Shown in pieces: positions 1 to 32,000 of a stretch of DNA of 32,000 nt. Numbering within the stretch: the first letter of the stretch is position 1; the number at the start of each line of letters is the position of its first letter. The stretch is from Desulfocapsa sulfexigens DSM 10523 (GTDB lineage: Bacteria; Desulfobacterota; Desulfobulbia; Desulfobulbales; Desulfocapsaceae): assembly GCF_000341395.1 (NCBI RefSeq), contig NC_020304.1:2160001-2192000 (forward strand), written 5' to 3'. The translations under genes were made by a program, and so were the position numbers. The notes beneath the pieces were generated by a model. The model saw only the letters and a list, made by a program, of their open reading frames with translations, had not been told where the DNA came from and did not search any database.

Positions 1-367
1 TATGTAAGGTTCTTGGTTTAGGGCTGCTGAACAGGCTATAGAGTGAGTAGGCTATAAGAAGAATTCCAAGAGTAATACGAATATAGGTTGAACCCACCCG
101 CTTAAGAAGTGTGGATCCAATTATAATACCTGGAACAGCAGCGATGCAGAGCGGAAGGATCTTTTGGATATCGAGGTGTCTGCGCATTTTCAACGAAAGA
201 TAGGTGGTGATTACCAGGCTGTTTAGGATACAGAGAGGGATGGCACCTTTAATGTCGATGACAAGGCTGAGAAGTGGGATAGCTACTAATGCAGATCCAA
301 AACCGGTCACTCCCTGAACAAAACCGGCTAACAAAAAAATGATGCTGATGAGCAATGGGGTGAGCAT
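1..367 (-). CDS. TauE/SafE (DUF81) family anion-exporter-like membrane protein, N-terminal part; the CDS runs off the left edge
   Basis: Absent from the ORF track because it is open-ended. The reverse complement from 367 reads ATG then MLTPLLISIIFLLAGFVQGVTGFGSALVAIPLLSLVIDIKGAIPLCILNSLVITTYLSLKMRRHLDIQKILPLCIAAVPGIIIGSTLLKRVGSTYIRITLGILLIAYSLYSLFSSPKPRTLH, with no stop down to position 1. The Gly-rich GxxxGxxGxG...P segment and the polytopic character are typical of TauE/SafE. Confidence 0.7.
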   Translation of the reverse strand, partial: MLTPLLISIIFLLAGFVQGVTGFGSALVAIPLLSLVIDIKGAIPLCILNSLVITTYLSLKMRRHLDIQKILPLCIAAVPGIIIGSTLLKRVGSTYIRITLGILLIAYSLYSLFSSPKPRTLH

Positions 368-546
368 ATATATAATTTCCTTGAACAGACGCGCTGTTCT
401 GTATACATTTCTATCAACTAATGGTATTGAAAGCTCTGTCACAATCTTCCGTGAAGATTTGGTGTATCATATACTGCGTTTATTCATTTTTGAGAGAATT
501 TTTTTTTGGGGCAGGCTGACGACTATGAGGTGTGAAATAAAATCAT

Positions 547-2439
547 ATGCGTATTGAGCAAATAAATAAAGAGAATCCATTTCAGGAGGAGTGTAACACA
601 GGACACTTTTTTGTAGGTGGAGGACGCGGAGCCATTTTAAGTGACATTAAAACAGCCCTTCAGAACCAGGTGGATCTTGTTACCTTGATTGGAGAAGAAG
701 GCAGTGGTAAAACCATGCTCTGCAAAATGCTGAAGGAGCAGTGGAAAACCCGTCACAGGATAATTTTCTTACCACGGTTTGTCGAGTCTTTTGAGGATGT
801 TGTTCGAGTAGCCGCACAGGAGTGTGATCTGCAGTATCCTGCTGACACCAACAGGGCAGATGCAAAAAAAATATTCTTGAATCTGGTGGCCGCTTTACGG
901 GCCAAGGGAGAGTCGCTTCTTCTTGTCTGTGATGAAGCCGAGAAGATGTATCTGGCAACACTGGAAAGAATTCGAAAGATTCTTGATGAAGTGAAGGCTG
1001 ATGGTGGAGGTCTGCAATTACTTCTGGCAGGGAGAAAGAGCCTTACGGGAAACCTGGAGCAGCTTGTACTTTGTAATTTTGAAAAAATCTCTGAAAAACA
1101 ATTTTTTCTTTCAGCTCTTGATGACAATGAAACCTGGAGTTATCTGAATTTTTGCGTGCAGGGGCTTCGAGGTGAGGATCAGCAGGAGGTTTTTACCAGA
1201 GAGGCTGCTGCCAAGATTGCCTCAATGGGGAGAGGCAATTTACGGTTAATTAATGTATATGCCGAGGAATCTCTTCAGTCATCGAGTGCAGATACTTCAT
1301 TTCTTGTCCTTCTTGATCATGTGAAAGATGATGGCTCCGGTGTGGAGCTGCTTTCCACTTCCCCCGGTTTTTTATCACAACTTCTTCTGTATCCTAAATA
1401 TCTTATCGGCTGCGGGGTTGTTGCTATTCTGGTGCTGCTTATTTTTCTGTTTACCGGTGGTGATGAAAAAAAGAGTTCTGGATTTACACCTGATAGGCAA
1501 TCTGATCCCGTTATTGCTGCGTCTTCGTCTGAGGTTGTCTCCACTCGGGAATCTTCTGACGCCAAGCAAGAACCAGAAAAGAAGGTGTCAGAACCAGTTG
1601 TTTCCAAAAAGCAAATTGAAACGATAATAACTGAACCTGTTGCAAGGGAACAAGATACAGTCCATCTTCAGAAGATAGAATTAGTAGAGGTTGTACCTCC
1701 AGTCTCTGGTCAATCTCAGGATCTCGAGCAAAGCAGTGTCTCGGTGGCGGTTGTCTCCGAAGAGAAGATCGAGGTGCCTGCGTCAGCGGCCCTGGAAACC
1801 GAAGAGGAGGCTATTCATATTCAGGATGTAGGACCGGTGGCGGTTGTTGCTCCAGTCCTGGATGAGCCTCAGGTTCCCGGACACCGAACTCCGGTGGAAA
1901 TATCTCCTGTGGAAATTGTAGAAAAGTCAGTTCCGTCTGTACCAGAAGTTACCATCTCTGAGCCTGATGTGGAAAATAAAATCACGGTCGACAAGAGGAA
2001 ACGTTTAACCAGTACCCGCATTGAGAGTAACCAGAAAAAAAAGATATATGAAGAACCTGTTGCGTCCCCGGAAGCAACAGCCGTTTCATCTCAATTATTA
2101 AAAGATCCGGTGCTGGCAAGATTTTTTATTGAAGGTGAGAAATGGCTAGCAGGAGATTTTGATTCGAGTTTTAGTATTCAGCTCATGGCTTTGAAGTCTG
2201 ACTTGGCCGAGGAGAACCTCAGGCAAATAGTGTCCCAACCTGACTACCAGGCAATTGCGGATAAGCTGGTTATGCTTGAAAGGCCATCGGATCCCCCAGT
2301 TTTACTGGTTTTCTATGGTATGTATTCAAGCATGTCAGCGGCAAGGAATGCTCGAAACAACATGCCTCTTTTCCTTCGTGACCGTCATCCCTATCCTATC
2401 TCGGTACGTGGGGCTGTGGAAAAGGCTCGTGTGGAATAA
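547..2439 (+). CDS. ExeA-like AAA+ ATPase, then a single TM segment, an acidic/Pro/Val-rich linker and a C-terminal SPOR (septal peptidoglycan-binding) domain
   Basis: 630-aa ORF. Walker A is GEEGSGKT and Walker B is LLLVCDEAE. A hydrophobic segment (YLIGCGVVAILVLLIFLFTG) follows. The linker of about 230 aa is low complexity (PVEISPVEIVEKSVPSVPEV). The C-terminus FSIQLMALKSD...VLLVFYGMYSSMSAARNARNNMP has the pattern of SPOR domains. Confidence 0.75.
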   Translation: MRIEQINKENPFQEECNTGHFFVGGGRGAILSDIKTALQNQVDLVTLIGEEGSGKTMLCKMLKEQWKTRHRIIFLPRFVESFEDVVRVAAQECDLQYPADTNRADAKKIFLNLVAALRAKGESLLLVCDEAEKMYLATLERIRKILDEVKADGGGLQLLLAGRKSLTGNLEQLVLCNFEKISEKQFFLSALDDNETWSYLNFCVQGLRGEDQQEVFTREAAAKIASMGRGNLRLINVYAEESLQSSSADTSFLVLLDHVKDDGSGVELLSTSPGFLSQLLLYPKYLIGCGVVAILVLLIFLFTGGDEKKSSGFTPDRQSDPVIAASSSEVVSTRESSDAKQEPEKKVSEPVVSKKQIETIITEPVAREQDTVHLQKIELVEVVPPVSGQSQDLEQSSVSVAVVSEEKIEVPASAALETEEEAIHIQDVGPVAVVAPVLDEPQVPGHRTPVEISPVEIVEKSVPSVPEVTISEPDVENKITVDKRKRLTSTRIESNQKKKIYEEPVASPEATAVSSQLLKDPVLARFFIEGEKWLAGDFDSSFSIQLMALKSDLAEENLRQIVSQPDYQAIADKLVMLERPSDPPVLLVFYGMYSSMSAARNARNNMPLFLRDRHPYPISVRGAVEKARVE

Positions 2440-2510
2440 TTCGCTTTACCTTGCGAACAGACAGGACTTGTTTGTGTAATAAGGTTCCATGAGCGGGGTG
2501 ATGGCAGGAC

Positions 2511-2548
2511 AAAAAAAAGACACTTAAGGAAAACTTCCCTAAGTGTCT
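2511..2548 (-). terminator. Rho-independent terminator downstream of tRNA-Ala
   Basis: The minus strand reads AGACACTTAGG-GAAGTTTT-CCTTAAGTGTCT (about 11-bp stem with one bulge) followed by TTTTTTTT. It begins 9 nt after the tRNA 3' end. Confidence 0.75.
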
Positions 2549-2556
2549 AATATCTT

Positions 2557-2632
2557 TGGTGGAGCTGAGGGGGATCGAACCCCTGACCTCATGACTGCCA
2601 GTCATGCGCTCTCCCAGCTGAGCTACAGCCCC
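2557..2632 (-). tRNA. tRNA-Ala, anticodon GGC, with encoded CCA
   Basis: The reverse complement is GGGGCTGTAGCTCAGCTGGGAGAGCGCATGACTGGCAGTCATGAGGTCAGGGGTTCGATCCCCCTCAGCTCCACCA (76 nt). It folds by hand into a full cloverleaf. The anticodon loop is CTGGCAG and the T-loop is TTCGATC. The G3:U70 alanine identity pair is present. Confidence 0.95.
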
Positions 2633-2663
2633 ACAATTTGCCTTATTCGAGCATACGTGTGCT

Positions 2664-2692
2664 TCTTTACCAACCTTTTTGAGAGGTGTCAA
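2664..2692 (-). promoter_or_regulatory. Candidate sigma-70 promoter for tRNA-Ala
   Basis: The minus strand reads TTGACA-N17-TAAAGA. The -35 is consensus and the -10 is weak. It lies about 30 nt upstream of the mature tRNA 5' end. Confidence 0.35.
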
Positions 2693-2734
2693 CTTTTTTC
2701 AAATGCTTTCTTCGAAAGCAAAAGCCCATATTTC

Positions 2735-2763
2735 TTGAAAAGCGTGAAGACTTTTGGTAGAAT
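2735..2763 (+). promoter_or_regulatory. Candidate sigma-70 promoter of the mreBCD-mrdA-rodA operon
   Basis: TTGAAA (2735-2740), a 17-nt spacer, then TAGAAT (2758-2763). It sits about 150 nt upstream of the mreB ATG. Confidence 0.5.
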
Positions 2764-2903
2764 TGAAAACTTGATGTGTCGATTGTATCGGAGGTTTTTG
2801 TAGCTGCTGTTCCGGTCTCTGGATTAACACTTCTGTGGAGTCGGTTTTCCCAGTTTATTGGATTTAAACATTACAAGAAAAGCACCTGTTGGGTGCTAGA
2901 TAA

Positions 2904-3953
<1,050 letters not shown>

Positions 3954-3988
3954 GAATAGTAACGTTCCCTTGAGGTGAAGTTGGAAGA

Positions 3989-4927
3989 GTGCTGCTCTTA
4001 TCTGGTGGCCAGGTATCGATGATTGTTTGGAGTAGATCCGTGCGAAAAAAGAGCAATGACAGGAAGAAGACAGCTCGTTCCAGGGGGCCTCGTCTTTTTC
4101 TGCTCTTTGTTCTCTTTGTTGGTCTGCTTTTTACCCTTCTTACTTCTGCCACCGGGCGTCGTTTCGGTGTTTTCCATCAAGTTACCCTGGAAGCTTTAGG
4201 TCCACTTCAAAGTCTTTTTACCAACATTTCCATTGGTAGCATTCGACTGAAAGATAGATACATTTCTCTCTGGAATCTTCAGAAAGAAAATGATTCACTG
4301 CGAAAAGAACTGGATACCTACCATGCTCTTCTTGATGAATATCGTGAAGCGTATTCCAGGAATCGATTTTTGGAAACGGAACTCAAATTCAAAAAAGAGG
4401 AGACCTTTCCTGCCCTCATGGCGCGAGTAGTTGGGAAAGATCCTTCTTTCTGGTTTCAGACCCTTATTGTAGATCGTGGAAAAAATGATGGCGTAGTAAC
4501 TGGAATGGTAGCCAGGAATTCTCAGGGGGTGGTGGGGCAGGTGGTACAGGTCTCTGATAATTACTCTAAAATACTTCTTGCCAACGCGCCGTCGAGTGCC
4601 ATTGATGCCATTGTCCAGAAAAACAGGGTGCGGGGTATCCTTAAAGGAGCAGGTGAGCAGGGCTATATTCTTCAGTATGTTTTGAAAAATGGAGAAGTTG
4701 AGGAAGGTGATATTATCGTTACTGCTGGTATCGGTGGGGTGTTTCCTCCGGGGATTACCCTTGGAACAGTTTCAGCGGTACGATCCAAACGGCGCGGAAT
4801 GTTTCTGGAGATTGAAGTGCAACCGGCTGTTGATTTTGCCCGCCTGGAATTTTTGTACATTAATTTGTCTGAAGAACAATTAGTTATTGACGAGATGAGC
4901 AGTTCACTTTCTTCTCAGGGAGAGTGA
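3989..4927 (+). CDS. mreC: Rod shape-determining protein MreC
   Basis: 312 aa. It has a basic N-terminal tail and one TM segment (LFLLFVLFVGLLFTLL). A coiled-coil region follows (LQKENDSLRKELDTYHALLDEYRE). The beta-rich C-terminal domain contains GDIIVTAGIGGVFPPGITLG. It sits between mreB and mreD. The start is ambiguous: GTG 3989 or in-frame ATG 4019. Confidence 0.9.
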   Translation: MLLLSGGQVSMIVWSRSVRKKSNDRKKTARSRGPRLFLLFVLFVGLLFTLLTSATGRRFGVFHQVTLEALGPLQSLFTNISIGSIRLKDRYISLWNLQKENDSLRKELDTYHALLDEYREAYSRNRFLETELKFKKEETFPALMARVVGKDPSFWFQTLIVDRGKNDGVVTGMVARNSQGVVGQVVQVSDNYSKILLANAPSSAIDAIVQKNRVRGILKGAGEQGYILQYVLKNGEVEEGDIIVTAGIGGVFPPGITLGTVSAVRSKRRGMFLEIEVQPAVDFARLEFLYINLSEEQLVIDEMSSSLSSQGE

Positions 4928-4930
4928 AAA

Positions 4931-5464
4931 ATGGTCACTCTCAGTTTTCTTCTGTTAGGTTTTGTCCTTGTCGCAGTCCAGACTACTTTTTTTCATCAAT
5001 TCCCGCATTGGCTTGGCAGGCCAGATCTGGTTTTTATTCTCCTTGTCTTTTCAGCTTACAGATTTAGCTGGTTGCCAGGTTTACTGCTTGCTATTCTACT
5101 TGGATGGTTGATGGATGTAACATCAGGTGTGTATCTTGGAACCTATCTACTTCTGGTGTTACTTGTTTTTTCTATTGTTAAGTTTCTCAGTCAAAACAGT
5201 GCTGTCAAAGAAACGGTATTTCAGATTCCACTGGTTGGTGGCAGTTATTTTTGCGCACAGTGTTTTTTTTATCTCTTTTTTGCTTTTGCCCAGCCCGGAG
5301 CTCTTCCCCCATGGTCCTGGACACGAGTAATACAGGAAACACTTATTCTCCTGGTTGCCTCTATCCCATGCTTTGTCTTCTTTAACTGGTTCTATGAAAA
5401 ACTCACCACTCGACGTCTTGCATCCAGGCAGCTGAAGCGTGGTGGTGTAAACAGGTTTCGGTAA
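4931..5464 (+). CDS. mreD: Rod shape-determining protein MreD
   Basis: 177-aa polytopic hydrophobic protein immediately after mreC (3-nt gap) and before PBP2. The call rests on position and size rather than strong motifs. Confidence 0.8.
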   Translation: MVTLSFLLLGFVLVAVQTTFFHQFPHWLGRPDLVFILLVFSAYRFSWLPGLLLAILLGWLMDVTSGVYLGTYLLLVLLVFSIVKFLSQNSAVKETVFQIPLVGGSYFCAQCFFYLFFAFAQPGALPPWSWTRVIQETLILLVASIPCFVFFNWFYEKLTTRRLASRQLKRGGVNRFR

Positions 5465-5472
5465 ATAAAAAG

Positions 5473-7377
5473 ATGAAGTGGTCAGGATATAATAATCTTG
5501 AAGAATTGACGGAATATGATGATGCCGATCTCGACTTCCTGAAACGCAGGATAGTGTTTGCGGGGCTTATTGTCCTTTGCTTTGCCGCCATAATTATTGC
5601 ACGGCTATGGTTTCTTCAGGTTCATAAGGGGGATGAATACAGAGATAGAGCCGATAATAATCGGGTTCGAGTGCGAGAGGTTGCAGCGCCACGCGGTAAT
5701 ATTTTCGACGCAAAGAATCGAAAAATGGTCACTAACAGGCCATCTTTTAATGTGGTTCTTGTCCGTGAAGATTCTAATGATGTTGATAAGCTGCTTAAAA
5801 AACTAGCTACTGCCCTTGATCTTGATATTTCTATGCTCTGGGAAAAATTGCGCGATGCCAGTACTAAACCGCGCCATATCCCGGTGCGTCTTCTTGTTGA
5901 TGTGGATTGGCAAACCCTTGCCTATGTTGAAAATCATAATCAGGAATTTCCAGGTATTCGTATCGAAACCACCCCTGCCCGTGTCTATCATTATGAAAAC
6001 CTTGCTGCCCATGCCATTGGTTATCTTGGTGAAATTTCCAAAAAGGAACTTGCAGCGCGTGATAGTGATATTTATACAGGGGGAGATCTTATAGGGAAAA
6101 TGGGCCTGGAGCGTCTTCGGGAGACTGATTTACGAGGTGAAAAAGGAAGCAGTTCGTCGGAAGTAAATGCCAGAGGTTTTGAGCAGCAACTCCTTAAAAG
6201 TATTGAGCCTTTACCTGGAAATGATATCCAGCTGACAATCGATGCCGAACTACAAAAGGTAGCTGAAGATTTGATGGATAGTGGCGGTAAGGCCGGAGCT
6301 GTGGTGGCAATGGAAGTAAAAACCGGCAGAATGCTGGCCCTGGCATCAAACCCGGTACTTCCCTTGAACCAGTTTGTCGGAGGGATTTCCCATAAAAACT
6401 GGAACGCCTTGCTTGATAACGAAAAACATCCCCTTATTAATAAAGTTGTACAAGCGATGTATCCTCCCGGTTCCACTTATAAGATGATAACTGCCATGGC
6501 AGGGCTCAGTACCGGAGTGATTGACAAGGATACAGTCTTTTATTGTCCAGGGTTTTATACCTTTGGGAATAGGCGGTATCATTGCTGGAAGCATAGCGGG
6601 CATGGTGCCGTGAACCTCAAACGTGCAATTTCTGAGTCCTGTGATGTCTATTTTTATCAGGTCGGTCTGCGAGTTGGTGTGGATAAACTTGCAGAGTTTG
6701 CAAACAAGTTCGGGCTTGGCCATAAATCTGGTATTGAATTGGAGCACGAAAAAAGTGGCCTTACACCGACCAAAGAATGGAAGAGGAAAAAATATGGTCA
6801 AAAATGGCAGGATGGAGAGACCCTGTCCGTTGCAATTGGTCAGGGGTTTAATCTGGTGACACCGTTGCAGATCTGTTTGATGACGGCAACCATTGCTAAT
6901 GGTGGTAAACAATATCTTCCACAGATAATAGAAAAAGTAACCGACCCAGATGGCAAAATTATTGAGCAGTTTGAACCCGTGGTGGTAACGGAGATGACTG
7001 GGGATGAGCAGTTTCTCCCGCTGATTCGCGAAGGAATGGAAGAGGTTATTCAGGGGCGACGTGGGACAGCGCGCCAGGTAAGAATTAAGGGATTGACCAT
7101 TGGTGGAAAAACGGGAACAGCTCAGGTGGTTCGCTTGAAGGAATACAAGCATTTAAAAGAGGAAGATATTCCTTATAAGTTTCGTGATCATGCCTGGTTT
7201 ACCTGTTATGCCCCTGCTGAAGATCCAGAGATTGCAGTTACGGTACTTGTTGAACATGGCCTGCACGGTGGGTCTGGAGCTGGGCCAGTGGCTCGGGCTA
7301 TCCTCGAAGCATATTTCTCTGGATACTTGCAACTTCACGAAGAGACAGAAAAAGCGGCTAAAGAGGAAGAAGAATAA
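5473..7377 (+). CDS. mrdA: Penicillin-binding protein 2 (elongasome transpeptidase)
   Basis: 634 aa with an N-terminal TM anchor. The class B PBP motifs are STYK (PPGSTYKMIT), SES (SESCDVYF) and KTGTA (GGKTGTAQV). It is located between mreD and rodA. Confidence 0.93.
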   Translation: MKWSGYNNLEELTEYDDADLDFLKRRIVFAGLIVLCFAAIIIARLWFLQVHKGDEYRDRADNNRVRVREVAAPRGNIFDAKNRKMVTNRPSFNVVLVREDSNDVDKLLKKLATALDLDISMLWEKLRDASTKPRHIPVRLLVDVDWQTLAYVENHNQEFPGIRIETTPARVYHYENLAAHAIGYLGEISKKELAARDSDIYTGGDLIGKMGLERLRETDLRGEKGSSSSEVNARGFEQQLLKSIEPLPGNDIQLTIDAELQKVAEDLMDSGGKAGAVVAMEVKTGRMLALASNPVLPLNQFVGGISHKNWNALLDNEKHPLINKVVQAMYPPGSTYKMITAMAGLSTGVIDKDTVFYCPGFYTFGNRRYHCWKHSGHGAVNLKRAISESCDVYFYQVGLRVGVDKLAEFANKFGLGHKSGIELEHEKSGLTPTKEWKRKKYGQKWQDGETLSVAIGQGFNLVTPLQICLMTATIANGGKQYLPQIIEKVTDPDGKIIEQFEPVVVTEMTGDEQFLPLIREGMEEVIQGRRGTARQVRIKGLTIGGKTGTAQVVRLKEYKHLKEEDIPYKFRDHAWFTCYAPAEDPEIAVTVLVEHGLHGGSGAGPVARAILEAYFSGYLQLHEETEKAAKEEEE

Positions 7378-7417
7378 GAAGAAATGAGAAGGGAATGAAT
7401 ATGTGTCGAGGAAAGCA

Positions 7418-8548
7418 ATGTTTCGTATAGACAGACGGTTTTTTCAGAATTTTGACTGGATTCTTCTGTTATTGTTGCTTGGGGTTGCTGGTATGGCCCT
7501 AATGAATCTCTATAGTGCTTCCTATCCACCATCCCCCTGGGGCATGCCTCCGTTTGTAAAACAATGCTATCTTTTTCTTTTTGGGATGCTGTGTATTCTT
7601 TTTATCCTCTTTTTTGATTACCGTGAACTTCATTTCTGGAATTATCCTTTTTATGTTTTGATTATTATCTTGCTCTTGCTGGTTCTTTTTGTTGGAAACA
7701 GTGCTGGTGGCGCCCAGCGTTGGATTAATCTCGGTTTTTTTCGATTGCAACCCTCTGAGCTTGCTAAATTGATGCTGGTTGTGACGCTTGCCAGTTATTA
7801 TTCACGTAAGGAACAGACGGAGGGCTACGGGATCAGGGATATGATTACACCCGTACTCTTAACTCTTCTTCCGTTTCTTTTAATTATGAAACAGCCAGAT
7901 CTTGGCACAGCGCTCATGCTCGGTATTATTTTTGTATCAATGACAGTCTTTGCCAAAATACGTTTACAGACCTATGGACTTGGACTGGTACTTGGTGGGG
8001 CGGCAGGAGTTTTTGCCTGGTTTTTTCTCCTCAGGGATTATCAGAAACGGAGGATTGAAACTCTGCTAAACCCTGCTAAAGACCCTATGGGACAGGGGTA
8101 TCAGATTCTCCAATCCAAGATTGCAGTGGGTAGTGGTGGCGTCGGGGGAAAGGGGTACCTTGAAGGGACACAGGGGCATCTTCATTTTCTCCCAGAGCGT
8201 CATACCGATTTTGCCTTCTCTGTCTGGGGGGAAGAGTGGGGGTTCGCTGGGAGTCTCTTTTTTTTAGGTGTCTATTTCACCATGCTTTTTTGGGGACTTT
8301 ACGTGGCGATGACTGCTCGTGATCGTTTTGGGGTTTTCCTGTCTTTTGGTGTGGTCATGTTGATTTTCTGGCAGGCTGTGATCAATCTTTTGATGATTCT
8401 CGGTTTTCTTCCAGTGGTTGGGATTCCCTTGCCACTGGTAAGTTATGGCGGCTCTTCTCTGCTGACAACTCTTTTAGGCCTGGGAATCCTGATGAATGTG
8501 AGGATGCGTCGTTTCCAGACGGGGCAGAATGCAGATAAGATGAAGTGA
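7418..8548 (+). CDS. rodA: SEDS-family peptidoglycan polymerase RodA
   Basis: FtsW/RodA/SpoVE-like polytopic protein. Motifs include RWINLGFFRLQPSELAKL, PDLGTAL, LPERHTDFAFS and PLPLVSYGGSS. The ORF opens at GTG 7403, but ATG 7418 has a better SD (GAGGAAA 6 nt upstream). Confidence 0.92.
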   Translation: MFRIDRRFFQNFDWILLLLLLGVAGMALMNLYSASYPPSPWGMPPFVKQCYLFLFGMLCILFILFFDYRELHFWNYPFYVLIIILLLLVLFVGNSAGGAQRWINLGFFRLQPSELAKLMLVVTLASYYSRKEQTEGYGIRDMITPVLLTLLPFLLIMKQPDLGTALMLGIIFVSMTVFAKIRLQTYGLGLVLGGAAGVFAWFFLLRDYQKRRIETLLNPAKDPMGQGYQILQSKIAVGSGGVGGKGYLEGTQGHLHFLPERHTDFAFSVWGEEWGFAGSLFFLGVYFTMLFWGLYVAMTARDRFGVFLSFGVVMLIFWQAVINLLMILGFLPVVGIPLPLVSYGGSSLLTTLLGLGILMNVRMRRFQTGQNADKMK

Positions 8549-8624
8549 AAGAACCATAGGCTGTTTTTTTCAGTATTGGGTTACGAGAACAAATTGGAAA
8601 TTTCTCCAGATATAAGGTGATGCA

Positions 8625-9137
8625 ATGGAAAATAGCAAAAAGTCGAAGGTGGAACACTTGTTTTTAAAAACACTGGATGCGATAAGGATTGTAGCTGTTA
8701 GTGCTGCATTTTTCTTTGGTTATCAGGTGGGATATGCCAATGGCTATGACCCCATCGCTCAATTGCACATTATGATCCCTGTTGTTATTGTTGCCATAGC
8801 TGGACTATCCGGGATAGAAGGGCTTTTATTTGGAAAAGAATCAGCAAAGCTCAAAGGATTTAATGGGGATGGAAACTACCAGAGGCAGTCTGCCATAGCT
8901 TTACTCTCGTATGCTGCTATCTCAATTTTCGTTTATTTCAGTAATTGGGGCATTAAGGCAGAGCTAACGATTCTCTTTACCTTTATTTTCTTTTTCTTTT
9001 TTTCCGGGATAAACCATGGAGTGGATGCGCTGCGAAGAAAGAATTACAAATGGCAAAACATCAATCGTCCATTTATTACCCTTCTTCTGATTGCTGGTTT
9101 GATTTTCCCAGTTTATAAAGCATTACAGACTTTATAG
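8625..9137 (+). CDS. Hypothetical polytopic membrane protein (about 4-5 TM segments)
   Basis: 170-aa ORF with alternating hydrophobic segments. I recognise no family motif. Confidence 0.55.
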   Translation: MENSKKSKVEHLFLKTLDAIRIVAVSAAFFFGYQVGYANGYDPIAQLHIMIPVVIVAIAGLSGIEGLLFGKESAKLKGFNGDGNYQRQSAIALLSYAAISIFVYFSNWGIKAELTILFTFIFFFFFSGINHGVDALRRKNYKWQNINRPFITLLLIAGLIFPVYKALQTL

Positions 9138-9331
9138 AAAAAAAATCTATGACCCGACGATCGATTCCTGAAGCCCAGAAAACATATCGAATGGGAAGGG
9201 AAAGGCTGCTGTATAGCTGTCTTTTATATAGTTGTGTGAACCTTGGCTTGGGATTTTTCCTGTCGATGATCTTTTCATCTTAAAACAGGTGTGTTAAGCC
9301 CGTCAAATTCAGTTCATTTGGGTTTGGCCTG

Positions 9332-9517
9332 ATGGGAATTGTTGGCTCAATTTTTGGTGTTTTTGTCGGCATTGTTTCATTTACTGGCAGGTTCGGTGAG
9401 GTTGAGAAAAGAGTTCAATATCTCTATCCAATTGGATTGGCAGGTTTTCTTGTTCCAACTCTCTTTGTCTTGTATACAATCAGGCACTTCTTTTTTAGTG
9501 GCAGCGGAACCTGGTAG
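9332..9517 (+). CDS. Possible small two-TM membrane protein
   Basis: 61-aa ORF with two hydrophobic helices and no clear SD. It is in the same frame as a 44-codon hydrophobic ORF at 9149-9283 (see findings). Confidence 0.25.
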   Translation: MGIVGSIFGVFVGIVSFTGRFGEVEKRVQYLYPIGLAGFLVPTLFVLYTIRHFFFSGSGTW

Positions 9518-9538
9518 TGATTACGAGAAGTTGGCGTC

Positions 9539-10582
9539 TTATTCAATTTCGACTCTATCTGTCAGTTTTTCACAAGAAACGATTTTCATCTCTTTTTCGA
9601 GAGCGGAAATTTGATCAGGTCTTCCAAGAACGATGAGTACATCTCCGGCGAGAAGAATACTGTCAGATGTGGGGTTAAAACTCATACCTTCTCCAGTTCG
9701 TTTAATGGCAATAACAATAATGTTGTATTTTTGCCGTAAATTCGACTCGATAAGAGTTTTGCCATTTATAAATGCATTTTCTGTGACCAGCATCTCATCG
9801 AGACGCAATCCCATATCACGGGTATATATAGCCAGGTCAATGAAGTCAGTGACATTAGGACGCAGCATAGCCTGGGCCATTCTACGGCCACCAATAAAAT
9901 AGGGGGAAATAACCTTATCAGCACCTGCTCGTCTTAATTTTGTTTCTGCACCTGTCGCCCCACTGGACCGGGCCAGTACCACGATTTTCGGGTTGATTCC
10001 TTTGGCAGTAAGAGTAATAAACACATTATCCGCATCTGAGGAGACAACAGCGATTAATGCCAAAGCTCGTTCTATCCCAGCTTTCTGTAGGGTGTCATCC
10101 TGTGATGCCTCTCCCTCCAATACAACATACTCTTTGGATAAAATCTTCTGGATTTCATCTGGATTCTTTTCAATAACAACGAATGGTTTGTTGCTTTCTT
10201 GCAATACCTGACAAATAACGCTGCCGATACGTCCATGCCCGCAGATAATGTAGTGATTATCCAATCTATTGAGTTGTTTTATCATTTGACGTTTCCCCAG
10301 GATTTCACGTAGGCCTCCTTCGACCATGGCTTCAACAATTTTAGTGAACATATACATAACAAAACTCACCCCAACCAGCACCAGTACTACGGTCAATAGT
10401 TTACCGGCAGGATGGTGCGGAACCATATCACCATAGCCAACGGTGGCCACAGTAATAATAGTCAGATAGAGTGCATCTGTAAAAGGATACCCCTCCAGAT
10501 ACATATATCCCAGAGTTCCCCCTGTGAGAATAAAAGTGAACCCAGAGAACAATAAGGTTACTTTTTTAGTTACTTCGCTCAT
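9539..10582 (-). CDS. Two-TM K+ channel with cytoplasmic RCK (TrkA-N / TrkA-C) gating domains, MthK/Kch-like
   Basis: 347 aa. The selectivity filter is TVATVGYGD. A Rossmann motif IICGHGRIG follows the pore. A TrkA-C-like tail is present (LRLDEMLVTENAFINGKTLIESNL...GDVLIVLG). Confidence 0.9.
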   Translation of the reverse strand: MSEVTKKVTLLFSGFTFILTGGTLGYMYLEGYPFTDALYLTIITVATVGYGDMVPHHPAGKLLTVVLVLVGVSFVMYMFTKIVEAMVEGGLREILGKRQMIKQLNRLDNHYIICGHGRIGSVICQVLQESNKPFVVIEKNPDEIQKILSKEYVVLEGEASQDDTLQKAGIERALALIAVVSSDADNVFITLTAKGINPKIVVLARSSGATGAETKLRRAGADKVISPYFIGGRRMAQAMLRPNVTDFIDLAIYTRDMGLRLDEMLVTENAFINGKTLIESNLRQKYNIIVIAIKRTGEGMSFNPTSDSILLAGDVLIVLGRPDQISALEKEMKIVSCEKLTDRVEIE

Positions 10583-10646
10583 TTGCTTTTAGTCTTTCTC
10601 CCCTTAGTATTTTTAGGATAAAAAACAATTTGGTATCAATTCACTG

Positions 10647-11702
10647 TCACTTGTCGCGCAGTAGAAGCTCGTATGCCTCAGTAAGACGAATAAACTTTTC
10701 CTGATCCCCACCCGTATCTGGATGGAGGGCCTTTGCTTTGGTACGGTACAATCGTGTGATTTCTTTTTTGTCAGCTTTTCTGAGGCTCTCTTCCGATTCT
10801 TCAAAAATTGCAGATATGTCATCTTTGCGGATAGTATTTTTTCTTTCCGGCCACCTAAACCCTCGGTGCCCGTCCATGAATTCTCTGGCCTGAGCGAATC
10901 TTCTGTTTCGATGTGGAAAACTTGAATCAAAAAAGAGAATAAGATAGCGAATCAGGTAATCGGGGAGGGCGTCGTAATTGGTTCGCTCCTGCCAGAAATC
11001 CTTATTTTTGTTCAGAAGGCAAAACTCCTCCATAAAGGCCTCGTCTATTTTCTCAGGTTCCAGGGCTTGAGGGATGCTTCGTGCATATGCCTCGGTGAAG
11101 TGTTTCTGCAGGTTGAGTGCGGTATAGAGGTAGGATTTTAATTCATGCTCACGAAGACGGGCTTCCTCTTCCAGAAAATACTGTTCAAGTTCATCACGTG
11201 ATCGGTTGAGGAGTTTTGCCTCAAGACGGGCAGGCATCTGCAGAGTGCTCCCCTGGTCGGTTGAACCAAAACGGAGAAAATGGAGCCGTCGTTTGTCAAA
11301 GGAGTGAGCAGGGCGCCCGTCAAAAGAGAGCAATTGTATCCCTGGTTTGAAGCGGGTGCTACGATTGGCCCGTGAAAAGAAATGCTCCATTTTGCGTTGT
11401 ACGGTTGGGTCTACAAAGGGCCATAGCAGTTGCTCCAGCTCTGGTTCCATGTCACGACCACAAAGTTTTTCAATATGGTGTACAAGGTCTGTATCCAGAT
11501 GGAAACAGGTATTATTGGGGTAGTGCAGGAAATTTTCCGGTGCGTATCCAAGATCAATTAATTCGGTTGTGCGAAAACAGTTTTCTTCAGCGTTCCAGTA
11601 AGCGAGTCGGAGGCTGTAGCGGGTGGGACTGCTGAGTACACTCCGGGACAGGTAAAGTGTTGGTTCCGGTTCACCGGGTTTTTGTAAGCTTTTAGTTGCC
11701 AC
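10647..11702 (-). CDS. Hypothetical protein with a C-terminal J domain (DnaJ-like, HPD motif)
   Basis: 351 aa. The last ~60 aa, ...KKEITRLYRTKAKALHPDTGGDQEKFIRLTEAYELLLRDK, form a J-domain helix II/HPD/helix III pattern. I do not recognise the ~290-aa N-terminal part. The GTG start overlaps the hemH 3' end by 11 nt. Confidence 0.75.
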   Translation of the reverse strand: MATKSLQKPGEPEPTLYLSRSVLSSPTRYSLRLAYWNAEENCFRTTELIDLGYAPENFLHYPNNTCFHLDTDLVHHIEKLCGRDMEPELEQLLWPFVDPTVQRKMEHFFSRANRSTRFKPGIQLLSFDGRPAHSFDKRRLHFLRFGSTDQGSTLQMPARLEAKLLNRSRDELEQYFLEEEARLREHELKSYLYTALNLQKHFTEAYARSIPQALEPEKIDEAFMEEFCLLNKNKDFWQERTNYDALPDYLIRYLILFFDSSFPHRNRRFAQAREFMDGHRGFRWPERKNTIRKDDISAIFEESEESLRKADKKEITRLYRTKAKALHPDTGGDQEKFIRLTEAYELLLRDK

Positions 11703-12645
11703 TTGTCAGGATAAGATTTTTTAACCCGTCAATAAAGGTTGGGTTGCAGTTGAGTGATTGAGAGGACTCAAGGCGCATTCCAAGTGCCTTGGCCTGGTCG
11801 CGGTAGAGCATGTCAATCTCATAAAGTGTTTCCACATGGTCCGAGACAAAACTGATGGGCACCATAAGAATATTTTTGCACCCTTTTTGGGCAAGGCCTT
11901 GGAGCATGTCGGGTGTTGATGGCGCCAGCCATTCGACGGGGCCTGATTTGCTCTGGAAACAGAGTTCTCCAGGAAGATTTGTTATCTTCTCAATTTCTGT
12001 AATAGTGGCCTTAATATGATCGACGTATGGATCTCCCTCATCAATAAAAGAAACGGGGAGGCTATGAGCACTGTAGACGACCTGTGGCTGGTCAGGGGTA
12101 AAAGAGTTTGCCGTTTCAAGTATGTTGTGAGCCAGGGTTTGTATAAATTCAGGTTGGGTTGGCCAGGATTCTATGACTCTGAGGGAAAAGTCGTTTCCAG
12201 AACGGCTAATGGCCCGTTTGAGTTCCTGCACTGACGAACCAGTAGTGGCACATGAGTAGTGGGGGTAGAGTGCCAGAGCGATTATTGTAGTGATCCCCTT
12301 ATCGGCCAGTTTTTTTAAGGCGCTATCGCTATCGGGGTACCAGTAGCGCATGGCACATACTACCGTGTAGTTGCCGTGTTCGCGAAGTGCATTTTGAAGT
12401 GCTTTCGCCTGATCACTGGTGATGGTGGTGAGTGGCGATCCTCCACCAATTTTTTCATAGGTTCTCATGCTTTTTGGAGCCCGTCTTTTGGCGATGAGCC
12501 AGGCCAGTGGCTTTTGCATGAAGGATGGCCCGAGGCGAATGATATCCCGATCTGAAAAAAGATTGTAAAGAAAAGGGCGCACGTCAGCGAGTTTCTCTGG
12601 CCCGCCCATATTGAGAAGTACAACACCTGTTTGTTCTATTGTCAT
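11692..12645 (-). CDS. hemH: Ferrochelatase
   Basis: 317 aa. The N-terminus is GVVLLNMGGPEKLADVRPFLYNLFSD. Other motifs are YPHYSCATTGSS, SAHSLPVSF and VPISFVSDHVETLYEID. Confidence 0.93.
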   Translation of the reverse strand: MTIEQTGVVLLNMGGPEKLADVRPFLYNLFSDRDIIRLGPSFMQKPLAWLIAKRRAPKSMRTYEKIGGGSPLTTITSDQAKALQNALREHGNYTVVCAMRYWYPDSDSALKKLADKGITTIIALALYPHYSCATTGSSVQELKRAISRSGNDFSLRVIESWPTQPEFIQTLAHNILETANSFTPDQPQVVYSAHSLPVSFIDEGDPYVDHIKATITEIEKITNLPGELCFQSKSGPVEWLAPSTPDMLQGLAQKGCKNILMVPISFVSDHVETLYEIDMLYRDQAKALGMRLESSQSLNCNPTFIDGLKNLILTSGN

Positions 12646-12761
12646 CGCAGTTACCGTGTTTTATGCAAGAGTGAAAGGGTCTACTAAAAACCTGCTTGCA
12701 TCTTTATAACAGGTAGCAGGGTGGCAGAGAAGAGAAATGATTATGATTGGCTGATTGTTTA

Positions 12762-12770
12762 ATTATAACA
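12762..12770 (-). promoter_or_regulatory. Candidate extended -10 promoter for the hemH operon
   Basis: The minus strand reads TGTTATAAT (TGn + consensus TATAAT) about 115 nt upstream of the hemH ATG. No good -35 is present. Confidence 0.35.
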
Positions 12771-12774
12771 TTTC

Positions 12775-12802
12775 TTGATTATCTGCGGATAGAACATATA
12801 AT
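12775..12802 (+). promoter_or_regulatory. Candidate sigma-70 promoter, back-to-back with the hemH promoter, driving a ~280-nt leader of the HPF-CSD gene
   Basis: TTGATT (12775-12780), a 16-nt spacer, then consensus TATAAT (12797-12802). Confidence 0.5.
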
Positions 12803-13088
12803 AAGGGTAAGGTGTGCTTTTGCTGCTCGGGGTGTGTTGAAAGCAGAAGTTCTTTTAGAGTATGTCTTCACCCCGTGACAGGAACCATGCCAGGGAGCGT
12901 ATTTACGGATACGTTTGGTGATGATGATTTGTCATTGGCGGATCATCATTGTAGCTTGCACTGGCAAGCAGTAAGTGAGGATGGAATAAGTATCCTGTTA
13001 CCGCTTGTCAGGGCTTGGTGTTGTGCCGAACCTGCTTCCTTCCTTTGCTGTGGGAGAAACAGTGTAAGGCACTAAATGGAGGAACCGT

Positions 13089-13625
13089 ATGGATCTAAAG
13101 GTTGAAACCCGGAATGTTGAGTTGCGAAAAGGCTGGCAGATAAAGATTGATGAAGAAAAAGAAAAGCTGATCCGACATTTTGCCAATTTCGTTCTCCGCC
13201 TCCGTGTCTCCATCGAGGCAACGACTCATCATAAGGAGGGTGGTTATGAGTTAAAACTTGTAGCATCCGTTCCCAATGATACCGTTGTTGTGAGTAGAAA
13301 AGGGGAGAATGTGAGTCCCCTGCTGGTAGAAGCGTTTGATGTCCTTAATTTGCAGATGAAGGAGATGCAGCGTAAGAAGCGACAAGCCCAGAAGAACACT
13401 GACGCTTCAGCTGATGAGGGTGCGCGGTATGGTGTGATTCGTAAAGTATCTCCCTATGAGTCCTATGGGTTTATTGTAAGTCAGGATGCCCGGGAAATTT
13501 ATTTTCATGAGAATGCCTTGAAGGATATCTCCATTGACGCACTCACTGAAGGTGATGCTGTTGTGTACGGTGAGAGTTTTGGCGATAAGGGACCTCAGGC
13601 ATCATGGGTTCGTATGAATAACTGA
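13089..13625 (+). CDS. Ribosome hibernation factor (HPF/RaiA/YfiA family) N-terminal domain fused to a C-terminal cold-shock (CSD/OB) domain
   Basis: 178 aa with a strong SD (GGAGGA). The N-terminal ~100 aa follow the HPF pattern (MDLKVETRNVEL...KIDEEKEKLIRHF...VSIE...YELKLVASVPNDTVVVSRKGENVSPLLVEAFDVLNLQMKEMQRKK). The C-terminus GVIRKV..ESYGFIVSQDAREIYFHENAL...LTEGDAVVY....GDKGPQASWV aligns by eye with CspA (GIVKWF..KGFGFI...DVFVHFSAI...LDEGQKV......KGPAAGNV). Confidence 0.75.
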   Translation: MDLKVETRNVELRKGWQIKIDEEKEKLIRHFANFVLRLRVSIEATTHHKEGGYELKLVASVPNDTVVVSRKGENVSPLLVEAFDVLNLQMKEMQRKKRQAQKNTDASADEGARYGVIRKVSPYESYGFIVSQDAREIYFHENALKDISIDALTEGDAVVYGESFGDKGPQASWVRMNN

Positions 13626-13650
13626 TAGTTTATAAAATATATGTTTTTCC

Positions 13651-13691
13651 AGGCCCAGTGCTGATCATTCAGTACTGGGCCTTTCTTTTTT
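13651..13691 (+). terminator. Rho-independent terminator of the HPF-CSD gene
   Basis: AGGCCCAGTGCTGA-TCAT-TCAGTACTGGGCCT (about 14-bp stem) followed by TTCTTTTTT. Confidence 0.85.
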
Positions 13692-13809
13692 GGCCGCGGA
13701 ATGGTAAAAAATAGATTCCATATTAGGGCAGGATATAGCTGCCGTATTGAGTTTCATATTATATTTATTTGAAATGATTAACATACATCATCATAGAAGG
13801 AGTTAGCTG

Positions 13810-14910
13810 ATGCTTCTACAGCAGCAGGATATTGGGTCTGAGTATTACAGTCTTGACCGGAAAGAAATAGTTGAGCGGATTGCTGCGAGAAAGCACGAGC
13901 TTGCTGATAATTTACTGATTCTCTGTCATCATTACCAGCAGCAGGATCTGTTTCAGTTTGCAGACCTCACCGGAGACTCTCTGAAACTGGCCAAGGATGC
14001 TGCTGCAATCAGTGATAAGGAATTTCTGATTTTCTGTGGAGTCCATTTTATGGCCGAATCTGCTGATATTCTGGCGAATGTTAACCAGAAGGTTCTTCTT
14101 CCCCATCTGCATGCCGGTTGTCCCATGGCTGATATGGCCACGGTGGGTGCCGTGAGCCAGGCCTATACGGAATTATTGAGTGTGGGGATTATGGCCGATG
14201 AAAAAGATATGGTTCCCGTGACCTACGTGAATTCCTCTGCAGCAATAAAGGCTTTTGTCGGCGAACGGGAGGGCTCCGTCTGCACTTCATCCAATGGCGA
14301 AAAGGTTCTCAAGTGGGCACTTGCCAAGGGGGAGAAAGTTTTCTTCTTTCCCGATGAACATCTTGGCCGTAATTCGGCAGCAGCACTTGGTGTTCCCGAT
14401 GAACAGGTGCTTCTCTGGCGGCGTGGAGAAATTCTGGGTGGAAACTCGGTGGCCGATCTTCGACGGGCAAAAATTCTTCTCTGGGATGGATACTGCGAAG
14501 TACATATGCGTTTTCTGCCGGATCATGTTCGTCAGTGGAAGCTCAGGGAACCTGATATTCAAATTATTGCTCATCCTGAATGTCCCCGGGATGTTGTGAG
14601 TATTGCTGATCAGTATGGCTCCACTGAAACTATAATCTCAGCTGTGAGAAATTCGCCTTCCGGCAGTAAATGGGCCATAGCCACCGAGATTAATCTAGTT
14701 GAGCGTTTGAAGCGTGAACATCCGGACAAGGATATCCATCTGCTGGCTCCCACCTCCTGTCAATGTACTACCATGGATTGCAATCAACCTGTTAACCTGC
14801 TTTGGCTTCTCGACAATCTTGCACATGGCAAGGTGAAAAATCAGATCACCGTGGAGAAAAAAATTGCGAAATCAGCCTCACTTGCACTTGAGCAGATGCT
14901 GGCCATTTAG
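13810..14910 (+). CDS. nadA: Quinolinate synthase
   Basis: 366 aa with SD AAGGAG. Motifs include LILCHHYQ, DSLKLAK, FCGVHFMAESADIL, YVNSSA, FFPDEHLG, AHPECP and a CQCTTM cysteine region. Confidence 0.9.
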   Translation: MLLQQQDIGSEYYSLDRKEIVERIAARKHELADNLLILCHHYQQQDLFQFADLTGDSLKLAKDAAAISDKEFLIFCGVHFMAESADILANVNQKVLLPHLHAGCPMADMATVGAVSQAYTELLSVGIMADEKDMVPVTYVNSSAAIKAFVGEREGSVCTSSNGEKVLKWALAKGEKVFFFPDEHLGRNSAAALGVPDEQVLLWRRGEILGGNSVADLRRAKILLWDGYCEVHMRFLPDHVRQWKLREPDIQIIAHPECPRDVVSIADQYGSTETIISAVRNSPSGSKWAIATEINLVERLKREHPDKDIHLLAPTSCQCTTMDCNQPVNLLWLLDNLAHGKVKNQITVEKKIAKSASLALEQMLAI

Positions 14911-14920
14911 GATCCGTTAC

Positions 14921-15001
14921 AAAATAACATGGTTATTTCTATCAATTTCGTTACGGAGCCTTATGCCGCTCCGGACGATAAGATGGCCATGTTATTTTTT
15001 T
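14921..15001 (+). terminator. Nested stem structure ending in a T-run after nadA (possible terminator or attenuator)
   Basis: AAAATAACATGG (14921-14932) is the exact reverse complement of CCATGTTATTTT (14987-14998), which is followed by TTT. The enclosed hairpin is CGGAGC/GCTCCG (14954-14973). A competing local hairpin AAATAAC-ATG-GTTATTT sits at 14922-14938. Confidence 0.4.
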
Positions 15002-15015
15002 ACAGCGGCTTAGGC

Positions 15016-15043
15016 TGAAGACTGAAGACTTGAAGTCGAAGAC
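15016..15043. repeat. Four tandem copies of the heptamer TGAAGAC (third copy TGAAGTC, last copy truncated)
   Basis: The sequence is read directly as TGAAGAC TGAAGAC T TGAAGTC GAAGAC, about 95 nt upstream of the polA start. Confidence 0.8.
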
Positions 15044-15137
15044 TGGTAGTAGGAAATAACTCAAAATTCTTCAAACCATCCCTTTCAATCTGTAGTTTTT
15101 TTAGTCTGTAACCTTTTTTACTCTATGAGGAAAATCT

Positions 15138-17810
15138 GTGACCGAAGAAGTATATCTTGTTGATGGCAGTGCCTATATTTATCGTGCTTATCATGCCGTG
15201 GCGCCCCTGAGCAATGCCGAAGGCATGCCCACCCATGCTGTTTTTGGGTTTTTAAATATCCTGAAGCGGCTCTTAAAAGACAAACAGCCCAAATACCTTG
15301 CCGTTGCCTTTGATATGAGAGGCAAAGTGTTTCGTCACGAAATTTATCCAGAATATAAGGCAAACCGACCACCAATGCCCGATGATCTTGCGGTACAGAT
15401 TCCTTATATTAAGGAACTGGTACATGCCATGAATATTCCCTGTTTTGAGATTGAGGGGATAGAAGCAGATGATATTATTGCTGCCGCTGTCAAGGTTCTG
15501 AGCGGCCAGGAGCGAAAAATCGTTGTGGTATCCGGTGATAAAGATCTGTTGCAACTGGTGGATGATACGGTTGTGATGTGGGATCCGATGAAGAATAAGG
15601 TGATGGATAGTGATGCAGTTGAAGAGAAGTACCATGTGAAACCTGAGCAACTGCTTGATTGCTATTCACTTATGGGAGATAGTTCCGATAATGTGCCTGG
15701 GGTTCCCGGGGTTGGCCCTAAAACTGCTGAAAAGCTTATCAATGAGCATGGAACACTTGAAGGTGTATATGAAGCTTTAGGTAGTATGAAAAAATCAAAA
15801 CTCAGGGAGCGTCTCGAAGAAAACAGAGACAAGGCTTTTCTATCAAGGGAGTTGATTCGCTTAAAGGATGATGTCGATGTTCCTTCCCGTCTTTCCGGGT
15901 ATTTACCTAAGAGTCCCGATGAGGCACTGTTGAACGATCTCTACACCAGGCTTGGGTTCAGCAGTATGGTGAAGATTGAAAGTAAGGCTGTTCCGATTCC
16001 GACAGAAGGGTTTAAGCTGGTACGGACTGAAGATGAGTTGCAGAGTGTTGTGACCTCTCTCCAGGGTGCTGATCTTCTGGTGATCGATACCGAGACAAGT
16101 TCACTGGATGTCTCCCGGGCCACACTCGTTGGGATTTCGCTGTGTACAGACCTTCAGTCATCCTGGTATATTCCAGTTGGACATTGTGCAGAGGATGGCA
16201 GTCTGGCGGCGGGACAGCTACCAGCGTCCACTGTGATTGAGGCGCTCAGGCCGTATCTTGAATCTACCAGCTTACCTAAGCTTGGACATAATATTAAGTA
16301 TGACTATTCGATATTAAAGAAATCCTGCAATCTCAGCCTGAAAGGGCCGTTGTATGATTCCATGATCGCAGCCTATCTTATTGAATCGGGCAGAAGGTCC
16401 CTGAAACTCGACGATCTTTGCCTCGAGCATGGCCTTGCCTTAACCCCCTTTGACCAGGTTGTGGAGGATACCAAAAAAGAAAATTGTTTCGCATATGTTC
16501 CCATTGACCAGGCATGTAAATACAGCTGTGAAGATGTGTACGGGGCCTTACTGCTCTGGCAAAGCTATGAGCCACAGTTGAAAGAGCTTGAGCAGCTTGA
16601 GTTGTTTCTTGGAGTGGAGACTCCCCTTGTTCCAATTCTAGCGGATATGGAACTTGAGGGGATTACAGTCTCAAAAGCAGTCCTTGGGCAACTTGAAAAG
16701 GAGTTCCAAACAGAGCTTGATGCCCTGGAGGGTGAGATCTGCGCACTTGCCGGTTACAATTTTAATATTCAGTCTCCCAAGCAACTGGGGGTTCTTCTTT
16801 TTGAGGAGCTGGATTTGCCCCATGGCCGTAAAACAAAAACTGGTTATTCCACTGACATGAAGGTCCTGGAGAAGCTGGCTCCCAAGCATGAAATTCCGGC
16901 AAAGATTATGCGGTATCGCATTCTGGCAAAACTCCAATCTACCTACGTAAAGAAGCTGAAAAAATTGATAGATCCCGATTCCGGAAGGGTTCATACATCC
17001 TTTAATCAAACGGTTACAGCAACAGGCCGGTTGTCATCGAGCAACCCCAATATGCAGAATATTCCTATTCGCACAGAAGAGGGGAATCGTATCCGGCATG
17101 CCTTCGTTCCGGCCAAGGGCCTAGTGTTTCTCTCGGCAGACTATTCACAGATCGATCTTCGAGTCCTGGCCCATTATTCTCAGGATGCTGCTCTTTTGCA
17201 CGCTTTTCGTAACGGGGAAGACATTCATGCCCGTACTGCTGCAGAACTCTTTGCCGTGTCACCTCTGCTTCTCACCTCAGAGATGCGCAGGGTGGCCAAA
17301 TCCATTAACTTTGGGATCGTGTATGGTATGTCCAGTTTCGGGCTCTCAAATCAGTTGAATATCAGTCGCAGGGAGGCCAGCAGGTTTATTGAAAAATATT
17401 TTCATCTCTATGGTGGTGTGAAAACATTTATGGAAAAAGTGGTGGAGCAGGCACGTATCGATGAATATGTTACCACTCTGCTCAATCGAAGAAGGATGCT
17501 CCCGGAAATTAATGTGAAAAACAAGACACAAAGGGAGTTTGCCGAACGCACAGCTATTAACACTCCGATTCAGGGGAGTGCCGCTGACATTATCAAGCTC
17601 GCCATGGTTAAAGTTGTTCCGGCCTTACAGCGCGAAAATCTGTCGGCCAGGTTGTTGCTGCAGATTCACGATGAACTTGTTTTTGAACTTCCAGAAAGTG
17701 AACTGAAAGAAACCCAGGAAGTGGTTAGGGATTCCATGGAAGGAGCATTGCAACTTGATGTACCGCTGATTGTGAATTTTGAAATTGGTAAGAGTCTGGC
17801 GAAAAGTTGA
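15138..17810 (+). CDS. polA: DNA polymerase I (5'-3' exonuclease, 3'-5' exonuclease and polymerase domains)
   Basis: 890 aa with a GTG start and SD GAGGA. The N-terminus is LVDGSAYIYRAYHA. The exonuclease region contains LVIDTETSSLD. The polymerase motifs are A (ADYSQIDLRVLAH), B (RRVAKSINFGIVYGMS) and C (LQIHDELVFE). Confidence 0.97.
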   Translation: MTEEVYLVDGSAYIYRAYHAVAPLSNAEGMPTHAVFGFLNILKRLLKDKQPKYLAVAFDMRGKVFRHEIYPEYKANRPPMPDDLAVQIPYIKELVHAMNIPCFEIEGIEADDIIAAAVKVLSGQERKIVVVSGDKDLLQLVDDTVVMWDPMKNKVMDSDAVEEKYHVKPEQLLDCYSLMGDSSDNVPGVPGVGPKTAEKLINEHGTLEGVYEALGSMKKSKLRERLEENRDKAFLSRELIRLKDDVDVPSRLSGYLPKSPDEALLNDLYTRLGFSSMVKIESKAVPIPTEGFKLVRTEDELQSVVTSLQGADLLVIDTETSSLDVSRATLVGISLCTDLQSSWYIPVGHCAEDGSLAAGQLPASTVIEALRPYLESTSLPKLGHNIKYDYSILKKSCNLSLKGPLYDSMIAAYLIESGRRSLKLDDLCLEHGLALTPFDQVVEDTKKENCFAYVPIDQACKYSCEDVYGALLLWQSYEPQLKELEQLELFLGVETPLVPILADMELEGITVSKAVLGQLEKEFQTELDALEGEICALAGYNFNIQSPKQLGVLLFEELDLPHGRKTKTGYSTDMKVLEKLAPKHEIPAKIMRYRILAKLQSTYVKKLKKLIDPDSGRVHTSFNQTVTATGRLSSSNPNMQNIPIRTEEGNRIRHAFVPAKGLVFLSADYSQIDLRVLAHYSQDAALLHAFRNGEDIHARTAAELFAVSPLLLTSEMRRVAKSINFGIVYGMSSFGLSNQLNISRREASRFIEKYFHLYGGVKTFMEKVVEQARIDEYVTTLLNRRRMLPEINVKNKTQREFAERTAINTPIQGSAADIIKLAMVKVVPALQRENLSARLLLQIHDELVFELPESELKETQEVVRDSMEGALQLDVPLIVNFEIGKSLAKS

Positions 17811-17887
17811 TGTATCATTTGTAAATCAGTCTCCATGCCATTACTCCCAGCGTAGGCACGGTGCTTCTTGGGAAGAAAAATACACAC

Positions 17888-17930
17888 CCAACACCGGCAA
17901 ACGGTTAGTGAGTCGGTGTTGGTTTGTTTG
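17888..17930. terminator. Bidirectional terminator between the convergent polA and gltA
   Basis: CCAACACCG (17888-17896) pairs with CGGTGTTGG (17914-17922). TTTGTTTG follows on the plus strand. An A-run lies upstream (T-run on the minus strand). Confidence 0.6.
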
Positions 17931-17940
17931 AAACACTGTT

Positions 17941-19233
17941 TTATACTCTTTCGTGGAGTGGAATAAAATCTCGTTGTTTTGGACCATCGTATACCTGGCG
18001 AGGTCTTCCGATTCGTAAATTTTTGGTATCCAGCATCATTTCTCTCCAGTGGGAAATCCAACCGGGAAGTCTGCCCATGGCAAACATTACCGTGAACATA
18101 TTCGTTGGAATGCCCATGGCTCGATAGATAATACCGGAGTAAAAATCGACGTTGGGATACAGATTGCGACTGATGAAATAATCATCATTTCTAGCGATGT
18201 CCTCAAGCTCCATGGCAATATCCAGGAGCGGGTCATCGACGTTCAGGGCTTTCAGGGTTTTGGCACAGGCGCGTTTGATGATGGTGGCCCGTGGGTCAAA
18301 TGTTTTGTAGACGCGATGGCCAAAGCCAGTGAGGCGGAATGGATCGTTGGGATCCTTAGCCTTTTTGATGTATTTCTCAAAATCATTATTGTCGCGATGG
18401 ATCGCCATAAGCATTTCAACTACAGCCTGGTTGGCTCCTCCGTGCAAGGGGCCCCACAATGCGCTGATACCGGCAGAGATAGAAGTGTATAGGTTTACTC
18501 CGGCACTGCCGACGAGGCGTACCGTTGATGTTGAACAGTTCTGCTCATGGTCCGCATGGAGTATGAGCAGTTTGTTGAGGGTGGCAACCACTTCCGGGTG
18601 AACCACATAGGGTTTTACCGGCTTGTCGAACATCATATTGAGGAAGTTTCCGCAATAGGAGAGATCGTAGCGGGGATAAACCAGTGGGTGACCAACGGAT
18701 TTCTTATAGGAAAATGCGGCAATGGTCCTGATTTTAGAAAGGATTCTTGCTGCAATCTCAGGAAGTTCTTCTTCGCTTTCACTGGTCATTTCAGGATAGT
18801 AATTCTGGAGCGTGTTGACCATGTTGGAAAGGATGGCCATCGGAGGTGCGTTGGGAGGAAAATGATCAAAAAAGTGAATCATGTCTTCGTGGATCAGGGC
18901 GTAACGAGATAGAAGTTCCCGGAAGTCATTCAGCTGTTTCTGAGTGGGAAGTTCTCCTATGAGTAGAAGGTAGGCCACTTCCACAAAGGAGCAGTTTTCA
19001 GCAAGAGTTTCTATCTCGTAGCCGCGGTAATTGAGAATACCTTTTTCACCGTCAAGAAAGGTAATCTGTGAGTTACAGGAACCTGTGTTCATGTAGCCGG
19101 AATCCAAGGTGATGTATCCGGTTGTGCCACGTAGTTTGCGGATGTCGATGGCTTTGTCGCCCTCGGTTCCGAGGACGATTGGGAATTCGTAGCTTTTACC
19201 GTCTATGGTCAATGTTGCATGTTTTTCTGACAT
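17941..19233 (-). CDS. gltA: Citrate synthase (type II)
   Basis: 430 aa. Motifs include ILHADHEQNCSTSTVR, GPLHGGAN and GFGHRVYKTFDPRA. Confidence 0.95.
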   Translation of the reverse strand: MSEKHATLTIDGKSYEFPIVLGTEGDKAIDIRKLRGTTGYITLDSGYMNTGSCNSQITFLDGEKGILNYRGYEIETLAENCSFVEVAYLLLIGELPTQKQLNDFRELLSRYALIHEDMIHFFDHFPPNAPPMAILSNMVNTLQNYYPEMTSESEEELPEIAARILSKIRTIAAFSYKKSVGHPLVYPRYDLSYCGNFLNMMFDKPVKPYVVHPEVVATLNKLLILHADHEQNCSTSTVRLVGSAGVNLYTSISAGISALWGPLHGGANQAVVEMLMAIHRDNNDFEKYIKKAKDPNDPFRLTGFGHRVYKTFDPRATIIKRACAKTLKALNVDDPLLDIAMELEDIARNDDYFISRNLYPNVDFYSGIIYRAMGIPTNMFTVMFAMGRLPGWISHWREMMLDTKNLRIGRPRQVYDGPKQRDFIPLHERV

Positions 19234-19517
19234 CGTGTACCTATATTTCTATGCTCAAAGAGCGTATTACAGACTGGCGACTTTATGTCGCTTCTGGGAG
19301 ATGGAGTGCAGGAGCAAGGGGAAAAATATCAGTGCCCTAAAAAACTATGGCGTAATGCTGTGCTGATAGTTTTCTGATCAAGCAGAAGTCTGTCAAATGA
19401 TGGCAGAGGCTTTACTCCTGGAACGATAATGTAACAGAAGTTTGTTATAAAATCAAGATTTGGGACAATGTCCATAATATCTCTCTGGAGGACATGCTTG
19501 AGAGAGAAGGGAAACAT

Positions 19518-20234
19518 ATGATGCAGTCAGTACAAGGGGTTGTGAATCATCAGTTGTATGAGAGCCGGCTCAAGCAGTTTGAGGATGAGGTTGGGGTTTA
19601 TCCGGTGAGTTGTGAGCGACTCGCAGCCGGACGCAGTGACCTGGAATGGCTTGACCAGGTGATAGCCGGAGGAAGCAGGATAGTACAGCTTCGTGATAAG
19701 GATAGTTCGGATAGGGATCTTCTCGCAAAGGCTCGTTATTTCAGAAAAAAAACCAGTGAAGCCGGCGTGTTGTTTTTCTTGAACGATAGGCTTGATATTG
19801 CACTCCTTTCCGATGCCGATGGCATGCATGTCGGGCAGAAAGATTTGCCACCGTCAGAAATCCGAAAACTTGCCCCTGATATTTTAATCGGCTTCTCCTG
19901 TAATACTGAGGAACAGGTCAGGGTTCTGGGTGAGGAGGTGAAACGAGGAACAAGTGCTGTTTCTTATTATAATATCGGGCCTCTTTTTGAAACCGGAACA
20001 AAGGAGGGGTTACATCATTTTTTGGGGGCCGATGGGATTGGTAAATTTTCCCGGCATTGTAGTCTACCCTTCACTGTTATGGGTGGGATAAAACTGGGTC
20101 ACCTTGACGAGGTGCTCCGTGCCGGGGCAAGGCGAGTTGCAGTGGTGACGGCCCTCAGTGGCGCAGATGATATAGCTTTTGAGACAGCGCACTGGCAGCA
20201 GCGTGTTCTGTCCGGACGGAAAGAGAGTTGCTGA
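19518..20234 (+). CDS. thiE: Thiamine-phosphate synthase
   Basis: The ORF opens at 19494. ATG 19518 is preceded by GAAGGGAAA. Motifs include IVQLRDKD, FLNDRLDIAL, DGMHVGQKD and VMGGI. Confidence 0.85.
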   Translation: MMQSVQGVVNHQLYESRLKQFEDEVGVYPVSCERLAAGRSDLEWLDQVIAGGSRIVQLRDKDSSDRDLLAKARYFRKKTSEAGVLFFLNDRLDIALLSDADGMHVGQKDLPPSEIRKLAPDILIGFSCNTEEQVRVLGEEVKRGTSAVSYYNIGPLFETGTKEGLHHFLGADGIGKFSRHCSLPFTVMGGIKLGHLDEVLRAGARRVAVVTALSGADDIAFETAHWQQRVLSGRKESC

Positions 20235-20935
20235 TGTTACATACAAAGAAAGCGAAAGAAGTACTCAGGAGATTGCAAGAAGAAGTTGAAATACTGATTC
20301 CCTACGCCGTTCCAGGTGAAGACCTGGAAGTGGCCCTTGAATTTCTGCGAACTTTTAAGGATGATCAGTTCGCCCTGGGCGTGATAAAAGATTTTTACAG
20401 CATACTTCCAGAGGCACGTGAAGAGGCTCTGGTTAAGATTTCGGTGGTTGAAGAAAAAGAACGGGTTTTTCTGCTGCTACTCAGTACTTCCAGGCATCAT
20501 CACTTTTATTTAATTAACGATGAAGAAGGGGTTTTTCTCGGTGAATGGGAGCAGGGAATACTTGATGAGCATGTTCTTGCTTTTTTTGAGTACCGTAATG
20601 CTGAGTCCTTTAGAGAAGCAAACAGTTCCGTGGCCGCCTGCAGGGAGTACCGTCCTCTTGAGAGGATGAATGAAGAGATTTGTCCTTCCTGTGGAGTAAA
20701 GGCAGGTGGGCTTCATACCCTGGGGTGTCCGGTTGAGGTGTGTCCATGGTGCAGTGGGCAACTGAACTATTGTAATTGCCGTTTTGAGCAGCTGGGTGTG
20801 GAGGAGTTGAACGACGAAAAGGAATTGATGGAACTTGCAGAGAAGCTGGAAAGAAAAGGCAGGGTTCCCTACGCAAAGGAGCAGCGTCCAGCGTTTATAG
20901 CAGAGCCAGAGACAAAGGAGGTTATTTTCAAATAA
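20234..20935 (+). CDS. Hypothetical protein with a C-terminal Cys-rich (zinc-ribbon-like) cluster
   Basis: The ATG overlaps the thiE stop (TGATG). The ORF track lists it from 20228. The cysteine pattern is CPSCG-x8-GC-x4-CPWC-x6-CNC. I recognise no family. Confidence 0.6.
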   Translation: MLHTKKAKEVLRRLQEEVEILIPYAVPGEDLEVALEFLRTFKDDQFALGVIKDFYSILPEAREEALVKISVVEEKERVFLLLLSTSRHHHFYLINDEEGVFLGEWEQGILDEHVLAFFEYRNAESFREANSSVAACREYRPLERMNEEICPSCGVKAGGLHTLGCPVEVCPWCSGQLNYCNCRFEQLGVEELNDEKELMELAEKLERKGRVPYAKEQRPAFIAEPETKEVIFK

Positions 20936-20952
20936 CCTCCTTTGTCTTCTGT
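20915..20952. terminator. Strong hairpin spanning the stop codon of the Cys-rich gene, between convergent genes (putative bidirectional terminator)
   Basis: AAGGAGGTTATT-TTCA-AATAACCTCCTT (12-bp perfect stem) followed by TGTCTTCTGTT. Confidence 0.55.
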
Positions 20953-20980
20953 TGCTGTGCTTTATTGACTCAGTATCTAC

Positions 20981-21913
20981 CTATTTCTTACTGTCTATGT
21001 TTTGTAGATAATGAAAAAGGTCAGAATCAGCTGAGAGTATCAGGGAAGTGTTTTTGCCAACAACGTTTGAGTAACTTTGCAGGGTCTTGTAGAAAGAGAA
21101 AAAATCGGGATCCTGGCTGTAAATGTCACCATAGATTTTGGTGGCACTGGCGTCAGCCTTACCTTTGATTTCCGATGACTCTCTATTGGCTTCTGATAGA
21201 ATGACTTTCAGTTCCCGTTCCACCTTACCGAGAATCTCGGCCTTCTTTCCTTCACCTGTAGATCTTCTTTCTGCTGCAATTCGCTTTCGCTCAGAGATCA
21301 TCCGGTCGTATACTTTGAGGCGGACAGACTCGATATAATTGACACGTTTGAACATTACATCGAGTAGTTCAATGCCATATTGCGGCGTTACTTTTCCGGC
21401 GGCTTCAAGAATCTTATTAGTGATACCATCTCTACCAATTTTTGGAGGTCCCTGGCTATCCCTGGCATTTGTCATGGTGTCGAGCGACCAGTCTGAGCTG
21501 CGAATGATTTCAATGAGGTTGTTTTTGTTCACCATGTCACGGACGGTACCATCGATAATGTCGTCCAGCAGTGATTGAGCCCGGGCTTCCGTTTTTACTG
21601 CCTGCATGTACAGGAGGGCGTCGGTGATTCGCCATCGTGCCGTAACATCAAGATAAACATATGTTTTGTCATTGGTTGGGATCTGGTTGGGGTCGCCGTC
21701 CCAGATCTGAACCTTTTTGTCGAAATAATTCACTTCCTGAACAAAAGGCAGTTTGAGGTAAAATCCGGCCTCTGTTTTTGGCTTACCCACCGGGGCTCCG
21801 AACTGGGTAATCATGGCCTGCTGACCTTCTTCAACTATGTAAAATCCATCGTAGACCACGGCTATGCAGAGCAGTACCAGGCCGATAAGAAAAAATTGAG
21901 CTATCTGTTTCAT
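20981..21913 (-). CDS. hflC: FtsH protease modulator HflC (SPFH/band-7)
   Basis: 310 aa with an N-terminal TM anchor and an SPFH domain. It lies directly downstream of hflK with a 10-nt gap. Confidence 0.88.
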   Translation of the reverse strand: MKQIAQFFLIGLVLLCIAVVYDGFYIVEEGQQAMITQFGAPVGKPKTEAGFYLKLPFVQEVNYFDKKVQIWDGDPNQIPTNDKTYVYLDVTARWRITDALLYMQAVKTEARAQSLLDDIIDGTVRDMVNKNNLIEIIRSSDWSLDTMTNARDSQGPPKIGRDGITNKILEAAGKVTPQYGIELLDVMFKRVNYIESVRLKVYDRMISERKRIAAERRSTGEGKKAEILGKVERELKVILSEANRESSEIKGKADASATKIYGDIYSQDPDFFSFYKTLQSYSNVVGKNTSLILSADSDLFHYLQNIDSKK

Positions 21914-21923
21914 GACTGGTTCC

Positions 21924-23045
21924 TCACTGTTTAGCTGGCGGGATGGACACAGCAGAGCTGCTCCCCCTGCTGAGATTTAAAAGAGGCAGTGGGGTCTGCT
22001 GGTCTTTATTCATTATGTAGACTGACTCGACGCTGGGCATAACTTCCTGCATTGTTTCAAGGTACATTCGTCTTTTTGTAACTTCCGGGGCATTTTTGTA
22101 TTCCGTCAAAATAGAGAGGAAACGTTGAGATTCGCCCTTGGCGTTGTTGACTCTAGCCGCCGCATAACCGTGTGCTTCTTCGATAATTTGCAGAGCATTG
22201 CCTCGTGCCCGGGGGATCTTCTGATTGTAGATTTCCTCGGCCTCGTTTACGAGTCGTTTCATGTCCTGATCAGCCTCATTTACTTCATTGAAGGCTGGTT
22301 TTACCTGGTCTGGTGGATTGATATCCTGGAACTGCACTGTACCGATGGCTATACCTGCTTCAAGACTCTGCAGCTGTTTCTGGAGATCCTGCTTTACTTC
22401 TGCGGCCAGGAGATCCCGGTTTGATAGGACATAGTCAAAATCCATGTTTCCGACGATTCTCCGGGTTGCGCTTTCAGAGAGGTCGCGTACAGCCTGACGA
22501 ACGTCTTTTATCTGAAAGAGGTAGGCCTGTGGTTCTCTAACCCTGTACTGAACAATCCACGCCACATTGATAACGTTCTTGTCCGCCGTAAGCATCAGTG
22601 ATTCCATGTCGTAGCCTTTTCGTTCAAAGCTGGTTTTCTGCCCCGGGTAACGACTGCGAAACCCAAATTCTTCTTTTCGAATTTCTTCAACATCGACTTT
22701 ATAGAGATGGTCAATGTAGGGGAATTTGAAATGCAGTCCTGATTGGTCAGTCCGATAGTATTTGCCCAGGCGGAGGATAACACCCACCTCTGAAGGGTTG
22801 ATTTTGTAGAAGGATGAGTAGACACCCTGTAAAACCAGTACGATCAGAACGATGGCAAGGATTTTACCAATTGAGGAAAAAGGATTTGGCGGACTACTTT
22901 TTATTGGAGCTCCGTCCCCGGATGGTTTCTTGGGAGAGTCAGAAAAATAATCCTGAAGTTTTTTAATGAGTTGAGCCACCATCTCTTCAGGTGTCTGGGG
23001 CTTTTTCTTCTTTCCCCACGGTGGCTGTTGATCCTGGTTGGGCAT
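21924..23045 (-). CDS. hflK: FtsH protease modulator HflK (SPFH/band-7)
   Basis: 373 aa. The N-terminus is MPNQDQQPPWGKKKKP, typical of HflK. It has one TM segment and an SPFH domain, and it is paired with hflC. Confidence 0.88.
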   Translation of the reverse strand: MPNQDQQPPWGKKKKPQTPEEMVAQLIKKLQDYFSDSPKKPSGDGAPIKSSPPNPFSSIGKILAIVLIVLVLQGVYSSFYKINPSEVGVILRLGKYYRTDQSGLHFKFPYIDHLYKVDVEEIRKEEFGFRSRYPGQKTSFERKGYDMESLMLTADKNVINVAWIVQYRVREPQAYLFQIKDVRQAVRDLSESATRRIVGNMDFDYVLSNRDLLAAEVKQDLQKQLQSLEAGIAIGTVQFQDINPPDQVKPAFNEVNEADQDMKRLVNEAEEIYNQKIPRARGNALQIIEEAHGYAAARVNNAKGESQRFLSILTEYKNAPEVTKRRMYLETMQEVMPSVESVYIMNKDQQTPLPLLNLSRGSSSAVSIPPAKQ

Positions 23046-23195
23046 GAATTTTCTCCTAATTACAGGTTGGTTTCAGGTCGATGGTTAAATAATCTCTACT
23101 ACGTTAATTACTCTTCAGGGGAGTGCAACGTTTTATTTTAACTGAGTTGGTCAGATGGGATTTTGCGGATTGGATTCCGGGTTATTTGTTGTTGG

Positions 23196-24134
23196 TTATT
23201 TCCAGGCGCTGCTCCAGGCGATGAATATTGATGTGATGGAAATAGTAAAAAGTATAGTCTGCAGGGGGATAGAGTGACGCAGTCTCAAAACTGCAGGCCT
23301 GCAGAGAAGCCATCCGAAGGCAAGGCCACAGCAGAGACCAAAAAAATGTGCGCCAAGATCCGTTCGCTCTCCAGAGCTGCCGATCATTGCTAGAAGAGCG
23401 GCGCCGGCCATAAATGGAAGAATTTGCAGGTACCTTTTGGTTATTCTGTGGCTCCGGCTGATCATGGCAAGCATTCCAATGATTGCGAAGACGGCAGTGG
23501 AAAACCCAACAAAGAGATGGTTGCTGCCATGGAGTGCGACGTTGATGTAGTTAGCGATTGTCGCAGTAAGGAGCATGGAGAATAATCCGAGGCCATTGCC
23601 AGTAAGTTTACAGAAAAAATGAAAAAGAAATCCGCCAAACAGGCAGTTACCCAGAAGGTGGACTGCGTCTGCGTGAAGAGTGAGTGCCGTGAGGAGTCTG
23701 AAATATTGGTGGTTCTCTATAATTGCTTTGGCATCTCCTGACCCATATGTGAACCAGAGGGAGCTGCCGGACCAGGGACCCGTAACCGTGTATAACAACA
23801 TCAGGCTGCCAATGAGCAGCAGGGTTGGTGGCTGAAAGAGTGGAATGAAATCATCTGTGGTGGCAACGGGTCTGGAGGGCCAGTTTTTATTTTCGTTCAA
23901 ATATGCTTTTAGCTGCATATCCGCTTTGGCTGCATCCTTGGCGTCTACGCTAAGAATCAGGCTTTTAGGTGTTTCGGTGTACTGGTGGCTAATTCCAACG
24001 GCGGAGAGAGCCAGGGAACAGGAAAGTGCTTCATGTCTGTCATCCGTTGCAAAGACCACAGTGCTGTGTGTTCCAGCAGGGGGATTTTTCTGGAGATCTT
24101 TTGGGTCAGTTGGTTGTTGATTGTAGGGTGGCAT
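23196..24134 (-). CDS. Rhomboid-family intramembrane serine protease with a ~90-aa cytoplasmic N-terminal domain
   Basis: 312 aa. The HxxxN motif is present (HADAVHLLGNCLFG). The catalytic GxSxxxF is present (VGFSTAVFAIIG). A downstream His lies in GAHFFGLCCG. There are six or more TM segments. Confidence 0.85.
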   Translation of the reverse strand: MPPYNQQPTDPKDLQKNPPAGTHSTVVFATDDRHEALSCSLALSAVGISHQYTETPKSLILSVDAKDAAKADMQLKAYLNENKNWPSRPVATTDDFIPLFQPPTLLLIGSLMLLYTVTGPWSGSSLWFTYGSGDAKAIIENHQYFRLLTALTLHADAVHLLGNCLFGGFLFHFFCKLTGNGLGLFSMLLTATIANYINVALHGSNHLFVGFSTAVFAIIGMLAMISRSHRITKRYLQILPFMAGAALLAMIGSSGERTDLGAHFFGLCCGLAFGWLLCRPAVLRLRHSIPLQTILFTISITSIFIAWSSAWK

Positions 24135-24357
24135 GGGAAAAAGAAATAGTCACTGTCTCTCTGTTTGGCAAATACATCCTGTTCTGTGTTGCCGAAACCG
24201 TTCCAGTTGCTGGACGTTTCTTAATGGAACAAAATGAAACGACCCGTTGCGGTGTGTGTTTCGGTATGTTTCGTTGTGGGCGGGTGGTGTTTGGTGATGA
24301 AAAATAGTATTGGACTAACTTCTTGAAAGCATGCCATAATGTATGGTGTGGCAAAGG

Positions 24358-24374
24358 TGGCACGTTTTGTGCTT
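24358..24374 (+). promoter_or_regulatory. Sigma-54 (-24/-12) promoter
   Basis: TGGCACGTTTTGTGCTT compared with the consensus TGGCACG-N4-TTGCW. GG and GC have the canonical 12-nt register and only one core mismatch occurs (G for T at -14). It lies 74 nt upstream of ATG 24448. Confidence 0.7.
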
Positions 24375-24447
24375 AATGTAAACCAAGGGTGAAGTGATGC
24401 GGAGCGCAGCTCCATGGACACAATCCATCATAAAAAGGGAGCCAAAA

Positions 24448-25665
24448 ATGTCTTCAATTGCACTGTTTAATACAATTTTCGTAGAAGAGAAGAAGGTTAG
24501 GGAGCAACTTGCAGCTGCAACTGATTTTCGTGTTGTTCGGGATACTGATATAATAAGTGAAGTGTCTCAAAAATACGGCATCGGTGAAGACAAGGTGGAA
24601 CGGGCACTCTATGGCCCACCTTCAGTGTTTAATACATTCACCTTGGAACGCGAACGGATTACTGCTTATCTGAAGGTTGTGATGGCAGGTCATCTGAAAA
24701 CATCCGGAGTTATCTATTGCGGTAATATTGCCCTTCTTGTTCCCTCTGCTGTGACACATGTCCTGCGGGTTGGATTATTTGATAAGATGAGTAACCGTAT
24801 CCAACGTGCAGTGGGGGAAGGTGTAACAGAAAAGAATGCTGTTAAAGTAATAAAGAAAAATGATAGCAGTGCAGCCGGTTGGGCTGATTATCTTTATAAA
24901 AAGGAAATAACAAGTAACTCTCTGTACGATATTGTCGTTCCCATGGGGGAGAATTCTCCCGAGTCAGCGGTAAAACTGATCCTCGAGAATTATAATAAAC
25001 CAGCAGTTCTGGAGCAAGATGCTTCCCGTCAGGCTGTTAATGATATGGCAGTTGGTGCAAAGGTTGAGCTGGCGCTGGTCGAAAAAGGGTATACCACCGA
25101 AGTGAGAAGTACTGGTGGAGAAATTACTCTTTTAATAAATAAGAGTGTTTCTAATTTTCAAAGACTAGTCAATACCCTGACTGAGATAGCAGAAAGTGTT
25201 GAAGGTGTTGCTGCTGTTAAGGTTCTTCCCGGTCAGGACTACCATGTCTCAGTCTATCGGAGTCAGGAATTCACTCTTCCGCCCAAGGTGTTATTGGTTG
25301 ATGATGAACAGGAGTTTGTGCAGACCCTTTCTGATAGATTAAATACCCGTAACTACGGTTCATACCCTGTTTTTGATGGTGAGCAGGCTCTTGAGCTTTT
25401 GGTGAACGAGCTTCCTGATGTGATGGTTCTTGATCTGAAGATGCCAGGGATAGGGGGGGTTGATGTCCTTCGTAAAACCAAAGAATTTAATCCTGACATT
25501 AAGGTTATCATCCTTACCGGTCATGGCTCTGAGGAGGACAGAAAGGTATGTATGAAGCTTGGTGCTTATGCCTATCTGCATAAACCCGTCGATATTGCAC
25601 AGTTGACCGAAATCATTGACGAGGCACATGGGAAGGTTGCGGCGGCAAAAATGGCACACATATGA
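24448..25665 (+). CDS. Response regulator: cytidylate-kinase-like (P-loop-less) domain, BON-like domain, then a receiver domain
   Basis: The ORF opens at 24394. ATG 24448 has SD AAGGGAG. HVLRVGLFDKMSNRIQRAV...KKNDSSAAGWADYLYKK...SLYDIVVPMGENSPESAVKLIL follows the Cytidylate_kin2-type pattern, but the Gly-rich P-loop position reads NTIFVEEKK. AKVELALVEKGY..VRSTGGEITLLINKSV...IAESVEGVAAVKV is BON-like. The receiver has DD, D (VLDLKMPG), T (ILTGH) and K (LHKP). Confidence 0.7.
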   Translation: MSSIALFNTIFVEEKKVREQLAAATDFRVVRDTDIISEVSQKYGIGEDKVERALYGPPSVFNTFTLERERITAYLKVVMAGHLKTSGVIYCGNIALLVPSAVTHVLRVGLFDKMSNRIQRAVGEGVTEKNAVKVIKKNDSSAAGWADYLYKKEITSNSLYDIVVPMGENSPESAVKLILENYNKPAVLEQDASRQAVNDMAVGAKVELALVEKGYTTEVRSTGGEITLLINKSVSNFQRLVNTLTEIAESVEGVAAVKVLPGQDYHVSVYRSQEFTLPPKVLLVDDEQEFVQTLSDRLNTRNYGSYPVFDGEQALELLVNELPDVMVLDLKMPGIGGVDVLRKTKEFNPDIKVIILTGHGSEEDRKVCMKLGAYAYLHKPVDIAQLTEIIDEAHGKVAAAKMAHI

Positions 25666-25690
25666 TGATGTTTGGTAGAAAAAAACAATA

Positions 25691-26143
25691 ATGGAGAAGA
25701 ATATGAATAGTTTATTGGCAGCGAAGATCTTGCTTGTGGATGATGAGGAAGAGTTTATTGACCTTATGTCGCAGCGGCTTGAAACCAGGGGCCTCAAGGT
25801 GGAGGCGGTGTCAAGTGGAGAAGCTGCCGTGGCTGCGGTGGCAGATCATAGCTTCGATGTTGCCATAGTCGATCTGGCCATGCCTGGAATTGATGGCATT
25901 GAAACGTTGAAACAGATCAAGAATGAACGGCCGGATGTCGAGGTTATTATGCTTACCGGTCAGGCGACTGTCAAAAGTGGTATAGAGGCCATGAAGCATG
26001 GAGCCAGTGATTTTCTTGAAAAACCAGTCGATTTGAATGTTTTGATGGAGAAAATACGGGCGGCTAAGAGCGATCGAATGCGTTCTCTTAAAAGTAAGTC
26101 GGCTGAGGAGTTGAAAAACATTTTAAAGAGTAAAAGCTGGTAA
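25691..26143 (+). CDS. Single-domain (CheY-like) response regulator
   Basis: KILLVDDEEE, VAIVDLAMPG, MLTGQ and FLEKP give a complete phospho-acceptor set. ATG 25703 has the better SD (GGAG) and is an alternative start. Confidence 0.88.
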   Translation: MEKNMNSLLAAKILLVDDEEEFIDLMSQRLETRGLKVEAVSSGEAAVAAVADHSFDVAIVDLAMPGIDGIETLKQIKNERPDVEVIMLTGQATVKSGIEAMKHGASDFLEKPVDLNVLMEKIRAAKSDRMRSLKSKSAEELKNILKSKSW

Positions 26144-26298
26144 AAAACTGCCTCTTCCAAGAGGTGCAATCCCCTTAACTACCTGGATTTACGAGTGTGG
26201 GTGTAAGTCTTTGCCTGGAGAGGATTGGTGCGTCTCGGGTATGCAGTAATTAATTAGAATCTCGTTGCATTTAAAATATTGGAAAGGAGGAGAATATT

Positions 26299-26835
26299 GT
26301 GAACAGCAAAACTTCGATTATCAGGGATATTATCATACCCCTTGATCGTTATCCGCAACTGAATGAGAACCAGACACTTCAGGAGGCTATGGAAACATTC
26401 AGGTCTTTTCGGGCAGAGCAGCAGGATTGTGCCTGTTATAAAGGCATACTGGTTGTCAACGACAAGAATCAACTGGTTGGCAAGCTCTCTTTGATGGATA
26501 TCATGCATGGTCTGGTGCCACGCCTGGTGGACGCAACCAATGTGGACAAGTATGAAGGGAAGGGCAAGGATTCCGAGTTTCCTAATTTGTCATTTTTGTA
26601 TGAAGATAAAACGTTTTCCGGGTGCGGTAAAAATAAACAGAAGTCAATCAAGAGTCTCATGAAGGCTATTACCTTTTCACTTCCGGCTGACACCCACATG
26701 TTAAAAGCCCTGGTCATGATGGAACATCGAAAGGATTTTAATGTTCCGGTTACCGATAATGGAACAATTATCGGCATGCTGCGTCTAGAGGAAATCTTTA
26801 ATTCGATGTGCACAAGTTACTGTGATATTACATAA
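26299..26835 (+). CDS. CBS-pair domain protein
   Basis: 178 aa with a GTG start after a strong SD (GGAAAGGAGGAG). Two CBS-like repeats are present (...GILVVNDKNQLVGKLSLMDIM... and ...NVPVTDNGTIIGMLRLEEIF...). Confidence 0.75.
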   Translation: MNSKTSIIRDIIIPLDRYPQLNENQTLQEAMETFRSFRAEQQDCACYKGILVVNDKNQLVGKLSLMDIMHGLVPRLVDATNVDKYEGKGKDSEFPNLSFLYEDKTFSGCGKNKQKSIKSLMKAITFSLPADTHMLKALVMMEHRKDFNVPVTDNGTIIGMLRLEEIFNSMCTSYCDIT

Positions 26836-26864
26836 ATTAAACAAAAACATACGAGGATATACTA

Positions 26865-28361
26865 ATGACTGCTGCAGAGTCACAAGCTATGAGCCTTCCT
26901 GAGGCTAAGGAACCGTTCAATGTAAAACGGCTGCTATTTATGTTTCTGGGGATAGGGCTGTTTTGTTTTGTCTACTATTGTCCACCCTGGCCTGACGCTA
27001 TTGATCCAATGGGAGAACATTTCGTCCTGAGTCAGCAGGCAAAGGGTGCCATCGGTGTCTTTTTGCTGGCTGCTACCTGGTGGGTTTTTGAAGTTGTGCC
27101 CATTGGTGTTACCAGTCTCACAATTGGAACGCTTCAGGCTCTTTTTATGATCCGTGATCCCAAGGTTGCCTTCAAGGATTTTATGGATCCATCGGTTCTG
27201 TTTATCTTTGGTTCCATTGTTATTGGTATGGTTTTTACTAAGACAGGTCTGACCAAGCGCATCGCCTATAAAATGCTTTCCATTGTAGGTGAAAAAACCA
27301 GCATGATTTATCTTGGCTGTTTTGTGATGACTGCGGCACTGACCCATGTCATGGCCCACACAGCCGTTGCTGCCACCATGTTCCCCCTGCTCATGGCTAT
27401 CCACGCCCTCTATTCCGATGAAGATGATCCTACAAAATTTGGCAAGGGGCTTTTTATTGGTATGGCCTATGTCGCAGGCGCCGGTAGTATCGTCACCCTG
27501 CTCGGTGCGGCACGTGGTGCTGTGGCTCTTGGATTTTACAAAGATATTATGAGTATTGATGTAAGTTTCTTTGAATTGACCTGGTATATGTTTCCCGTTG
27601 GCTGGCTTATGGTTTTTGCCCTCTGGGGATTTTTTATGCTTTTTTTTAAACCAGAACGGGCTCGTATCCCGGGTCTGAAAGAGAAGGCCGGGAGAATGTA
27701 CAGGGAACTCGGTAGCTGGAGCAGGAAAGAAATTATTACCGCTGTCGTCGTAGCCCTTGCAATCCTGGTTATTGCCTTGAAGAACTTCATACCGGCTCTT
27801 TCGGGATTGGATAAAACCGGCATTCTTCTCTGTTCAACTATAGCATTCTTTCTCTTTAATATTCTTGATATAGATGATCTTGAAGAGATTCCATGGAATA
27901 TCATTCTCCTTTTTGCCGGTGCCATGTCTATCGGGTTCTGTCTGTGGGAGACTGGCGCGGCCAAGTGGATGGCTGTCAACTGGTTGGTTCTTTTTCAGAA
28001 TGCCCCTCCAATCGTCTTTATCCTTGGTATGGCTTTCTTTGTCATGATGATGACGAACTTTATCATGAACGTGGCAGCCATAGCCATCTCCCTGCCTGTT
28101 GCCCTGGTTATTGCGCCGTATCTTGGGGTGGGTGGTGAGGTTATCCTGTTCTCTGCTCTCGTTGTTTCTGGTATGCCTTTTCTGTTACTGGTTGGTGCTG
28201 CTCCCAACGCCATTGCCTATAACTCAAAACAGTTTACCACCGCCGAGTTCTTCCTCTGGGGGCTTCCTGCCAGTGCAGTTCTTATGTTGGTTACCTGGCT
28301 CGCAGTTTCAGTTCTGTGGCCGCTGATGGGAATGGAAGTCTATGTTCCAAAAGTAATGTAA
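26865..28361 (+). CDS. DASS/SLC13-family anion (sulfate/di-tricarboxylate):Na+ symporter
   Basis: 498-aa polytopic protein with SD GAGGA. DASS-like segments are IPWNIILLFAGAMSIG and LVGAAPNAIAYNS. The substrate is not inferable. Confidence 0.8.
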   Translation: MTAAESQAMSLPEAKEPFNVKRLLFMFLGIGLFCFVYYCPPWPDAIDPMGEHFVLSQQAKGAIGVFLLAATWWVFEVVPIGVTSLTIGTLQALFMIRDPKVAFKDFMDPSVLFIFGSIVIGMVFTKTGLTKRIAYKMLSIVGEKTSMIYLGCFVMTAALTHVMAHTAVAATMFPLLMAIHALYSDEDDPTKFGKGLFIGMAYVAGAGSIVTLLGAARGAVALGFYKDIMSIDVSFFELTWYMFPVGWLMVFALWGFFMLFFKPERARIPGLKEKAGRMYRELGSWSRKEIITAVVVALAILVIALKNFIPALSGLDKTGILLCSTIAFFLFNILDIDDLEEIPWNIILLFAGAMSIGFCLWETGAAKWMAVNWLVLFQNAPPIVFILGMAFFVMMMTNFIMNVAAIAISLPVALVIAPYLGVGGEVILFSALVVSGMPFLLLVGAAPNAIAYNSKQFTTAEFFLWGLPASAVLMLVTWLAVSVLWPLMGMEVYVPKVM

Positions 28362-28412
28362 CATCGGAGTCCCTCAAAAAACAAGTAACACCGGAGTCCC
28401 TCAAAAAACAAC
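28359..28412. repeat. 27-bp tandem direct repeat, two copies with 2 mismatches, starting at the DASS stop codon
   Basis: Copy 1 is TAACATCGGAGTCCCTCAAAAAACAAG (28359-28385). Copy 2 is TAACACCGGAGTCCCTCAAAAAACAAC (28386-28412). Confidence 0.95.
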
Positions 28413-28442
28413 CTGCACACTGTGTGTGGCAGTCTGCAGGTT
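28410..28442 (+). promoter_or_regulatory. Hairpin H1 of a paralogous pair (13-bp stem, loop TGTGTGG)
   Basis: AACCTGCACACTG / TGTGTGG / CAGTCTGCAGGTT gives 12 Watson-Crick pairs plus one C-C mismatch. It is enclosed by CCCTCA (28398-28403) and TGAGGG (28450-28455). Confidence 0.8.
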
Positions 28443-28497
28443 AATTTCCTGAGGGGTTGTACCAGAAGAAATGTGATGGTATAGTTTCTTCTGCAGA

Positions 28498-28530
28498 GGC
28501 ATGCGGGCTGTGTGTGGCAGCCTGCATGCC
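28498..28530 (+). promoter_or_regulatory. Hairpin H2 of the pair (13-bp stem, loop TGTGTGG); it embeds a sigma-54-like element at 28515-28530
   Basis: GGCATGCGGGCTG / TGTGTGG / CAGCCTGCATGCC gives 12 Watson-Crick pairs plus one G-U. TGGCAGCCTGCATGCC has GG and GC in the canonical -24/-12 register. Confidence 0.8.
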
Positions 28531-28682
28531 AATCTGGCCGAAAGTTGTTTTTGGCCCTGCATATCATTTGGGAAAGGTGTGCGGAGCCAAAAATAATAAC
28601 CATGGCGGATTATACAGAACTCTACAAAGGCATTATCTGTCAGGATTCATTCAAAGAGTGTGTAAAGGGAGGAAGTGTTTTG

Positions 28683-30113
28683 ATGAAAGTATTTTATAGA
28701 TTGTTGTTACCACTTTTGGTGGTTCCTGGCATTCCGGGACTTGCGATGGCAGCGGGTGCTGCGGGAGGGGATTATATTGATCTCACCACCAGTTGGGTGG
28801 GGTATGCCTCGCTGCTGATTTTTGTAGTAGCATACGGCTTTGTCATGGCTGAAGAGTATACCCATATGCGGAAGTCCAAGCCTGTTCTACTTGCAGCAGG
28901 AATAATTTGGGGAATCATCGGTTGGGTTTATGCCAGTCACGGATTTACCCATGCTGCAGAGATGGCAGTACGACACAATATTCTTGAATACGCCGAACTC
29001 TTTCTCTTTCTCCTGGTGGCTATGACCTATATCAACGCCATGGAGGAGCGGCAGATCTTTGAAGCCCTGCGGGTTAGACTGGTCTGTGCCGGATTTTCTC
29101 TGCGCAAGATATTCTGGCTCACGGGTGTTCTTGCATTCTTTATCTCACCGGTTGCTGATAACCTGACTACCGCCCTCCTTATGTGCGCAGTCGTTATGGC
29201 CATTGGCAAAGATAATGTGAAGTTTGTCAGTCTTGCCTGTATAAATATTGTAGTTGCTGCAAATGCTGGTGGTGCCTTCAGTCCTTTTGGCGATATTACC
29301 ACCCTCATGGTGTGGCAGAAAGGTATCGTCAGCTTCGGAACCTTTTTCAACCTCTTCATACCATCCGTGGTGAACTGGCTGGTTCCCGCTGTAATTATGA
29401 GTTTTGCTGTGCCAAAAATCCAACCCGAGACATGTGAAATCAATGTCAAACTGAAACGTGGCTCTTATGTGGTTATGGGGCTCTTTCTTCTTACCATTTG
29501 CACCGCCGTATGTTTCCATAACTTTCTCCATCTGCCACCTATGATGGGAATGATGACAGGACTTGCATATCTCAAATTGTATGGTTTTTATCTGAAGAAA
29601 ACGCATAAAACCAAGGGGCAGCAATACCGAAGAAGGCAAGGGGAGGAAGATGAACAGATTGGCGATATTGTGGCCTTTGATGTGTTCAGAAATATTGCCC
29701 GGGCCGAGTGGGACACCCTGATGTTTTTCTACGGTGTCATTCTCTGTGTTGGTGGTCTTGGGTTTATCGGTTATCTGGCCGTGGTCTCCAAAATAATGTA
29801 TATCAGTTGGGGAGCGACAAGTGCTAATATCCTGGTCGGTTTTCTTTCCGCCATTGTTGACAACATCCCTGTAATGTTTGCAGTGCTCTCCATGCAACCT
29901 GATATGTCCATGGGACAGTGGTTGCTGGTGACTCTTACTGCTGGAGTCGGTGGTAGTATGCTCTCCATCGGTTCCGCTGCCGGTGTGGCCCTTATGGGAC
30001 AGGCCCGCGGAATGTATACCTTTGGTGGACATTTGAAATGGGCGCCAGCAATCGCCCTTGGCTATTTTGCCAGCATCGCAGTTCATTTCTTTGTCAACAG
30101 TCGCTTTTTCTGA
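28683..30113 (+). CDS. nhaD: NhaD-type Na+/H+ antiporter (ArsB/NhaD superfamily)
   Basis: The ORF opens at 28512. ATG 28683 has a strong SD (AGGGAGGAAG) and gives a signal-peptide-like N-terminus (MKVFYRLLLPLLVVPGIPGLAMA). Motifs are SPVADNLTTALLM, ANAGGAFSPFGDITTLMVW, SAIVDNIPVMFAVL and GVGGSMLSIGSAAGVALMG. Confidence 0.85.
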   Translation: MKVFYRLLLPLLVVPGIPGLAMAAGAAGGDYIDLTTSWVGYASLLIFVVAYGFVMAEEYTHMRKSKPVLLAAGIIWGIIGWVYASHGFTHAAEMAVRHNILEYAELFLFLLVAMTYINAMEERQIFEALRVRLVCAGFSLRKIFWLTGVLAFFISPVADNLTTALLMCAVVMAIGKDNVKFVSLACINIVVAANAGGAFSPFGDITTLMVWQKGIVSFGTFFNLFIPSVVNWLVPAVIMSFAVPKIQPETCEINVKLKRGSYVVMGLFLLTICTAVCFHNFLHLPPMMGMMTGLAYLKLYGFYLKKTHKTKGQQYRRRQGEEDEQIGDIVAFDVFRNIARAEWDTLMFFYGVILCVGGLGFIGYLAVVSKIMYISWGATSANILVGFLSAIVDNIPVMFAVLSMQPDMSMGQWLLVTLTAGVGGSMLSIGSAAGVALMGQARGMYTFGGHLKWAPAIALGYFASIAVHFFVNSRFF

Positions 30114-30290
30114 TAAGGAGCTATTGAAGAAACGCCTTCACCTTCTACCCGGTTACATCGATGTATTTTCGTGGTCGGGTAGATTAGCGTCGAAAGAGGA
30201 GTTCATATTCAGGAACCTCAAAAAAAGTACCTTTAGTTTCACATTGAAACGGAGCAGAATCTTCTGCCCCTCTGATATCATGTGTGAAAA

Positions 30291-31703
30291 ATGAAGATAG
30301 AGTCAGTACTTCAAAGCGTATCCGTATTTGGTGAGTTGCTAAATGGTATTCCACATGGGATTGCTATTTTGGGAACTGATCTCTGCATCTTGACGATGAA
30401 TCGCTATCTTGAGGCGATGACAGGGTACAGTACCGATGAAGCCAGGGGTGTTTACGGCGATTTTATCCTGCGAACAAACCTTGGTATCAAAAATCAAATA
30501 TGTGCCGAAGTGTTGAAAAGTGGCGAATCAGTTTCAATTGATGGAAATATTATCAATCGTCGTCGTAAGAAAATTCCTGTTCATTTCACTATAAGCCGTC
30601 TTCATGATGGTGAAGGTCAGCCCTCCGGAGTGCTTTTTGTTCTGGAAGACAGCTCGGTGGTAAAGGTTGAAGAATTAAGCCATCGGGAGCAATCCATCCG
30701 CTCTAAAATTCTCGGCCACAGCTCACAGATGGAAAATGTCTTTGAACTGATGACCGTGCTTGCCCGCACCGATGCTTCGGTATTAATTACCGGTGAAACC
30801 GGAACCGGTAAGGATCTGATGGCTGAGGCACTTCACAAGTCGTCGCAACGGGCACGTCAACCTTTTATCAAGGTTAATTGTGGTGCTCTTCCCGAAGCCC
30901 TCCTTGAATCAGAACTTTTTGGCCATGTTAAAGGTGCCTTTACTGGCGCTGTCAATGAAACGGCCGGTATGTTTCGTCTGGCTCATCTGGGGACAATATT
31001 CCTCACGGAAATTGGTGATCTCTCCCTGCCTCTGCAGGTCAAACTGCTCTCTGTACTTGATGATAAGGAGTTTTTTCCCGTTGGGGGGAGTAAAAAAGTT
31101 AAGGTGGACGTCCGAATTATTGCCGCAACCCATAGATCGCTCCGAGAAGAAGTGCAGCAGGGACGTTTTCGCGAAGATCTTTTCTATCGTTTGAATGTTT
31201 TGTGTCTTCATTCTCCGCCACTTAGAGAACGTGATGGCGATATTCGACTTCTTTTAGACCATTTTTTACGTCAGTTCAATGCAAAACTTGGCCGGGAGGT
31301 GACAGATTTCAGCCCCGAGGCCATCGACTTTCTGAACCAGTATAGATACCCAGGAAATGTTCGTGAACTACGCAATATTGCCGAATACTCAGCTAATATC
31401 TGTCAGGGTAGGGTGGTTGAGGTAAAAGACCTGCCAGCCTACCTCTTTCGGCCGGCGGTGAATCCTGAAATGAAAAGCAGTTCAGCTATGAGTCATCCGT
31501 TAGTGCAAAGAGAAGAGGCTGTGGCAGCGCGGGTAACAGTGCCGGCAGGTGGAACAACACCCGGAGGCTGGGTAGATGTGGAAAAAGAAATGATACTGGA
31601 TGCTCTGCGTAGCAGTGGTGGTAATAGATCGAAAGCATCTGAAATTTTGGGTTGGGGACGGACGACACTCTGGAGAAAACTAAAAAAGTATAAGATGGCT
31701 TAG
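30291..31703 (+). CDS. Sigma-54-dependent transcriptional activator (PAS sensor, AAA+ and Fis-type HTH domains)
   Basis: 470 aa. The N-terminus is PAS-like. Walker A is GETGTGKD, and ESELFGH is present. The GAFTGA sigma-54 contact loop is intact, and RFREDLFYRLNV is present. The C-terminal HTH is NRSKASEILGWGRTTLWRKLKKY. There is no receiver domain. Confidence 0.92.
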   Translation: MKIESVLQSVSVFGELLNGIPHGIAILGTDLCILTMNRYLEAMTGYSTDEARGVYGDFILRTNLGIKNQICAEVLKSGESVSIDGNIINRRRKKIPVHFTISRLHDGEGQPSGVLFVLEDSSVVKVEELSHREQSIRSKILGHSSQMENVFELMTVLARTDASVLITGETGTGKDLMAEALHKSSQRARQPFIKVNCGALPEALLESELFGHVKGAFTGAVNETAGMFRLAHLGTIFLTEIGDLSLPLQVKLLSVLDDKEFFPVGGSKKVKVDVRIIAATHRSLREEVQQGRFREDLFYRLNVLCLHSPPLRERDGDIRLLLDHFLRQFNAKLGREVTDFSPEAIDFLNQYRYPGNVRELRNIAEYSANICQGRVVEVKDLPAYLFRPAVNPEMKSSSAMSHPLVQREEAVAARVTVPAGGTTPGGWVDVEKEMILDALRSSGGNRSKASEILGWGRTTLWRKLKKYKMA

Positions 31704-31720
31704 AGGGGGAGAAGAGGGAT

Positions 31721-32000
31721 ATGAAGATTATGATTACAACCCGTGGCGATTTTGTCTCCCCACGTTTTGATTCGAGTTCAGAGGTGCTGATCGCAAGTTA
31801 TTACGATCAACAATTAATGGAGGAACCGCGCTCTTTACTTCTGAGTAATGTCTCTGCTGAGATACTCTGTGATCTTGCCTTGAAAGAGAATGTTGCCATC
31901 GTTGTGTGTGGGGGGATTGAGGAGGAGCATTACCAGTTTCTAACCTGGAAAAAAATAGTAGTAATCGATTCAGTGATCGGGCCCCATGAAGCAGTACTGG
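31721..32000 (+). CDS. NifB/NifX-family (dinitrogenase FeMo-cofactor-binding-like) small protein, N-terminal part; the CDS runs off the right edge
   Basis: Open-ended, so absent from the ORF track. SD GAGGGGGAG precedes the start. The translation is MKIMITTRGDFVSPRFDSSSEVLIASYYDQQLMEEPRSLLLSNVSAEILCDLALKENVAIVVCGGIEEEHYQFLTWKKIVVIDSVIGPHEAVL with no stop. The pattern kI.i....g.vs.hF......li......VvCGGI......L....I.V is typical of this family. Confidence 0.6.
   Translation, partial: MKIMITTRGDFVSPRFDSSSEVLIASYYDQQLMEEPRSLLLSNVSAEILCDLALKENVAIVVCGGIEEEHYQFLTWKKIVVIDSVIGPHEAVL

Follow-up and report, generated by a model that had tools for sequence, protein, structure and literature searches.

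Covarying twin stem-loops in the spacer between a DASS-family transporter gene and nhaD in Desulfocapsa sulfexigens and its relatives

The 321-nt spacer that separates a DASS-family transporter gene from nhaD in Desulfocapsa sulfexigens holds two stem-loops, H1 and H2, which are conserved among relatives, contain covarying base pairs, lie on the sense strand, are specific to this locus and have terminator-like orthologues. I propose that they are a duplicated hairpin of the terminator or decay-barrier type, embedded in a five-helix, sense-strand intercistronic RNA, a reading to which I give slightly less than an even chance. The element offers a clean case, with good support, of a structured intercistronic RNA that is restricted to one lineage of under-studied sulfur-cycling bacteria; it is small and testable, and may set the DASS:NhaD expression ratio. 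The analysis started from a window of 32,000 nt, the whole stretch of DNA under study, and positions are counted from its first nucleotide. Loci and genomes of relatives are designated by L numbers.

Results and Discussion

The spacer and its genes

The window is ordinary chromosome, with genes for MreBC, PBP2, RodA, PolA, citrate synthase and others. The spacer lies in a co-directional series that encodes, in order, a fusion of a cytidylate-kinase-like and a receiver domain, a receiver protein, a CBS protein, the DASS transporter, NhaD and a sigma-54 activator, the last at 30291-31703, just downstream of nhaD. NhaD homologues, 76-90% identical, are found in Desulfocapsa, Desulfocapsaceae and Desulfobulbaceae genomes, in which this order of genes recurs; in L001, L002, L006 and other loci, nhaD likewise follows the DASS gene. 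An earlier reading of the window, made from the sequence only, had placed the best nhaD start at the ATG at 28683 and measured the spacer accordingly. That 321-nt span is used here, but alignment of the orthologues, which show TTG or GTG at 28680 followed by ATT or ATA and no ATG, moves the start itself to what is probably the TTG at 28680. The features of the region are as follows.

26865-28361, forward strand: upstream gene, DASS-family (Na_sulph_symp/CitMHS) transporter of 498 aa, assigned with Pfam.
28348-28374 and 28375-28401, forward strand: 27-nt tandem duplication spanning the DASS stop codon, copies 81% identical.
28397-28456, forward strand: outer helix around H1, UCCCUCA (28397-28403) with UGAGGGG (28450-28456); -29.1 kcal/mol, z -5.2.
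28410-28442, forward strand: H1, AACCTGCACACTG/TGTGTGG/CAGTCTGCAGGTT; 13-position stem with 12 pairs and a C·C mismatch (28418/28434).
28463-28493, forward strand: H3, CAGAAGAAA/UUUCUUCUG, between the twins; -9.5 kcal/mol, z -4.2.
28498-28530, forward strand: H2, GGCATGCGGGCTG/TGTGTGG/CAGCCTGCATGCC; 13-bp stem with 12 Watson-Crick pairs and one G·U (28505/28523).
28545-28596, forward strand: H4, long hairpin with an A-U base, UUUUUGGC...GCCAAAAA.
28597-28682, forward strand: 3' part of the spacer, less structured; it contains the nhaD start, preceded by a Shine-Dalgarno sequence AAGGGAGGAAG (28666-28676), and a semi-conserved block that resembles GGCATTCATTTTAA.
28680-30113, forward strand: downstream gene, NhaD-type Na+/H+ antiporter, assigned with Pfam (CitMHS); its homologues are named NhaD at the source.

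Two stem-loops with a common apex

H1 and H2 share a 13-nt apical core, CTGTGTGTGGCAG, which occurs exactly twice in the window; the next-best matches there carry two mismatches and are all intragenic. The sequence-only reading had described the two look-alike hairpins with this identical core, a third hairpin between them and an enclosure of H1 by CCCTCA/TGAGGG, and all of this stands: the quoted letters match, H3 is present by folding and lies within the 55-nt gap between H1 and H2, and the enclosing arms form the outer helix. H4, absent from its list, brings the array to five helices (outer helix, H1, H3, H2 and H4). Less exact was the claim of five compensated differences between the two stems. 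Both sides have changed at positions 1, 2, 4 and 10 (A-U in H1 to G-C in H2 three times, C-G to A-U once), and at position 8 the A-U of H1 corresponds to a G·U in H2, but the C·C mismatch at position 9 of H1 had been overlooked.

Both hairpins are near-perfect helices with small loops and without internal loops or junctions. Their folding energies are -18.0 kcal/mol for H1 (z -3.2) and -27.7 kcal/mol for H2 (z -5.3), while the whole spacer folds at -121.7 kcal/mol (z -6.0), with none of 100 shuffled sequences equally stable. An attenuator-type pairing of the right arm of H1 with the left arm of H2, 9 bp long in the window by inspection, was also considered and rejected, as it fails in L007, is far weaker than H1 or H2 and follows automatically from their paralogy.

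Comparison with known RNA families and dispersed repeats

Li+ riboswitches (nhaA-I, nhaA-II) and Na+ riboswitches (DUF1646) are found in front of cation/proton antiporter genes, nhaD among them, and before nhaD they are known in tandem (PMC9646797, a paper on the Li+ riboswitch and the only one found in a literature search on nhaD and riboswitches). The spacer occupies such a position and is unusually structured (z -6), and nhaA-I and DUF1646 had been named as candidates from the sequence. However, cmscan of 28300-28750 at E<=10 returned no nhaA-I, nhaA-II or DUF1646 but only chance miRNA and snoRNA matches, those to mir-96, MIR160 and SNORA84 falling on the generic H4 hairpin, and scans of the window and 11 orthologous loci at the Rfam gathering threshold gave only a tRNA elsewhere in the window. 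These known families were rejected on that ground and because the plain helices have no aptamer-type internal loops or junction nucleotides. An undescribed ligand-sensing nhaD leader, possibly tandem and responding for instance to Na+ or Li+, would meet the same difficulty in forming a pocket. Moreover, a search of 600 nt on either side revealed no conserved cis sequence complementary to the loop with which it could kiss or form a pseudoknot, L012, L184 and L183 have tetraloops on an extended stem instead of this loop, and H1, H3 and even H4 are dispensable in the close relatives L002, L179 and L183. Such a sensor is most improbable.

The sequence-only reading had also considered a REP-like element. 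REP and BIME sequences are, like H1 and H2, imperfect palindromes of about 33 nt in intergenic spacers, sometimes in tandem, and a mobile palindrome of the REP or MITE kind that sits in the spacer by chance would fit the duplicated unit, its flanking inverted repeats (CCCTCA/TGAGGG) and the local tandem duplications in the region. REPs, however, come in tens to hundreds of scattered copies, and this hairpin was found in the DASS-nhaD spacer only. No further copy of the core exists in the rest of the window or in the flanks of the relatives' loci, and a covariance model built from the 15 hairpins described below gave significant matches over 691 kb only in orthologous DASS-nhaD spacers. A metagenome-wide scan with the 17-mer GGCTGTGTGTGGCAGCC recovered 91 stretches, of which three had the full stem, all three being DASS-nhaD spacers between genes that are 92-95% identical. 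The outer-helix sequence, sought as a dispersed unit, likewise occurs only at the orthologous site, so that a MITE made of the outer helix and H1 was rejected. REP elements are associated with a tyrosine transposase (RAYT); no transposase is encoded among the window proteins. The mobile-palindrome explanation is already largely refuted and is the least credible of those considered. A false lead is thereby removed, the element being neither a Na+/Li+ riboswitch nor a REP element, and the remaining suggestion of the sequence-only reading, something undescribed, is the one that describes it: a structure under selection that matches no Rfam family.

Selection on the fold and on the sense strand

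Covariation was assessed on 15 hairpins (nine H2 and six H1) from nine genomes. In this set 92% of the cells pair and 10 of the 13 pairs show double changes, a result matched by none of 500 shuffles; in controls in which the partners were slid, pairing falls to 28-43%. On this comparative evidence the fold is under selection. The proposal that covariation within the locus argues for selection is thus upheld as regards pairing, but what it compared were two tandem paralogues, H1 being a duplicate of the older H2.

Two properties bear on the nature of the selected molecule. Non-Watson-Crick cells in H1 and H2 are G·U in 12 cases and A·C in 2 (binomial p=0.006), both A·C being in poorly aligned H1 rows. 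Furthermore, the sense strand folds better than the antisense strand, with -27.7 versus -20.9 kcal/mol for H2 and -24.3 versus -14.1 kcal/mol for H4 in the window, and the sense spacer is the more stable one in 17 of 19 orthologous spacers. The excess of G·U over A·C and the greater stability of the sense folds argue that selection acts on sense-strand RNA; judged from these alignments, the selected molecule is that RNA and not a protein site in duplex DNA.

Neither property is expected of duplex DNA sites, which weakens the possibility that the palindromes are operators or upstream activating sites for a dimeric factor, such as the sigma-54 activator encoded at 30291-31703, or cruciform-forming DNA. 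Some observations would suit an element of this kind: the stem sequence of H2 is conserved beyond what pairing alone would require; a histidine kinase, response regulators and the sigma-54 activator flank the locus; and H2 of the window contains TGGCAGCCTGCATGCC, which fits the GG-N10-GC spacing of sigma-54 promoters. This match is confined to the window, however. A conserved GG-N10-GC (-24/-12) was sought in 19 orthologous spacers and not found, only H2 of the window fitting (score 8 of 11), and the -12 GC is GT in L001, L006, L007 and L009; a sigma-54 promoter or enhancer made of TGGCAG...TGC in H2 and the neighbouring activator was rejected for this lack of conservation. Arms of 13-15 bp around a centre that varies in both length (4-7 nt) and sequence are unlike typical operators, and H4 tolerates a large insertion in L009. 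A DNA-level element is very unlikely, if somewhat less so than a riboswitch, and even when the possibilities of a DNA-level element, a riboswitch and a REP are added together they account for only a minor share of the probability.

H2 in orthologous spacers and its probable duplication

DASS-nhaD spacers upstream of nhaD orthologues were gathered from about 20 relatives and aligned, and 19 orthologous spacers were folded. H2 is recognisable in 13 related genomes, with the consensus GACAUGCAGGCUG-loop-CAGCCUGCAUGUC, and no other block of the spacer comes close to it in conservation, its stem sequence being much more conserved than the flanks. H4 is common to most H2-bearing genomes. H1 was found in six genomes only (the window, L131, L001/L120/L151, L007, L006 and L009), and H1, the outer helix and H3 occur together. 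A stable hairpin lies 3' of the DASS stop in all 19 folded spacers, with a different sequence in L010, L179, L180, L026 and L019; of these, the more distant L010, L180, L026 and L019 match H2 in both stability and place.

The distribution and the sequences of the two hairpins suggest that H2 is the older element and that H1 looks like a tandem duplicate of it. In L006 and L009 the same 5' flank, TGAAGTGACA, precedes both hairpin copies. The core-to-core spacing of twins is 69 or 88 nt. The H1 copy of L009 (2733-2764) has the left arm of H2 and a right arm that resembles that of L006 H1, a hybrid that is evidence of recombination between both repeats; the lower stem of this copy is broken, and its loop reads UGGUGA. 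The lower stem of H1 has turned over between genomes, while its apical 13 nt are invariant in five of the six. The twins illustrate how compensatory evolution can preserve a hairpin after its tandem duplication.

H2 lies 137 nt from the DASS stop in the window, as against 15-25 nt in single-hairpin relatives; in relatives a U-rich stretch often follows it. The twins had been taken for an nhaD leader, and they do lie upstream of nhaD, but the closeness of H2 to the DASS stop and the frequent U-rich tail in relatives argue that the element is a DASS 3' trailer, or an intercistronic element, no less than it is an nhaD leader.

A proposed terminator-type or decay-barrier hairpin

H2 is a stable, G+C-rich hairpin past a stop codon on the transcribed strand (-27.7 kcal/mol), as are intrinsic terminators and leaky attenuators, which lie a few to a few dozen nucleotides past the stop. 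Directly 3' of the stem there are usually two A residues. In L007, L131 and L183 H2 is followed by U8, AUUUGUUCUG and UUGUUCUGUC, respectively, and all three pass a terminator scan. In the window, by contrast, the stems are followed by AAUUUCC (H1) and AAUCUGG (H2), and the scan calls neither of them, nor those of L006, where a U-tract is likewise absent; the view that the twins are not plain terminators, drawn from the absence of a U-tract 3' of either, is thus borne out within the window. Canonical terminators do exist in this genome, for example at 13651-13682, followed by TTCTTTTTT. Since H2 passes the scan in some relatives but lacks a U-tract in the window, it is best seen as a terminator-type hairpin whose U-tract ranges from strong to absent, a description that suits an attenuator, a terminator that leaks or a barrier at the 3' end.

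Intercistronic hairpins can act as barriers to 3' exonucleases and make the levels of the upstream and downstream messages unequal. The position and strand of the twins fit such a stabiliser, the genes being co-directional and the hairpins on the sense strand. Hairpins that stabilise mRNA, as in malE-malF (a REP) and the Rhodobacter puf operon, are likewise stable, devoid of a U-tract and placed between co-directional cistrons; the twins differ from the malE-malF REP in being confined to a single locus. Protection of upstream mRNA from 3' exonucleases by stem-loops and REP hairpins is described by Newbury et al. 1987, as cited in PMC7509114.

A scheme that fits these observations can be outlined, on the assumption that the hairpins are transcribed together with DASS. 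H1 and H2 would form in the sense RNA of the co-directional CBS-DASS-nhaD cluster. H2, an old and very stable hairpin just past the DASS stop, would act as a leaky intrinsic terminator or attenuator, as a barrier to 3'-to-5' exonucleases, or as both, and might thereby set the share of transcripts that continue into nhaD and protect the DASS message. As the U-tract of H2 is eroded in the window, a barrier function or weak attenuation would there be likelier than efficient termination. H1 would have arisen when the H2 unit was duplicated in tandem; compensatory substitutions would since have set it apart, and a helix would have formed around it. H3 and H4 would complete the five-helix intercistronic array.

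Some features do not follow from this scheme. Neither H1 nor H2 has a U-tract in the window. The stem sequence of H2 is conserved far beyond what termination needs, as is the loop: a terminator or barrier requires no particular loop, yet the UGUGUGG loop is identical in 11 of the 12 hairpins of the six genomes that have both H1 and H2.

An invariant loop in genomes with two hairpins

The conservation of the loop is associated with the number of hairpins. The six twin-hairpin genomes all have UGUGUGG, while the seven single-hairpin genomes all have other loops (CUUAUGA, UGUUAGA, AGUU, UUAA, UUGG, a remnant and a diverged form). Of the 12 twin-genome hairpins, 10 have the same 13-nt apical module, made of the loop and three closing pairs; the module is invariant in H1 of five genomes, despite largely different lower stems, and in H2 of five of the six, the exception being L007 H2, where the loop is kept but the closing pairs differ. 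At four-fold degenerate sites of DASS these genomes are only 48-66% identical (mean 53%). The loop is invariant only in twin genomes, between which neutral sites are near saturation, and this hints at a specific binder. Furthermore, in a neighbour-joining analysis of DASS and NhaD the twin genomes were never monophyletic in 300 bootstraps, which suggests that the loop relaxes along with the loss of one copy.

Why the loop should be frozen only where two copies are present is not explained by a plain terminator, and from this pattern the simplest addition would be a trans-acting partner that reads the apical module. The hairpins might thus be twin sites at which two copies of CUG-UGUGUGG-CAG are bound by an RNA or by an RNA-binding protein, perhaps dimeric, that is specific to the lineage. 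By analogy with protein-dependent antitermination and decay control elsewhere, the factor would act on the DASS/nhaD junction by controlling read-through, processing or stability. Both loops have the same orientation on the sense strand, as would suit such a factor. There is no candidate binder, however: no ANTAR, CsrA, Hfq or PRD-type protein was found among the window proteins, and UGUGUGG is not known to match any binding motif. The internal nodes of the trees are weak (27-44% support), so that the perfect association of loop and twin state may rest on few independent events, and the single-hairpin relatives keep the gene cluster without the loop. Binding by a trans-acting factor is on balance unlikely, though it is a serious competitor of the terminator or barrier function. 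Slightly less likely again is its more definite form, in which CUG-UGUGUGG-CAG would be the recognition site of a Desulfocapsaceae-specific RNA-binding regulator that needs two copies, for example a dimer bridging H1 and H2, and that controls DASS/NhaD read-through or processing. If such a regulator exists, it would explain why the loop is frozen in genomes with both hairpins and drifts freely after one is lost. Strong selection on the loop only where there are two copies is the single feature of this element that could exceed the routine, and it points to a specific partner.

In the dual-hexaloop targets of ANTAR proteins and in phage boxB/nut sites, too, one leader carries a pair of hairpins with a common loop, which is conserved while the stems drift. 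ANTAR target RNA consists of two adjacent hairpins whose hexaloops have a conserved A1 and G4. The twins differ in having 7-nt UGUGUGG loops, which are neither A1/G4 hexaloops nor GNRA-like boxB loops, and 13-bp stems that are 55 nt apart with a hairpin between them, and neither an ANTAR nor an N-like protein is encoded nearby. An ANTAR target was rejected on the size of the loops and the distance between the hairpins and because there is no ANTAR domain among the window proteins.

Other parts of the spacer and of the locus

The 27-nt tandem duplication around the DASS stop takes in the final codons of that gene, the stop itself and the left arm of the outer helix, so that this arm, GGAGTCCCTCA, exists in two alternative copies. 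In the spacer alignment it is an insertion relative to L131, L001 and L007 and is specific to the window. Together with the duplication that links H1 and H2, it suggests that the spacer is prone to local tandem duplication. The outer helix is kept as GGTCCCTC...GAGGGGTTGTA in L131, L001 and L120; in L007 its left arm is GTCTCTC (a change of C-G to U·G), with the same GAGGGG opposite.

H3 has orthologues in L131, L001, L007 and L006, in which pairing is preserved through G·U pairs. Its loop (28472-28484) and the equivalents in L001, L131, L006 and L007 contain a start codon followed by a stop, either directly or one to three codons later (ATG TGA, ATG TAA, ATG TTA ATG TAA and GTG TCG TGC TAG), and the purine-rich, Shine-Dalgarno-like left arm CAGGAGAAA precedes the start codon. 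The loop may hold a start-stop mini-ORF, or the arrangement may be a coincidence.

H4 and its orthologues have a U5...A5 base and a GGCAGUGC/GCACUGCC stem and sit between H2 and the nhaD ribosome-binding site. In the H4 alignment (A2), 8 of the 19 predicted pairs show compensatory changes; the insertion in L009 mentioned above is large. H4 is not a terminator on either strand and might act as a 5' stabiliser of a processed nhaD message. A conserved sigma-70 promoter was sought in the DASS-nhaD spacers, and only weak, non-conserved matches were found.

An even more heavily structured spacer is that of L180 (2029-2500), 475 nt long, which contains long, unrelated hairpins and, over the 455 nt folded, reaches -181 kcal/mol, 36 kcal/mol better than its antisense. 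Its first hairpin, CCCCGGTCGGAC...GTCCGACCGGGG followed by TATTTGTG, resembles a canonical terminator.

Three further observations concern the genes. The fusion of a cytidylate-kinase-like domain (PF13189) to a receiver domain, encoded at 24394-25665, heads the cluster in all relatives examined. In the metagenome contig L178 (800-2292) DASS is called as two ORFs, of 83 and 404 aa, and the split may reflect a frameshift or an assembly error. Finally, a perfect 18-nt palindrome, AGACAAAGGAGGTTATTT/AAATAACCTCCTTTGTCT, lies at 20910-20947, between the convergent ORFs 20228-20935 (forward strand) and 20981-21913 (reverse strand); it has the look of a bidirectional terminator, and an AAGGAGG motif lies within it.
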